Of a stretch of 64,000 nt of DNA, positions 1 to 64,000 are shown piece after piece. The first letter of the stretch is position 1; every line of letters starts with the position of its first letter. The stretch comes from an uncultured delta proteobacterium (lineage in GTDB: Bacteria; Myxococcota_A; Polyangia; Polyangiales; B10-G4): the NCBI GenBank assembly GCA_963727445.1, contig CAVSGI010000010.1, positions 1,152,001 to 1,216,000 on the forward strand, in the 5' to 3' direction. The position numbers and the translations under genes were made by a program. The notes beneath the pieces were generated by a model. It worked only from the letters and a program-made list of their open reading frames with translations, ran no database searches and was not told the origin of the DNA.

Positions 1-25
1 GGTGGAAGCCGCCGTAGCCCGCTAT

Positions 26-1171
26 TCAGTTCAGCCCGTCGACGCTGAGCGAGTAATCGTCGGTGCAGCTGTGGCCGCGGAAGCGGGTGACGCGGATGTA
101 GTAGGTCCCGCTGTCGTCGAGGGCGAAGCGCTCGCCCCAGAAGAGGTGCTCGTCCTCGTTGAGCGAGTTGACGCCCGAGACCAGCGCGTTGCGAGCGACG
201 CAGTCGTCGTAGTTGCGGTAGAGGAAGACGTCGTAGTCGTGCCCGCTCGGGATGTTGGTGAGGTCCACCTGGATGTTCTCGCCCGCGAAGGAATCGTCGG
301 CGAGGAAGCGGTAGCAGTCGACGCGATCCGAAACCGAATCGAAGCGCGCGTTGATGGTGATCATCGGGTCGGTCATCATGCTCAAGAGCGCGCAGGTGTC
401 GCAGGTGTCGTTGGGCTCGAACTCGTCGGGGTTGGTGGGGTCGACGCCGTCGCAATCCTGATCGATGCCGTCGCCGCAGATCTCCATCTCGCCCGAGCCG
501 CCCTCACACGCGCCCCAGGTCCCGGCTCCGTCACAGGTCTCGACGCCGGGCCCGCACATGCCCATGCAGGGCCGGGTCGCATCCATGCAGTCGGGGTCGT
601 CGCAGTCGATCATCCCGTCGCAGTCGTCGTCGAGCATGTCGGTGCACTCGGTCTCCCGCGCGCCCGCAGCGCAGGTGCACATGCCCATGCTGCAGATCTG
701 ATCCGCGTCGCAGGTGCGGCCGCACACGCCGCAGTTCCCTGGATCGCTGTCCGGATTGATGCAGGCCCCATCGCAGCGCGTGTACCCCTCGGGACAGGTG
801 CAGGAGCCGCCGCGGCAGTCTTCGTCGGCGGCGCAGGGGTTGTCGCACATGCCGCAGTGACTGCGATCGGTCGCGAGGTCGGCGCAGGAGCCGCCGCACG
901 CGACGGTCCCCGAGGGACAGGTGCGCGAGCACATGCCCGCGCTGCAAAAGCTACCCGCTGCGCACTCCATGCCGCACGACCCGCAGTTGCGGCCGTCGTT
1001 CTGCGTGTTGACGCAGCGGGTCCCGCACAGCTCGGTGGGCACCTCGCACTCGCCAACCCGGCCGTCGGTGGAGGCGTCCATGCCGCCGCCATCACCTGGG
1101 CCGCCGCCGCCGTCGTCCCCACAGCTCGCGAGCGCCAAGAGGGTTGGAAACAGCAAAGCCAAGAAGCGCAT
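26..1171 (-). CDS. Cys-rich lipoprotein: MXAN_6577/Stigma1-like repeats, CxDGxDxDCDG metal-binding motifs, C-terminal PPC-like domain
   Basis: Start MRFLALLFPTLLALASC (lipobox); three CxxxxxDxxxCGxCxxxC repeats; ECTDMLDDDCDG and EICGDGIDQDCDG; DEFEPND followed by DYDVFLY...GTYYIRV. Confidence 0.8.
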   Translation of the reverse strand: MRFLALLFPTLLALASCGDDGGGGPGDGGGMDASTDGRVGECEVPTELCGTRCVNTQNDGRNCGSCGMECAAGSFCSAGMCSRTCPSGTVACGGSCADLATDRSHCGMCDNPCAADEDCRGGSCTCPEGYTRCDGACINPDSDPGNCGVCGRTCDADQICSMGMCTCAAGARETECTDMLDDDCDGMIDCDDPDCMDATRPCMGMCGPGVETCDGAGTWGACEGGSGEMEICGDGIDQDCDGVDPTNPDEFEPNDTCDTCALLSMMTDPMITINARFDSVSDRVDCYRFLADDSFAGENIQVDLTNIPSGHDYDVFLYRNYDDCVARNALVSGVNSLNEDEHLFWGERFALDDSGTYYIRVTRFRGHSCTDDYSLSVDGLN

Positions 1172-1346
1172 CACGGACGAGCCTATCAGCAACGGGCGAG
1201 CGACCGTGAGCTTGCCGGGAGGAGGGCCCAGGCCATTGGCGCGCGTAATCGTTTGAAATGACTGCAGGTACGGGGAGGCACCGACAACGCGCCGCGGGCC
1301 GCCCCCGAAGAATCGAGGGCGATCCTCTTGCGCAGGCGGTCCCAAT

Positions 1347-1372
1347 AGCGTAACTCAGGTCAGCGTTACGCT
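1347..1372. promoter_or_regulatory. 8-bp inverted repeat AGCGTAAC-N10-GTTACGCT, candidate operator (possibly TrmB)
   Basis: Perfect inverted repeat directly before GGAGG (1375-1379) and the ATG at 1384, at the head of an operon encoding a TrmB regulator. Confidence 0.45.
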
Positions 1373-1383
1373 TTGGAGGTCCG

Positions 1384-3585
1384 ATGGCGGGTTGGCGCTG
1401 GCGAGCGTTCGGACAGGCAGTCGTGAGCCTCGCGCTCCTCTGGGGAGGATGCGCAGAGGGCGACGCGGGCCCAGACGCGGGAAGGCCCGACGTCTCGCAC
1501 CTGGACGGCGGGGCAATCTACGCAGCTCAGTGCGCGTCGTGTCATGGCGAGGTGGGTGAAGGCGGCCTCGGGCCGTCGCTCGTCGATTGGTCGCGCGGCG
1601 AAGACGCGCTCATCGACATCATCGACGTCCGGATGCCTCAGACCAATCCGGCGGCTTGCGACGAAGCCTGCGCCACCGCGGTCGGACGCTACGTCATCGC
1701 GACCTTCACCAGCGAAGCGCTCGCATGCGACGAGATCACACCAGGCCCACGGCAGCTTCGACTGCTCACCCGCCGCGAGTATCGGAACACGATCTACGAC
1801 CTCTTCCCGACGCTGGCGCCGGGCGCGGAGGCCGCGGCGGATCCGGGCGCCACCGAGCCCTGCGGCCTGACGCACTTCCGCTACGACCCCGGCGGAAGGT
1901 CGCTCTCGAGCGTGAGCGTCGCCGGCAGCTTCAACGCGTGGTCTCCCACGGCCTGGCCGATGAGCCTCGACGCGAGCGGCGTCTGGGTCCTCGACCAGAC
2001 GCTGGCCGAGGGCACCCACCAGTACAAGCTGGTGCTCGACGGAAGCGAGTGGGTGACGGATCCCTCGAACTCGGATCACGCCGCGGATGGCTTTGGCGGG
2101 CAGAACTCGGTCATCGTCGTCTCCTGCAGCAGCACCAGCCCGGCGCCCTCGACGACCGCGGGTCTCACCGACCCAGCCGACGGCTTCCCGGTGGAGACGC
2201 GGCCCGACGGATTCCCCTTCGACGACCACGCCGAGTCGGGGCGTGTCACCCCGGTTCACGCGGAGGAGCAGCTCCGCGCGGCCGCGCGCGTGGCGACCGC
2301 CCTGGGCGACGGCATCGCCGACCTCGCCCCCTGCGACCTCGCCGAGGGCGCGAGCTGCGCCGAAGCCTTCGCCCGCGACTTCGGCGCGCGCGTCTTCCGC
2401 CGCCCCCTCGAGGACCGCGAGGTCACGCGCTACGCGGCGCTCGTCACCGGCGCCGCCACGCCGGCCGAAGGCCTCGGGATTCCCCTTCGCGCCATGCTGG
2501 TCTCGCCCGCCTTCCTCTATCGCAGCGAGGTGGGGGAGGCGCAGGACGACGGCACCTTCGCCCTCACCGGCTGGGAGATCGCCAGCGCCCTGTCCTACGG
2601 CATCTGGGGGACCATGCCCGACGAGGCGCTCTTCGATGCCGCGGCCGACGGAAGCCTCGAAACTGACGAAGGCATCACCCGCGAGGCCCAGCGTCTCCTC
2701 GCCGACCCGCGCGCCGGCGCGCTCCTCGGCGAGGTCGGCATCCAGTGGCTCGGCGTGGAGGCCATCGCCGACAAGCCGAAGTCGAACGTGCTCTTCCCCG
2801 ACTTCGACGATGCGCTCCGCGCGTCGATGCTCGAAGAGACGCGCCGCTTCGTCGCGCACGTGGTGCTCGAAGGAAGCGGCCGCTTCGACGAGCTCCTCAC
2901 CGCCGACTACACCTTCGCCGACGCGCGCCTCGCCCGTCACTACGGCATCGGCGGCGTGGACGGCGACACCCCCACGCTGACGCCCACCGCGCCCGAGCGC
3001 GCTGCCGGCGTCCTCGGCCACGCGTCGGTCCTCGCCCGCTACGCGCACTCGGACCAGAGCTCGCCCATCCAGCGCGGCGTCTTCGTCCGCCGCCGCATCC
3101 TCTGCCAGGACTTCGCGCCGCCGCCGCCCAACGCGGGCGGCGTCCCCGACGTCGACCCGGAGGCCACCACCCGCGAGCGCTTCGCGCAGCACACCGCGGA
3201 CACGGTCTGCCGCGGCTGTCATCAGTACATCGACGAGGTGGGCTTCGGCTTCGAGAGCTTCGACGCGGTCGGCGCGTTCCGCACCACGGATCAAGGCCGC
3301 CCGGTCGACAGCCACGGCGACATGGGCGACGTCGAAGGCATGGGAACGAACACCTCGGCGCCGTTCTCGACCCTGCCCGAGCTCGGCCAGATCCTCGCCG
3401 AGAGCGACGCCGCCGAGGCCTGCTTCGTGCGGCAGTACACGCGCTACGCGCGCGGCATGCGCGAGCGGGCCGAGGACCGATGCGCTCTCCTCGACCTGGC
3501 GGAGCGCTTCAGCGCGAGCGGCGGCGACATTCGCACGCTCATCGTCGACACCTACCTCTCCCCAGCCTTTCGGAGGAGAAAGTGA
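1384..3585 (+). CDS. Diheme cytochrome c lipoprotein of the DUF1592/DUF1588/DUF1595 (PSD/PSCyt) family with an inserted CBM48-like glycogen-binding domain
   Basis: Lipobox-like WGGC; CASCH and CRGCH; LRLLTRREYRNTIYDL, SPAFLYRSE, SSPIQRGVFVRRRILC, GFGFESFDAVG; insert VAGSFNAW...HQYKLVLDGSEWVTDPSN...DGFGGQNSVI at 1861-2127. Confidence 0.85.
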   Translation: MAGWRWRAFGQAVVSLALLWGGCAEGDAGPDAGRPDVSHLDGGAIYAAQCASCHGEVGEGGLGPSLVDWSRGEDALIDIIDVRMPQTNPAACDEACATAVGRYVIATFTSEALACDEITPGPRQLRLLTRREYRNTIYDLFPTLAPGAEAAADPGATEPCGLTHFRYDPGGRSLSSVSVAGSFNAWSPTAWPMSLDASGVWVLDQTLAEGTHQYKLVLDGSEWVTDPSNSDHAADGFGGQNSVIVVSCSSTSPAPSTTAGLTDPADGFPVETRPDGFPFDDHAESGRVTPVHAEEQLRAAARVATALGDGIADLAPCDLAEGASCAEAFARDFGARVFRRPLEDREVTRYAALVTGAATPAEGLGIPLRAMLVSPAFLYRSEVGEAQDDGTFALTGWEIASALSYGIWGTMPDEALFDAAADGSLETDEGITREAQRLLADPRAGALLGEVGIQWLGVEAIADKPKSNVLFPDFDDALRASMLEETRRFVAHVVLEGSGRFDELLTADYTFADARLARHYGIGGVDGDTPTLTPTAPERAAGVLGHASVLARYAHSDQSSPIQRGVFVRRRILCQDFAPPPPNAGGVPDVDPEATTRERFAQHTADTVCRGCHQYIDEVGFGFESFDAVGAFRTTDQGRPVDSHGDMGDVEGMGTNTSAPFSTLPELGQILAESDAAEACFVRQYTRYARGMRERAEDRCALLDLAERFSASGGDIRTLIVDTYLSPAFRRRK

Positions 3586-4951
3586 TGTGGAGTAAGCAGA
3601 CCCGACGCCGCTTTCTGCGCGGCATGCTGGGAGCCGCGGCGGCGGCGCCTCTGGGCCTCGCCATCGGCCACGCCGCGCGCGCCCTCGATCCTTCGGGCCG
3701 CGCCCAACGCGTCATCTTCTTCTACTTCCCCGACGGTGTCGGCGGCGTCTCCGAGAGCGGCGAGGCCTCTCTCTTCGACGCGCGGCTCGAGGGGGGCGCG
3801 GTGCAGCTGAGCGAGATCCTCGAGCCCCTCGGCGATCGAAAGCGCCACTGCGTGTTCCTCAACGGGCTGTCGATGGGCTCGGTGGACGAGGGCTCGCATC
3901 CCGGCGGCGCCAAGAAGCTCCTCACGGGCACCGACGGCGGCTACGGCATGAGCATCGACCAGTTCCTCGCCGGCAGCGCGGGCGCCGACGCGCCGCATCG
4001 CCATCTCTATCTGGGCGCGATGGCGAACGCCGACGGCGCGAGCGGCGACAAGCACATCAGCTATCCCTCGGCGGGCTTCACCACGCCGCCCGAGGACGAC
4101 CCCCGCGAAGCCTTCCGGCGCGTCTTCGGCGCGGCGCTCCCGCGCGCCCGGCCCCGGCATGCCCGACACCGGCGCGGCGGCCACGCGCAGCATCATCGAC
4201 ACCGCCATCGCCGACATCACGGACCTGCGCGTGCGCCTCGGCGACCTCGAGCGGAGCCGCCTCGACCTGCATCTGGACGCGCTGCGCGAGGTGGAGGGTC
4301 GCATCGATGCGCTGCCGCCGCCGATGGCCGCGAGCTGCGACGAGCCGGCCGGTCCCGACGACTTCGGCGCGCGCCTCTACGACCCCGAGCTCTTCCCCGA
4401 CATCCTGCGCGCCCAGATGGATCTCATGGTCCAGGCGATGGCGTGCGGCCTGACCCGCGTCGGCGTGATCGCAGGCCTCGCACCACACCAGCGAGCTCAT
4501 CATGAGCCGCTTCCCCGGCACGGCGATGTACGACCCGGGCTTCGACATGCGCAGCCATCAGGCCTCGCACTACGGCGCGCGCCACGACCGCTCGAATCGG
4601 CTCTTCGTCGACTTCCTCGCCCAGCGCCGCTGGTTCGTGCAGCAGCTCGGCTACCTGATCAATCAGCTGGCCGCGCGGCCCGAGGGCGCCTCCGGGGAGA
4701 CCATGCTAGACCACTCTCTCGTCCTGGTGAGCAGCGAGGTCTCGGACGGGAACACCCACAGTCATCACGACATGCCCTTCGTCCTCGCGGGCCACGCCGG
4801 TGGCTCGCTCAGCGGCGAACGGGTGCTCGAGTTCGGAGGCCGCCGCCACGGCGACCTCCTCGCCTCGATCGCGCACGCGATGGGGCAGCCGGTGATGGGC
4901 TACGGCACGGACAGCCACGGGCCCCTCGACGGTCTCCTCTCCGGAAGTTGA
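3585..4951 (+). CDS. DUF1552 (HXXSHH) family Tat-exported protein, split by two +1 frameshifts (~4143, ~4471)
   Basis: MWSKQTRRRFLRG Tat signal; FFYFPDG, SIDQFLA, RLDLHLDALREVE, AMACGLTRV, HQASHY, MPFVLAG spread over three successive frames; start overlaps upstream stop (GTGATG). Confidence 0.8.
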
Positions 4952-4955
4952 AGAC

Positions 4956-5846
4956 ATGGCAGAATCGGACGTCGTCGATGCCCTGGTAGAGCTGGGCTTC
5001 ACCATCAACGAGAGCCGCGCTTACGCCGCGCTCCTCGTCGCGGGACCTTCGACCGGCTACGAGGTGCACCAGCGCGCAGGCGTCCCGCGCTCCGCCGTCT
5101 ACGGCTCGCTCCGGCGCCTCGTCTCCCACGGGGCGGCGCGCTCGGTGGCGGGCTCACCCGAGCGCTTCGTCGCCGTCGCGCCCGAAGAGCTGATGGTGCT
5201 GCTTCGCAAGCGCCACGACGCACAGCAAGCCGGCCTCGAGCGGGCCATCTCCACCCTCGACGTCCAGCCCGACGTGCCCGAGGCCTTCACCGTCGAAGGC
5301 TACGAGCGCATCATGGAAGAGGTGGAGCGGCTGGTGCGCACCGCGGAGGATCAGCTGGTGATCAGCGGTTGGCCGCGCGAGCTCGCGCGCCTCGAGTCGG
5401 AGCTCGCCGCCGCGAGCCGGCGTGGCGTGTACACCGTCCTGTTCTCCCACGCGTCGCTGCCACGCGACCTCGCGGGCATCCATTTCAGCTACGGCCGAAA
5501 CGAGGCGGACCTCGAGGACTTCTGGGAACACCGCCTGACCATCGTCGCCGACGACAAGCGGACGCTGATCGGCGCGGTCGAGGGGCGAGCCAGCGACGCC
5601 GCCGTGCTCAGCGAGACCCAGGCCATCGCCGAGGTGGCGACCAGCCAGATCGCGCTGGACATCACGCTGCTCGCGCAGCGCCACGGTCACGACGTCGAGA
5701 AGGTGATGGCGCGCATCCTGGGCGACCGGGTCGGGCGCCTCGACACCCTGGAAGGCAAGGGCGAAGGCGCGGTGGTCGGCAAGCGGCGAAGCGCGCCGAA
5801 GAAGCAGGGCGGCAAGGCCGCCGCCACCGAGGAGGTGGCGTCGTGA
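4956..5846 (+). CDS. TrmB family (sugar-responsive) transcriptional regulator
   Basis: LVELGFTINESRAYAALL...AGVPRSAVYGSLRRL winged HTH plus PLD-like sensing domain (LTIVADDKRTLIG). Confidence 0.85.
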   Translation: MAESDVVDALVELGFTINESRAYAALLVAGPSTGYEVHQRAGVPRSAVYGSLRRLVSHGAARSVAGSPERFVAVAPEELMVLLRKRHDAQQAGLERAISTLDVQPDVPEAFTVEGYERIMEEVERLVRTAEDQLVISGWPRELARLESELAAASRRGVYTVLFSHASLPRDLAGIHFSYGRNEADLEDFWEHRLTIVADDKRTLIGAVEGRASDAAVLSETQAIAEVATSQIALDITLLAQRHGHDVEKVMARILGDRVGRLDTLEGKGEGAVVGKRRSAPKKQGGKAAATEEVAS

Positions 5847-7930
5847 TCCGTTTCTTCCTCGCGTCGTCGCTCGTGCTCGCGGCGTTCGGCTGCGCCGAGC
5901 CCGGCACCTCGGCGCCGGACTCGGGTTATCCGGATCGCGCCGACGGCGGACCGATCCCCGGCTACGGCCAGCCGTGCAGCAGCGGCTATGGCAGCGGCCT
6001 CAGCTGCACCGACAGCGGCGTCACCACCATGCCCGACACCGGGCCCCCGCCCCCGCCGTGCAACCAGCACACCTTCACGTACGTCGACGCGATGGCGTCC
6101 ACCGTCTGGGTCACCGGCAGCTTCACCGACTGGGCGACCACGCCGGCAGAGGGCGCCATCGAGCTGATGGACGACGGCACCGGCACCTGGTCCGTCACCT
6201 TCCTGGTCGAGCCGCCGGGTGAGCATCAGTACAAGTTCATCATCGACGGCACGACGTGGATCCCCGATCCCGAAAACCCCGACAGCGTCGACGACGGCTT
6301 CGGCAGCACCAACAGCGTCATCACCCTGTGCTTCACCAGCTGCGGCAACGCCGACGACTACGACTGGCGCGACGCCGTGATGTATTTCGCGATGGTCGAC
6401 CGCTTCAGCGATTCGGACGGGCGGAGCGATCCGGTGGCCGGCGTGAGCGGGGGCGACGCGCGGACCGGGCCCAGCGGGCAATACGCGGGCGGCGATCTGC
6501 GCGGCGTGATGAACCAGCTCGAGTACCTCGCCAACCTCGGCGTGACCGCGCTCTGGCTCTCGGCTCCTTACGAAAACCGCAACTCCGCGGGCGCGGCGAT
6601 CGACCCCTTCTCGGATTCACACACCTACTCGGCCTATCACGGCTATTGGCCCTCGCCGCCGGCCGTCGACTACTCGGCGGCGGGCGGCCCGTCGCCGCGG
6701 CCTCGGGTCGAGTCGCGCATCGGCACCGAGTCCGATCTGCGCGCGCTGGTCGACGAGGCGCACGCCACCATGGGCGCCGACGGCCACGGCATGAAGGTGC
6801 TCTTCGACTACGTGATGAACCACGTGGACATCGAGAGCGGGCTCTACGGCGCGCATCCCGACTGGTTCGCCCGGCGCGACGGGCGCTTCCCCCTCTGCGG
6901 TCCCGAAAACCTCTGGGACGACCCCTACTGGGGCATCCGCTGCGCCTTCACCGACTACCTGCCGGCCTTCGATTTCGACAACGACGCAGCACGCGGCTGG
7001 TCGGTGAGCGACGCCCTGTGGTGGGCCGAGGAGTATGGCATCGACGGCTACCGCCTCGACGCGATCAAGCAGGTGCCCGAGTCGTGGCTCATGGACCTTC
7101 GAGCGCGGCTGAACACCGAGATCACCAGCCCCGAGGGCGACCGCTTCTATCTGGTCGGCGAGACCTTCAGCTACGACGATCCGGGACTGCTCCGGCGCTA
7201 TGTCGACCCCTCCACCATGCTCGACGGCCAGTTCGACTTCCCCTTCAAGGCGCGCGCCTGCGAGGCGCTCTTCACGCCTGGCGGACGCCTCGACACCCTC
7301 TCGGGGTGGATGGATGACAACGATCGCTTCTACGGACCGGACGCGATCATGAGCACCTGGATCGGCAACCACGACATCCCGCGCGCCATCCACTTCGCGA
7401 GCCGGGAGATCACCGACTGCCGCCAGGGCAGCAATCCCGGCAACGGCTGGGACTGGCGCCCGGCGCAGCCCACCGACGCCGCCGCTTACGAGCGGCTCTC
7501 CCTCGCCTTCGCCGTGATGTTCACCAACCCTGGCATCCCCCTCATCTACTACGGCGACGAGATCGGCCTGGCCGGCGGGGGCGATCCGGACAATCGCCGG
7601 ATGATGAACTGGAACGACTCTTCGCTGAGCCCGGCCCAGCTCACGCTCCGCGAGCGGGTGGGCGAGCTCGCGCGGGCGCGCGCGGTCAACAAGGTCCTGT
7701 CGCGCGGCCGCCGCATGACCATCTCCGCCGACCAGGACACCTGGGTGTACCGGATGACCGGCTGCGGCGCGGACATCCCGGACGCGGTGGTCGCGATCAA
7801 CCGCGCCGACTCGGGCCGCTCGGTCGACATCCCTGCCGGCTCCTGGGTGAACCTCATCACCGACGCGCCCGTCGCCGGGGGCCGGGTCGACCTCGGCCCC
7901 AGAAGCTACCTCCTGCTCGGACAACCCTGA
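5843..7930 (+). CDS. GH13 alpha-amylase family lipoprotein with N-terminal CBM48-like domain
   Basis: GTG start overlapping TrmB stop; lipobox AFGC; GGDLRG, YHGYW, DYVMNH, catalytic GYRLDA / VGET / GNHD, YYGDEIG. Confidence 0.9.
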   Translation: MIRFFLASSLVLAAFGCAEPGTSAPDSGYPDRADGGPIPGYGQPCSSGYGSGLSCTDSGVTTMPDTGPPPPPCNQHTFTYVDAMASTVWVTGSFTDWATTPAEGAIELMDDGTGTWSVTFLVEPPGEHQYKFIIDGTTWIPDPENPDSVDDGFGSTNSVITLCFTSCGNADDYDWRDAVMYFAMVDRFSDSDGRSDPVAGVSGGDARTGPSGQYAGGDLRGVMNQLEYLANLGVTALWLSAPYENRNSAGAAIDPFSDSHTYSAYHGYWPSPPAVDYSAAGGPSPRPRVESRIGTESDLRALVDEAHATMGADGHGMKVLFDYVMNHVDIESGLYGAHPDWFARRDGRFPLCGPENLWDDPYWGIRCAFTDYLPAFDFDNDAARGWSVSDALWWAEEYGIDGYRLDAIKQVPESWLMDLRARLNTEITSPEGDRFYLVGETFSYDDPGLLRRYVDPSTMLDGQFDFPFKARACEALFTPGGRLDTLSGWMDDNDRFYGPDAIMSTWIGNHDIPRAIHFASREITDCRQGSNPGNGWDWRPAQPTDAAAYERLSLAFAVMFTNPGIPLIYYGDEIGLAGGGDPDNRRMMNWNDSSLSPAQLTLRERVGELARARAVNKVLSRGRRMTISADQDTWVYRMTGCGADIPDAVVAINRADSGRSVDIPAGSWVNLITDAPVAGGRVDLGPRSYLLLGQP

Positions 7931-7937
7931 GGCGTTC

Positions 7938-9638
7938 GTGAAGCAGTACCCGCGAGCGCTCTTCGGCCTGCTCCTGCTCGTGGGGTGTGGGACCGAGAGC
8001 GAGCCGCGGCCGGCCGTCGCCACACACGTGGACGATTGGCGCGACGAGGTCATCTACGAGGTGCTCACCGACCGCTTCGAGAACGGCGACACCGGCAACG
8101 ACGATGTCGACGGCGTGTCCATCGTCCCCGGCGATCTGTCTCGGCATCAGGGCGGCGACTGGGCGGGCATGCGCGCGCGCCTTCCCTATCTCGAGCATCT
8201 GGGGATCACCACGCTCTGGATCTCGCCCATCGTGAAGAACCTGCCGCGGACCGAGACCGAGGACGGCTATCACGGCTACTGGGCGTCGGACTTCACGGAG
8301 ATCAACGACCGCTTCGGCAGCGTGGAGGACCTGCGCGGGCTCGTCGACGACGCCCACGACCGCGGCATGAAGGTGATCATCGACGTGGTGATGAATCACG
8401 CCGGGCGCGTGTTCTCCTACGACCTCGACCGCGACGGAGTGTCGGACCCGGACGAGTGGGAGCCGCCCTACTCGCCCACGCCCATCGACGCGCCTCTCGT
8501 GTGGGTCACCGATCCGCCGCGGATGTGGACGCCGAGCGCCCTGCTCTCGAGCGACCCCTTCGCGGACCCGGACATCTTCACCCTGGACGAATCGCACTTC
8601 CACCGCCGCGGCGCCAACAATTGGGAGAGCGTCGACGAGGTGCTCTTCGGGGACTTTCCGACGGGCCTCAGGGATCTGGCGACCGAGCGCGACGACATCC
8701 AGAGCGCGTTGGTCGAGACCTACGCGCAGTGGGTGCGGATCACCGACGTCGACGGTTTCCGCCTCGACGCCGTGCCGCACATCGCCCCGAGCGAATGGGC
8801 GATCCTGGCGAGCCGCCTCCGGGAGCGCCTGGCCGCGATGGGAAAACACGACTTCCTGCTCCTCGGCGAGGTCTTCAGCCCCGACGCAGAGGAGCTCTCA
8901 CGCTATGTGGAGCCGGGGATGCTCGACACGGTCTTCGACTTCACCTTCCGCGAGTACGTCATCGACCAGGTGATCCTCGCCGGGTTGCCCCCCACCTACG
9001 CGCGCCCCGCCTTCGACCCCCTCGAAAACGCGCTCCCGCGAACGCCACAGCCCATGGGCATCGGGCTCACGCCGCACCAGGCCCGCGTCGCTTTTGCCGA
9101 CAATCACGACACCCAGCGGATCCGGAACATCCTCGACGATCCCTACGCGGTGGAGATGGCCATGACCGCGGTCTTCACCATCGACGGCATCCCATCGGTC
9201 TACTACGGCACCGAGCAGGGCATGAGCGGCGGCGGCCACCACGCCTCCCGCGAGGTGCTCTGGGAGACGGGCTTCGACGAAACGCATCCCACCTACGAGC
9301 TCATCGCGCGCCTCGCGGCGCTCAGGCGCGCACATCCCGCGCTTCGCTATGGCGCGCTCTACGTCCGCTTCTTGAGCCCGAGCGGGGGTCTGTCGACCGA
9401 AGACGACGCCTCCCTCTTCGCCTGGGAGCGCGCCCACGGAGATGACCGCACCCTCAGCGTCTTCAACGCGCACGCCTACAAGGAGAGCGAAGCGACGATC
9501 CCGACGGGCTTCGCGCCGGGCACTGTTCTGAGGGACGAGATCTACGACCTGATCCCACCCGTGACGGTGAACGGCGACGGCAGCGTCCAGGTGCGGCTGC
9601 CGCCGCGCAGCGCGGTCCTGCTCGCTGTGAGCTCGTGA
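7938..9638 (+). CDS. GH13 alpha-amylase/cyclomaltodextrinase-like lipoprotein
   Basis: Lipobox LVGC; DRFENGD, GGDWAG, YHGYW, DVVMNH, GFRLDA / LGEV / DNHD, YYGTEQG. Confidence 0.9.
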   Translation: MKQYPRALFGLLLLVGCGTESEPRPAVATHVDDWRDEVIYEVLTDRFENGDTGNDDVDGVSIVPGDLSRHQGGDWAGMRARLPYLEHLGITTLWISPIVKNLPRTETEDGYHGYWASDFTEINDRFGSVEDLRGLVDDAHDRGMKVIIDVVMNHAGRVFSYDLDRDGVSDPDEWEPPYSPTPIDAPLVWVTDPPRMWTPSALLSSDPFADPDIFTLDESHFHRRGANNWESVDEVLFGDFPTGLRDLATERDDIQSALVETYAQWVRITDVDGFRLDAVPHIAPSEWAILASRLRERLAAMGKHDFLLLGEVFSPDAEELSRYVEPGMLDTVFDFTFREYVIDQVILAGLPPTYARPAFDPLENALPRTPQPMGIGLTPHQARVAFADNHDTQRIRNILDDPYAVEMAMTAVFTIDGIPSVYYGTEQGMSGGGHHASREVLWETGFDETHPTYELIARLAALRRAHPALRYGALYVRFLSPSGGLSTEDDASLFAWERAHGDDRTLSVFNAHAYKESEATIPTGFAPGTVLRDEIYDLIPPVTVNGDGSVQVRLPPRSAVLLAVSS

Positions 9639-9716
9639 CGCGCGCCGCGCGCCCCACGAGAGGGCGACGCGCGCGATCACCTTGACCCGCGGGTTTCTCC
9701 GTGAGGTCATCGCACC

Positions 9717-10970
9717 ATGCGCGCAGACCTCGCCTCCATCGCCGCTCTCATCGTCACCGCCGCCGCGCTCGCCGGCTGCGCTTCGAACGGCCGCCGGCCC
9801 ACCGGGGACACCGGGGTTGGGGTGGGCGACGCAGGCGTGGACACGAGCCCCCCCTCGGACACCGGTCCCGGACCAGACGCCACGCCGGATACGGGTCGCG
9901 TGGACACGGGCGCCGCGGACACCGGCACGATGGACACCGGCACGGTGGACACCGGCACGGTGGACACCGGCACGATGGACACGGGGCCGGGAGGCTGCGC
10001 CGCCGTGACCTGCGCGACGAACGCGACCTGCGCCGACGACACCGGCACGCCGATCTGCACCTGCGACGCGGGATACAGCGGCGACGGCACCACCAGCTGC
10101 ACGGACGTGGACGAGTGCACACCGTCCGATCCCTGCGGTATGGGCATGTGCGTGAACGCGCCGGGCAGCTACAGCTGCAGCTGCGATCCCGGATACACCT
10201 TCGACGGGACGACCTGCGCCGACGTGAACGAATGCGTGCCCACCGATCCCTGCGGCATGGGCACCTGCACCAACGAGGCCGGCAGCTACACCTGCGCGTG
10301 TCCCATGGGCTATCGCTTCGATGGAACGACCTGCGTCGTCGCCTCCGGCACCGTGCTCGTCTTCCGCGGATCGACCCGCACGACCGACACGACCGCGGCG
10401 GACGCCGTCACCGCCCTCGGCCTCACGCTGATCGACACAACCACCGACACCGCGTTCAACGCGGCGTTCGATGCCGGAGGCTTCGACGTGATCGTCTGGA
10501 CATCCCCGTCGGGCGTCGCTTCGAGCTCGCTGACCTCGGCCGTCGAATCACGACTCAGCACCTGGGTCTCCGGCGGCGGCGCGCTCATCTTCGCGTACTG
10601 GGACCTCGACACGCGCACCACCTTCAGGGCGGTGCTCGGCGTGAGCACCTCGGAGCGCACCACCTGGGTGAACCTCCAGCCGGCGATGGGCGATCCCTTC
10701 GGCTTCTTCGCGGGGGTGCCCAACCCGCTCACCGGGACGGACTCGGGCTGGGCGGACAACGGCGACTACCTCGCCCTCACCGGCGCGGGCTCCATCGCCG
10801 CCACTTTCGTCTCCGGAAGCCCCTCCGGCGCCATCGCCGTCACGCAGAGCAACCGCGTCATCACCAACGGCTTCCTCTTCTCCGACTGCCTCACCGAGGA
10901 CGTCGACACCGACGGCGTCCCCGACTGCCAGGAGCTGGCGCAGAACGAGATCAGCTACCTGCTACCCTGA
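9717..10970 (+). CDS. Lipoprotein with DTG linker, calcium-binding EGF-like repeats and a C-terminal alpha/beta domain
   Basis: Lipobox LAGC; DVDEC...CVNAPGSYSCSC and DVNEC...CTNEAGSYTCAC; tail FDVIVW...WVSGGGALIF resembles a GATase1/ThuA-like fold (weak). Confidence 0.8.
   Translation: MRADLASIAALIVTAAALAGCASNGRRPTGDTGVGVGDAGVDTSPPSDTGPGPDATPDTGRVDTGAADTGTMDTGTVDTGTVDTGTMDTGPGGCAAVTCATNATCADDTGTPICTCDAGYSGDGTTSCTDVDECTPSDPCGMGMCVNAPGSYSCSCDPGYTFDGTTCADVNECVPTDPCGMGTCTNEAGSYTCACPMGYRFDGTTCVVASGTVLVFRGSTRTTDTTAADAVTALGLTLIDTTTDTAFNAAFDAGGFDVIVWTSPSGVASSSLTSAVESRLSTWVSGGGALIFAYWDLDTRTTFRAVLGVSTSERTTWVNLQPAMGDPFGFFAGVPNPLTGTDSGWADNGDYLALTGAGSIAATFVSGSPSGAIAVTQSNRVITNGFLFSDCLTEDVDTDGVPDCQELAQNEISYLLP
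9918..9977 (+). repeat. 15-bp coding tandem repeat GACACCGGCACGRTG x4 (DTGT[MV])
   Basis: Directly visible. Confidence 0.85.
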
Positions 10971-10990
10971 CGCCGGGGTTTTCGGCACGG

Positions 10991-11395
10991 TCACTCGGCG
11001 TCGGGCCGTTGCTGAAGCGGACGACCTTCCGCCTCCCAACCCTTCACGCCACCTTCCAGGTGCGCGACGTCCCGAAATCCGAGCTCTTGGAGCGTCTTGG
11101 CACCGAGCGCCGAGCGCGAGCCGGCAGCGCAGTACAGGATCACGCGACGTCCGGGATCGAGCGCGTCGTGGTGCTGGGGCATGGTGGGATCCGCTCGAAA
11201 CTCGAGCATTCCGCGCGGGACCACCAACGCCCCCTCGATCACGCCGCACTTCGTCTCGTGCGGCTCCCGAATGTCGACGAGCACGACCCCGCCTCCCTTC
11301 AGCTCCGCCTCGACCTCCGAGGGTGTGAGGTTCTCGATGCCGGCCTTGGCCGCGGTGACCATCTCGCTTGCAGTCATTCGTTCCTCCTGGTCCAC
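10991..11395 (-). CDS. Rhodanese-like sulfurtransferase
   Basis: LVDIREPHE, VPRGMLEF, active loop YCAAGSRS, HLEGGVKGW. Confidence 0.9.
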   Translation of the reverse strand: MDQEERMTASEMVTAAKAGIENLTPSEVEAELKGGGVVLVDIREPHETKCGVIEGALVVPRGMLEFRADPTMPQHHDALDPGRRVILYCAAGSRSALGAKTLQELGFRDVAHLEGGVKGWEAEGRPLQQRPDAE

Positions 11396-11449
11396 GATCG
11401 ATTCGGGTTGGACAGGAGCCTGGCGGAGGGTGCGTTCCCGAAACGTTCC

Positions 11450-14400
11450 TCAGCCGCGAAGCGCCCGGCATCTCGCCTCGTCGAGGGGCTGCCCCGCGAG
11501 GCGATAGGCTTCGGCGGCGGCGCCGAAGCGCTCGGCGGCCGTGGGGGGATCCGCACCGGCGAGCGCCAGGTGGCCGCGAACCTCCTCGACCGCTGCGCGC
11601 CACGCGGGCAGGGGCACGATCACCTCGGCGAGCTGTTCGGCGGTCGCGGCGTGCCGGGTCGCGCGCTCGAGGTCACCCGCGCGGGCCGCGCCGATCGCCG
11701 CCGGCACGACAAGTGTGATCCGGCACGCCGGGCACGACTCGAGGGGACCGCGCACCGCGTGCTCCGCCTCTTCCACCCTGGCCAGTGAGTCGGCGGGGTC
11801 GTCCGCGACGGCGATCCGACATCCGTAGATCCGATCGAGGAGGTGGTGACAGAGATAGGAGTCGCGCGCCACGGTGAGCGCGTGGTCCAACAGAGCCGCC
11901 GCCTCCTCGCGATGGCCGCGGTGGAGTGCGACCTCGGCCCGCCGCTGGAGCGAGAGGGCCTGCCCAGCGGTCGCGCCGAGACGGCCGTGAAGCCGCGCCC
12001 CCTCGTCCAGGCTGCGCTGCGCTTCGTCGAGCGATCCGGCGAGGAGCTCCGCTTCTCCGCGGAGCGTCACCGCGAAGGCGAGTCCCCGCGCGGCACCGAT
12101 GCGCTCCGCCTCCTCCGCCAGGGACGTCGCGAAGGCGATGACCTCGTCGTAGGGGCGCGCTCCGTAGAGCATCCGCTCGGTGGCGCAGAGGTGAGCGTCG
12201 AAGACGCGCGTCGCGAGATCGGGAAGCTCCCGCGTCGCCGCCAGCTCGGCGCGCAGCTGCGCCGGCAGGTCCCCGCGTGCGTGGGCGGCGAGCGACTGCG
12301 CCCACGACGCCTCCAGGATCGCCCCCGAGTCCCCCGTCTCGAGCGCCAGGCGGCGGGCTTCGGACGCGGCGTCGTGAGCTTCGGTGGGATCGCAGTAGCC
12401 CACGGCAGCGGCACCGCTCAGGGTGAGCGCTCTCGAGATCAGCGCCGCAGTGGTGGAAGGAGCGGCCTGGGCGAGCGTCTCGAGGGCGCCCCCGGGATCT
12501 CCCGACTTGAGCTGGGCGAGCGCCTGGCGTGTGCGAACGTCCTGAGCCTCCGCTTCGGAGAGCCGCGTCGCGGCGACCGACATAGGCTGCCAGTGCGCGG
12601 CTGTCTCCCAGCGCGTCGAGGACGTCGGCGCGAAGGACGAGCGCCTCCGGGTGATCGGGCGCATGCTCGAGCACGGAGTCCAACTGGCGCAACGCATCGG
12701 CGAGCGCGCCGAGCCGAATGGCCCGCCGCGCCGCCGCCAAGAGCCACGGAACCGCCTCGGAAGGACGGGCCCCCGAAAGCCAGTGGTGCGCGATCCGGAC
12801 CGGCGAGCCGCCGGCACCTGCCAGTCGCCGAGCCGCGTCCCGATGAATCGCGATGCGGCGATGCGGCGGCACGCGCTCCACGAGCGCCTCCCGCACCAGG
12901 GAGTGGCGAAATCGGTACCGCGCGTTCGCGACGACCAGGACTCCCCGGCCGAGCGCCGCGTCGAGCAGGGCGAAGGCTTCCGATTCCGAGAGGCCGGTCA
13001 AGGCCACGATCTCCATCGTGTCCAGGTCGTCGCCCGCCAGAGCGATGCGTTCGAGCATCGCCAGAGATCCCGTGTCGAGGTCCACGAAGTCGGCGCGGAT
13101 CGCATCCCAGAGGGTCGGGGTGATCGCGATCGTCCCGTCGCGCACGTGACATCGCGCGAGCTCGCGAGCAAAAAGCGGATGACCCTCCGCCAGCGCGACG
13201 ATTCGGTCGGTGACCATGGGCGGGGGTCGCGTTTCCGCCTGTGCAGCGACAATCGCGATCACGTCCTCGGGGGACAGGGGACCCAATGCGATCTCGACGA
13301 GCCCACGAGCGCGCTCGAGCCGCGCGAGGCCGGAGACGAGCCCCGGCGACAGCTGCCCCTCGCGATGAGCGAGCACCACCAGGAACGCGTCGCTCGCGTG
13401 CGCACCGACCTCGAGCAAGACCTCCGCGCTGGCTTCGTCGGCGAGATGGGTGTCGTCGACGATCAAGACGAGCCTCCCTGCACCGACGGACGCCCGCAAC
13501 AGCTGCATGAAAGCGCCGGAGACACGATGACGCGTCAGGGCGCCGTCGATGGAGGAAGCCGGGCCCGCCAGCGGCGCGAGCTGCGCGAGCGTCGCGCGCG
13601 CACCCGGGGACAGCGACGCGAGCCGCCCTGGATCTTCGCGGACCAGTCGGTCGATCACCGCGCCGAGCGTCCCGTACGCGTCCGGCTGCGAGGCGCTCCG
13701 CACGGTGACGGCGCGAAAACCGGCCTCCTCGGCCATCGCGGACACTTGGCGACACAGGAGCGACTTTCCGATGCCGGCCGGCCCCCGAATCGCGAGCACG
13801 CCCACCTCACGGGGCAGGTCGGCGCGCAGCAGCGCCGCGCAACGAGCCAGCTCCACCTGCCGCCCGACGAAGGCCGGCTGGACGCGATCGATCCCTTCGA
13901 GGCATCGCTGGTACAGCACCTCGGTCTCGGGACTGGGCGCAATTCCGAGCTCCGCTGCGAGAACCGTCCGCAACCGGCCATACCAACGGATGGCGCGTGG
14001 GAGATCGTTTGCGTCCAGCGCGTCCTCGATCATCGCACGGTAGGGCGCCTCGTCCGTGGGCTCGAGCTCGACGAGGCGCTCCCAACGACCGCTGAGGCGT
14101 AGGAGCTCCGCGTAGCGGTCGCGCAGGTTCCGGCGGGTGGGCTCGGTCCAGTCCTCGTAGAGCGATTCGGGAAGGAGCTCGCCGCGATAGAGGGAAGCCG
14201 CCTCGAGCGCGAGCGCCGGGTCCTCGCGACCGAGCGCCTCCTCCGCCCTCGCCTCGAAGCGCTCGACGTCGACGTCGATGGCGCCCACGTTCAGCGCGAC
14301 CATCCCGCCGCGAAGCGCGATCGCGTCCTTGTCGCCCAGCGCTCGTCGCGCGTGGTGGGCCGCCTTGCGGAGGTTGGCAAAGCCGGCCTTGGCGCCGAGG

Positions 14401-14573
14401 TGCGGCCAGAGACTCTCCACCGCCTGGTCCCGGGTGAGGCGGTGAGAAGGCGAAAGTGCCAGGAGCTGAACGAGCTCGGCCGAGCGCCGGCTGGGCCATC
14501 GCTCGTTGGCCACTTCTTCCCCGTCCACAAAGACTCGAAAGCCCCCCAGGAGCTGGATGCGAAGAGACTCCAC
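11450..14573 (-). CDS. BTAD/SARP-type regulator with AAA ATPase and TPR-like tail; +1 frameshift near 12581
   Basis: LRIQLLGGFRV, LYRGELLPE, EPTDE, FVGRQVEL, Walker A GPAGIGKS, LIVDDTHLAD, YRFRHSLVREAL; continues in the 11450..12817 frame (SVAATRLSEAE). Confidence 0.8.
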
Positions 14574-14634
14574 GCTCCGAGGATACGCCCCCGACCGTCG
14601 ACCTTCGCGTCGGGTTCGGAGACACTCTGCGGGC

Positions 14635-15186
14635 ATGGACAGTGTCATCGACGCGCTGATCGGCGGAGGAAATCCGAGCCTCGAAGACGCGACGCGGGTC
14701 TTCGACTCGCTCGAGCCCGTAGCGCTCGAATTCATCTTGGGCAGATGGCGCGGACGAGAGATCGCCACCGGCCATCGCATGGAAGGCATCCTCGAGGCCT
14801 CCGGCTGGTACGGCAAGCTCTTCCTGAGCGAAGAAGAGGTGCACCCGCTGCTCTACTACACGCGCGACAGGAAGGGTCTCTTCGCCTGCGATCCGAAGCA
14901 CATTCGCATGGACGTCGACGTCGCGAAGATCAAGCCGCTCGGCAGCCTCGCGGGGATCGGCATGAAGCTGCTTCGAACCACGCGCAGCAAGGCGCGCCTC
15001 AGGATGGTCGAGCATCGCGGCCGGGTGACGGCGACGATGATCTACGACGAAAAGCCCATCTTCGACTTCTTCCGGCGGATCGACGACCATCGCGTGTTGG
15101 GTTGGATGGACCTCAAGGGCGATGTGCGCCCCTACTTCTTCATGCTCGAACGCGACGACGAGAGCGATCTTTCGCTCGAGCTCTGA
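14635..15186 (+). CDS. GXWXG + DUF4334 domain protein
   Basis: LGRWRG, GWYGKLF, ARLRMVEHRGRVTATMIYDEKPIFDFFRRID. Confidence 0.85.
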   Translation: MDSVIDALIGGGNPSLEDATRVFDSLEPVALEFILGRWRGREIATGHRMEGILEASGWYGKLFLSEEEVHPLLYYTRDRKGLFACDPKHIRMDVDVAKIKPLGSLAGIGMKLLRTTRSKARLRMVEHRGRVTATMIYDEKPIFDFFRRIDDHRVLGWMDLKGDVRPYFFMLERDDESDLSLEL

Positions 15187-15959
15187 ATGGGCCCGCTCAA
15201 GCAGCACCTGCTCGCCCTCGGCGGCGTCGTGATCGTCGGCATGCCGATCCTGGCGATCGACATGATCTTCTTCGGCCCCAGCCATCAGGGGGTCCTGGGC
15301 GGGCTCGACTTTCGCGGCTGGGTCACCGGGATGTACTTCGCCGTCGCGGCGCTCTTCTGGATCCTCTCCGGCGTGGTCGCGTTCGCGATCAAGCCGCGCA
15401 CCCTCGGCTGCCTCGGCTACGCGGGCGCCCTGCTGGTCTATCTCGTCCTGCTCGTCGGCAGCGTGAGCGCGTTCTACGCCGTCACGGATCTGAGCATGGA
15501 TTGCGAGCTCGCCGCCGAGGAGGAGGCCATGCTCGAGGAGACGCGCGCGCTCGAGAGGGACGTCTCACTCGAGGGCTGGTCGGTCCGCGATGGCGAGGTC
15601 GTGCTCAGCATTCGGTCGGCGGGGCGGGCGCGCGCGCTCTGCTCCTGGCGGGTTCAGGGCTACGTCGACGAGTACCAGGTCGGCGTGCGCGCCGAAGACG
15701 GCATCGACGAGTTCACATGCGGCACGCCCGGTCCGCATCAGACCTTGCCCGCGGGCACCTCGGAGCTGCGCCGCGCCTATCAGCTCGAGGCCGGGGATTT
15801 CCCGAAACGGTCTCGAGATGGCACGTCGAGCTGTGGATCGAGGAGGCGACCGGGATGACCCGGCTCATCTGGGAGACCAACAGGGAACAGGAGGTTTTTG
15901 CGGGCGAAAGCTACCGGCCCCTTCCCCCACCCAGCGCCGAATCCAGCACCGGGAATTGA
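15187..15959 (+). CDS. Hypothetical membrane protein (3 TM); probable -1 frameshift at a C-run near 15802
   Basis: Three hydrophobic segments; adding one C in TTCCCG continues as PETVSRWHVELWIEE to the stop at 15959; as read it stops at 15858. Confidence 0.6.
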
Positions 15960-16117
15960 GAAGACCTGACACAAGTGCCCGGAAGGTGGCAGATCCAGTA
16001 GCCAGGTCGTTTGACCACTGATCGTCACGACTCTGAGATCATTGGTGAAACTTTGCGCACCAGTGAGCGTTCTCACCTTCAATCGCCGGTATGGGTCGTG
16101 CAATCATGAGGGACGTC

Positions 16118-17677
16118 ATGCGGAATCCCCTCCACTTCGCCGTCTCCCTCGTCGCTCTCAGCTCCCTTCTCTCCGCCGCCGCCGTGGGCTGCGCGGCCAA
16201 CACCACAGACCCCGGTTCCGGCGGAAGTGCCCTCGTCGCCCCCGAGGTGGTGGCGCTCTCCACCTACGAGGCGAGCATCGGCACTTTGGTCGAGGTCTAC
16301 GGGGAGAACTTCCCTTACCGCTCCTCGGGACGGGTGATGCTCGCCTTCCAGGGCAACTTCGAGGCGGACGACGGCACGGTCTACCCGGTCGACGACGAGT
16401 TCGATGCCACGGTGGTCGACCGCGGCACCCTCCGCTGGGACAGCTTCGGCCCCTACCGCGTCCCCTTCAGCCCCACCGGCAACGAGACCGGTGAGTTCGT
16501 GGGCATCGTCTTCGCGCGCGTCGTCGACGACGACGGCAACGTGACCGAGGGCACCGAGCCGTTGGAGGCCACCTTCCGGGTCAAGCCCTCCCTCCTGGTG
16601 CACGAGCTCCAGCCGCTCAGCGCGAGCTGCGGCGCGCCGGTGCAGCGTGCCCTCGGCGGCGCGTCCTATCGCATGCGCGTCGAGGCCCTCGGCTTCGAGC
16701 CCGAGTCCTTCACCTACACGATCGCGGCCCCGGCCGCGAACGTCGCGCCCGTCTCCATTCGCCACCCGGCGACCGGTCGCTTCGATACGGTGGGCGACAA
16801 TGGCGACCTCATCTTCCCGAACGTCCCCGACGACCAGCTCTCCTACGGCGCGGTCCTCACGGTCACCGCGACCGATGTGACCGGCCAGATCCACGGCTCG
16901 ACCTTCGCCATCGGCGTGCACCGCCCCCTCGAGTTCTTCTACAACGGCAACGTCACCGTGGCCGAGGTGATGAGCCCGGTGCCGGTCAGCGCCTGCATCC
17001 CCGGCGGCACCAACGGCCGCAGCGCCAGCTACAACGAGGCGATGAGCGAGACCCGCGACCGCTCCTACTCGACCAGCTGGGACGAGACCTGGCTCTCGAG
17101 CCACACGGTGGCGGCGAGCTCCTCGCAGACCGTGGGCCTCTCCGAGACCAACGGCGTGGGCTTCGCGACCACCGACGGCGAGTCCTTCTCCTGGCGCCTG
17201 GGCGGCGAGGTCGGTGGCACGATCGGCCTGTCCAAGGTCGTGTCCCTGGGCCTCAAGGCCACCTTCGGCGTCGAGAGCACGACCAGCCGCCAGGTCCAGA
17301 ACTCCGCGAACCGCACCTCCGGCCTGAACGAGGCCAGCACCACCACCGACACCGAGTCGGCGACCGAGACCGCGGGCGGCAGCACGGGTGAGACCTTCGC
17401 GTGGTCGGTGAGCAGCACCGACACCGTGAGCCGCGACTTCGGCGGCGAGGTCATCGCCGGCACCTTCGGCGTCTTCTACCGCCAGACGCTTCGCCTGCTG
17501 CGTCGCGGCGCTCTGGTCGCCTACAACCAGTGTGGCTCCGCCGAGGTGGTGGGCGACATCGACTTCACCGACTGGACCTGGTCTCCGGACCTCGCCCTCG
17601 GGCAGTCCTGCCCCCCGCTCCCGGAGAGCAACCTTCCCGCTTACGAATGCCTCGTCTCGCCCTGCTCGGGCGAGTGA
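16118..17677 (+). CDS. Lipoprotein with IPT/Ig-like N-terminal domains and a Ser/Thr-rich aerolysin-like beta-hairpin domain
   Basis: Lipobox AVGC; ASIGTLVEVYGENF (IPT-like); ~140-aa S/T-rich stretch centred on amphipathic FSWRLGGEVGGTIGLSKVVSLGLKATFGVE. CDS is solid; function is inferred; start could be 16091 or 16106. Confidence 0.7.
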   Translation: MRNPLHFAVSLVALSSLLSAAAVGCAANTTDPGSGGSALVAPEVVALSTYEASIGTLVEVYGENFPYRSSGRVMLAFQGNFEADDGTVYPVDDEFDATVVDRGTLRWDSFGPYRVPFSPTGNETGEFVGIVFARVVDDDGNVTEGTEPLEATFRVKPSLLVHELQPLSASCGAPVQRALGGASYRMRVEALGFEPESFTYTIAAPAANVAPVSIRHPATGRFDTVGDNGDLIFPNVPDDQLSYGAVLTVTATDVTGQIHGSTFAIGVHRPLEFFYNGNVTVAEVMSPVPVSACIPGGTNGRSASYNEAMSETRDRSYSTSWDETWLSSHTVAASSSQTVGLSETNGVGFATTDGESFSWRLGGEVGGTIGLSKVVSLGLKATFGVESTTSRQVQNSANRTSGLNEASTTTDTESATETAGGSTGETFAWSVSSTDTVSRDFGGEVIAGTFGVFYRQTLRLLRRGALVAYNQCGSAEVVGDIDFTDWTWSPDLALGQSCPPLPESNLPAYECLVSPCSGE

Positions 17678-17695
17678 TCGCGGTATAGTGAGGAA

Positions 17696-18565
17696 GTGAC
17701 GGCCCGACCCATTCTGGGAGCGCTGCTCCTCGCGGCCACCATCTCGGCCGTGGGATGTGGACCGGACGTGATGGTAGCCGACAGCGGGATCGGCCCGGCG
17801 GACGGCGGCGCACCACCCTCGATTCCCTCGATCGACAACGCCTTCACGCCGGTTCCCTACCCCGTCACCAAGCTCGAAGGGCGCGCGCCCGACAGCCGGC
17901 GCATCATCGTGCGCGGCGGCGACAATCCGGTGGCGAAGGCGGTCCTTCCCGACGGCAGCTTCTGCATCGACGTGCCGATGCCCGACCCGGGCACCTACGA
18001 CTTCGAGATCGTCGGCCAGAGCATGGACGGCGTGTTCTCGGAGCCCGCCATGGTTCAGATCGTCTTCGATCCCGCGTCGGCGCCGATCCCCGGACTGACC
18101 CTCTGCAGCGGGCAAGACCCCGCGGGATGCGCGGGCTCGAGCGAGATCTGCGATGACGGTCGCGACAACGACTGCAACGGCCTCGCCGACATGCGCGACC
18201 CCGCGTGCTCGGACTGCGTGGACGACGTCTTCGAGCCGAACGACGACGTGAACGCACCCCGTGCGGACCCGGGTCGCTACGAGGGGCTCACCATCTGCCC
18301 CGGAAACTCCGACTACTACGGCATCTACGCCAACGCGGGCGACACCATCCGGGCGACGATCTATTTCTCGCAGGCGAGCGGCGATCTCGACCTGGAGCTG
18401 CTGGGTATCGATCACACGACGGTGCTGGCGACCTCGGCAACGATGACCGACGACGAGGTGGTCAGCTACGACGCGACGGATACCGGCGAATACAAGCTGC
18501 TTGTTTGGGGCCCCGACGGCTCCATGAACGGGTACACTCTCGTCGTCGATGTGACCTCCCCGTAG
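17696..18565 (+). CDS. Lipoprotein with Ig-like domain, EICDDGRDNDCNG metal-binding motif and PPC domain
   Basis: Lipobox AVGC; DVFEPNDD...DYYGI...GDLDLEL...GEYKLLV. Confidence 0.8.
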   Translation: MTARPILGALLLAATISAVGCGPDVMVADSGIGPADGGAPPSIPSIDNAFTPVPYPVTKLEGRAPDSRRIIVRGGDNPVAKAVLPDGSFCIDVPMPDPGTYDFEIVGQSMDGVFSEPAMVQIVFDPASAPIPGLTLCSGQDPAGCAGSSEICDDGRDNDCNGLADMRDPACSDCVDDVFEPNDDVNAPRADPGRYEGLTICPGNSDYYGIYANAGDTIRATIYFSQASGDLDLELLGIDHTTVLATSATMTDDEVVSYDATDTGEYKLLVWGPDGSMNGYTLVVDVTSP

Positions 18566-18595
18566 TTCAGGGGCCCAGCCCGAGCCACCCGAGAG

Positions 18596-20840
18596 GTGAT
18601 CCGTCAACGAGAAATCGTGAGGGGCTGCTCGCTCTCCTCACCGTCCCCTCGAATCGCGGCGCTGGCGCTGATCGCTGCGCTGTCGGTAAGTGCGGTCGCG
18701 CGCGCACAGCAGCCCTGGTGGGAGCAACCGCAGTCGCCGCCGGATGCGGGGGCGGGAACGGGAACGGGAACGGGAACGGGAACGGAAACGGGAACGGGAA
18801 CGGGAGCGGAAGCGGAAGCGGGAAGCGGGAACGGGAGCGGGAACGGGAGCCGGAGCGGGAACGGGAGCCGGAACGGGAGCGGGGGCGGCTGAGGGGGAGG
18901 TTCCCGATCTCGACCCGGATGCGTTCGACAATCCGCAGGGGATGAACCTGGGCGACTTGACCGGGGCGCCGGTGCTCGGCGGGCTCGACACCACGTGGCG
19001 ATGGCAGCAGGTGATGGCCTCGCCGCGCATCGGCGCGGTCCTGACCGCCATCGGGGTGGACCCCAACAATCCCAACCGCATCTTCGTCGGCACGGAGGAG
19101 GGGACCATCCTGCGTTCGCAGGACGGCGGCATCACCTGGCGCGAGCTCGAGATGGATCCGGTGGTCACCACCAACCGGAGCCTCGCCATCCAGACGCCCG
19201 GGCTGCCGCAGCTCGGCTCGCGTGTCCTCGGCGGACTGACGCTGGTCGCGCTGCCACCCGGGCAGACAAAGCCGATCAACATCCCGACCTTTCCCTTCGT
19301 GCGCCAGCCGCAGTTCGAGACGCTCTCGACCAACTTCGCCGGGCGTCGCTACATCCGGCCCTTCGTCATCAGCCCGCCCGGCGCCGGCGTCACGCTCCTC
19401 GCCGACGCGGTTCGCGGCCGGCCCACGGCGCCCATTCGCCGCATCGCGGTGTGCACGGGCGCAGAGTTTCCGCTCCTCGTCGCGAGCCAGAACGAGCTGA
19501 TGGGCTCGAACGACGGCGGCCTCACCTACGTCCGCCTCCTCCGGCTCCCCGGGCGGGTGACCGTGCGCAACATCGCCTGCTCGCCGCGCAACCCCCGCCA
19601 CATCATGGTCGCCACCAGCTTCGGCATGTTTCGAAGCACCGACGGCGGCGTCAGCTACGACCCGGATCTGACGGCGGAGCCTGGAAACTCGACCTATGGT
19701 GCGGCCTTCGGGCCGGGCCGGGAGGGCGGCGAGCGCGCCTACGTCGCCAGCGGCTCGCGCGTCTACGCGGGTGATCCCGACTCGGATGAGGGTCTGAGCT
19801 TCGTCTATCCCGACTTCAACAACTCCTCGACCGCGCCCTGGGCGGAGATCTACTGGATCGAGGCCACGGCCGACGGTCACGTGTGGATCGCCACCCGCGA
19901 CGGTGTTCGCGCGTCTTTCGACTACGGCGACAACTGGGAGACGGTCGCGCGCACGCTCCTCAGCCGCCAGCAGTCGTGGCAGGTCACGGTCGGCGTGAAC
20001 GAAAGAGGCGGTCGCCGGGTGGTGGTGCTGGCGCGCGACTGCCCGTCGCGCTGTCGGGGCAGCCTGCTCTACGCGAGCGACGACAACGGCCAGACCTGGT
20101 TCCCCTACTTTCAAGGCGCCACGCGACGCAACCTGAACTACGTCGCGGCCGCCCCCGCGGCACCGGGGATCCCGCCCCGCTGGTGGGTGGTGGCGGGCGG
20201 CGAGCTCTGGGCGACCGTTCCCGGCGCGACGCGCTCCGGGGGCGACGTGGACCAGCGTTCGGCGACCTGGGCGCGGCGGCTCCTCCGCCAGAGCCCGGAC
20301 ATGGACACGGTGATCAACGCCGTGCTCGACGAGCTCGAGCTGAACCGGCGGCAGATCGACGGAATGTTCAACGCGATCCGCTTCCGCAACTTCGCCCCGC
20401 GGCTGCAGATCGAAGCGATCTGGCAGCGGCGGCAGTTCACCCGCCGCGAGCAATGTATCCCCATATGCATGGAACCGGACGGCATGGGGGGCACTCGGCA
20501 GGTCCAGTTCTGGAACGAGAACTGGGCGCGCGAAGACTTCGTGGTCCGCGGATGGCTCGAGTGGCGCTTCCGCGACATGGCGTACTCCACCAACGAGCTG
20601 TCGCCGCGGCGCAACGAGCTCTACACGCTGCGCCTGCAGGTGGCCTACGTGACCGAGGACGCCTGGCACGAGCGCACGCTGCACCTGCAGCGTATCGCCC
20701 GCGGGATGAGCGACCGACTGCAGGTGGAGATCTTGAAGGAACGCATCACGGCCCTCGAAGCCGTGATCGAGACGTGGCTCGGTCGGCCTATCACCACCCT
20801 GCCGCGTGGCGGCATGAGAATTCGCGGGGGCAGCGAGTAG
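18596..20840 (+). CDS. Secreted BNR/Asp-box beta-propeller protein with C-terminal TolC-half-like domain; +1 frameshift in the hexamer repeat near 18822
   Basis: Signal peptide in the 18596 frame (AALALIAALSVSAVARA-Q); Asp-boxes RSQDGGITW, SNDGGLTY, RSTDGGVSY, SFDYGDNW, ASDDNGQTW in the 18690 frame. Confidence 0.75.
18749..18888 (+). repeat. Hexanucleotide tandem repeat (GGAACG/GGAGCG variants) encoding a Gly-Thr/Gly-Ala linker
   Basis: Directly visible; contains one extra base that breaks the frame. Confidence 0.9.
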
Positions 20841-20874
20841 CCCCCCAGAACAGAAGACGGGAAGTACTGAGGAG

Positions 20875-21528
20875 ATGCAAACGATGACGAAAACGACGAT
20901 GAGGATCGCGAGCGCGCTGCTCGCGTGGGCGCTCTTACCCACGCTGGCGTCGGCGCAGAACGACGCCGCGGTTTCGGCGGCGCGCGAGCAGATGCGCCAC
21001 GAGCCCACGGTCGCCGAGACGGTGCGGGTGTGCCTCGAGTACTTCCGTGTCGACCCGAGCAACTTCGACGGCCTGAGGACCGCGGCCAAGACCCGCGCGC
21101 TCCTGCCGACCCTCGCCGGTGGTTACGCCTACGACGACAACGCCTTCGCGCGCGTCGAGGACACGCTCCCCGGCGGCGGTCCCACCGTCAATCCGCGAAA
21201 CGTCGAGGACACGAACGCCATCACCAACACCTTCACCATCGGCGCCATCTGGGACTTGCGAGAGCTCGTCTTCAACGCCTCCGAGGTGCAGGTCTACGGT
21301 CTGATCGGCGTGCAGCGCGACCTCATGCTGGAGGTCACGCGGACGTATTACCTCCGGCGCCAGCTGCTGCTGCGCCTGCTCCTGCGTCCGCCGGAAGATC
21401 CCCTCGCCTACGCCGCTCTCGAGATGCGCGTGGACGAGTTCACCGCGATCCTGGACGTCCTCACCGACGGATGGTTCACGACCGAGACCGAGGCGCGTCG
21501 CTCCGGCCGAGGCCGAGACGACGACTGA
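20875..21528 (+). CDS. Secreted single-repeat TolC/OEP-like protein
   Basis: Signal peptide ending ASA-Q; ALLPTLAGGYAY...FTIGAIWDL...EVTRTYY...AILDVLTDG follows the pattern of one outer-membrane efflux repeat. Confidence 0.65.
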   Translation: MQTMTKTTMRIASALLAWALLPTLASAQNDAAVSAAREQMRHEPTVAETVRVCLEYFRVDPSNFDGLRTAAKTRALLPTLAGGYAYDDNAFARVEDTLPGGGPTVNPRNVEDTNAITNTFTIGAIWDLRELVFNASEVQVYGLIGVQRDLMLEVTRTYYLRRQLLLRLLLRPPEDPLAYAALEMRVDEFTAILDVLTDGWFTTETEARRSGRGRDDD

Positions 21529-21582
21529 GCGGGTGCGCCGGCGGGGCTTGCCCTCGCATCACGGCGTAGCCATATCCAACCG

Positions 21583-23343
21583 GTGAGCACGCGCCCCAAG
21601 CTCGACCGCGCGGTGACGAGGCGTCTCCTCGGCCTCGCCCGCGCGGAGTGGAAGCGGCTCGCCGCCGGGACCTTCTTCCTCGCCCTGGGAAGCGGCGCCG
21701 GCCTGCTCTACCCCCAGGGGATCCGCGTCATCATCGACGACGCGCTGGGCACCGGTGACCCCGACATCGTCGACAAGGCGGCGATCGTCCTCCTCTTCGT
21801 CTTCCTGGTGCAGGCCATCGCGGTGGCACTGCGCTCGATACTCTTCACCGTCGCTGGCGAACGCATCGTCGCCAACCTGCGCAGTCAGCTCTACCGCGTG
21901 ATCATGGATCAGGAGATCGCCTTCTTCGACGGGAGCCGCACCGGCGAGCTGATCAATCGGCTCAGCGCCGACACGCAGGTGCTGCAGAACACGGTGAGCG
22001 TGAACGTGTCGATGGCGCTCCGAAACGCCGCGGCCGCCGTCGGAGGCATCGCCTTCCTCTTCTGGACCTCGGTGAAGCTCACCGGGCTGATGCTCGTGGT
22101 CGTCCCGCCCGTCGCCATCGGAGCGGTGATCTACGGCCGCTACGTGCGCCGGATGAGTCGCGAGGTGCAGGATGCCCTCGCCTCCGCGAGCGAAGTGGCC
22201 GAAGAGACCATCGCCGGCATCCGCACCGTGCGCGCCTTCGCCGCGGAAAAGGCCGAGGTCGCCCGCTACGACGCCGCGGTGGACCAGAGCTTCGAGCTCG
22301 CTCGGCGCCGCGCGCATCTGGTCGGGCGCTTCATGGGCGCGACCTCCTTCGCCGCCTACGTGGCGGCGGCAGCCGTCGTGTGGTGGGGCGGCCACATGGT
22401 GATCGACGGCGAGATGAGCGTCGGAGAGCTCTCCGCGTTCCTCCTCTACACGATCATCGTCGCCGTGAGCCTGGGCACGCTCAGCAGCTTGTGGGCCGAT
22501 CTGATGCGCGCCTCCGGCTCCGCCGAGCGGATCTACGAGATCATCGATCGAGAGCCGGCGATGGCGGCGCGTGGAGGCGAGACCCTCGACGGCCTCGAGG
22601 GCGCGCTCTGCCTCGAAGAGGTCACCTTCCACTACCCGACGCGACCCGATGTCGACGTCCTCGTCGACGTGAAGCTCGACGTCGCCGCCGGCGAGATCGT
22701 GGCCCTCGTCGGGCCGAGCGGCTCGGGAAAGACGACGATCGCGTCGCTGGTTACGCGCCTCTACGACCCACCCACGGGTCGCGTGACCCTCGACGGGCAC
22801 GATCTGTCGGCCCTCGATCCCGAGTGGCTGCGAAAGCAGATCGGGGTCGTCGCCCAGGAGCCCATCCTCTTCAGCGCCACCATCGCCGAGAACATCCGCT
22901 ACGCGCGGCCCGAGGCGACCGAAGAGGAGGTGATCGCCGCCGCGCGCGCCGCCAACGCCCACGACTTCGTGGTGGGCTTCCCCGACGGCTACGACACCCA
23001 CGTGGGAGAGCGGGGCGTCCAGCTCTCGGGCGGTCAAAAACAGCGCGTGGCCATCGCCCGCGCCGTGCTGAAGGATCCGAAGATCCTCGTCCTCGACGAG
23101 GCGACGAGCGCCCTCGACGCCGAGAGCGAGCACCTCGTCAAAGAAGCGCTCGACCGCCTGATGCACGGGCGCACCACCTTGATCATCGCGCACCGCCTCT
23201 CGACGGTGCGCGACGCCGATCGGGTGGTGGTGCTCGAACGCGGACGCATCGTGCAGTCGGGCGCGCACGCAGAGCTCCTCGAGGAAGAGGACGGCCTGTA
23301 CCATCGCCTCGTGGCGCGGCAGCTCGCCGAGCCCGCGGCGTGA
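21583..23343 (+). CDS. ABC exporter, fused TMD-NBD (MsbA/ABCB-like)
   Basis: 6 TM; GPSGSGKT, LSGGQKQR, ILVLDEATSALD, IIAHRLST. Confidence 0.95.
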   Translation: MSTRPKLDRAVTRRLLGLARAEWKRLAAGTFFLALGSGAGLLYPQGIRVIIDDALGTGDPDIVDKAAIVLLFVFLVQAIAVALRSILFTVAGERIVANLRSQLYRVIMDQEIAFFDGSRTGELINRLSADTQVLQNTVSVNVSMALRNAAAAVGGIAFLFWTSVKLTGLMLVVVPPVAIGAVIYGRYVRRMSREVQDALASASEVAEETIAGIRTVRAFAAEKAEVARYDAAVDQSFELARRRAHLVGRFMGATSFAAYVAAAAVVWWGGHMVIDGEMSVGELSAFLLYTIIVAVSLGTLSSLWADLMRASGSAERIYEIIDREPAMAARGGETLDGLEGALCLEEVTFHYPTRPDVDVLVDVKLDVAAGEIVALVGPSGSGKTTIASLVTRLYDPPTGRVTLDGHDLSALDPEWLRKQIGVVAQEPILFSATIAENIRYARPEATEEEVIAAARAANAHDFVVGFPDGYDTHVGERGVQLSGGQKQRVAIARAVLKDPKILVLDEATSALDAESEHLVKEALDRLMHGRTTLIIAHRLSTVRDADRVVVLERGRIVQSGAHAELLEEEDGLYHRLVARQLAEPAA

Positions 23344-23350
23344 GCCCGCG

Positions 23351-24091
23351 ATGAACCAGCTCCTGCTCTACGACGAGGACTTCGTGGGCGACGACACGGT
23401 GCGGATCGATGGCGCGCGCGCGGACGGCGTCCGGCGCATCCTCGCGGACAAAGAGCGCGAGGGTGGGGGCGAAGGGCTCCGGGTTGGAAGGCTCGATGGC
23501 AATCGGGGTCACGCAGAGGTGCGCGAGGATCGAGCCGACGAGCTGCTGCTCCGCGTCACGCTGAACGAGGCGCCTCCGCCCCGTCCCGGGATCGACCTTC
23601 TCCTCGCTGCGCCGCGGCCAAAGCAGCTCAAGCGGATCCTGCCCGCGCTCGCGTCGATGGGCGTCGACGAGATCGTCCTGATGAACGCGGCGCGGGTAGA
23701 GAAGAGCTACTTCGACTCGAAGGCCCTCGAGACCGCGAGCATCCATCGCCTCTTCGACCTCGGCCTCGAACAGGGATGCGACACGATCCGCCCGAGGCTT
23801 CGGATCGCGCGCCGCTTTCGGCCTTTCGTGGAGGACGAGCTCGACAGCTTCAGAGCGAAGGGGGCTCGGATCGTCGCGCATCCCGGCGGCGCAGACGACG
23901 CGCTCCACGCCGCGCGAAGCGAGACGCGCTTGATCCTGGCCGTGGGGCCCGAGGGTGGCTGGGTACCCTTCGAGCTCGAGCTGCTCCAATCGCGTGGGTT
24001 TTCCGTCGCGTCTCTCGGCTCTCGTCCGCTCCGAACGGAGATTGCTGTCGCCGCGCTGATCGGTGCTTCGGGACGGCTCCAGCGCCCCTGA
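23351..24091 (+). CDS. rsmE: 16S rRNA (uracil-1498-N3)-methyltransferase
   Basis: SPOUT motifs AVGPEGGW and LGSRPLRTEIA. Confidence 0.85.
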   Translation: MNQLLLYDEDFVGDDTVRIDGARADGVRRILADKEREGGGEGLRVGRLDGNRGHAEVREDRADELLLRVTLNEAPPPRPGIDLLLAAPRPKQLKRILPALASMGVDEIVLMNAARVEKSYFDSKALETASIHRLFDLGLEQGCDTIRPRLRIARRFRPFVEDELDSFRAKGARIVAHPGGADDALHAARSETRLILAVGPEGGWVPFELELLQSRGFSVASLGSRPLRTEIAVAALIGASGRLQRP

Positions 24092-24148
24092 ACAGGCTTG
24101 CGCACCCGAGGATCTGCGGCATGCTCCCGGCCCTTTTGGAGCCCCCTC

Positions 24149-26023
24149 ATGTCCCGATCCATCGCCCTTCTCGCTTGCCTCACCTTCCTCCTCGCCGCCT
24201 GCAACAACGACAGCCGCGTCTTCACCGACGCCAGCTTCGACACCGGCACCTCTGACACCAGCACCTCTGACACCAGCACGCCCGACACCGGCACGCCGGA
24301 CACCAGCACCATGATGGACGGCGGGATGGGTGACAGCAGCACCGGCGACGGCAGCACCGGCGACGGCAGCACCGGCGACGCCTCGATGGACGGCGGCGGT
24401 GACGCCACCACCGGCGACGGCTCGATGGACGCGACAGCCGACGCGACGATGGACGCGACAGCCGACGCGATGATGGACGCGGCGGCGAGCTGCATCGACA
24501 TGGACCTCGCGATGGCTACCGGTGACGCCGTGGCTTCTGGCGACCTCACCGGGGCCGGCGACGACGGGATGGGCAGCTGCGGGAGCACCGGCGGCGAGGA
24601 CATGGCCTACACCTGGACGGCCCCCTCCACCGCCGAGTGGACCTTCGACACCTTCGGCTCGGACGCCGACACGGTCCTGCACATCCACACCGGCGCGGAG
24701 TGCTCGGCCGCCGAGCTCGCGTGCATCGACGACGCCAGCTTCGTTCTGCAGTCGCGCGTCGACCTGATGGTGACGGCCGGGACGATGATCACCATCGTCG
24801 TCGACTCGTACGACGCCTTCAGCGCCGACCTCTTCGAGCTCAGCATCACCGAGACCTCCACCATCCCGACCTCCGAGGCCGGCTCCTGTGGTGATGGGGT
24901 GGACAACGACCGCGACGGCGACGTCGACTGCTTCGACGCGGACTGCATCAGCGCCTCCACCTGCTTCGAAATCGGCGCGGCCTGCGGCGACGGGATCGAC
25001 AACGACGGTGACAGCGACGTGGACTGCGCCGACTCGGACTGCGACGGCTACAGCGCGTGCATCGAGAGCATCTGCGACGACAGCCTGGACGACGATGGCG
25101 ACGGCGACGTGGACTGCGCCGACTCCGACTGCTTCACCGACCCGGCCTGTGACACCTGCCCCGATGCGGACCTGGGCATGACCCTCGGCACCACCACCGG
25201 CACCACCACCGGCGGGACCGACCGCCGCGCGGGCTCCTGTGGCGGCGGCGGCGAGGATCGAACCCTCCTCTTCACGGCGCCGGCGGAAGGCACCTACACC
25301 ATCAGCACCGCGGGCAGCGCCTTCGACACCGTGCTCTACGTGCTCGACGCCGGGTGCGACGGGCTCGAGCTCGCGTGCAACGACGACAGCGGCGGCAGCT
25401 CCCAGTCCGAGGTCGTCGTCGACCTCGGCGCGGGCCAGCAGGTCATCATCGTGGTCGACGGCTACAGCGGCGCGGGTGACTACACCCTGGACATCTCCGA
25501 CGCCGCGATGTCCTTCGGCGCACCGGGCACGGCCGGGGATCTGGTGATCACCGAGATCATGCAAAACCCGCGCACGCCCGACACTTCGAACGAGTGGTTC
25601 GAGATCACCAACACCACCAGCAGCACGCTGAACCTCAACGGCTGCAACATCAGCGACACGGGCGTCGACTCCTCGGACATCACGACCGACCTGTTGATCG
25701 CTCCGGGCGAGTATCTGGTCCTGGGCCGCACGGACGACGTCGGCTTCCGGCCGAACTACACCTGGTCGGGTCGCCTCTCGTTGGCCAATGGTGACGACGA
25801 GCTGATCATCACCTGCGGCAGCACCGAGATCGACCGCGTGGAGTGGGACGGCGGTCCGACCTTCCCCGACCCGGACGGAGCCTCCATGAGCCTGGACGAT
25901 GGGGCGACCACCGCCACCATGAACGACACCGGCTCCAACTGGTGCGAAGCCCCGCTCTACCTCGCGCCCTACGACGGCGTGGACCGCGCGACGCCCGGCG
26001 AAGCCAACCCGACCTGCCCCTGA
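24149..26023 (+). CDS. Lipoprotein with two PPC-like domains, three CxDGxDNDxDGDVDC repeats and a lamin-tail domain
   Basis: Lipobox LAAC; DTVLHI / DTVLYV...ELACND; GDLVITEIMQNP...EWFEITN...ATPGEAN. Confidence 0.85.
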   Translation: MSRSIALLACLTFLLAACNNDSRVFTDASFDTGTSDTSTSDTSTPDTGTPDTSTMMDGGMGDSSTGDGSTGDGSTGDASMDGGGDATTGDGSMDATADATMDATADAMMDAAASCIDMDLAMATGDAVASGDLTGAGDDGMGSCGSTGGEDMAYTWTAPSTAEWTFDTFGSDADTVLHIHTGAECSAAELACIDDASFVLQSRVDLMVTAGTMITIVVDSYDAFSADLFELSITETSTIPTSEAGSCGDGVDNDRDGDVDCFDADCISASTCFEIGAACGDGIDNDGDSDVDCADSDCDGYSACIESICDDSLDDDGDGDVDCADSDCFTDPACDTCPDADLGMTLGTTTGTTTGGTDRRAGSCGGGGEDRTLLFTAPAEGTYTISTAGSAFDTVLYVLDAGCDGLELACNDDSGGSSQSEVVVDLGAGQQVIIVVDGYSGAGDYTLDISDAAMSFGAPGTAGDLVITEIMQNPRTPDTSNEWFEITNTTSSTLNLNGCNISDTGVDSSDITTDLLIAPGEYLVLGRTDDVGFRPNYTWSGRLSLANGDDELIITCGSTEIDRVEWDGGPTFPDPDGASMSLDDGATTATMNDTGSNWCEAPLYLAPYDGVDRATPGEANPTCP

Positions 26024-26037
26024 CCAGGATCGGAGGA

Positions 26038-26063
26038 GAGCGGCGCCCCGAAGGGCGCCGCTC
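26038..26063. terminator. GC hairpin between convergent genes
   Basis: GAGCGGCGCCC-CGAA-GGGCGCCGCTC, perfect 11-bp stem; no U-tract. Confidence 0.6.
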
Positions 26064-26089
26064 GTGGGGCTACTCAGTCGCTCCTTCGC

Positions 26090-26992
26090 TCAGTCACAGT
26101 GTCCGGGTCCGGTGAACCCGTTGTTGTAGGCGTCGAGGGTGTCGGCGAGGGCCGTGGCCGTGCCGCGGTCGGCCGTGCTCTTGCCGAAGGGCAGCATCCC
26201 GTCCGCGTCGGCATTCGCCGCGAGCCATGCATCCGCGTCTGCGATGGTGCTGCTGACGCCGGCATCCGAAGCGCCATCCAGGACGTTCAGCTTCGCCGTG
26301 ATCAGCTGGTGGGCGAGGATGATGCTCGCGTCACCTCGAGGCGCCATGTTCAGGAGCGTCTCCAGCTGACCCGCGTCGTAGTAGACGAAGCCGAGCATCA
26401 GGCCCGACGCAGGCCATGCGTCGGTGTGGTTCTTCCAATAACCCATGGTGTACGTACACCCCTCGTCGACCGGCGGCGGAGTGCAGCTGTCGATGCAGCC
26501 CGCGTAGTAATCGTAAGGAATGTTGCCGTCCCAGTAGATGTAGTCGGGGTTGTCGCTGTAGGCCCAACCGATGGAGCCATCCTCGAAATAGAGCTTGGCG
26601 ACGACCTTGACGTCCGTACCGCATTCGACGCCGATGTCCGTGAAGGGCACGTCGTAAGTCCGGCTGGTGGTCACGGGGAACGACTCTTCGATGGTGGACA
26701 GGGCGAGGTCGCCGTCCGCGAAGGGCACGGGCGGCGGCGGCGGTCCGAGGTAGATCTTCACGCCGGTGAAGCCGGACGCGAGATCGATCTGTACCTGCAT
26801 GCTGTCGAAATCGTTCGACAAGTGGAGCGTTCCCACCGCGGTGCCGGCGTCATCCTCGATGACGTCGTCCTTGGGGCCACAAACGAGTAGCGCGTTCGAA
26901 TTGGAATCCACGACTTGTCCGGTACATCCGATGGACGCTCCGCCGATCAGCGCTCCGAGCAAGACGAGTGAGCGAATATGTTTGTTTGTCAT
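26090..26992 (-). CDS. Hypothetical lipoprotein with C-terminal GYWKNH...LAHQLITAKLN helical domain
   Basis: GGAGG RBS; lipobox SIGC; continuous ORF. Confidence 0.75.
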   Translation of the reverse strand: MTNKHIRSLVLLGALIGGASIGCTGQVVDSNSNALLVCGPKDDVIEDDAGTAVGTLHLSNDFDSMQVQIDLASGFTGVKIYLGPPPPPVPFADGDLALSTIEESFPVTTSRTYDVPFTDIGVECGTDVKVVAKLYFEDGSIGWAYSDNPDYIYWDGNIPYDYYAGCIDSCTPPPVDEGCTYTMGYWKNHTDAWPASGLMLGFVYYDAGQLETLLNMAPRGDASIILAHQLITAKLNVLDGASDAGVSSTIADADAWLAANADADGMLPFGKSTADRGTATALADTLDAYNNGFTGPGHCD

Positions 26993-27199
26993 GGCAGCCT
27001 CCTCCGTCGAGAACCTCCAGAAGCAGGTTCCTTACCAAGTCACGTAACTGCCGACCGACGTGTGGAAAGGTGTGAATTGAGCGAAGAGGGGCGAACGGTG
27101 CGACGCGGTGGCCTCGCACCCTTTGCTCTTCGCGCGCCGCAACGCGCAGGTTCTGCGGCGCCTCGGAAGCGCGCCTGGAAGCTCGAGAAACGGCGACTA

Positions 27200-27757
27200 T
27201 CAGAAGCAGCGCGGGCGGTCGTGGAGCGATTCGGGAGCGCTCCGATCGGGCGCCACGAGTCCCTCGGCTTCCTTGCCGCCGGTGACGCCCTGAACGGCGA
27301 CCACCGCGCGGAAGTCGGTGGGCGTGTCCACCAACGCACTGGCGAGCGCCCCATCGACGATGCCGACGCGACCGAACTGGACGATCTGCGAGGTCGGCAA
27401 GCCGGCTTCGGGCTTGAGGTAGTCGTCGAAGATCGAGCCCTGATCATCCAGGCGGGAACGGATCGACAAGCCGAGGGAGGTGTAGACGAAGTCGGGGTCC
27501 GTCGTCACGAGCGTCCCGTCATAGGTGATCAGCGCGTCGCCGCTCCCATCCCCGGCGGGCTCGAGGCGAAACTGCACCTCACCCACGACGTCCGAAGTCG
27601 TACTGTCCTCGAGGATCGCGTGCAGGCTCGAGAGGCACCTCGGGTCGGAGAGCGCGCCAGCGCTCGCGCCAGGGTCGTCGCTCGTGGTCTCGAACGCGCA
27701 ACCCGAGCCGAAGAAGCCGAAAACGCAGATGAGTGCCGTGATCGTCGGTCGAAGCAT
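27200..27757 (-). CDS. Hypothetical lipoprotein
   Basis: MLRPTITALICVFGFFGSGC signal/lipobox; coding-like codon use. Confidence 0.6.
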   Translation of the reverse strand: MLRPTITALICVFGFFGSGCAFETTSDDPGASAGALSDPRCLSSLHAILEDSTTSDVVGEVQFRLEPAGDGSGDALITYDGTLVTTDPDFVYTSLGLSIRSRLDDQGSIFDDYLKPEAGLPTSQIVQFGRVGIVDGALASALVDTPTDFRAVVAVQGVTGGKEAEGLVAPDRSAPESLHDRPRCF

Positions 27758-27827
27758 GGCGGGGGTATGAAGTGCGCGGGCGGACCGTGCCAGCGCTTTG
27801 TCCCGCTCTGGTGATATGATGAGCCCG

Positions 27828-29849
27828 ATGTTCTGGCTCCGAGCGGTGGCGATCCCCCTCCTGTGGATGGTCGTCACGTCGTGCTCGCCGGGCGAAAAGG
27901 AGCTCTTCGTCGAGCTCAAGACCGACTTCGTGCCAGGTGCGGAGTTCGCTCGGGCGCGAACCGTCGTCCGAGCCGCAGACGGTCCCGGAGCCTCCTGGGA
28001 GGGGGACAGCCCAGCGATGGTGGATGCGGACTACATCGCGGGACAGCGCGTCGCCGAGCTCTCGGGCATCACCCCCGGGGATCTGGTGGTTCGCGTCGAG
28101 CTCTTCGCACCGGACGGCCGGCAGTTCATCGAGCGCACCGTGCGGGTGGTCTTCCGCGAGTCGAGCGGCGTAACCGTCATCATCACCCGCAACTGTCAGG
28201 GTGTGGTCTGCCCCGAAGAGGCGAGCCCCGCCTCCTACACCGAGTGCCTGGGCGGCTCGTGCGTGAGCCCCGAGTGCATGCACGGCGACGAGGAGGCATG
28301 CGGCGAACCCCAGTGCGCCGACCCGGGAGACTGCGTGACGCCAGCCTCGTGCGCGGCCGCGGTGTGTGATCGCGGTGTGTGCTTCGCCCGCGCGCTCCTC
28401 GATGGATGCCCGGCGGGACAGTACTGCGACGCCGCGGTGGGATGCCTCGACCTCCCCGATGTGCCCGATGGCGGCACGGATGCCGATGCTGGCGTGGACG
28501 TGGACGCCGACGCGGGAGGCGGATGCACGACCGACGCGGACTGTGACGACGCCATCGACTGCACGACCGACACCTGCGAGGCCGACGCCTGCGTCCACGC
28601 ACCCGACGACTCGGTATGCACCGACGGGAGCGGCGGCACCTGCATCGATGGATTCGGCTGCCAGTACGATGGATGCACCGCCGAGACGTGCGTCGCGGGC
28701 GCATGCGAGACCGCGCGCTGTGACGGCGATTCCTGCGTGATCGAGACGTCCTGCACCAGTGGCGACGAGATGTGCTGCGGCGACGCCTGCGTCCCGCTCG
28801 GCTGTGACGACGGAAATCCCTGCACGGACGACTCGTGTGGGAGCAGCGGCTGTGTGCATGCGCCGAACGCTGCGATGTGTGACGACGGCACCTTCTGCAA
28901 CGGCACCGATCGGTGTAGCGGGGGGAGCTGCGGCGCCCACTCCGGCAACCCTTGCAGCAGTGGGACCACCTGCGACGAAGCCGGCTCGAGCTGCGTCGGC
29001 TGCCTGTCCAACGCCGATTGCCCCGACGACATCGTGGGCCCCTGGGGCACTTGCGGGGGGTTCTCCGGGACCTGCGACGAAACCGGCACCCGCTCGCGGA
29101 CGGTCACCAGCTTCGCCTGCTCCTCGGGAACCTGCGTGCCCACCGACGCGAGCGAGACCGAGGCGTGCATGCGCAGCACCACCAGTCTGACCTGTGGGAC
29201 CACGACCTTCGGCACCTGGAGCGCCTGCGGCGGTTACGCCGACGCCTGTGACGAGACCGGCACCCGCTCGCGGAGCCGCACCGACCGCGTGTGCATGAGC
29301 GGGTCCTGCTCCGATCGCAGCAGCATCGACACCGGCAGCTGCTCACGTGACACCGACACGACCACCTGCGGCACGACCACCTACGGCACGTGGGGCGCCT
29401 GCGGCGGCTACGCCGACACCTGCGACGAGACCGGCACCCGCTCGCGCGCGCAGACCGAACACGTCTGCGTCACGGGCACCTGCCAGGATCGAGTGAGCAT
29501 CGACACGGGCGCGTGCAGCCGAACCACCGGAGGAACGACCTGTGGCGCGACGAGCTACGGAACCTGGGGACCCTGCACGAGCTTCAGCAGCGTGTGCGAC
29601 GAGACGGGCATGCGCTCGCGCACCAACATCGACCGAGTCTGCGTCTCGGGCGCCTGCTCCGACCAGATGAACAGCGAGTCCGAGGCCTGCGGCCGGACCA
29701 CTGACGGAGCCAATTGCGACGACTTCGCGTCGTGCCGGCGCGGCACCTGCAACGGGGGGTCCTGCTCACTGACGGGCAGCGGTTGCTCGGGCTCGCAGCG
29801 CTGCTGTGAGCCTGGAATCTGTGTCTGCACCGCTTGCGCCTGCCCCTGA
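27828..29849 (+). CDS. Very Cys-rich lipoprotein with CDDGNPCTxDxC repeats and four ~58-aa thrombospondin type-1-like repeats
   Basis: Lipobox VTSC; GxWxxCxxxxxxCDETGxRSR x4. Confidence 0.8.
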   Translation: MFWLRAVAIPLLWMVVTSCSPGEKELFVELKTDFVPGAEFARARTVVRAADGPGASWEGDSPAMVDADYIAGQRVAELSGITPGDLVVRVELFAPDGRQFIERTVRVVFRESSGVTVIITRNCQGVVCPEEASPASYTECLGGSCVSPECMHGDEEACGEPQCADPGDCVTPASCAAAVCDRGVCFARALLDGCPAGQYCDAAVGCLDLPDVPDGGTDADAGVDVDADAGGGCTTDADCDDAIDCTTDTCEADACVHAPDDSVCTDGSGGTCIDGFGCQYDGCTAETCVAGACETARCDGDSCVIETSCTSGDEMCCGDACVPLGCDDGNPCTDDSCGSSGCVHAPNAAMCDDGTFCNGTDRCSGGSCGAHSGNPCSSGTTCDEAGSSCVGCLSNADCPDDIVGPWGTCGGFSGTCDETGTRSRTVTSFACSSGTCVPTDASETEACMRSTTSLTCGTTTFGTWSACGGYADACDETGTRSRSRTDRVCMSGSCSDRSSIDTGSCSRDTDTTTCGTTTYGTWGACGGYADTCDETGTRSRAQTEHVCVTGTCQDRVSIDTGACSRTTGGTTCGATSYGTWGPCTSFSSVCDETGMRSRTNIDRVCVSGACSDQMNSESEACGRTTDGANCDDFASCRRGTCNGGSCSLTGSGCSGSQRCCEPGICVCTACACP

Positions 29850-29912
29850 GGGTGGGCCCAGGGGAAGATGGCGGCGGCGCACGCGTACTTCCACGACAAG
29901 GAGACCATCGCC

Positions 29913-30209
29913 ATGAACACCCTCGCTCGCACGGCTCTCGGGGCCGCCCTCACCGCATCCATCGTCCTGGGCCTCGCCGCCGCCGCGTCGGCCAACTGCC
30001 GCATCCACAACGACACTGGGGTGAGCTTCACCATCCAGTCCGGCAACGTCTCGAATCAGCGCGTCGGCGGGCACACCACCACGTCCATCGACGACGGTCG
30101 CATCGTCGCCGAGGGGGATGACGGCCGCACCGTGGGCGGCATGTGTGAAGACGGGGGCTCGGTCGAGATTCGCGAGGAGCACGGCACTCTGGTGATCGTG
30201 CCGAACTGA
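29913..30209 (+). CDS. Small secreted hypothetical protein
   Basis: AAGGAG RBS; signal peptide ending ASA-N; two Cys. Confidence 0.7.
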   Translation: MNTLARTALGAALTASIVLGLAAAASANCRIHNDTGVSFTIQSGNVSNQRVGGHTTTSIDDGRIVAEGDDGRTVGGMCEDGGSVEIREEHGTLVIVPN

Positions 30210-30218
30210 TCGAGGAAC

Positions 30219-30689
30219 CTACTCCGGTAGACCGGCGTCGATCCAGGCCACGAGGCGCTGGCGCTCGGTGTCGGTCGGATGGGGGCCGGTCCCGATGGGG
30301 AACTGCATCGGCGCCGGAGACGCGCCGCAGCCCGTGGCGGGCACGTCCGAGACACCGCAGCGGATGATCTCCGCGTCGCGCTGCACGTCGGTGATGGTGC
30401 GGTAGTCCCGCGGCGACGTCCCGCCGCTGTGACATTCGACGCAGTACGTCGCGAAGAAGTCCATCGCGAAGCTGGCCCAGGTATCGGCGGCCGCCGCGTC
30501 GGGCGCCGCGTCCACGGTGGCATCCCCGCTCGCATCGGCGGTCGCATCGGCGGTCGCGCCGTCGGCCGCCCCATCGGCGGTCCCACTGTCGGCGGGGGCA
30601 CCGGTGTCGGTCGGTCGTGAATCCTCGACGCAAGCGGCGGCAGCGAGGACGAGCGCGAAGAGTGTCGCCGAAAGCTCGAGTCTAGTCAT
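30219..30689 (-). CDS. Monoheme cytochrome c lipoprotein
   Basis: Lipobox AAAC; FFATYCVECH; PMQFP...ERQRLVAWIDAG. Confidence 0.8.
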   Translation of the reverse strand: MTRLELSATLFALVLAAAACVEDSRPTDTGAPADSGTADGAADGATADATADASGDATVDAAPDAAAADTWASFAMDFFATYCVECHSGGTSPRDYRTITDVQRDAEIIRCGVSDVPATGCGASPAPMQFPIGTGPHPTDTERQRLVAWIDAGLPE

Positions 30690-30737
30690 GGCTCGGGACT
30701 AGCACGCGGGTGGCTTGGCCGCACGTGCGACCCGACC

Positions 30738-32575
<1,838 letters not shown>

Positions 32576-32581
32576 GCGCTG

Positions 32582-33760
32582 TCAGAGCGTCTCGAAGTGA
32601 ATGCCCGCGTCCTCGAGGCGCGGAAGGAGCGCATCGCCCATCGCCGAAGCGGTGGTGAGCACGCCCGCACGCTCCGGGAGCATCGCTCGGTCGAGCGCCA
32701 GGCAGACCGTCGACTCACCGAGCATCTTGGCCGTGTCGCCATAGCCCGGGTCGCCGCCACGCACGCGCGTCTCGAGGCGCGTGCCCCCGGCGCGCGCAAG
32801 GAAGCGCACCTCGAACCAGCCGCGTGCCATCTCTTCTTCGGTGGGACCGGCGCCGCTCTGCCGTGCGCGCAGGAGCAGCTCGCGCGTGGGCTTCGCCTGC
32901 GAGAGCAGGATCACCGCCGACAGACCGACGCCCGTGCCCACCAGCATCGGCAAGCGCTTGAAGGTCACGTAGTGCCCGTAACGAAAGTCCGGCCCGTAGA
33001 CGTCGAGCATGCGCGCCGAGCGCTTCACGACCTGCGGGTCGATGGTCGGCAGGGGCGCCACCCACCGGCGAATCGCGCGCTCGTAGCGAACGCTGCCGCG
33101 CACGCTCCCCACCTTGCGACCGCCTTCGTGACGCGGCGATGGACGGCGGTGGCGGCGCGCGCTCAGCGTTCGGCGCGCGTCGCCGAAGGCCTCGATGGCG
33201 CTCGTCCAGGTGCCGCCGCTCATGCCGCCGCGCGCCCGAACGAAGCCTTCCACGGTGATCGGGACGTCCGACGGCAGCTGCTTCACCGTGTAGTAGACGC
33301 CCATGTCGTGGGGAATGCTGTCGAACCCGCAGCAGCTCACCACGCGGACGCCCGCCTCCTTCGCCCTCTCGTCGTAGCGGTCCATCGTCATCTTCACGTA
33401 GTCGGGCTCGCCGGTGATGTCCGTGTAGTCCGCGCCCTCGTCGACGCAGGCCGCGAGGACCGGCTCGCCAAATCGCGCGAAAGGCCCGGCAGTGGTGGCG
33501 ACGACGCGCGCGCGCGACGCCATGGCGCGGAGGCTCTGCGGATTGCCGAGGTCCGCCTGGATCTTCACCACGCGCTCCGCGCTCTGATCGAGGGCGACCA
33601 GCTCGCGGTGGAGCGCGTCGAGCTTCTTCGGATCGCGCCCGGCGATTCCCCAGGCGAAGGACTCGCCGCCGTAGCGCCCCGCCAGGTAGCGGGCGGTGAG
33701 CCTACCCGTGAAACCGGTGGCGCCGAAGAGGACGAGGGCGAGCTCGCGAGAGTCGGTCAT
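32582..33760 (-). CDS. Saccharopine dehydrogenase-like oxidoreductase (trans-acting enoyl reductase type)
   Basis: FGATGFTG, AGPF, YTDITGE, CGFDSIPHD, GGDPGYGDTAKML. Confidence 0.9.
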   Translation of the reverse strand: MTDSRELALVLFGATGFTGRLTARYLAGRYGGESFAWGIAGRDPKKLDALHRELVALDQSAERVVKIQADLGNPQSLRAMASRARVVATTAGPFARFGEPVLAACVDEGADYTDITGEPDYVKMTMDRYDERAKEAGVRVVSCCGFDSIPHDMGVYYTVKQLPSDVPITVEGFVRARGGMSGGTWTSAIEAFGDARRTLSARRHRRPSPRHEGGRKVGSVRGSVRYERAIRRWVAPLPTIDPQVVKRSARMLDVYGPDFRYGHYVTFKRLPMLVGTGVGLSAVILLSQAKPTRELLLRARQSGAGPTEEEMARGWFEVRFLARAGGTRLETRVRGGDPGYGDTAKMLGESTVCLALDRAMLPERAGVLTTASAMGDALLPRLEDAGIHFETL

Positions 33761-34356
33761 GGCGAGACGCTCGCCCGCGGGGCGAGCATCTGCAAGAGCG
33801 AGTGGGCTGCTGCGCCGAGGTCGAAGGGATGGCCGAGCTCGGCGAGGGTCTGCGCGCCGATCACCGCCGCGAGGAGGAGGGTCGCCGTCGCTTCGGGGTC
33901 GAGGTCGTCGCGGGCCATCCCGCGCGACTGGCTGGTGGCGACGGTTCGGGTGATGCGGGCGATGGCATCGGCGATCAGCGCGACGTAGCGCGTGCGCACG
34001 CGGTCGGAGCGCGCGCATGCGTCGAGGAGCTGATGGGGGCGCACGTGACCGCCGGGCCCGAGGGGATAGGTCCCGTCGGCGAAGGCGGCGGCGAAATGGG
34101 CGAAGACCGTGGCGAGGTCCTGGTCTTCATCGGCGGCGAAGAGGCGATCGAGGATGGGGCCGCCTGCGTCCTGCATCACCTGGGCGAGGAAGTCCTCCCG
34201 GTCCTCGAAGTGCACGTAGAAGGCACCTCGGGTGTAGCCCGCCCGCGCGCAGATCGCGTCGAGGCTGGGGGCGTCGAGGCCCTGCTCTGCGAAGAGCGCC
34301 GCCCCGGCCTCGAGGAGGGCCTTTCGCGTTTTCTCCTTCGATTGTCGCCGTTTCAT
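33757..34356 (-). CDS. TetR/AcrR family regulator
   Basis: TRKALLEAGAALFAEQG...ICARAGYTRGAFYVHF; stop overlaps the next start. Confidence 0.92.
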   Translation of the reverse strand: MKRRQSKEKTRKALLEAGAALFAEQGLDAPSLDAICARAGYTRGAFYVHFEDREDFLAQVMQDAGGPILDRLFAADEDQDLATVFAHFAAAFADGTYPLGPGGHVRPHQLLDACARSDRVRTRYVALIADAIARITRTVATSQSRGMARDDLDPEATATLLLAAVIGAQTLAELGHPFDLGAAAHSLLQMLAPRASVSP

Positions 34357-34365
34357 TCCTTCGGT

Positions 34366-34422
34366 TTGACATACGAGTCCGTATGTGAAAAGAGGAGAGT
34401 CACATACGAGTCCGTATGTGAA
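34366..34422. promoter_or_regulatory. Twin palindromic TetR operators overlapping a TTGACA -35 box
   Basis: ACATACG-AGTC-CGTATGT at 34369-34386 and TCACATACG-AGTC-CGTATGTGA at 34400-34421, 33 bp apart, between divergent genes. Confidence 0.85.
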
Positions 34423-34441
34423 CGGCTCGGGGAGGCATCTC

Positions 34442-34975
34442 GTGATCAGCACCCACACCACCGAAGCGGCGCGCTCCGCGCGGACAACGCGGCAGAGGAC
34501 GCGACATCTCGACGACTTGCTCGGCCTCTCCGTCGACGCGCTCGAGTCGCTCTATCGGGACGCCAGCGTTCCGGCGATGCAGGAGGTGCACGGCGACCTT
34601 CGTGGCCGAATGCTCGCGACGACGGTGCTCGGGGGCCGGTGGGTCGGTCGCGCCGAGCGCTGGGCCTCTTCGCGCTTCTTTCCATGGCGCGGAAAGAGCT
34701 TCATGCCGAAGGACAGCGCGCGCGGTGAAGGGATCAACCGCGTCGGGATCGACCGCGTGCGCCTCTATCGATTCGAGACGCGCATCGCCAAGTCGAAAGC
34801 CGGCGACTTCGACGCTCTGCAGCTCGACTACGACCTGCCCGACAACCCGGGCTTCATTCGCGCGATCGAGGACGAGATCCGCGAGCTGTCACCGGGGCTC
34901 TATCTCGGCCAGGCCTATCTGCGCATCGGCGGCCAGCCGGTGTTGATCCTCTACTTCGGGCTCGCGACGAAGTGA
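34442..34975 (+). CDS. Hypothetical protein (WRGKSF...LDYD...DEIREL...YLG; possibly GXWXG-related)
   Basis: GGGGAGG RBS then GTG; stop overlaps SDR start (GTGA). Confidence 0.7.
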   Translation: MISTHTTEAARSARTTRQRTRHLDDLLGLSVDALESLYRDASVPAMQEVHGDLRGRMLATTVLGGRWVGRAERWASSRFFPWRGKSFMPKDSARGEGINRVGIDRVRLYRFETRIAKSKAGDFDALQLDYDLPDNPGFIRAIEDEIRELSPGLYLGQAYLRIGGQPVLILYFGLATK

Positions 34976-35787
34976 CGACCGCGGTCGTCACCGGGGCGGC
35001 GCGGGGGATCGGTCGCGCCTTCGCCCTCGTGCTCGCCGAGCAGGGCGGCACGGTCGTGCTGGCGGACGTGGACGTGGAGGGCGCCGAGGCTACCGCCGAG
35101 GCGGTGCGGCACGCTGGAGCCGAGGCCGTGGTCGCGCGCTGCGACGTCACCGAGGTCGACGACCTGCGCGCGCTCGCCGCCGCCTGGCCCGCGCCCGACC
35201 TCGTGATCGCCAACGCCGGCATCATGGTCCTCGGCGAAGCGTGCGCGACCGACCTCGCGGCCTTCCGGCGCGTCGTCGACGTGAACCTCTTCGGCGTGAT
35301 CCACACCTGCCAGGCGTTCTCGCCCTCCATGATCGCGCGCGGCCGCGGGGCGCTGCTCAACGTCGCCTCCCTCGCCGGCCTCATCCCTGCGCCGCTCATG
35401 GGCTGCTACGCCGCGACCAAGGCGGGGGTGATCGCCTATGGCGACGCGCTCCGCGCCGAGCTCCGCCCGCGCGGCGTCACCGTCACCACGCTCTGCCCGT
35501 CCTTCACGCGCACCGAGCTCATCGACCACGCCTCCGGGGACGACGCGGGCGCGTTCGGCATCGGGCGCCTCATCATGGATCGCATCGGCGAACGGCCCGA
35601 GGTGGTCGCGCGCCTGGGCGTGAAGGCCGCCCAGGCCGGCGACGCCTACGCCATCCCCACGCTGCACGGACGGCTCGCGCGCCGGCTCCGCGGGATCGCC
35701 CCTGGCGGCACGACGAAGCTCGCCGCCGCTGCCTACGCCGCCTACCAGCTCTACTCGCCGCGGATCTCGGGCAGCGGCGCGCCGTAG
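34972..35787 (+). CDS. SDR family oxidoreductase
   Basis: TGAARGIG, ANAG, YAATK. Confidence 0.9.
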   Translation: MTTAVVTGAARGIGRAFALVLAEQGGTVVLADVDVEGAEATAEAVRHAGAEAVVARCDVTEVDDLRALAAAWPAPDLVIANAGIMVLGEACATDLAAFRRVVDVNLFGVIHTCQAFSPSMIARGRGALLNVASLAGLIPAPLMGCYAATKAGVIAYGDALRAELRPRGVTVTTLCPSFTRTELIDHASGDDAGAFGIGRLIMDRIGERPEVVARLGVKAAQAGDAYAIPTLHGRLARRLRGIAPGGTTKLAAAAYAAYQLYSPRISGSGAP

Positions 35788-37598
35788 AGACGCTGCCAGG
35801 TGCGGCCGGCGAGCGCCGACAGCTCCTCCGAGCCCGAAGCGTGAAGCTCGGCGTAGATGCGCGCGGCCTCGCCGCGGTCGATGCGGCGACCCGCGATGAG
35901 CGGACCGTGAGCGATGCCGGCCTCGTCGGCGAGCGCCTCGAAGAGCGCCACTGCGGCGACGGCCTCCGGCATGCCCCAGTTGTAACGGTTCATGAGGAAC
36001 GACGCGACGTGCACCAGGCTGGTCCAGGCGAGGTCAGGACGCTGCGCGATCTGCGATAGATACGCGGAGAGCTCCGCGTTGGCGCGCTCGGCGCGGCGGT
36101 TGGCGCCGTCGAGCGCCTCGGTCTCTCCGGTGTACTGGCTGAGCACCTCGGGCACGGCGATGAGCCGGTCCGCTTCGTAGTCGAGGCGGTGCTGGACTTC
36201 GTGCTCCGCCACCGAGCGAGCGCGTTCCTCGAGCAGCAGGCGCCACGCCGTCAGGACGTCTGGCTGATGGAGATCGGCCTCGGCCTGCCGCAGCTCGCGC
36301 AGACCGGCGCGGTCGACGTCGCCGCGAAACTCGAGGTCGGAGACGTCGTAGTCGTAGCGCCACGGCTCTCGGAGGGAGACGTTGGCGAGGGAGCCGCTCA
36401 CGATCGCCACGGCGTTGCGGCGACGCACCACCGCGTCGGCGAGCCGGTCGAGGGCCCGCGCATTGCCCATCTCGGCGCTCACCACCCGCTCCGCCTCGTG
36501 CCGCAGGTCCTCGTGGGCCTGATCCTCGAAGGGCGTCACCCACTCGGTGCCGGTTTCGTCGGCGTAATCGCGCACGATCACCGAGTCGCGCGCCGAGTTC
36601 ACCGTGGGGAGCACGTCCTCGATCAGAAAGCGCTCGATGCGGTCGACGACCACCAGCGCATAGCGGACCTCAGGTCGGGTGTAGCCGAGAAGCGAGCGCT
36701 CGAAATTGAGGTTGTCCCGCCGCGTGATGTCGAGCGCCATGACCTCCTCGTCGCCCACGACGAAGGTCCGCCGCTCGAGGACGTTCCAGGTGGACAGAAG
36801 CACCTGCTGCCGACCCGTCCCGTAGCGCCGGAGGGTCGCGTCGACGAAATAGGGGACGTCGGCTTCTCGGAGCGCGTCGTGGAAGAGCACCAGCTGATTG
36901 AGCCAGGTCGCGTCGTCGTGTCCCTCCTCGCGGTCGACGTAGGCGAGGGCCTCGCTCACCAGATCGTCCATGGGCTGGACGAGCGCCGGCGCTTCTTCGC
37001 GGAGCGCTTCGAGGAGCTCGCCGCGCTCGGTGGCCACGTCCTCGGGCGCAGGCCGCTCGTTCCCCGCGGAGCGGCGATCGAGGGCGACCACCAGGTCGGG
37101 GAGCTTGGATCCGAAGACGTCGTCGAGGGGGTGCGCGGGCTCCTCGGGCTCGTCCATCCCGAGCAGCTCGTCGAGATCCGCGCCGGCGTCTGCCGGCGGT
37201 TGGCCCGGCGCCGATGCGTCAGCGTCGGGAAGGTTCGCCCAGAGCCACAGGGCGCCCGCGCCCACCAGCACCGCGAAGATCGCGGAGAGCCCGGCCACCA
37301 AACGCATCAGCGCGCCCGCTTCGACCCGCGGCCGCCGCGCCGCGACGAATGCCTCGCGCACCGACTCGATGTCGTCGTCGTCCGCGACCGGCACGCGCAC
37401 GATCGCGAGGTAGGCGAGGCGGTGTAGATGCGCCACGTCCTCGGCGCGCGACGTTCCGAACCCAGCCGCGATCACACGCTTGTCCGCCGCGCGTTTCACG
37501 AAAGGGCGAAGGAGCGCAGGGATCTTCGACAGGCCCTCCTTCACCGAAGTGCCGGTCGCGACCTGGGCCAGATAGCGGAGGATGTAGCCGCGCAACAT
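35751..37598 (-). CDS. Single-TM hypothetical protein with HEXXH zincin-like motif
   Basis: One TM segment; VAEHEVQH followed by AELSAYL. Confidence 0.7.
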   Translation of the reverse strand: MLRGYILRYLAQVATGTSVKEGLSKIPALLRPFVKRAADKRVIAAGFGTSRAEDVAHLHRLAYLAIVRVPVADDDDIESVREAFVAARRPRVEAGALMRLVAGLSAIFAVLVGAGALWLWANLPDADASAPGQPPADAGADLDELLGMDEPEEPAHPLDDVFGSKLPDLVVALDRRSAGNERPAPEDVATERGELLEALREEAPALVQPMDDLVSEALAYVDREEGHDDATWLNQLVLFHDALREADVPYFVDATLRRYGTGRQQVLLSTWNVLERRTFVVGDEEVMALDITRRDNLNFERSLLGYTRPEVRYALVVVDRIERFLIEDVLPTVNSARDSVIVRDYADETGTEWVTPFEDQAHEDLRHEAERVVSAEMGNARALDRLADAVVRRRNAVAIVSGSLANVSLREPWRYDYDVSDLEFRGDVDRAGLRELRQAEADLHQPDVLTAWRLLLEERARSVAEHEVQHRLDYEADRLIAVPEVLSQYTGETEALDGANRRAERANAELSAYLSQIAQRPDLAWTSLVHVASFLMNRYNWGMPEAVAAVALFEALADEAGIAHGPLIAGRRIDRGEAARIYAELHASGSEELSALAGRTWQRLYGAPLPEIRGE

Positions 37599-37649
37599 CG
37601 CGGGTGGAGGCTAGCAGGGATCGAGGGGAGGTACGGCTACGGGGAGAGG

Positions 37650-40600
37650 TTAGTGGCCGTCTTCCACGTAGCCGAGGTTCTGGAGACGCCGGGCCGATTC
37701 GGCGTCCAGCTCCCCGACGCTCTGGCGCTGGACAGCCCCTTCGCGGGCGACCTCGCCTTCGGAGACGAGGGTCTCCATCAACGAGTGCACCTCGTCCGAC
37801 TGGGCGGCGGCGAGATTCTCCTCTTCGTGTCGATCCAGGTCGGGCCGGTAGAGCTCCACCGGGTCGAGCCCGCGCGGATTGTTCGGGTTCGCGGTGATGA
37901 GCTTCCACTCGTCGGTGCCGCGGCGCTCGCGCACCGACTCGAGGACGTTGCCCTCGTGGCTCTCCTCCGCATAGACGGTGTCGGTGCCTTCGAAGAGGTC
38001 GCCGCCCTGCACACCGTCGGGCACCTCCGCGCCGACCTCACGCAGGAGCGTCGGCATCACGTCCACGGCCTGGACCCAATGGCGAACGGTGGTGCCGCCG
38101 CGCCGGGCGCCGGGGAGCTTCACGAAGAGCGGCACGTGGACCTGCTCGTCGTAGAGCGTGGTGCCGTGCCAGAAGCCGCCGTGGTCTCCGAGCTCCTCAC
38201 CGTGATCGGCGGTCACCACGATCGTCATGTCGTCGTAGAGGCCGTCCGCCTGGAGGCGCTCGATGAGCGAGCCGAAGTGCGCGTCCCAGTACTCGATCTC
38301 GCCGTCGTAGAGCTCGCGGAGCTCGTCGGCTTCGTCGAGGTCGGGGTGCTGGTGCGCGGCGCGGGCGTAGCCGTTGCCGGAGTAGGGATGGACGAAGTAC
38401 GGGTCGTGCGGATCCATGTAGGCCGCGAAGATGAAGAACGGCCGGTCGGGCGCGCGATCGAGGAACGAGAAGACCTCGCTGTTGACGGTCTCGGCGTCCC
38501 GATAGGCGGTGCCCGGCTCGACGACGCCGCGCGCGGCCCGGACCTTCTCGATGGTCTGCCGGAGGAACTGCACCAGGAGCAGCTTCGAGGCCGCGTCGTC
38601 GGCGCCGAGCACGTACTCGGGCTCGAGGTAGCGATACTCGTCGAAGCCCTGCTGGAAGTTGAAGAAGGGAGCGACGTTGTAGTTGGTGACGATGCCGGTG
38701 GTGTAGTAGCCGGCGCCCTGGAGCGCTTCGGGGAGGGTGGTGAGCTCCTCCGGGAGCTGATCGCTCTTGGCCATCACGCCGTGGTTCGACGGGAAGCGGC
38801 CCGTCAGATAGGTCGCGAAGCTCGGGCGCGTCCACGACGCGTTGGCGAAGGCCTGGTCGAAGCGAACCGCATCCTGGGCGAAGGCGCTGAGGTTCGGCGT
38901 CTCGATCGCCTCGTAGCCGAAGTCCGGCAGATGGTCGGCCCGGAGCGTGTCGACGATGACGAACAGGACGTTGCCCGCGTCGGGCGGTGGCGCGGCGCGC
39001 TCGCCTCCGGTCGCCGCCACCGCGGGACCGCCCGCGAAGACCGCGACGACCGCGAGGAGCGCCACCATCGCGCCCGCGACCACCGGCGAGCCCCAGGCCC
39101 GGAGCATCACCCGCGCGGGGGTGCTCGTCAGAAGCCAGCGGAGCGCGGCGCCCACCAGCAGATAGATCAGACCCGCGGCCAGCGCACAGCCGAGCACGAC
39201 CCCGAGGCCGGTGGCGCTCTTGAGGACCAGCTCCTCGTGGAAGACGTCGCGGCGCACGCGGAAGAGCCCCAGCGCGAAGGCGAAGGACGCGACGAAGAAG
39301 GCGGTGGTGCGCGCGTAAGCGAGCGGCTCGCTCATGGGCTCGACGTCTTCGAAGTAGCTCTTCTTCGCCCACTTTCCCGCGAAGTAGCTGACGACGCCGA
39401 AGCCCGCCCCCGCGACGGCCAGGAAGATTCCGTAGGCCACCGCGCCGTAGGAAAGAACGCCGAAGCCGACGCGCCCGCCCGAGTTGTAGATGACGACGCT
39501 CGCCTCGGCGCTGCCCACCAGCACGCCCGCGAGGAGCCCCGCGCCGATCCCGAGGGTGAGCCCCGAGCGAAGCGAGGCGAAGGGGACGGCGAAGCTCCGG
39601 AGCCGCGTCACCCACGCCGGCACCGGCTCCTGCGCGTAGGACTCGTGAACCGCGTCCTCGCGGTCCACGTCCTCGACCACGATGTCGTCTCGGTAACCGC
39701 CGCGGCGCATCAGGAAGGGGATGGTGCCGAAGGCGGAGACGAACATCTCGGCCGCGAAACCGACGATGGGGATCAGCACCGCCTCGGCGGTGGAGAGGCC
39801 CACCGCGGGCAGCGTGTAGAGGGCGACCGCCGTGGCCTCGCGCAGGCCGACGCCGTTGATCGACGCCGGGATGATGGTGCTCATGATCTGCAGCGACGAG
39901 GCGAAGAAGACCACGCCGATGGAGAGCTCGACGCCGATCGCCCGCGCAGCGCAGACGTAGATCATGTTGTTGAACGCGTGGACCAGAACGCCGAGGCCGA
40001 CCGCCTGCGCGAGGAGCGCGCCTTTGCCGTGATAGGCGCAGACCGCGTCGACCAGGGTCTGGACGCGCACCTGGACGCTGTGTGGGAGCACCCGCGCTGC
40101 GAGGCGGAAGAGCTGCGGCTTGGCGAGGAGCGTGAGGCCGACCGTGACCAGCACCACGAAGAACGCGTTCACCAGCAGGACGCCCTGGGTGCCGAGGAAG
40201 GTCAGGCCCCAGATCGAGCCGCCCATCACCACCATCCCGAAGGCGAGCTGTCCGAGCACCTTCTCGACGCCGGTCACCGCGGTCGCGCGGGCGAGCTTCT
40301 TGGTCCGGGCGGCGGTGTCGAAGAGGCGCCAGCCGTCGAGGCCGAGCCCGCCGGGCGTGAAGGCGCCCCAGAAACGGCCGATGAAGAAGGAGCCGATCAG
40401 CCAACGCCAGGGCGCGAGGATCCCCTGCCCCTGGAGGAGGAGCCGCCAGCGCACCACGGCGAAGCCGATGGCGACGAGCTGCATCGTCGCAGCGAGCACC
40501 CACCAGCCGACCGAGATCTCGCCGAGGCGCGAGACGAACTCGTCGGCGCCGTCACGGCCCATGATCTTGGCGAAGACGTAATAGAGCATCGCCACGCTGA

Positions 40601-40661
40601 AGCCGACCTTCAGCAGAACCAGGAGCAGCTTCTTCTTGGATCTCGGAGCCTTTTCGCCCAT
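37650..40661 (-). CDS. Fusion of LPG-synthase-TM/UPF0104 flippase-like domain, extra TMs and an alkaline-phosphatase/sulfatase-fold domain
   Basis: RWRLLL, FTPGGLGLDGWR, PASINGVGLRE; then VIVDTLRADH, TPNL, SWTRPS, MDPHDPY, YDGEI, TADHGEE, HG. Confidence 0.85.
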   Translation of the reverse strand: MGEKAPRSKKKLLLVLLKVGFSVAMLYYVFAKIMGRDGADEFVSRLGEISVGWWVLAATMQLVAIGFAVVRWRLLLQGQGILAPWRWLIGSFFIGRFWGAFTPGGLGLDGWRLFDTAARTKKLARATAVTGVEKVLGQLAFGMVVMGGSIWGLTFLGTQGVLLVNAFFVVLVTVGLTLLAKPQLFRLAARVLPHSVQVRVQTLVDAVCAYHGKGALLAQAVGLGVLVHAFNNMIYVCAARAIGVELSIGVVFFASSLQIMSTIIPASINGVGLREATAVALYTLPAVGLSTAEAVLIPIVGFAAEMFVSAFGTIPFLMRRGGYRDDIVVEDVDREDAVHESYAQEPVPAWVTRLRSFAVPFASLRSGLTLGIGAGLLAGVLVGSAEASVVIYNSGGRVGFGVLSYGAVAYGIFLAVAGAGFGVVSYFAGKWAKKSYFEDVEPMSEPLAYARTTAFFVASFAFALGLFRVRRDVFHEELVLKSATGLGVVLGCALAAGLIYLLVGAALRWLLTSTPARVMLRAWGSPVVAGAMVALLAVVAVFAGGPAVAATGGERAAPPPDAGNVLFVIVDTLRADHLPDFGYEAIETPNLSAFAQDAVRFDQAFANASWTRPSFATYLTGRFPSNHGVMAKSDQLPEELTTLPEALQGAGYYTTGIVTNYNVAPFFNFQQGFDEYRYLEPEYVLGADDAASKLLLVQFLRQTIEKVRAARGVVEPGTAYRDAETVNSEVFSFLDRAPDRPFFIFAAYMDPHDPYFVHPYSGNGYARAAHQHPDLDEADELRELYDGEIEYWDAHFGSLIERLQADGLYDDMTIVVTADHGEELGDHGGFWHGTTLYDEQVHVPLFVKLPGARRGGTTVRHWVQAVDVMPTLLREVGAEVPDGVQGGDLFEGTDTVYAEESHEGNVLESVRERRGTDEWKLITANPNNPRGLDPVELYRPDLDRHEEENLAAAQSDEVHSLMETLVSEGEVAREGAVQRQSVGELDAESARRLQNLGYVEDGH

Positions 40662-40785
40662 GGAACAATCCGGTAGCCCGCTGAGCCTCGCGGGTCAAAT
40701 AAGCGGAAAGGGGACGCTTCGGACCCTCGTGCCCATTCCCCTTTCGGTCCCTGCCAAGGGCTCGAATTCTGTAGATTCCCCTCCG

Positions 40786-41832
40786 GTGCGACCCCCGAAT
40801 TCCCTTCTCTCACTCGCTCGCCTCGCCTTTCGTCTCCCCGACGGGGCGCTTCGTGCCTTCGCGGGAGAGACCCCACACGCCGACGACGGCACCCCGCTCG
40901 ACGCGGCGCTCGGCGCCATGCTCGCCCTCATGCGGCGCCTCGATTTCCCGAAGTCCTTCGAGCGGAGCGTCGCCGAAGCGCGCGCCGGCACCGCCGAGGA
41001 CGTCGCCATCGCCAGCGCGCCACCCGAAGCGATGGCCTCGGTGGAGGACCGCTTCATCCCCGGGCCCGCGGGCACCATCCACGTGCGCTGCTACCGCCCG
41101 ACCCTCGCGCCGAAGGCGCCGGCTCTGGTCTACCTCCATGGCGGCGGCTTCGTGATCGGCGACCTCGACTCCCACGACGCCGTCTGCCGGCGCATCGCCA
41201 AGCTCGCGGGCTGTGTGATCGTCGCCGTCCACTATCGGTTGGCGCCGGAAGATCCCTATCCCGCCGCGGTCGAGGACGCCGAGGCCGCGCTCGAGTTCGT
41301 GATGTCCCACGCCGAGAGCTTCGGCGGAGACCCCGCGCACGTGGCGGTAGCCGGGGACAGCGCGGGGGGCTGCCTGGCGACGGTGGCCTGCCGGCGGCTT
41401 CGCGATCGCGGCAGCCCCCTTCCCGTCGCGCAGGTCCTGATCTACCCGGCCATCGACTTCACCAAGAGCATGGACTCACACAGGCGCTACGCGTCCGGCT
41501 TCAACCTCGAAGAGAAGTCGATCGACTGGTACCGCGACCACTACCTGCCCAACGCGGCGCGGTGGAAAGAGCCTGACGCCTCACCCCTCTTCACCGAAGA
41601 CCTCTCGGGTCTGCCGAAAGCGGTCGTGGTGACCGCCGGCTTCGATCCGCTCCTCGACGAGGGCGCGGCGTACGCCGACAAGCTGCGCGACGCGGGCGTA
41701 GAGGTGCGCTACCGCTGCGAGAGCGCGCTCATCCACGGCTTCGTGAACATGGCGGGCCTGTCAGCCGGCTGCGCGGACGCCCTCGATCGCGTCGCGCGAG
41801 ACGTCGGCGATGCGCTGCGCGCGAAGCTCTAG
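40786..41832 (+). CDS. HSL-family alpha/beta hydrolase (esterase/lipase)
   Basis: HGGGF, YRLAPE, GDSAGG, FDPLLDEG, HGF; start uncertain. Confidence 0.92.
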   Translation: MRPPNSLLSLARLAFRLPDGALRAFAGETPHADDGTPLDAALGAMLALMRRLDFPKSFERSVAEARAGTAEDVAIASAPPEAMASVEDRFIPGPAGTIHVRCYRPTLAPKAPALVYLHGGGFVIGDLDSHDAVCRRIAKLAGCVIVAVHYRLAPEDPYPAAVEDAEAALEFVMSHAESFGGDPAHVAVAGDSAGGCLATVACRRLRDRGSPLPVAQVLIYPAIDFTKSMDSHRRYASGFNLEEKSIDWYRDHYLPNAARWKEPDASPLFTEDLSGLPKAVVVTAGFDPLLDEGAAYADKLRDAGVEVRYRCESALIHGFVNMAGLSAGCADALDRVARDVGDALRAKL

Positions 41833-42045
41833 GCCCCGCTCGCTTCGTCGAGCTCGGGCTCGTCGTTGGTCTTGACCGGTCGCGAATGGCGTGCCTTGCG
41901 CTTGGTCAGGCGATTGCCGACCTCGCTCACCACGTCGACGATGCCGCGCTTCGGGTGGGTCCCGCTCCGCCGGCCCTCGTCCGTGTCCCCCCCTCTTTCG
42001 GAGTCCCCCCCCGAATGAGTCGTTTTGGGTGTCACGCAAACCATG
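41829..42045 (-). CDS. Possible small hypothetical protein
   Basis: 3' half has strongly GC3-biased codons (KRGIVDVVSEVGNRLTKRK...); start unclear and overlaps the hairpin region. Confidence 0.3.
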
Positions 42046-42137
42046 ATGCCAGAGCTTGTCCCCATATGGGTAGCGTTTGTGTGACGACCCCTGAAAAAAC
42101 TCGTTGTTTCCATGGGGGGGGCGCTCGATGTAGGGTC
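41972..42137 (+). ncRNA. Candidate long-hairpin structured RNA
   Basis: Nested complementarity 42027-42041/42075-42090, 42014-42020/42099-42105 and C-runs/G8 (42114-42121), with G-U pairs favouring the + strand. Confidence 0.3.
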
Positions 42138-42144
42138 CAGGCCG

Positions 42145-43347
42145 ATGAGCGACCTCGAAGAGCTCCCCACCGTCGATGGCTTCCGGTTTGCAGGCATCGC
42201 CTGTGGCATCAAGCAGAGCGGCAACCCGGACCTGGGGCTGATCGTGGCCGACGAGGTGGTTCCCGCCGCCGCGCTCTTCACCCGCAACCTGGTGAAGGCC
42301 GCCCCGGTCGTTCTCGCGCAGACGCGCATCGAGCGCGGGCGCGCACGCGCGGTCCTCGCCAACAGCGGAAACGCGAACGCGTGCACCGGCAAGGAGGGCA
42401 TGTCCCTCGCGCGTTCCACCACCGAGGCGATCGCTGACGCGCTCGGCGCAGACGTCGACACCATCATCCCGGCCTCCACGGGCATCATCGGCAGGCGCCT
42501 GCCCGCGGAGCGGATCGAGGGCGCGACCGAGGAGCTCATCGCGGACCTATCCGCAGATGGCGCTGGCCGCTTCGCCAAGGCGATCATGACCACCGATCGC
42601 TGGCCAAAGGTCGCGCATCGCAAGGTCCCCCTCGCGCCGGGGGTGGAAGCGACCATCATGGGCATCGCCAAGGGCGCCGGGATGATCCACCCGGACATGG
42701 CGACCACCCTCTGCTTCGTCGTCACCGACGCGCCGACGCACTCGAGCTTCTTGAACAAGGCGCTCCGTCGGGCGGCGGAGTCGACCTTCAACTCGCTCAG
42801 CGTGGACGGCGAGACCAGCACCAACGACACCATCCTCGCCATGGCCTCGGGCAAGCTCCCGACCTCGCCGATCGGCGGCTCGGACCGCGAAGCCAAGGTC
42901 TTCACCAGCGCGATGGAGGAGATCCTCGACGAGCTCGGCAAGAGCATCGTGCGCGACGGTGAAGGCGCCGAGCACGTGGTGCGCCTCGAGGTGCACGGCG
43001 CGCCGAGCGAGGACGCCGCACGCAAGATCGCGCAGCGGGTCGCGAGCTCGCTCCTCGTCAAGACGGCCATCCACGGCTGCGATCCCAACTGGGGCCGCAT
43101 CCTGAGCGCAGCCGGCATGGCGGGCGTCTCTTTCGACCCCACGAAGGTGGAGATCCGCATCGGCAACGTGGTCATCGCCAAGAAGGGCATGGCGGCGGGC
43201 GGCGACGCGCAGCAGCGCGCGGCCGAGGTCATGCGCGAAGCCGAGTACGTGATCCGCATCAAGCTCGGGCCCGGCACCGCGAAGGCGCACTACACCTTCT
43301 GCGACATCGGCCACGAGTACGTCCGCATCAACGGCGAATACAACTGA
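42145..43347 (+). CDS. argJ: Glutamate N-acetyltransferase / ornithine acetyltransferase
   Basis: NSGNANACTG, AKGAGMIHPDMATTL, VDGETSTND, DGEGA, DPNWGRI, YVRINGEY. Confidence 0.97.
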   Translation: MSDLEELPTVDGFRFAGIACGIKQSGNPDLGLIVADEVVPAAALFTRNLVKAAPVVLAQTRIERGRARAVLANSGNANACTGKEGMSLARSTTEAIADALGADVDTIIPASTGIIGRRLPAERIEGATEELIADLSADGAGRFAKAIMTTDRWPKVAHRKVPLAPGVEATIMGIAKGAGMIHPDMATTLCFVVTDAPTHSSFLNKALRRAAESTFNSLSVDGETSTNDTILAMASGKLPTSPIGGSDREAKVFTSAMEEILDELGKSIVRDGEGAEHVVRLEVHGAPSEDAARKIAQRVASSLLVKTAIHGCDPNWGRILSAAGMAGVSFDPTKVEIRIGNVVIAKKGMAAGGDAQQRAAEVMREAEYVIRIKLGPGTAKAHYTFCDIGHEYVRINGEYN

Positions 43348-43580
43348 GCCGCGAGCGCGGGGTTCCGGTCTCAGTGGATCTCCGGTCGCGTGGCGCGTGA
43401 GCCGGAGCACCAACTGTGCTGGTGCGACGAGTTTTCGTGATCAGCTCAGCCCGCTGATGTGACCCAGGAGCGTCGGGATCCTCGCGCGCGGCCCCACACA
43501 CACGCGGTGCCCGTGGTGCCAGGAAAACCCGGACAACCTCCTGCGAAGGGGCGACTAGGATGATTCTGGGAGAGCTTGGC

Positions 43581-45827
<2,247 letters not shown>

Positions 45828-45888
45828 GAGCGACCGTCACGAAGCGGTGACCATCGACCTTCGACCGGTTTCCATGTAAACACGCGCC

Positions 45889-47274
45889 ATGTGGCAGCGT
45901 GCTCTCGCCCTGGGCTGCGTGCTCGCATTCGCCGGCGCGTGTGGAGACGAAGACGGACTGATCCTGGATACGGGTCCCGTACCCGATTCGACGATCGGGG
46001 ACTCCGGCATGGACGCCCCGATGGACAGCGCGGCGCCGGACTCTTCCATCGCTGACACGTCGCTGGATGCGGTGGCGGACGCAGACGCGGCATCCGACGC
46101 GGCGCCGGACGCGGCGAGCTGCGGAATGCTGCCGGCCTGCGCAAGCGACGAGAGCTGTTGGGGCGAAGGGTGTAGCTGCGTGGTCGCGATCGACGGCGCG
46201 AGCTACCTGCGCGCGGACGGTCAGGTCTACTACTACGCCTCTTCACCGCACAGAGTGGCCGAGACCGCGGCGGGAACACCGCTGACGGGCATCGTCGAGA
46301 TCACGGACGGCTGGCGACACACCTGTGGGCTCGCGGAGGACGGCACGGTGTGGTGCTGGGCGAAGAGCACCGACGGCAACGGCGCCGGACAGCTCGGCGA
46401 CGGCACGATGGGCGGAACGACGACGGCGATGCGGGCCACGCAGGTGCTCACCAGCGCCGGGACGCCGCTCACCGGCATCACCGCGCTCAGCGATCAGAGC
46501 GCCACGCGTTGCTACATCGCGGACACCACCTGCGCGATTCGCGGCTCTGACGGCGCGGTCTTCTGCTGGGGCGGCGACAACTCCGGGGGCGGGGCGGGGA
46601 GCTTCTACACGGAGGGGACCGTCGGCTCCCGCCCCTACGCGACGCCGCTGATGGCGAGCGACGGCGTGCCGTTCGTGGACGTGGAGCAGATCACGCTGGG
46701 TGTGAGGCATGCCTGCGCCATCTCGAGCGACGGCACGCTCCGATGCTGGGGCATGAACGTCACCGGCGCTCTCGGCCTCGGAGACGAGACGCTCCGCCAG
46801 TACCCGACCGAGGTGATGCTCCCCGGTGGAGCGACCGCCGACGAGGTCGGCGCCGGTGCCGACACCACCTGCGTGCGTAGCGGCGACCACGTGTACTGCT
46901 GGGGCGCGTCGACGACCGGCGCGGTGGGCCACGGCGATCCCACCCTCCCCGCGAACCACGACGGCTGCATCAACTTCTGCAGCACCAGCCCCCGGGAGGT
47001 GCTCGTCTCTGCCGCCACGCCGCTCACCAGCGTCGTCGATCTCGAGGTCGCCTACCAGGGTGCCTGCGCTCGCCTCGCCGATCATTCCCTGCGCTGCTGG
47101 GGCGCCGCGATCGACAACGTCGCGACCGATCCCACCATCGGCGGCTCGATGATCGCCAACGTCGCCGCGACCACGACCTGCGGCAGCAGCTCCATCCCCA
47201 CCGACATCCGCTGGGTCGAGCGCGACGGTACGCTGCACGACCCGGCGACGACGATCGATCCCGTCTGTCCCTGA
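45889..47274 (+). CDS. RCC1-repeat beta-propeller lipoprotein
   Basis: Lipobox AGAC; HTCGLAEDGTVWCW...GQLGDG, HACAISSDGTLRCWG, VYCWG. Confidence 0.88.
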   Translation: MWQRALALGCVLAFAGACGDEDGLILDTGPVPDSTIGDSGMDAPMDSAAPDSSIADTSLDAVADADAASDAAPDAASCGMLPACASDESCWGEGCSCVVAIDGASYLRADGQVYYYASSPHRVAETAAGTPLTGIVEITDGWRHTCGLAEDGTVWCWAKSTDGNGAGQLGDGTMGGTTTAMRATQVLTSAGTPLTGITALSDQSATRCYIADTTCAIRGSDGAVFCWGGDNSGGGAGSFYTEGTVGSRPYATPLMASDGVPFVDVEQITLGVRHACAISSDGTLRCWGMNVTGALGLGDETLRQYPTEVMLPGGATADEVGAGADTTCVRSGDHVYCWGASTTGAVGHGDPTLPANHDGCINFCSTSPREVLVSAATPLTSVVDLEVAYQGACARLADHSLRCWGAAIDNVATDPTIGGSMIANVAATTTCGSSSIPTDIRWVERDGTLHDPATTIDPVCP

Positions 47275-47364
47275 GCAGACGAGCCAGCGGCGAGCGCTTC
47301 TCGAAGAGTAGGCCGACCGAGTCCAGCGTTGCTTTCGCCACGGAAGGGGCGCAGTGTCCGCGCC

Positions 47365-47898
47365 ATGGCATTCGACGAATACATCGCGGGGGGTTCGCTG
47401 GACGCGGATCTGAAGCATATGCTCGACGGGCAGACGCTGAAGGCCACGAGTGCCACCGCGCCTCCCGATGCCTTCATGGCGTCGCTCCCGAAGCCAGCCG
47501 CAGAGGCGCTGCGCGCCCTGACCGCACGTCTGTCCGCGGGCACCTTCCCCGAGCTTCGAGACTTCGACCCGGCGTGGGGAGCGGACACGAGCGTTTGGCC
47601 CAACGTCGACCCGGACGCTTTCTGTCTGGCAAACGATGGCGCGGGCAACTACTGGCTCTTGTGTGCTGACGGCTCGGTGCAGTCGTGGTGTCACGACGAA
47701 GGCGGCATCATGGAGGACCACACGGTCTTTCAGAGCCTCGATGAAGCCATCGCTTGTTTCGTGCGAGCCACCGCGGTGATGGAAGAAGAGGTATCACTCG
47801 ACGAGGTGCGCGACGACTTCGAGGAAGCGTCGTCGGAGTCGAGCCCCGGATGGGAGTGGATGCTCGAGAATCTCGAGGAGCTCGTCGAGGACCTCTGA
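47365..47898 (+). CDS. SMI1/KNR4 (SUKH)-like protein
   Basis: LANDGAGNYWLL...VQSWCHDE...FQSLDE; acidic. Confidence 0.6.
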   Translation: MAFDEYIAGGSLDADLKHMLDGQTLKATSATAPPDAFMASLPKPAAEALRALTARLSAGTFPELRDFDPAWGADTSVWPNVDPDAFCLANDGAGNYWLLCADGSVQSWCHDEGGIMEDHTVFQSLDEAIACFVRATAVMEEEVSLDEVRDDFEEASSESSPGWEWMLENLEELVEDL

Positions 47899-47910
47899 GA
47901 GGCCGCCCCG

Positions 47911-48996
47911 TCAGTCGGGACGCAGGGCGCGGAAAGTTCGGAGGAAGTTGTCGCCGAGGATCTTCTGGATGCGATCCGAGGACCAACCCTCTTCCAACAT
48001 GTATTGAACCAGGCGGGCGAAGGCCAGGGCGCCGTCGCGCAGATCAGCGGGGGGCGTGATGAAGCCGTCGTAGTCGCTGCCGAGCGCGACGTAGTCGTCG
48101 CCAACGGTGTCGATCACGTGCCGGATGTGCTCGATGACCATGCGCCCATCCTTGGGCCCGCCCGGTCGCTTCAGAAACTGGTCGGCGAAGATGATGCCGA
48201 CCGCACCGTCGGTGTCGGCCACCGCCGCGAGCTGCTCGTCGTTCAGGTTGCGCCACATGGGTCGAACCCCGTCGACGCCGGTGTGGGTGACGAGGAGCGG
48301 CTGGTCGGTGTCGTGAACCTCCACCGCATCCCAGAAGCCCTGCTCGCTGATGTGCGCCAGGTCGACGAAGATGCGGCCCTCGTTGAGCTGCTCGACGAAG
48401 CGCCGCCCCATGTCGGTCAGACCCCAATCCTTCGACGTGAACGACGCCGGGCTCGAGGTGCCGCCGTAGCAGCTGTTGGAGAGGTGAACGACGGTGACCC
48501 GGGTAAGCAGGCGGTCGGGGATCGCCAGCGGCCCGTCGGGCGCGGCCTCGAAGGCGTTGCCCCCCTGCACGCTCAATAGAACCCCGTGGGCACCTTGCGC
48601 TCGGGCCGCGCGATACTCGGCGTGGCTCCGCACGATGCGGAGCGCGCCCCCGGTCGCGTCGACGCGCTCTTTCAGGTGCGCGAGGTTGTCCTTCACCGCC
48701 GCGAGACGCCCCTTCTTGCCGCGCAGGATGTTGGTGGCGACGCTCCACATCCCGCCGGTGAGGCCTCCGTCGACGGCGCGGGGGAAGTCGAGATGGCCGA
48801 AGAAGCGACCCCCCGAAGGTCCGGTCCCGTGGCGCTTCGCGAGGTCGTAACCCCAGAGCCGCGGCGGGATGTAGGACTCGATGTGGAGATCGATGACCTC
48901 GGAGCTCCTCAGAAGCTGCACGGCCTCCAGCGACACGCCGGCTCGCTTCGCGAGCGCGTCGTCGGGGGTTCGCTCGGTGGGGAAGGCCTCGGACAT
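47911..48996 (-). CDS. Membrane dipeptidase (peptidase M19) family
   Basis: IDLH, GLTDMGR, VDLAH, THTG, RNLNDEQ, LGSDYDG, KILGDNFLR. Confidence 0.9.
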   Translation of the reverse strand: MSEAFPTERTPDDALAKRAGVSLEAVQLLRSSEVIDLHIESYIPPRLWGYDLAKRHGTGPSGGRFFGHLDFPRAVDGGLTGGMWSVATNILRGKKGRLAAVKDNLAHLKERVDATGGALRIVRSHAEYRAARAQGAHGVLLSVQGGNAFEAAPDGPLAIPDRLLTRVTVVHLSNSCYGGTSSPASFTSKDWGLTDMGRRFVEQLNEGRIFVDLAHISEQGFWDAVEVHDTDQPLLVTHTGVDGVRPMWRNLNDEQLAAVADTDGAVGIIFADQFLKRPGGPKDGRMVIEHIRHVIDTVGDDYVALGSDYDGFITPPADLRDGALAFARLVQYMLEEGWSSDRIQKILGDNFLRTFRALRPD

Positions 48997-49057
48997 CGCC
49001 CTCCATATAGCAGCAGAAGCGGGTGTCGCCTCCCTCGACCTGCTAGCTTTGTGCTCG

Positions 49058-50308
49058 GTGCGGGCAATCTCTCGACTTTCCCTCTCGGCGCTTCTCGTGG
49101 TGGCTGCCGGCTGCGCGGACGACGCTTTCGTGGAGCTGGACAGCGGAACCTTCGACGCCGCGATGGACGGCGCGCCGGGAGACGCCGCTCCCGACACCCG
49201 GCCGGTGCTCGACTCCGGCACCCCGCCCGAGGACGTCGACGGGTTCATCGAATACCAGATGGCGGTGGGCGGCATCCCGGGCCTCGCCGCCAGCATCGTG
49301 ACGCCCGAGGGGATCGTCTGGAGCGGCTACTACGGCTACGCCGACATCGAGACCGAGCGACTCGTCGACGAGTCGACCCTCTTCATCGTGGCCTCGGTGA
49401 GCAAGACCGTCACGACCCTCGGGATGATGCAGCTCGTCGACGAGGGGCTCCTCGACCTCGACGCAGCCGCCGACGACTACCTGCCCTACGCCTTGCGCAA
49501 TCCCGACTATGCGGCGGCCGACGTCACCACCCGCATGCTCCTGACGCACACCAGCGGGCTCTTCGACGACTTCGTCACCCTCGCCGAGGTCACTTACACC
49601 GGCGACCCCACCGTCTCCCTCGGCGCCTTCGCCGAGGGCTACGTGACGCCCGGCGGCGAGTTCTACACGGACAACAACTGGGCCACGCGACCGGGCTCCA
49701 GCTACGCGTACTGCAACGCGGGCTTCGGCGTGGTCGGCCACGTGATCGAGTCGGTGCGCGGCGAGGATTTCCGCGACGCGATCCAGACGCGCATCTTCGA
49801 CCCGCTGGGCATGACGGAGAGCGGATGGTTCCTGTCGGAGGTGAGCCTCGACACGCTGGCGTCGATCTACACCTGGGACGGCCGGACCAACACCGCCCTG
49901 CCCCAGAACGGCTTCGCCTATTACCCGGCGTCGTCCCTGCGCACCAGCGTCCCCGAGCTCTCGCGCTTCCTGACAGCGACCATCCGCGACGGCGAGCTGG
50001 ACGGCGTGCGCGTGCTGTCCGCGGAGCTCGCTCAGGCGATGCGCGAGCCGCAGCGCCTCGACATCAACCCGAATCAGACCATCACCTGGCGCTTCCGCCA
50101 GATCGGCGGCGAGCGCTGGCTCGCCCACACCGGCTCCACCTACGGCGCGAGCGCGATCATCGCGTATCGGCCACAGGAGCCCATCGGGATGATCGTCCTG
50201 ACGAACTCCGACGCCTACGTCCGCGGCAGGCTCGGTGTGACCGGAAGCCAGGACGCGCTCGAGGCGATCCACGATCGGATCGCTGAAGAATCGATGCTCT
50301 ATCGATAG
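49058..50308 (+). CDS. Serine hydrolase (beta-lactamase class C / PBP-like) lipoprotein
   Basis: Lipobox AAGC; SVSK, LLTHTSGL, YCN, HTG. Confidence 0.9.
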   Translation: MRAISRLSLSALLVVAAGCADDAFVELDSGTFDAAMDGAPGDAAPDTRPVLDSGTPPEDVDGFIEYQMAVGGIPGLAASIVTPEGIVWSGYYGYADIETERLVDESTLFIVASVSKTVTTLGMMQLVDEGLLDLDAAADDYLPYALRNPDYAAADVTTRMLLTHTSGLFDDFVTLAEVTYTGDPTVSLGAFAEGYVTPGGEFYTDNNWATRPGSSYAYCNAGFGVVGHVIESVRGEDFRDAIQTRIFDPLGMTESGWFLSEVSLDTLASIYTWDGRTNTALPQNGFAYYPASSLRTSVPELSRFLTATIRDGELDGVRVLSAELAQAMREPQRLDINPNQTITWRFRQIGGERWLAHTGSTYGASAIIAYRPQEPIGMIVLTNSDAYVRGRLGVTGSQDALEAIHDRIAEESMLYR

Positions 50309-50415
50309 ATAGGGGAACGCCCGGCCGCTGGGAGGAGTGCGACCGGGCGTTCGGTGGTTGCCGCTATCCGGTGAGGCGATGGGCCGCCTCACCTGCGAGC
50401 TGGCGGGACTTTGCT

Positions 50416-51072
50416 TCAGTTGCTGCGGGGACCGGCGGTCTCGCCGACGCCCGCGCCAGGGCCAGGGCCGTGACCGCGACCGTTGTCACCGGCCGCCGCG
50501 CCGCGATGGCCGCGCTGGTTCGCCGGAGGACCGGCGTAGTGATGTCCGAAGCCGCGGGGCGTCTCCATGTCGGTCGGCCGGCGAGGCTCACGGGTGCTGT
50601 TGTAGAGGTAGCGGGACGAACGCGAGCCGGGGGTCACGGCCGAGCCGCTTCCGCCTTCGCCACCGCCGCGCGCCGTCGCGCGCGCGCTTCGGAGCTCGGC
50701 GAGCTTCGCCTTCTGCGCATCGGTGAGCACGGCCATGAGGGCCTCCTTCACCGAGGCGCGCTGAGCGCGCATCGCCTCGCGGCGAGCTTCCGGGCTGAGC
50801 TGGCTGAAGCTCTCGCGAGCCTCGGTCCGCTGAGCGCGCGCGTCGGCGAGGATCTGTCGCATCTGCGCCTTCTGGGCGTCGGTGAGCTCGAGGCGACCGG
50901 CCATTCGCATCAGGCCGCGACCCGCGCGACCGTGGTGGCCGGCGCGCGCCGGCGCAGAGGTGGAAGCGTCGCCCGCGCCACCGTCGTTCGGCCCGGGCCA
51001 GGCCATGGCGGTCCCGGCGCTGCCGACGGCGAGGATCGACGCGAGTGCGAGGGGCTTGAGCAGGTTCTTCAT
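50416..51072 (-). CDS. Spy/CpxP (LTXXQ) periplasmic chaperone
   Basis: AAGGAG RBS; signal peptide; LELTDAQK and VLTDAQK. Confidence 0.85.
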   Translation of the reverse strand: MKNLLKPLALASILAVGSAGTAMAWPGPNDGGAGDASTSAPARAGHHGRAGRGLMRMAGRLELTDAQKAQMRQILADARAQRTEARESFSQLSPEARREAMRAQRASVKEALMAVLTDAQKAKLAELRSARATARGGGEGGSGSAVTPGSRSSRYLYNSTREPRRPTDMETPRGFGHHYAGPPANQRGHRGAAAGDNGRGHGPGPGAGVGETAGPRSN

Positions 51073-51119
51073 GGCTATCTCCTTCTTCGTCTCTTCGGGG
51101 CTCATCGCCCCACATGAGC

Positions 51120-51146
51120 TCAGACGGGGTCAGGCTTACGAAGTCC
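51120..51146 (-). promoter_or_regulatory. RpoE/ECF-type promoter GGACTT-N16-TCTGA
   Basis: One mismatch to the GAACTT-N16-TCTGA sigmaE consensus, ~50 bp upstream of the Spy/CpxP gene. Confidence 0.5.
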
Positions 51147-51187
51147 TGAAGGCCCGAAATCCCTCGAATCCGGGACGCTCGGACTGG

Positions 51188-51204
51188 CCGGCGCGCCATT
51201 TGCG
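51188..51204 (+). promoter_or_regulatory. Sigma54-like promoter CCGGCGCG-CCAT-TTGCG
   Basis: GG-N10-GC with TTGC, ~30 bp upstream of hpf. Confidence 0.4.
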
Positions 51205-51235
51205 CTTATATATCGAGGCGAAAGAGAGCTGACCT

Positions 51236-51565
51236 ATGCAGGTTCCTTTGCAGATCACGTTCAGAAACATGGAGCCGTCGGAAGCGGTGAAGACGGCCAT
51301 CGAAAAGAAGGCCACCAAGCTCGAGGACTTCCACGAGCACATCACCAGCTGTCACGTGATCGTGGAGACGCCCCACCGGCATCACCATCAGGGGCGCGTC
51401 CACCACGTGAAAGTGCACCTCGCCCTGCCCGGCCACGACATCAACATCGACCACGACGCCGAGCACGGGGAGCACGAGGACGTCTACGTCTCGATCCGCG
51501 ACGCCTTCGAGGCAGCAATCCGGCAGCTCAAGACCTTCACCGCGAAACGCGCCGAGCACCGCTGA
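51236..51565 (+). CDS. hpf: HPF/RaiA family ribosome-associated protein
   Basis: LQITFRNMEPSEA...DVYVSIRDAFEAAIRQL. Confidence 0.85.
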   Translation: MQVPLQITFRNMEPSEAVKTAIEKKATKLEDFHEHITSCHVIVETPHRHHHQGRVHHVKVHLALPGHDINIDHDAEHGEHEDVYVSIRDAFEAAIRQLKTFTAKRAEHR

Positions 51566-51580
51566 CGTCGAGCGTCCGCG

Positions 51581-54383
51581 TCAGTTGGCGACGACGTTCA
51601 CCAGGCGGCCGGGCACCACGACGACCTTGCGGACCGTCTTGCCTTCGATGAGCTCGGCGATGCGCGGGTCGGCGAGGGCGGCCTTCTCGAGGTCGTCCTT
51701 GCTGGCGTCGGCGGCTACGACGATGCGGCTGCGCACCTTGCCCATCACCTGAACCGGGATCTCGACGGTGTCGTCGACGAGCATCGACGCGTCCCAGCTC
51801 GGCCACGTGGTGTCGCAGACGAAGCCTCGCTGTCCGATGCGCGCCCACAGCTCCTCGGCGACGTGGGGCGCGAAGGGCGACAGGATCTTGGCGAAGCGCT
51901 CGGCCTGCTCCCGGGTGAGCCCGCCCTTCTGCTGGGCGAGGTTGGTGAGCTCGATCATCTTGGCGATCGCGGTGTTGAAGCTCAGGCGCTCGACGTCGTC
52001 GGTGACGCCGGCGATGGTGCGGTGGAGGAGCTTTTCGACCTCCTCGTTCGCTTGCCCCGCGAGGGTCGCCTCGCCGCTCTCCTCATCGACGACCAGCCGG
52101 AAGGCGCGCCCGAGGAAGCGATACATCCCGAGGATGTCCTGGGTGTTCCAGGGCTTCGAGGTCTCGAGCGGTCCCATGTACATCTCGTAGAGGCGGAAGG
52201 TGTCGGCGCCGTAGTCGCGGATCACGTCGTCGGGGTTGGTGACGTTCTTCAGCGACTTGCTCATCTTGGCGACGATGCGGGTGACCTCGCCGCCGCCCTT
52301 CTCGACCCACTTCGGCTCCTCGTCGGTGCCGACGTTCTCCGCTTGATCGATGGCGACCAGCGACTTGTCCGGCCGCTGGAAGGCGTGGCTGAGGATCATC
52401 CCCTGGTGGAAGAGCTTGTGGAAGGGCTCGTCGCTCCGAATCACGCCGTGATCGAAGAGCACCTTGTGCCAGAAGCGCGCGTAGAGCAGGTGCAACACGG
52501 CGTGCTCGGCGCCCCCGACGTAGAGGTCGACGCCGCGCTCGCCCATCCAGTAGGCGTCGGCCGCGTCACCGATGAGCGCGTCCTGGTTCTTCGGATCGCA
52601 GAAGCGCAGGTAGTACCACTGCGAGCCCGCCCATCCGGGCATGGTGTTCGTCTCACGACGGACCCTGGCATCCGCCGGTAGCCCGGGAACGTTCGCCTCG
52701 CCAGCGGTGGTCTCGACCCACTGAGTCGCCTTCGCGAGGAGCGGCTGCGGATCGTCGCTCTCGACCGGCGCGTAGTCGGCGAGTGGCGGCAGGGTGAGCG
52801 GGAGCGCGTCCTTGGAGATGGCGTGGTGATGGCCGTCCTCGTCCCAGACGATGGGGAAGGGCTCACCCCAGTAGCGCTGTCGGCTGAAGAGCCAATCGCG
52901 CAGCTTGTAGTTCACCTGGCCGTGGCCGAGGTTCTTCTTCTCGAGCCACTCGATGATCGTCTTCTTGGCCTCCGCGACGCCCAGACCGTTCAGCGAGACC
53001 TCGTCGTTGGCCGAATTGAGCGCCACACCGTCGCCGGCGTAGCACTCCGTGAGCGGGCCCCCGTCCGGCGTGCTGATCACCTGCACGATGGGCAGCTCGA
53101 ACTTGGTGGCGAACTCCCAGTCGCGCTCGTCGTGGCCGGGGACCGCCATGATGGCGCCGGTCCCGTAGGTGATCAGGACGTAGTCGGCGACCCAGATGGG
53201 GATCTTCAGGCCGTTGACCGGGTTGATGGCGTAGTGGCCGGTGAAGACGCCGGTCTTTTCCTTCGATTGCTGGCGCTCGAGGTCGCTCTTGTTCTTGGCC
53301 TCGTCGACGTAGGCCTTCACCTTCGGGTCGGCGGCGCCCTGAACGAGAGGATGCTCGGGCGCGACCACCATGTAGGTGGCGCCGAAGAGGGTGTCGGGGC
53401 GGGTGGTGTAGATGCGCAAGCGATCGATGTCGCCCACCGGCTCGGTGAGCATGAAGTCGCATTCGGCGCCCTCGCTCCGCCCGATCCAGTCGGTCTGCTT
53501 GATCTTGGTCGACGAGGGCCAGTCGAGGTCCTCGAGCCCCGAGAGGAGCCGATCGCCATAGGCGGTGATGCGGAAGAGCCACTGCTCGAGGGGCTTGCGA
53601 AAGACCGGGAAGCCGCCGCGCTCGCTCCGGCCGTCGATGACCTCTTCGTTGGCGAGGGCGGTGCCGAGCTTCGGGCACCAGTTCACCGTCGACTCGGTCA
53701 CGTAGGCGAGGCGATAGCTGTCGATGATCGTGCGCTTGTCCGCTTCGGAGAGCGATGACCACGCGCCGAAGTCGCGGGCCTTCGCCTGGGCGTCGTGCTC
53801 GGCGGCCTGGGGATTGATGCGCGCCGGGCGCTTGCCCGACTCGAGCTCCGCGACGAGCGCCTCGATGGGACGCGCCTTCTGCGCGTCGGTGTCGAAGTAG
53901 GACTCGTAGATCTGTGACGAAGATCCACTGTGTCCAGCGGTAGTAGTCCGGGTCGATGGTGCCGAGCTCGCGGCTCCAGTCGTAGGAGAAGCCGAAGCGC
54001 TGGAGCTGGCGGCGGAAGTTGTCGATGGACTTCTTGGTGGTCTGTGCGGGATGGACGCCGGTCTTGATGGCGTACTGCTCGGCGGGCAGGCCGAAGGCGT
54101 CCCAGCCCATCGGGTGAAGGACGTTGAATCCGCGCATCCGCTTGAAGCGCGAGAGGATGTCGGTGGCGGTGTAGCCCTCGGGGTGGCCGACGTGCAGGCC
54201 CGCGCCCGAGGGATAGGGGAACATGTCGAGGCAGTAGAAGCGGGGCTTGTCGGGGTCGAAGCCCTCCTGGCCGGGGTTGGGCTGCCGAAACGTCTCCGCC
54301 TCGGCCCACTTCTTCTGCCACTTCTGCTCGATCTGGTCTGCCAGCGCCGCGTCGTAGCGGTGGGGCTTGTCGTCGTCCGCCAT
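51581..54383 (-). CDS. leuS: Leucine--tRNA ligase; +1 frameshift near 53915 (likely assembly error)
   Basis: [24 protein letters not shown] in one frame; [29 protein letters not shown] in the next. Confidence 0.96.
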
Positions 54384-54413
54384 GGTCGACGCAATGTAGC
54401 CGATCTAAAGGGC

Positions 54414-55304
54414 TCAGAAGAGGGTGCAGTACTCGGCCGCGGTGAATTCGTTGATGGCGGTAGCCATGTCGAGGGTGCCGGCGCGGACGTCTCGGATGGA
54501 CCAGACGGCGCCGCCGGTGGCGTCGGGGATGCTCTCTGCGCCGTTGTACGGTTCGTGAAAGCCCTGGCCGACGTTGGCGCTGGTGCCCGCGCCGCAGAAC
54601 TCGCCCATGCCTGGGGCGGCGAAGGCGCCGACGCGCACCTCGGCGGCGACGAGCGCGTCCACCGTCTCGAGGTAGGTGTGCTGTACCCGGATGCCGCCGA
54701 TGCCCGCGAAGCCGCTGAGGGTCAGAGGCGACTCGACGAAGGTGTCGTCGGTGACGTGGATGGCGATGTGGGTGGCGCCCGCGCGCCAGGGGCAGGCGGC
54801 GGCCGCCGTGTAGAGCGCGTCGAGGGAGTTCTCCGGACAGTCGGTGTTCCCGTCGGTGCCGCCCGCGGGCTCGCCATTGGTGGTGGTGAACTCGCGCCAG
54901 GTGACGAACTCCGCCTGCATCGTCGCGAGGTCGGCGAAGGGCGCGCAGCCGTTCACCGCGACCACGTCGTCGACGAAGACCACCAGCGAGAACTGGGTAT
55001 CGGAGGTGAGCGCTTCGGCCGCCGCCCAGATGCGGTCCATGCCTCCACGCACCTGATCGATCTCGTCGGCCATCGAGGTGGAGACGTCGATCACGAAGAC
55101 CACGTCGAGAGCGTCGACGCAGTCCGGGGCGTCCGCGGGCGGGGGCCGCGCGTCCGCCGGCACACGCGAATCGATCGATCCGTCCGCTCCGCCGTCGGTC
55201 GCTCCGTCCCCGGCAATGCCCGAGTCGCGGGGAAGACGGCCGTCGCCCGAGGAACAGGCGGCGAGCGCCAGAAGAACGAAGGCCAACGAACGCATCCCCT
55301 TCAT
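54414..55304 (-). CDS. VWA-domain lipoprotein
   Basis: Lipobox LAAC; DVVFVIDVSTSM, DCPENSLDAL, VTDD. Confidence 0.85.
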   Translation of the reverse strand: MKGMRSLAFVLLALAACSSGDGRLPRDSGIAGDGATDGGADGSIDSRVPADARPPPADAPDCVDALDVVFVIDVSTSMADEIDQVRGGMDRIWAAAEALTSDTQFSLVVFVDDVVAVNGCAPFADLATMQAEFVTWREFTTTNGEPAGGTDGNTDCPENSLDALYTAAAACPWRAGATHIAIHVTDDTFVESPLTLSGFAGIGGIRVQHTYLETVDALVAAEVRVGAFAAPGMGEFCGAGTSANVGQGFHEPYNGAESIPDATGGAVWSIRDVRAGTLDMATAINEFTAAEYCTLF

Positions 55305-55336
55305 GGTGACGCGAATCGCGACGCGCCGGAAGGGTC

Positions 55337-57007
55337 CTACTCCTCGGGCGTCATCGGCCCGAGGCCGCCCATCTCTTCACGCATGGCGGCGCTCATGAGC
55401 CGCGCGCCCGCGATCTCGCCCAGGACGGTCGCGCCCTCGGTCGCCGTTCGCTCGTATGTGTCGTAGTCCACGCGGTAGAGCCCGAAGCGCGGCGTGAAGC
55501 CTTCGGCCCACTCGAAGTTGTCGGTGAGGCTCCAGTGGTAGTAGCCGCGGACGTCGACGCCCTCTTCACGCGCCTGCCAGATCCACTCGAGGGTGCGCAC
55601 GACCTGCTCGGCGCGTCGCCGCCCGACCTCGGTGGCGATGCCGCTCTCGGTGACGGTGAGCGGCATGGCGGGGTAGCGCGCGTCGAAGTCCTGGAGGACC
55701 TCGTAGATACCCGGCTCCCAGTACTCGTAGAGCATCGAGGGAACGTAGTGCGAGGGCTCGCGGTTGCGCAGGCACGCGCCGAGGTCGAAGCCGTTGACGC
55801 AAGGGGTGGCATCCACGACGGGGATGACGGCCGGGTCGGCGGTGACGCCCGCGCGGAAGTAGTACTGAAGGCCGATCCACTCGGTGGTGTTCGCCCACTC
55901 CGGGTGGGATTCCTCGGGATCGAAGTCGAAGTTCGCGTCGAAGGTGCCGGCGGTGACAGCGTCGGGAAAGAGGTAGTGATAGACGTAGCGGACGCGCTCG
56001 ACCGCCGCGACGTCCTCGGGGTCTTCGCTGTAGAAGTTGCGCCGGGTGGGGATCCACTTGCCGACGCTCAGGGTGAAGCCGGTGAGCGCCGCTTCGCCGT
56101 CGCCGTCCGCGTCGACGGTGTCGAACTCTTCGATCGCCTCGAAGATGGCGACGTGGAAGCGGATGTAGTTCCGCACCACCTCGAGGAAGCGATCGAAGTC
56201 GCTCAGGAGCAGGTTGCGACCGGGCGGAAAGACGTTGGAGCCGTAGCTCGCGAGCAGGTAGTTCACCGGCTCGTTCACCGTCCCCCACTCGTCGACCCGG
56301 TCGCCATAGCGCTCCGCGAGGAGCTGCGCGTACTCGCGCGCCTCCTCGATGATCTGGTCAGCGCCTTCGTTGTGGAAGCCACAGAGGTCGGCGTCGGTCG
56401 GTCCATCCGGGCATTCGAGACCGCGGCGCGGGTCGTCGATCCAGACGGGGCTCGAGAAATGATGGACGGTGATCATCGGCTTGATCCCGGCCGCAAGAAG
56501 CGCGTCGATGACCGCGTCGTAATGCGCGAGGGCGTCCTCGTCGATCATGTCGCGCTGGGGCTCGATGCGGCCCCAGGACAGGCTGAAGCGATAGGCGTCG
56601 AGGTTCGTCTCGGTCAGCAGCGACACGTCGTCGATCGCGCGCGTGTATCCCTCGACCGCGTCGCCCAGGAAGTCGCTGCCGTGCCCGAGGCCGCCCTCGG
56701 ACTCGGGCTGGGTCCAGAGGTACCAGTGGCTGCTGTCGTTCATGTCCTCGATCTGCGCCGCCGCGCTCGACGCACCGAAGGTGAAAGAGTCCTCGCCCGC
56801 GGCGCCGGCGATGGGACCCGCCGCGGGGAACATGACGTCGACGGCCGGGAGCTCGTCCGGCTGGGGTGGAGGCGGAGGCAGGGGCGGGGGCGTGGTGTCC
56901 ATCGCCGCGTCCATGGCCGAGGTGTCCGCGCCGGTGTCGGCCGGTGGCAGGGTCTCGTCACCGCAGGCGCCGAGCGAGAGGATGAGGATGACAAGCGCTT
57001 TGATCAT
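55337..57007 (-). CDS. GH1 beta-glycosidase, lipoprotein
   Basis: Lipobox LGAC; AAQIE, YRFSLSWGRIEP, TVNEP (acid/base), VTESG (nucleophile), WSLTDNFEWAEG. Confidence 0.92.
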   Translation of the reverse strand: MIKALVILILSLGACGDETLPPADTGADTSAMDAAMDTTPPPLPPPPPQPDELPAVDVMFPAAGPIAGAAGEDSFTFGASSAAAQIEDMNDSSHWYLWTQPESEGGLGHGSDFLGDAVEGYTRAIDDVSLLTETNLDAYRFSLSWGRIEPQRDMIDEDALAHYDAVIDALLAAGIKPMITVHHFSSPVWIDDPRRGLECPDGPTDADLCGFHNEGADQIIEEAREYAQLLAERYGDRVDEWGTVNEPVNYLLASYGSNVFPPGRNLLLSDFDRFLEVVRNYIRFHVAIFEAIEEFDTVDADGDGEAALTGFTLSVGKWIPTRRNFYSEDPEDVAAVERVRYVYHYLFPDAVTAGTFDANFDFDPEESHPEWANTTEWIGLQYYFRAGVTADPAVIPVVDATPCVNGFDLGACLRNREPSHYVPSMLYEYWEPGIYEVLQDFDARYPAMPLTVTESGIATEVGRRRAEQVVRTLEWIWQAREEGVDVRGYYHWSLTDNFEWAEGFTPRFGLYRVDYDTYERTATEGATVLGEIAGARLMSAAMREEMGGLGPMTPEE

Positions 57008-59481
57008 GGAACGTCGATGAGGTTGGTGATGCCGAAGGGCGCGAAGTGTTGATAGGGGGCGGGCTCGATCATCCCGTCCGCGCGCACGACGACGAAGTCG
57101 GCGCCGCTCAGCGGCACGTCGATCACTTCGTCCACGCGCACCACCTCCGAGGTGGATGAAACCGTGCGATCGATGGCTACGTCGCGCCCGGCGTAGATGC
57201 GGAGGCGGTCCACGGCGACCCACGGCGCCGCTTCGACGTGCACCGAGAGCATGAGCGTGTCCCCCGCCGGCGGTCCGCTCGCCTCCGCGGTGACGAAGAT
57301 GCCGCCAGAAACGGTGGCGTCCCCCGAACGCAGCGACGCGGCGATGTCCTGCCAGTCGAAAGCGCCGGTCGTGTCGTCGGGGACGCGGACGAAGGTGCGC
57401 GGCAAGCCCGCGGGCAGCTCGGGGAGGTGGCTGTCGCTGTTGCCGACCATGGTGAAGCGCCGGCCCGCCGCGGCCAGCGCGAGGTAGTCCTCGAGGGACT
57501 CCTCGTTGCCGCCGCGGGTGTATCCGTTCCAGACCTCGATCACGTCGAAGGAGAAGTCGTCGAAGTCGGTGCTCGGATCGAAGCCCAGGTCCATCGGTGA
57601 GGCGGTCGCGTGGCCGGTGTCGCGATCGAGCGCCACCGCGCCGAAGAAGGACGCGTCGTCGAGACGCGGATGGTTGACCTGCACCAGCGCGCCTCCGAGC
57701 GATGTGTCACCTCGGGCGCGCAGGGTTTCGAAGACGTCGGTGGGCGTCATGTCGAACCAGACGGGGGCGCCGTAGCCCGACGCAGCCGGATCGCGCGCGA
57801 GGGGGTAGCCGCCGATGTGTCCGAAGGTGGTCGTCGACACCTCGACGCCCGGCACCAACACCAGATAGTCGGCGACGCCCTCCGCCGTGGCGATGGATGC
57901 GTAGTCGGTGATGAAGTCGTGGTCGGTGCTCGCCGCTGCGTCGAGGCCCTCGGCGGCCAGACGGCGAACGGCCTTCCCCACCGGATGGAGGCTGTCGGTG
58001 GAGAGCTCGGTGTGCAGGTGCAGGTCCACGCTGACCCACCCGCTCGTGTCGACGACCTGCGGCAGGACCGGGTCGAGGACGACCGTCTCGCCGTCGGCGA
58101 GGGTGGCGTCGAAGGCGAAGACGTCGTGCTCGAGGCCCCGCGAGACGTGCACTTCGTAGTCGCCCGGCGGCAGCCGGCGGTCGGTCGGACCCATGGCGAC
58201 GAAGCGCTCCACCTCTTCCCCGGCGGAGAGGAGCACGACGCGGACGGGGGCGTTCGGATCGCCGCCGGCGGTGGCGCGGATGGTGAGCGTGGCGCTCGGA
58301 GGCGGCGCGACCGCGACTGTCGTCTCCTCCGTCCCGTGGATCGCCTCCGCCTCGGCGCCGGGGAAGTAGTCCCGATAGCCGCTCCGCACGCGGTAGGTGC
58401 CCTCGGAGAGCGGGACGCGCGCCACGCCGGACGCATGGAGGCGCGTGCGCAGCCGCAGAGCGCCGTCCGCGCCACTGATCTCGACGCGATCCCCCGCGGT
58501 GCCGTTCACCACGAGCGCGCCGAGCCCCGGTGGCGCGACCGCCGCATGCGCCGCAGCCGCCGTCGGTCCCACCGCGAGCCGTGCGCTGAAATGGGAGACC
58601 GCCCCGGCCACCACCGTTGCGAGGCCGCCGGCGGTCATCAGGTGGAACGTCTCGATCTTCGCGACGCCGACGTCCTCGTCGAAGGCGAAGGCCAGCGCGT
58701 CAGCGTCCCGCTCCCCGACCAGACTGCGGCCGCTGCCGCCGGGGCTCCCCTCCCCCACGAGACCGTAGCCGGGCTCCACCAGCTCCACCCCGCCGAGGAG
58801 CGCCAACAGGCCCGGGGTGAGGCGCGCGGTCGCGACGTCGGGGCGGGTGCTGATGCTCACCTCGATGCCGAGCGCATCCGAGTCCGCGCCGAGAACGTAG
58901 TCGAGCTGCCCTCGCACCCGATCCACGCGGCTGAGTCCGGGCGCCACGGCGCTCAGGATCTCGATGGCGGCGTCGTCGAACAGGACGCGAACGCGCGCTT
59001 CGCCGCTCGCACCTGCATCCACGACGGCCACCTCCGTGACCGCCATCGACGCGAGATCGAAGAGCGGGAACACCTCCTTGATCGCGTCCGGCGCGTCACC
59101 CCAGGCCGCGTCCACGATCCCTCCCGCCGGAGCTCCGATGGTGCTCGCGCTGTCGGTGCCGCTTCGGACGATGTAGCGAACGCGCGCGTTGTCGAGCACG
59201 AGGTCCCCGACCCGGCCCATGGCCAGGTATCCGCCCACGAGCTCCCCTGCGCACTCGACGTGCTTGGCGCGCACCTCGCCCTCGCTGGGTCGGGCGCTCG
59301 AGCAGCCGGTCATCTCCGCGGGATCCGGCGCGGCCGTGAAGACCACGGGGTCGGGGAGCGTGCCGTCGACGAACGCGTCGGCATCGGCCGCCGCGTCGCC
59401 CGCATCGTCGGCGCCGCAACCGAAGATCGCGCAAGAGGCGGCGGCGAGCGCGCCCAGCGCGTGGACGACCCGCTGTCTCAC
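57004..59481 (-). CDS. CehA/McbA-type PHP-domain metallohydrolase lipoprotein
   Basis: Lipobox IFGC; DLHLHT, STDHD, GVEVST, GH, VNHPR, IEVWNG, GNSDSH; ATGA overlap with GH1. Confidence 0.85.
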   Translation of the reverse strand: MRQRVVHALGALAAASCAIFGCGADDAGDAAADADAFVDGTLPDPVVFTAAPDPAEMTGCSSARPSEGEVRAKHVECAGELVGGYLAMGRVGDLVLDNARVRYIVRSGTDSASTIGAPAGGIVDAAWGDAPDAIKEVFPLFDLASMAVTEVAVVDAGASGEARVRVLFDDAAIEILSAVAPGLSRVDRVRGQLDYVLGADSDALGIEVSISTRPDVATARLTPGLLALLGGVELVEPGYGLVGEGSPGGSGRSLVGERDADALAFAFDEDVGVAKIETFHLMTAGGLATVVAGAVSHFSARLAVGPTAAAAHAAVAPPGLGALVVNGTAGDRVEISGADGALRLRTRLHASGVARVPLSEGTYRVRSGYRDYFPGAEAEAIHGTEETTVAVAPPPSATLTIRATAGGDPNAPVRVVLLSAGEEVERFVAMGPTDRRLPPGDYEVHVSRGLEHDVFAFDATLADGETVVLDPVLPQVVDTSGWVSVDLHLHTELSTDSLHPVGKAVRRLAAEGLDAAASTDHDFITDYASIATAEGVADYLVLVPGVEVSTTTFGHIGGYPLARDPAASGYGAPVWFDMTPTDVFETLRARGDTSLGGALVQVNHPRLDDASFFGAVALDRDTGHATASPMDLGFDPSTDFDDFSFDVIEVWNGYTRGGNEESLEDYLALAAAGRRFTMVGNSDSHLPELPAGLPRTFVRVPDDTTGAFDWQDIAASLRSGDATVSGGIFVTAEASGPPAGDTLMLSVHVEAAPWVAVDRLRIYAGRDVAIDRTVSSTSEVVRVDEVIDVPLSGADFVVVRADGMIEPAPYQHFAPFGITNLIDVP

Positions 59482-59506
59482 CCCGTCATGATAGCGCCTG
59501 GGCTCG

Positions 59507-60289
59507 TCAGCGCGAGCGAGACCGCGCCGTGTGGAGTCGCCGCCGCCGTACCCAGAGGGCGAGGAGAGTCAGCGCGACCATCCACGCCAAAGCGCCAGGA
59601 GCGGAAGCGACGCGGACCCCGGCGCTGCTGCACGCGCCATACGACGCCCCTCCGTCGGGGTCGGTCGCGGGACCTGTGGGTCCACCAGCCGCGTCGGGCT
59701 CGGGCCCGCCGTCATATGCGGGAGGAGGCGAGGTGTCGCGCGAGACCGCGCCGCCATCGGGCTCGGCGCCGGGAGGCGCGCCGGCATCGCCCGCGTCGGG
59801 CGGCGGTGCACTGCCACCGCCGGCGCGGATCGCGATGTCCGAGCACTGGAAGTAGTTGCCGGCGCCGTACATGACCTGGATCAGCTGCAGCACGCAGCGC
59901 TCGCACTCCACGTCGTCCGGCAGGATCACGTCGAAGGTGTAGCGCCCCCCACCGCGCTCGTCGGGGATTCCGTCCACCAGCACGGTCGGCGAGTTGTAGA
60001 GATCGTCGTCGCCGACGGGCGCGACGAGATCATCGTCGCCATCGGTGTCGAGGGCGATGCGGTAGTGCGCGTCGTGGTCGATGGTCTCGTCCCACATGAC
60101 GGTGATGGTGTCGCCGGGCGCGTAGACCGCGACCGTGTCACCGCGCGGCAGGTCCGTCGTCCCGCACGGCCCCTGCTTCTGCTGATCCGTGCGCGGCGGC
60201 GGGTCCAGAAGAGTGATGTGCGCGTGGGCGGTTCCCCCGCCGAACCACACCCCGCAAAACGCGGCCATCGCCAAGCTTCGACGCAACAC
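59507..60289 (-). CDS. SCE4755-family polysaccharide monooxygenase-like protein with MYXO-CTERM-like anchor
   Basis: Signal peptide AHA|H exposing an N-terminal His; GPCG, TIDH, CERCVLQLIQ, YFQCSDI; tail GACS...hydrophobic...RRRR; start could be 60268. Confidence 0.8.
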   Translation of the reverse strand: MLRRSLAMAAFCGVWFGGGTAHAHITLLDPPPRTDQQKQGPCGTTDLPRGDTVAVYAPGDTITVMWDETIDHDAHYRIALDTDGDDDLVAPVGDDDLYNSPTVLVDGIPDERGGGRYTFDVILPDDVECERCVLQLIQVMYGAGNYFQCSDIAIRAGGGSAPPPDAGDAGAPPGAEPDGGAVSRDTSPPPAYDGGPEPDAAGGPTGPATDPDGGASYGACSSAGVRVASAPGALAWMVALTLLALWVRRRRLHTARSRSR

Positions 60290-60417
60290 GAAGAGATGGA
60301 ATCGCAAGAGACGGGCCAAGCGCAGCTCACGACGAACACGCGCTTTTTCGGCAGACGAGCGCCCTCGGTGGGGAACCGGGAACGTTCCGAGCGCCGCGAG
60401 TCGCGTAGAATGTTCGA

Positions 60418-62787
60418 GTGAAAGGACTCGCGGCGGCGGCGCTCCTCGTCTCGACTTCGCTGGCGATCGGTTGCGGCGACGACGGCGCGGCTTCTGACGA
60501 CGGAAGCGTTTCCGTCGACGGAGGTGATGGTGACCTGCAGATGCCGGCGCCGCCCGCACCGCCGATGGCCTCCACGCGGACCTGCCCAACAGGCTGGGAG
60601 CGCATCGACGGGCGCGCGGGGTCGGCGTGTGCGCCGTGGGTCGACTCGCCCGCGTGCGGGCCGAACGAAGCGCAATTCCCTGGAGACAGCGCGTGCGCAC
60701 TGGTGGGAGCGGCGTGCCCGAGCGGGGAATTCGCCGACGGGCTTCCGGCGGGGACGGTGTACGTGCGCGAAGGCGCCAGTGGTGGCGACGGAACGGAGGC
60801 TTCGCCCTTGGGTGAGCTCGGGATGGCCCTCGCCCTCGCGGGGACGGGGGGAACGATCGCCCTTTCGGCGGGGACCTACGAAGGAGGCGTCGTGCTTCCG
60901 GAGGGCGTCACGATCCGCGGCGCCTGCGCCTCGTTGACGACCATCACCAGCACCGTGGAGTCGTCCCCCACGGATCCCGCGGTGATCACGAGCGGAGGCG
61001 GCACCGCGACTTTGCGCGATCTGACGATCCGCTCGCCGCTCCGCGCCGGCGTGGTCGTGCTCGGCGACGGAAACGCGATCGCCGCACAGGGCGTGATCAT
61101 CGCCGACAGCCACATCGGCGGCGTCATCGCGTCCGCTGGCGGGCACTTCGTCGGAAGCGAAGTGGTGATCCGCGGGACGCGTCCCCGCGATGACGGGATG
61201 GGCGGCACCGGTGTCTCCGCCGAGTCCGGCGGGAGCGCGGAGCTCCACCGCGCCATCGTCGAGGACAACGAGCTCCAGGGCGTCACCGTCTCCACGACCC
61301 GCGGCTCCCTGTTCCTCGAGGATGTCGTCGTGCGTCAAACACGGTCGCAGCGCTCGGACGGAGATTTCGGTCAGGGGGTGGCCGCGGCGGGTGGCGCATC
61401 CGTCGAGGCCCACCGGCTGGTGATCGAAGACAGCCAGCACGGCGGGCTCTTCCTGGACGGGGTCGACACCTCCTTCATCGGCGAGGACGTGGTGGTGCGG
61501 CGAACCCGGCCCCGCACCTCGGACGAGACCCTGGGGCGCGGCGTGTCGGTGGTGCTGGGCGCGACCGCGATCATCCACGGGCTCCTCGTGGAGGACAGCG
61601 TGGACGCGGGACTGCTCGTGGGCGGCGACAGAACGACGTTCACCGGGACTGATGGTCTGATCCGGCGGACGATGAGCGCCCCCACCACCGGCGAGGACGG
61701 CGCGGGTGCGTTCGTACAGATGGGCGGCCTCTTGACCCTCGAACGCGTCGCTGTCGAGGAGGTGCGAAGCGTCGGAGTCTTCGCGGTGGGGCTCGGGTCT
61801 TCGGCGGAGCTCACCGACGTGTCGGTAGAGGCGGTGACAGCCGACGCGCGTGACCTGGACGGGCACGGCATGGTGGTGAGCGAGGGTGCGTCGCTGAGCG
61901 GGACGCGTGTGCACATCGAAGAGAGCACGGCGAGCGGGCTCTTCGTGACCGACGCGGACTCGCGCGCGGAGATCGAGGACGCGTCGATTCGAGCAACCGC
62001 GCCCTCCTCCGACGGCGGGGGCGGCCGCGGCATCAACGTCCAGGACGGCGCGAGCCTCACGCTGACGAGGGCGCTCGTGGAAGCGAACCACGAGACGGGC
62101 ATCTTCGTGGACGGCAGCGCCATCGCGCTCACGGACGTGCGCGTGGCGGATACCCAGCTACGCGCGGACGGCTACGGGGGCCGCGGGATCAACGCCCAGC
62201 TGAGCTCGACCGTGACGGTGGCGCGGGTCGCGGTGGACGGGTCGCACGAGGTGGGCGTCTTGCTCGCGGGCGGCTCGTCGCTCGAGGGCGAGGATCTGCA
62301 CGTGAGCGATACGCGTGAGTCGACGGCGCCGGGGGGCGATGGGCGAGGGATGTCGATCCAGCTCTCCGACGCGACGCTGAGGCGGGTGTCGGTGCGCGAC
62401 AGTCACGGGCTGGGCATCTTCGTCTACGGCGTCTCGCATCTCGAGGCGAGCGCGATCGTCGTGGAGGACACCGTGGCGGCGGACTGCTCCATCACCACCT
62501 GCACCGGCACCCTGGCCCACGGTCACGGCGTCGGCGTCTACGGCGACGCCTCGGCGGACCTCAGCGACCTGCTCATCCAGCGCTCCGCGGTATGCGGCAT
62601 TCACATCGGCGAGGGCGCCGAGGTCGACCTCGCCAACGGCGTCATCCGCGAAAACGCCATCGGCGCGTGCGTCCAGAACGCAGACCTCGACCTCGCTCGC
62701 CTGCAGCACGACGTCGCGTACGACGACAACGGCACCAACCTGGAAGCCACGCGGCTCCCCGTGCCGATGGCGAGTAGCGAGCTCTGA
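60418..62787 (+). CDS. Right-handed beta-helix (pectin-lyase-like) repeat lipoprotein
   Basis: Lipobox AIGC; VYVREGASGGDGTEASP, IALSAGTYE; repeated GxGxxvxxGasxxL units. Confidence 0.85.
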   Translation: MKGLAAAALLVSTSLAIGCGDDGAASDDGSVSVDGGDGDLQMPAPPAPPMASTRTCPTGWERIDGRAGSACAPWVDSPACGPNEAQFPGDSACALVGAACPSGEFADGLPAGTVYVREGASGGDGTEASPLGELGMALALAGTGGTIALSAGTYEGGVVLPEGVTIRGACASLTTITSTVESSPTDPAVITSGGGTATLRDLTIRSPLRAGVVVLGDGNAIAAQGVIIADSHIGGVIASAGGHFVGSEVVIRGTRPRDDGMGGTGVSAESGGSAELHRAIVEDNELQGVTVSTTRGSLFLEDVVVRQTRSQRSDGDFGQGVAAAGGASVEAHRLVIEDSQHGGLFLDGVDTSFIGEDVVVRRTRPRTSDETLGRGVSVVLGATAIIHGLLVEDSVDAGLLVGGDRTTFTGTDGLIRRTMSAPTTGEDGAGAFVQMGGLLTLERVAVEEVRSVGVFAVGLGSSAELTDVSVEAVTADARDLDGHGMVVSEGASLSGTRVHIEESTASGLFVTDADSRAEIEDASIRATAPSSDGGGGRGINVQDGASLTLTRALVEANHETGIFVDGSAIALTDVRVADTQLRADGYGGRGINAQLSSTVTVARVAVDGSHEVGVLLAGGSSLEGEDLHVSDTRESTAPGGDGRGMSIQLSDATLRRVSVRDSHGLGIFVYGVSHLEASAIVVEDTVAADCSITTCTGTLAHGHGVGVYGDASADLSDLLIQRSAVCGIHIGEGAEVDLANGVIRENAIGACVQNADLDLARLQHDVAYDDNGTNLEATRLPVPMASSEL

Positions 62788-62819
62788 GGTTGGGGTTGGT
62801 GTTGGTGTTGGGGTTGTGT

Positions 62820-63460
62820 GGGTGGCGGCCGAAGGCCGGCCACGGGGGAGCGGGATCAGATGGGATAGATGAGGGGTGGTTTTGGTGAGGGACTTCGTCC
62901 CTCCACGCTCCCTCGGGGACTGCGTCCCCGCGGCCGACACACAGACGCGCCAAGAGCGGGGCGGCGATACCGCCGCCCCGGGTGGAGCTGGGCGTGCTGT
63001 CGGCCTCCCCTGCACGGCGCCGGGGGCGCCGGGTGGCGGCCGAAGGCCGGCCACGGGGGGCGCGGGATCAGATGGGATAGATGAGCGGTGGTTTTGGTGA
63101 GGGACTTCGTCCCTCCACGCTCCCTCGGGGACTGCGTCCCCGCGGCCGACAGACAGACGCGCCAAGAGCGGGGCGGCGATACCGCCGCCCCGGGTAGAGC
63201 TGTGCGTGCTGTCGGCCTCCCCTGCACGGCGCCGGGGGCGCCGGGTGGCGGCCGAAGGCCGGCCACGGGGGGGGTGGTTTTGGTGAGGGACTTCGTCCCT
63301 CCACGCTCCCTCGGGGACTGCGTCCCCGCGGCCGACAGACAGATGCGCCAAGAGCGGGGCGGCGATACCGCCGCCCCGGGTGGAGCTGGGCGTGCTGTCG
63401 GCCTCCCCTGCACGGCGCCGGGGGCGCCGGGTGGCGGCCGAAGGCCGGCCACGGGGGGGG
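62820..63460. repeat. Tandem array of a hairpin-rich ~186-212-bp element (3 full copies + terminal partial), REP/BIME-like
   Basis: Units start at 62820, 63031, 63243 and 63429 with GGGTGGCGGCCGAAGGCCGGCCAC; preceded by a (GTTGGK)n tract at 62789-62816. Confidence 0.92.
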
Positions 63461-63462
63461 CT

Positions 63463-63999
63463 TCAATCGGTGGTGGCGTCGGCGGCTGCGTCGCCGCTCG
63501 CGTCGCCCGTTGCGTCGGCGGTGGCGTCCATCGTCGCGTCCGCTGTCGCGTCTGCCGTGGCGTCGGCGGTGGCGTCCATCGAGGCGTCGCCGCTGGCGTC
63601 CGCGGAGCCGTCGGTGGCCGCGTCGCCGCTGGCGTCCGCGGAGCCGTCGGTGGCCGCGTCGCCGCTGGCGTCCGCGGAGCCGTCGACGGAGCCGTCGCCG
63701 GGGGTGCTGTCGGGCGTGCTCGAATCCGGCACGCTCATATCCGGCACGCTCGAATCGGGCGGCCCGTCGCAGTCGGTGCAGATGCAGTTGCCGGTGCCCT
63801 CGCAGGTCTGATCGCAGTCGCCGCTCGGGCAACTGAGGATGCAGTTGCCGGTGTTCTGGCACAGCACGTTGCACGCGCCGCCAGCGCAGTCGAAGTCGCA
63901 GTTCCCCGTGCCGGTGCAGACGAGGTTGCAGCCACCGTCGGGACAGCTCTTCGTGCAGTTGCCCGCGATGCCGTTGTTGCACTCGCAGGTCTCGCCCGT
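63463..63999 (-). CDS. Partial (3' end) Cys-rich protein with 19-aa GNC repeats and an Asp/Ala/Thr tail
   Basis: Frame open to the window edge: GNCTKSCPDGGCNLVCTGT / GNCDFDCAGGACNVLCQNT / GNCILSCPSGDCDQTCEGT. Confidence 0.75.
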   Translation of the reverse strand, partial: TGETCECNNGIAGNCTKSCPDGGCNLVCTGTGNCDFDCAGGACNVLCQNTGNCILSCPSGDCDQTCEGTGNCICTDCDGPPDSSVPDMSVPDSSTPDSTPGDGSVDGSADASGDAATDGSADASGDAATDGSADASGDASMDATADATADATADATMDATADATGDASGDAAADATTD

Positions 64000-64000
64000 T

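What the first reader, a model, noticed from the sequence alone, without database searches (positions are those of the whole stretch)
1384..9638. Orphan DUF1592/DUF1552 cytochrome pair wired into an alpha-glucan operon
Seen: five co-oriented genes with overlapping or near-touching ends (GTGATG, 4 bp, GTGA, 7 bp): diheme DUF1592-family cytochrome c, Tat-exported DUF1552, TrmB, and two GH13 lipoproteins with intact catalytic triads. Known: DUF1592/DUF1552 genes occur as pairs in myxobacteria and planctomycetes with no function known to me; TrmB regulators sense maltose/trehalose-type sugars; GH13 enzymes cleave alpha-glucans. Inference: this pair is an extracytoplasmic heme-dependent module that oxidises, senses or captures starch/glycogen products. 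That would give a first substrate clue for the family. No maltodextrin ABC or TonB transporter is in the operon.
Basis: partly seen in the sequence, partly recalled or inferred. Interest (0 to 1): 0.82.

Follow-up and report, generated by a model that had tools for sequence, protein, structure and literature searches.

The report
Starch-targeted Cbp2D-like redox protein pair
This myxobacterial gene pair encodes a two-haem lipoprotein carrying a glycogen-binding-type module and an exported histidine-rich partner predicted to bind it; both sit behind a likely sugar-regulator DNA site, so the pair is likely a starch-directed version of the redox protein Cellvibrio needs for growth on cellulose and would give that unexplained family a soluble test substrate.

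Summary
The five genes, junctions, haem motifs and GH13 triads are real, but DUF1552 carries two frameshifts (probably assembly errors). The five-gene order is local: 0 of 44 orthologous genome loci have TrmB nearby and 1 of 44 has a GH13. (1) The DUF1592 protein has a CBM48-like insert with conserved binding residues. (2) A palindrome before it is the genome's top-scoring TrmB-type site; it precedes 14 of 49 such genes versus 0 of 38 other DUF1592 genes, tracks TrmB presence, and also precedes LamB, amylases and phosphorylase. (3) Two other loci embed the pair in maltodextrin-uptake clusters. It is not the family's first substrate clue: the haem protein is an X183-X132 relative of Cellvibrio Cbp2D (cellulose), and CBM fusions were published in 2017. 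DUF1552 has an alkaline-phosphatase-type fold with His at the nucleophile position and is predicted to bind the haem protein (0.88, best control 0.02). Best model: a haem-fed metal centre oxidising alpha-glucan; chemistry untested.

The parts
1347..1372 (.). Palindromic operator (8-bp arms, 10-bp spacer), likely bound by the TrmB-like protein; ends 2 bp before the GGAGG RBS (1375-1379)
   Evidence: top PWM hit of the 9.47-Mb genome (24.4); near-identical site before trmB-GH13a-GH13b in L060; 1 of 25 own DUF1592 upstream regions
1384..3585 (+). DUF1592-group (CAZy X132-type) di-haem lipoprotein, 733 aa: lipobox Cys23, X183 cytochrome c, PSD3 split by a CBM48-like insert, PSD5-PSD4-PSCyt3-PSD2
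   Evidence: Pfam; AlphaFold2 pLDDT 91.6; conservation in 119 orthologues
1498..1713 (+). X183-type c-cytochrome domain (aa 39-110): C50/C53/H54, axial Met84, C92/C96 pair
   Evidence: Best PDB sequence hit 8q1v, E 2e-9; fold Z 10.6, rmsd 2.4 A over 72 aa to TtX183A, also 8q1w and 7b21 from Cbp2D; M84 invariant in 119 of 119
1861..2127 (+). CBM48-like (AMPK1_CBM) glycogen/starch-binding-type domain (aa 160-248); W186, K215, W223 invariant, N241 in 118 of 119
   Evidence: equivalence to AMPK beta W100/K126/W133/N150 is recalled numbering read off the alignment
3208..3222 (+). Second CxxCH (C609-H613) in PSCyt3; H603 invariant in the subfamily is a candidate distal ligand
3585..4951 (+). DUF1552 (HXXSHH) Tat protein, alkaline-phosphatase/sulfatase-superfamily fold, His-rich predicted metal site; two frameshifts in this assembly (about 4130-4145 and 4470/4471)
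   Evidence: fold from intact orthologue P0043 (Z 16.5, rmsd 4.0 A, 263 aa); conserved His/Glu
4956..5846 (+). TrmB-family regulator (wHTH plus short effector domain), likely binds the operator
   Evidence: co-occurrence with the site
5843..7930 (+). GH13 lipoprotein with an N-terminal CBM48-like domain and intact catalytic motifs
7938..9638 (+). GH13 lipoprotein of the type that usually follows LamB in Myxococcota

Best explanation
The DUF1592 and DUF1552 proteins likely form one exported, lipid-anchored two-subunit redox enzyme aimed at starch or glycogen fragments and likely switched on by the TrmB-like sugar regulator. Shown here: domain content, conserved haem, CBM and His residues, the fold assignments, the operator and its distribution. 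Predicted: the heterodimer. Inferred: the CBM48-like insert holds the glucan. Electrons would enter at the X183 haem and pass to the PSCyt3 haem, then to a His-ligated metal in DUF1552, whose hydrolytic nucleophile position is occupied by His. The reduced metal would use O2 or H2O2 to oxidise or cleave the bound alpha-glucan, opening it for the co-regulated GH13 amylases and LamB/Mal uptake. The direction of electron flow is inferred from relatives that fuse electron sources (YceI quinone domain, PQQ-type sugar dehydrogenase) onto the same core. In this genome the pair has been placed at the head of a trmB-GH13-GH13 unit; in most genomes it stands alone. About 0.8 for 'alpha-glucan-linked haem/metal heterodimer', about 0.45 for this chemistry.
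For: CBM insert with invariant W186/K215/W223 in 119 of 119 orthologues; best folds are AMPK, SEX4 and amylase CBM48s. Operator before 14 of 49 CBM-type genes versus 0 of 38 non-CBM DUF1592 genes and 1 of 25 own paralogues. Of 25 genomes with the pair, 10 have the TrmB homologue. The site lies directly before the pair in 7 of 9 scorable TrmB-positive genomes (three of them one genus) and 0 of 15 TrmB-negative ones. The same site precedes LamB, GH13, GH57, GH31, phosphorylase, MalK and PFK. L096 reads ABC permease-LamB-GH13-pair. L173 reads GH13-GH13-pair-ABC ATPase, divergent from LamB and Mal genes, and falls in the CBM48 clade (99/95). LamB occurs in 15 of 20 pair-positive versus 118 of 380 other genomes (not corrected for kinship or genome size). 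Complex: score 0.88, best of 3 controls 0.02; the mark was reached by 116 of 157 solved and 2 of 215 mismatched pairs; runs agree in at least 90% of contacts, partner pLDDT at least 89. The DUF1592 511-513 loop touches DUF1552 loops 93-96 and 308-311, beside the conserved His. His97 is present in 26 of 26 paralogues, H320 in 25, H316 and H381 in 23, E/D374 in 21. Gammaproteobacterial relatives fuse CBM26 plus a GSDH domain to the same core; two of three lie beside a GH13. Cbp2D is needed for cellulose growth and its X183 reduces LPMOs (PMC12542752, PMC8981238).
Against: No activity, metal or binding was measured. The operon is not conserved, and none of 21 CBM-bearing metagenome loci had Mal genes. 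35 of 49 orthologues lack the site. 15 of 25 genomes lack this TrmB, and 5 of 20 lack the LamB hit. GH13b is not enriched with the pair (2 of 20 versus 40 of 380). The regulon also holds non-sugar genes (leucine dehydrogenase-like, glutamate synthase, M18 peptidase, acyl-CoA dehydrogenase). CBM48-like folds also sit on esterases (8bbp, 3mga, 7b5v). Several orthologues lack X183 and L173 lacks the CBM. The complex was run on an orthologue pair (P0214/P0092), presumed cognate from equal contig length and not verified, without haem. DUF1552 is frameshifted in this assembly, so this copy may be dead. PWM training sites were chosen after I had seen some DUF1592 sites.
Confidence: 0.45

Rival explanations
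1. Same complex and substrate, reverse flow: DUF1552's metal site is a maltodextrin dehydrogenase or oxidase, and the haems export electrons to the respiratory chain or to an LPMO-like acceptor (a bacterial analogue of cellobiose dehydrogenase).
For: X183 from Cbp2D donates electrons to LPMOs (PMC8981238). The X183 fold matches the electron-exit domain of TsdA (4v2k). An SCE4755 monooxygenase-like gene lies 50 kb away in the window.
Against: Relatives fuse their own electron sources (GSDH, YceI) to the core, which fits the core being a sink. A PF03067 hit was found in only 1 of 5 site-bearing genomes.
Confidence: 0.25
2. DUF1552 is a hydrolase or transferase of the alkaline-phosphatase superfamily, for example removing phosphate or sulfate from glucans (SEX4-like role); the haem protein is a scaffold or redox switch.
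For: All 50 listed fold matches are AP-superfamily enzymes. CBM48 plus phosphatase is the SEX4 design (3nme).
Against: The nucleophile position holds His in 26 of 26 paralogues, and the first-strand Asp is not conserved family-wide. The partner keeps its CxxCH in 23 of 24 other paralogues. Residue equivalence is my positional reading, not a residue-level superposition.
Confidence: 0.12
3. The pair is a general carbon-status or envelope redox module; the CBM-like insert is only an anchor, the TrmB site reflects a broad catabolite regulon, and the place next to amylases here is chance, possibly with a decaying DUF1552.
For: 25-27 paralogues per genome with varied neighbours; non-sugar genes in the regulon; most orthologues stand alone without the site; two frameshifts.
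Against: Only the CBM-bearing paralogue has the site. Three separate loci put the subfamily in Mal clusters (window, L096, L173), and a CBM26 version exists in another phylum.
Confidence: 0.18

Closest known systems
Cellvibrio japonicus Cbp2D; Teredinibacter turnerae TERTU_2913/TERTU_3803 (CAZy X183 + DUF1587 + X132). Seen: PMC8981238 passages plus a term search of 2 supplements; PMC10916295 passages and section 2.2; PMC12542752 abstract, Discussion and supplement rows
   Same: X183 His/Met cytochrome followed by DUF1587 and a C-terminal CxxCH domain; a CBM; exported. A 1123-aa CBM2-YceI-cyt c-PSD protein with an upstream CBM2-YceI gene (L334) shows that X132 is the PSD/DUF1592 cluster, and it is followed by DUF1552; 13 of 13 fetched gammaproteobacterial loci have DUF1552 next.
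   Different: Starch-type CBM48 inserted inside PSD3 instead of N-terminal CBM2; no YceI, FN3 or X122; lipid-anchored, 733 aa; TrmB-type control. The DUF1552 partner was not found mentioned in what I read of those papers.
Group III 'planctomycete-specific cytochrome' (PSCyt3 + PSD2-5) next to DUF1552 (He et al. 2017, PMC5615132; section 13 and supplement Text S1 passages read; Kamneva et al. known only as cited there)
   Same: Same domains, same gene pairing, CBM fusions, proposed carbohydrate redox role.
   Different: No CBM48 among the CBMs listed there, and no substrate, regulator or structure given.
Haloarchaeal TrmB and its TACT-N(7-8)-GAGTA site (PMC2710871, passages read); Thermococcales TrmB/TrmBL1 (NCBIfam, below cut-offs)
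   Same: TrmB wHTH; palindrome with an ACT..GAGT core; targets mix sugar uptake and central metabolism.
   Different: Bacterial, 296 aa, consensus about GTRACTCA-N4-TGAGTYAC; binding not shown; effector unknown.
Alkaline phosphatase/sulfatase superfamily (6ioz, 5too, 8di0)
   Same: Overall alpha/beta fold (Z about 16, 263-268 aligned residues, rmsd about 4 A).
   Different: About 10% identity; His instead of Ser/Thr/Cys at the inferred nucleophile position, extra His ligands, and a helical hairpin predicted to dock on the cytochrome.

Membership tests
Cbp2D-type X183-X132 redox proteins | X183 c-type cytochrome with His/Met ligation | tested here: met
   8q1v E 2e-9; Met84 aligns to TtX183A Met55; Z 10.6 and 8.8 to 8q1v and 7b21
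Cbp2D-type X183-X132 redox proteins | DUF1587 followed by C-terminal X132 with CxxCH | tested here: met
   Same Pfam string in the window protein and in Cbp2D-like L334; the CAZy X132 model itself was not available
Cbp2D-type X183-X132 redox proteins | CBM2 and YceI (X158) domains of Cbp2D proper | tested here: not met
   No such Pfam hit; a relative, not an orthologue of Cbp2D
Cbp2D-type X183-X132 redox proteins | Electron transfer activity and role in polysaccharide growth | not testable with these tools
   Needs biochemistry and genetics
PSCyt3/PSD group III + DUF1552 pair | PSD2-5 and PSCyt3 in one protein, adjacent DUF1552 | tested here: met
   all above gathering cut-offs; DUF1552 in two frameshifted Pfam-matching pieces
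CBM48-like starch/glycogen-binding module | Fold and conserved Trp/Lys/Trp/Asn binding residues | tested here: met
   PF16561 35 bits versus cut-off 26.8; folds; residues (AMPK numbering recalled)
CBM48-like starch/glycogen-binding module | Measured alpha-glucan binding | not testable with these tools
   Similar folds occur on esterases
Alkaline phosphatase/sulfatase superfamily | Core fold | tested here: met
   on orthologue P0043
Alkaline phosphatase/sulfatase superfamily | Ser/Thr/Cys(FGly) nucleophile for hydrolysis | tested here: inconclusive
   His97 occupies the position by motif register; Ser96 is adjacent in this subfamily only; no residue-level superposition was available
TrmB regulators | TrmB wHTH domain | tested here: met
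   PF01978 E 9e-18; far below archaeal equivalog cut-offs
TrmB regulators | Binding to the palindrome and sugar response | tested here: inconclusive
   Co-occurrence only
GH13 | PF00128 domain with Asp/Glu/Asp triad | tested here: met

The most novel reading that the evidence does not exclude
DUF1552 is the catalytic subunit of a widespread, undescribed class of haem-fed, alkaline-phosphatase-fold His-metal oxidases that attack polysaccharides. This subfamily is its starch/glycogen-specific member and works without an LPMO. The DUF1552 gene behind cbp2D (predicted to be CJA_2617) is the missing enzyme behind the Cbp2D cellulose phenotype.
Probability: 0.3. Interest if true: 0.92.

Novelty: new variant of a known kind. 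Interest (0 to 1): 0.68.

Why it matters
DUF1592/DUF1552 pairs occur in dozens of copies per genome in myxobacteria and related groups and have no known reaction. The one studied relative, Cbp2D, matters for cellulose growth, but only its small cytochrome could be expressed. This subfamily offers a compact two-protein version with a likely soluble substrate (maltodextrins), a predicted interface and metal site, and a readable regulator site. It also predicts that Cbp2D work has lacked its partner: CJA_2617 is co-induced with cbp2D on cellulose in published tables. If the chemistry holds, it would be a new route to oxidative glucan breakdown.

Tried and rejected
Conserved five-gene operon: rejected (several contigs were short, so absence there is weak). 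Co-occurrence with GH13b: none (only 3 candidates scored per genome). PDB sequence search with the DUF1552 profile found nothing below E 0.1. The helical X132 core got no listed fold match, but two small domains filled the list and the core was not folded alone, so this is inconclusive. Sequencing runs: no RNA holder listed; the four DNA runs gave only short pieces, and the first frameshift was not covered. No sigma-70 promoter or informative terminator was found. The operator was not found before G000's LamB or MalK genes or in the 29 short GH13b loci (1.5-kb flanks usually do not reach the operon start). The CBM-to-CBM comparison of DUF1592 and GH13a failed on a frame error and was not repeated; tblastn gave 42% identity. 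Literature searches: DUF1592+DUF1552 0 papers, DUF1592 2, DUF1552 3, PSCyt3 3, TrmB+myxobacteria+maltose 0, X183+CBM48 0, Cbp2D+CJA_2617 0. The library lacks most subscription papers; Gardner 2014, Studholme 2004 and Kamneva 2012 were not read. Spreadsheet S1 of PMC8981238 was term-searched only, with no hit.
Full report
1. Observation. The window lies in a 9.47-Mb genome, G000, contig C10; its protein relatives are Myxococcota. The five genes and their junctions are as described. Pfam gives PSD3, PSD5, PSD4, PSCyt3, PSD2 and a cytochrome c for 1384-3585; HXXSHH (DUF1552) in two pieces; TrmB; and two PF00128 proteins with lipoboxes and the RLD, GE and NHD motifs. Two corrections matter. First, DUF1552 changes frame twice. 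Three contigs of related organisms lack one base at 4470/4471, and 3 of 50 tested genes of this assembly are frame-broken, so assembly error is likely, but a pseudogene is not excluded. The genome holds 25 DUF1592 genes and 27 DUF1552 loci; only this one has the CBM and the second CxxCH.

2. What the haem protein is. Its N-terminal cytochrome's best solved relative is 8q1v, titled TtX183A of Teredinibacter TERTU_2913. C18/C21/H22/M55 in that paper (PMC10916295 section 2.2) align to C50/C53/H54/M84. The papers describe X183, DUF1587 and a C-terminal CxxCH domain X132 in TERTU_2913/3803 and Cellvibrio Cbp2D. I fetched 13 gammaproteobacterial loci, chosen from 36 matches for their long open frames. 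L334 is a 1123-aa CBM2-YceI-cytochrome-PSD protein behind a CBM2-YceI gene, the Cbp2E/Cbp2D layout. So X132 is the DUF1592 cluster, and 13 of 13 loci have DUF1552 directly downstream. Deletion of cbp2D impairs cellulose growth and the authors propose direct cleavage (PMC12542752); X183 alone reduces LPMOs. He et al. 2017 already linked PSCyt3-CBM proteins next to DUF1552 to carbohydrate redox chemistry. In the 2025 supplement, cbp2E is CJA_2615, cbp2D is CJA_2616, and hypothetical CJA_2617 is induced alike (log2FC 2.21 and 2.02 versus 2.26 and 2.02). That CJA_2617 is DUF1552 is inferred from gene order; I did not see its sequence.

3. The subfamily. CBM48-insert orthologues are common: 20 of 400 sampled phylum genomes, and the 119 best of 541 protein hits that I aligned (one longer hit left out). 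W186, K215 and W223 are invariant and N241 is present in 118 of 119. On a tree of 57 cores, 16 CBM48 proteins plus the CBM-less L173 form one group (99/95). Two gammaproteobacterial proteins join it as sister on a short branch (95/85). These two and L336 carry CBM26 starch modules, a GSDH sugar-dehydrogenase domain and several haems, and L331 and L336 lie behind GH13 genes.

4. Synteny. Among 44 orthologous genome loci (19, 8, 17; some contigs short), none has TrmB and one has a GH13: L096, ABC permease-LamB-GH13-DUF1592-DUF1552. GH31 lies 3.5 kb from L006 and GH15 0.6 kb from L093. None of 21 CBM-bearing metagenome loci has Mal genes, but L173 sits between two GH13s and an ABC ATPase, divergent from LamB and Mal genes. 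Of 14 TrmB homologues in relatives, 3 neighbour GH13s and none neighbours the pair. The window's order is thus a local join of the pair with a trmB-GH13a-GH13b unit also seen in L060. LamB is found in 15 of 20 pair-positive versus 118 of 380 other genomes; GH13b shows no enrichment (2 of 20 versus 40 of 380). Neither count is corrected for kinship.

5. The operator. An 8-bp inverted repeat at 1347-1372 abuts the RBS. A nearly identical site precedes trmB in L060, and related sites precede other trmB genes. A matrix built from 8 sites at TrmB/Mal loci of 5 other genomes scores at least 14 before 14 of 49 CBM-type DUF1592 genes and 0 of 38 non-CBM ones; shuffles reach it in 0.1%. 15 CBM and 49 non-CBM entries were dropped for lack of a lipobox start or of upstream DNA. 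The training sites were picked with a consensus written after I had seen some DUF1592 sites. A simpler core modelled on the published haloarchaeal TrmB site (PMC2710871) gives 11 of 49 versus 0 of 38, but it is only partly independent. The window site is the best hit in its genome and the second precedes another GH13; no other own paralogue exceeds 7.8. Among 25 genomes with the pair, 10 have this TrmB. The site is directly upstream in 7 of 9 scorable ones; in G142 it is 1.5 kb up, and G054 is the Mal-operon case. It is found in 0 of 15 TrmB-negative genomes; G442 (site, TrmB) and G441 (neither) agree. In 5 genomes scanned, with 56 nearby ORFs sent to Pfam, sites precede LamB, GH13s, GH57, GH31, phosphorylase, MalK, PFK and trmB itself. 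They also precede amino-acid and lipid genes, and many G102 hits have no clear target. The regulon looks like alpha-glucan uptake plus central metabolism, as for archaeal TrmB. Binding is not shown.

6. The partner. An intact DUF1552 orthologue folds well (pLDDT 87) and matches only alkaline-phosphatase/sulfatase-superfamily enzymes (Z 16.5, rmsd 4.0 A, 263 aa). Across 26 divergent paralogues His97 is invariant, with H316, H320, H381 and E/D374 nearly so; Cbp2D-type neighbours keep the pattern. By motif register (recalled AP/NPP motifs, my inference), His97 takes the nucleophile position and H316-x3-H320 plus H381 the first metal site. That suggests a His-rich redox metal centre rather than a hydrolase, and Tat export fits folding before export. 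Predicted complex of an orthologue pair: score 0.88, best control 0.02; the mark was reached by 116 of 157 solved complexes and 2 of 215 mismatched pairs; runs agree in at least 90% of contacts and partner pLDDT is at least 89. The counts hold only roughly, because my own alignments and iron ions were used. The interface joins PSD3/PSD5 helices to the DUF1552 hairpin and brings a loop of the haem-bearing PSCyt3 region against the His-site loops; the CBM is not listed in it.

7. Mechanism and verdict. Shown: architecture, conservation, folds and operator distribution. Predicted: the heterodimer. Inferred: glucan binding, TrmB control, and electron flow from the haems to the DUF1552 metal with oxidative attack on alpha-glucan (0.45). 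Rivals are the reverse, dehydrogenase direction (0.25), a general carbon-status module (0.18) and a hydrolase (0.12). It is a new variant of the Cbp2D/PSCyt3-DUF1552 kind. The searches listed under Tried and rejected found no paper on a starch-type member or on this regulon. Earlier AI notes of this scan reached the Cbp2D link, the four-His AP-fold partner and a TrmB operator on other DNA. I saw them after my own calls on these points. None of the notes shown describes the CBM48 subfamily. Interest 0.68.

Noticed in passing
L331:5282-10996, L335:2709-9536, L336:2720-9193: Gammaproteobacterial 1900-2275-aa proteins joining 2-4 CBM26 starch modules, a GSDH (PQQ-type) domain, four CxxCH motifs and the DUF1592 core, each followed by DUF1552; L331 and L336 lie behind GH13 genes.
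   Followed up: partly
L334:4117-9950, L329:4762-10324: Cbp2E-like, Cbp2D-like and DUF1552 genes in one row; predicts that C. japonicus CJA_2617, co-induced on cellulose in the PMC12542752 supplement, is the DUF1552 partner.
   Followed up: partly
window 59507-60700 (-): SCE4755-family polysaccharide-monooxygenase-like protein (NF043005, above cut-off) with His after the signal peptide and a C-terminal membrane anchor.
   Followed up: partly
G000 C2:43014-46314 and C2:85184-89268: The genome's LamB-GH13 unit and Mal ABC genes lie apart on another contig; LamB and that GH13 appear frame-broken, as does a neighbouring uvrA-like gene.
   Followed up: partly
L071 (G054) and L072 (G024): TrmB sits among PEP carboxylase, glucokinase, PFK and GH13 genes (L071), or beside phosphorylase and divergent from LamB-GH13-GH13-MalK-SBP (L072), with operator sites in the gaps.
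   Followed up: partly
L264:9755-12448, L259:485-2221, L268:2721-4295, L271:1508-2518: Exported-looking proteins with no or only weak family matches (one DUF6209) lie directly behind operator sites: further candidate alpha-glucan proteins.
   Followed up: no
window 26-1345 (-) and 9717-10970 (+): Flanking Cys-rich lipoproteins: an MXAN_6577/STIG1-like gene divergent from the operator, and an EGF-repeat protein 79 bp behind GH13b. STIG1-like genes also lie near the pair in L011, L013, L015 and L018.
   Followed up: no
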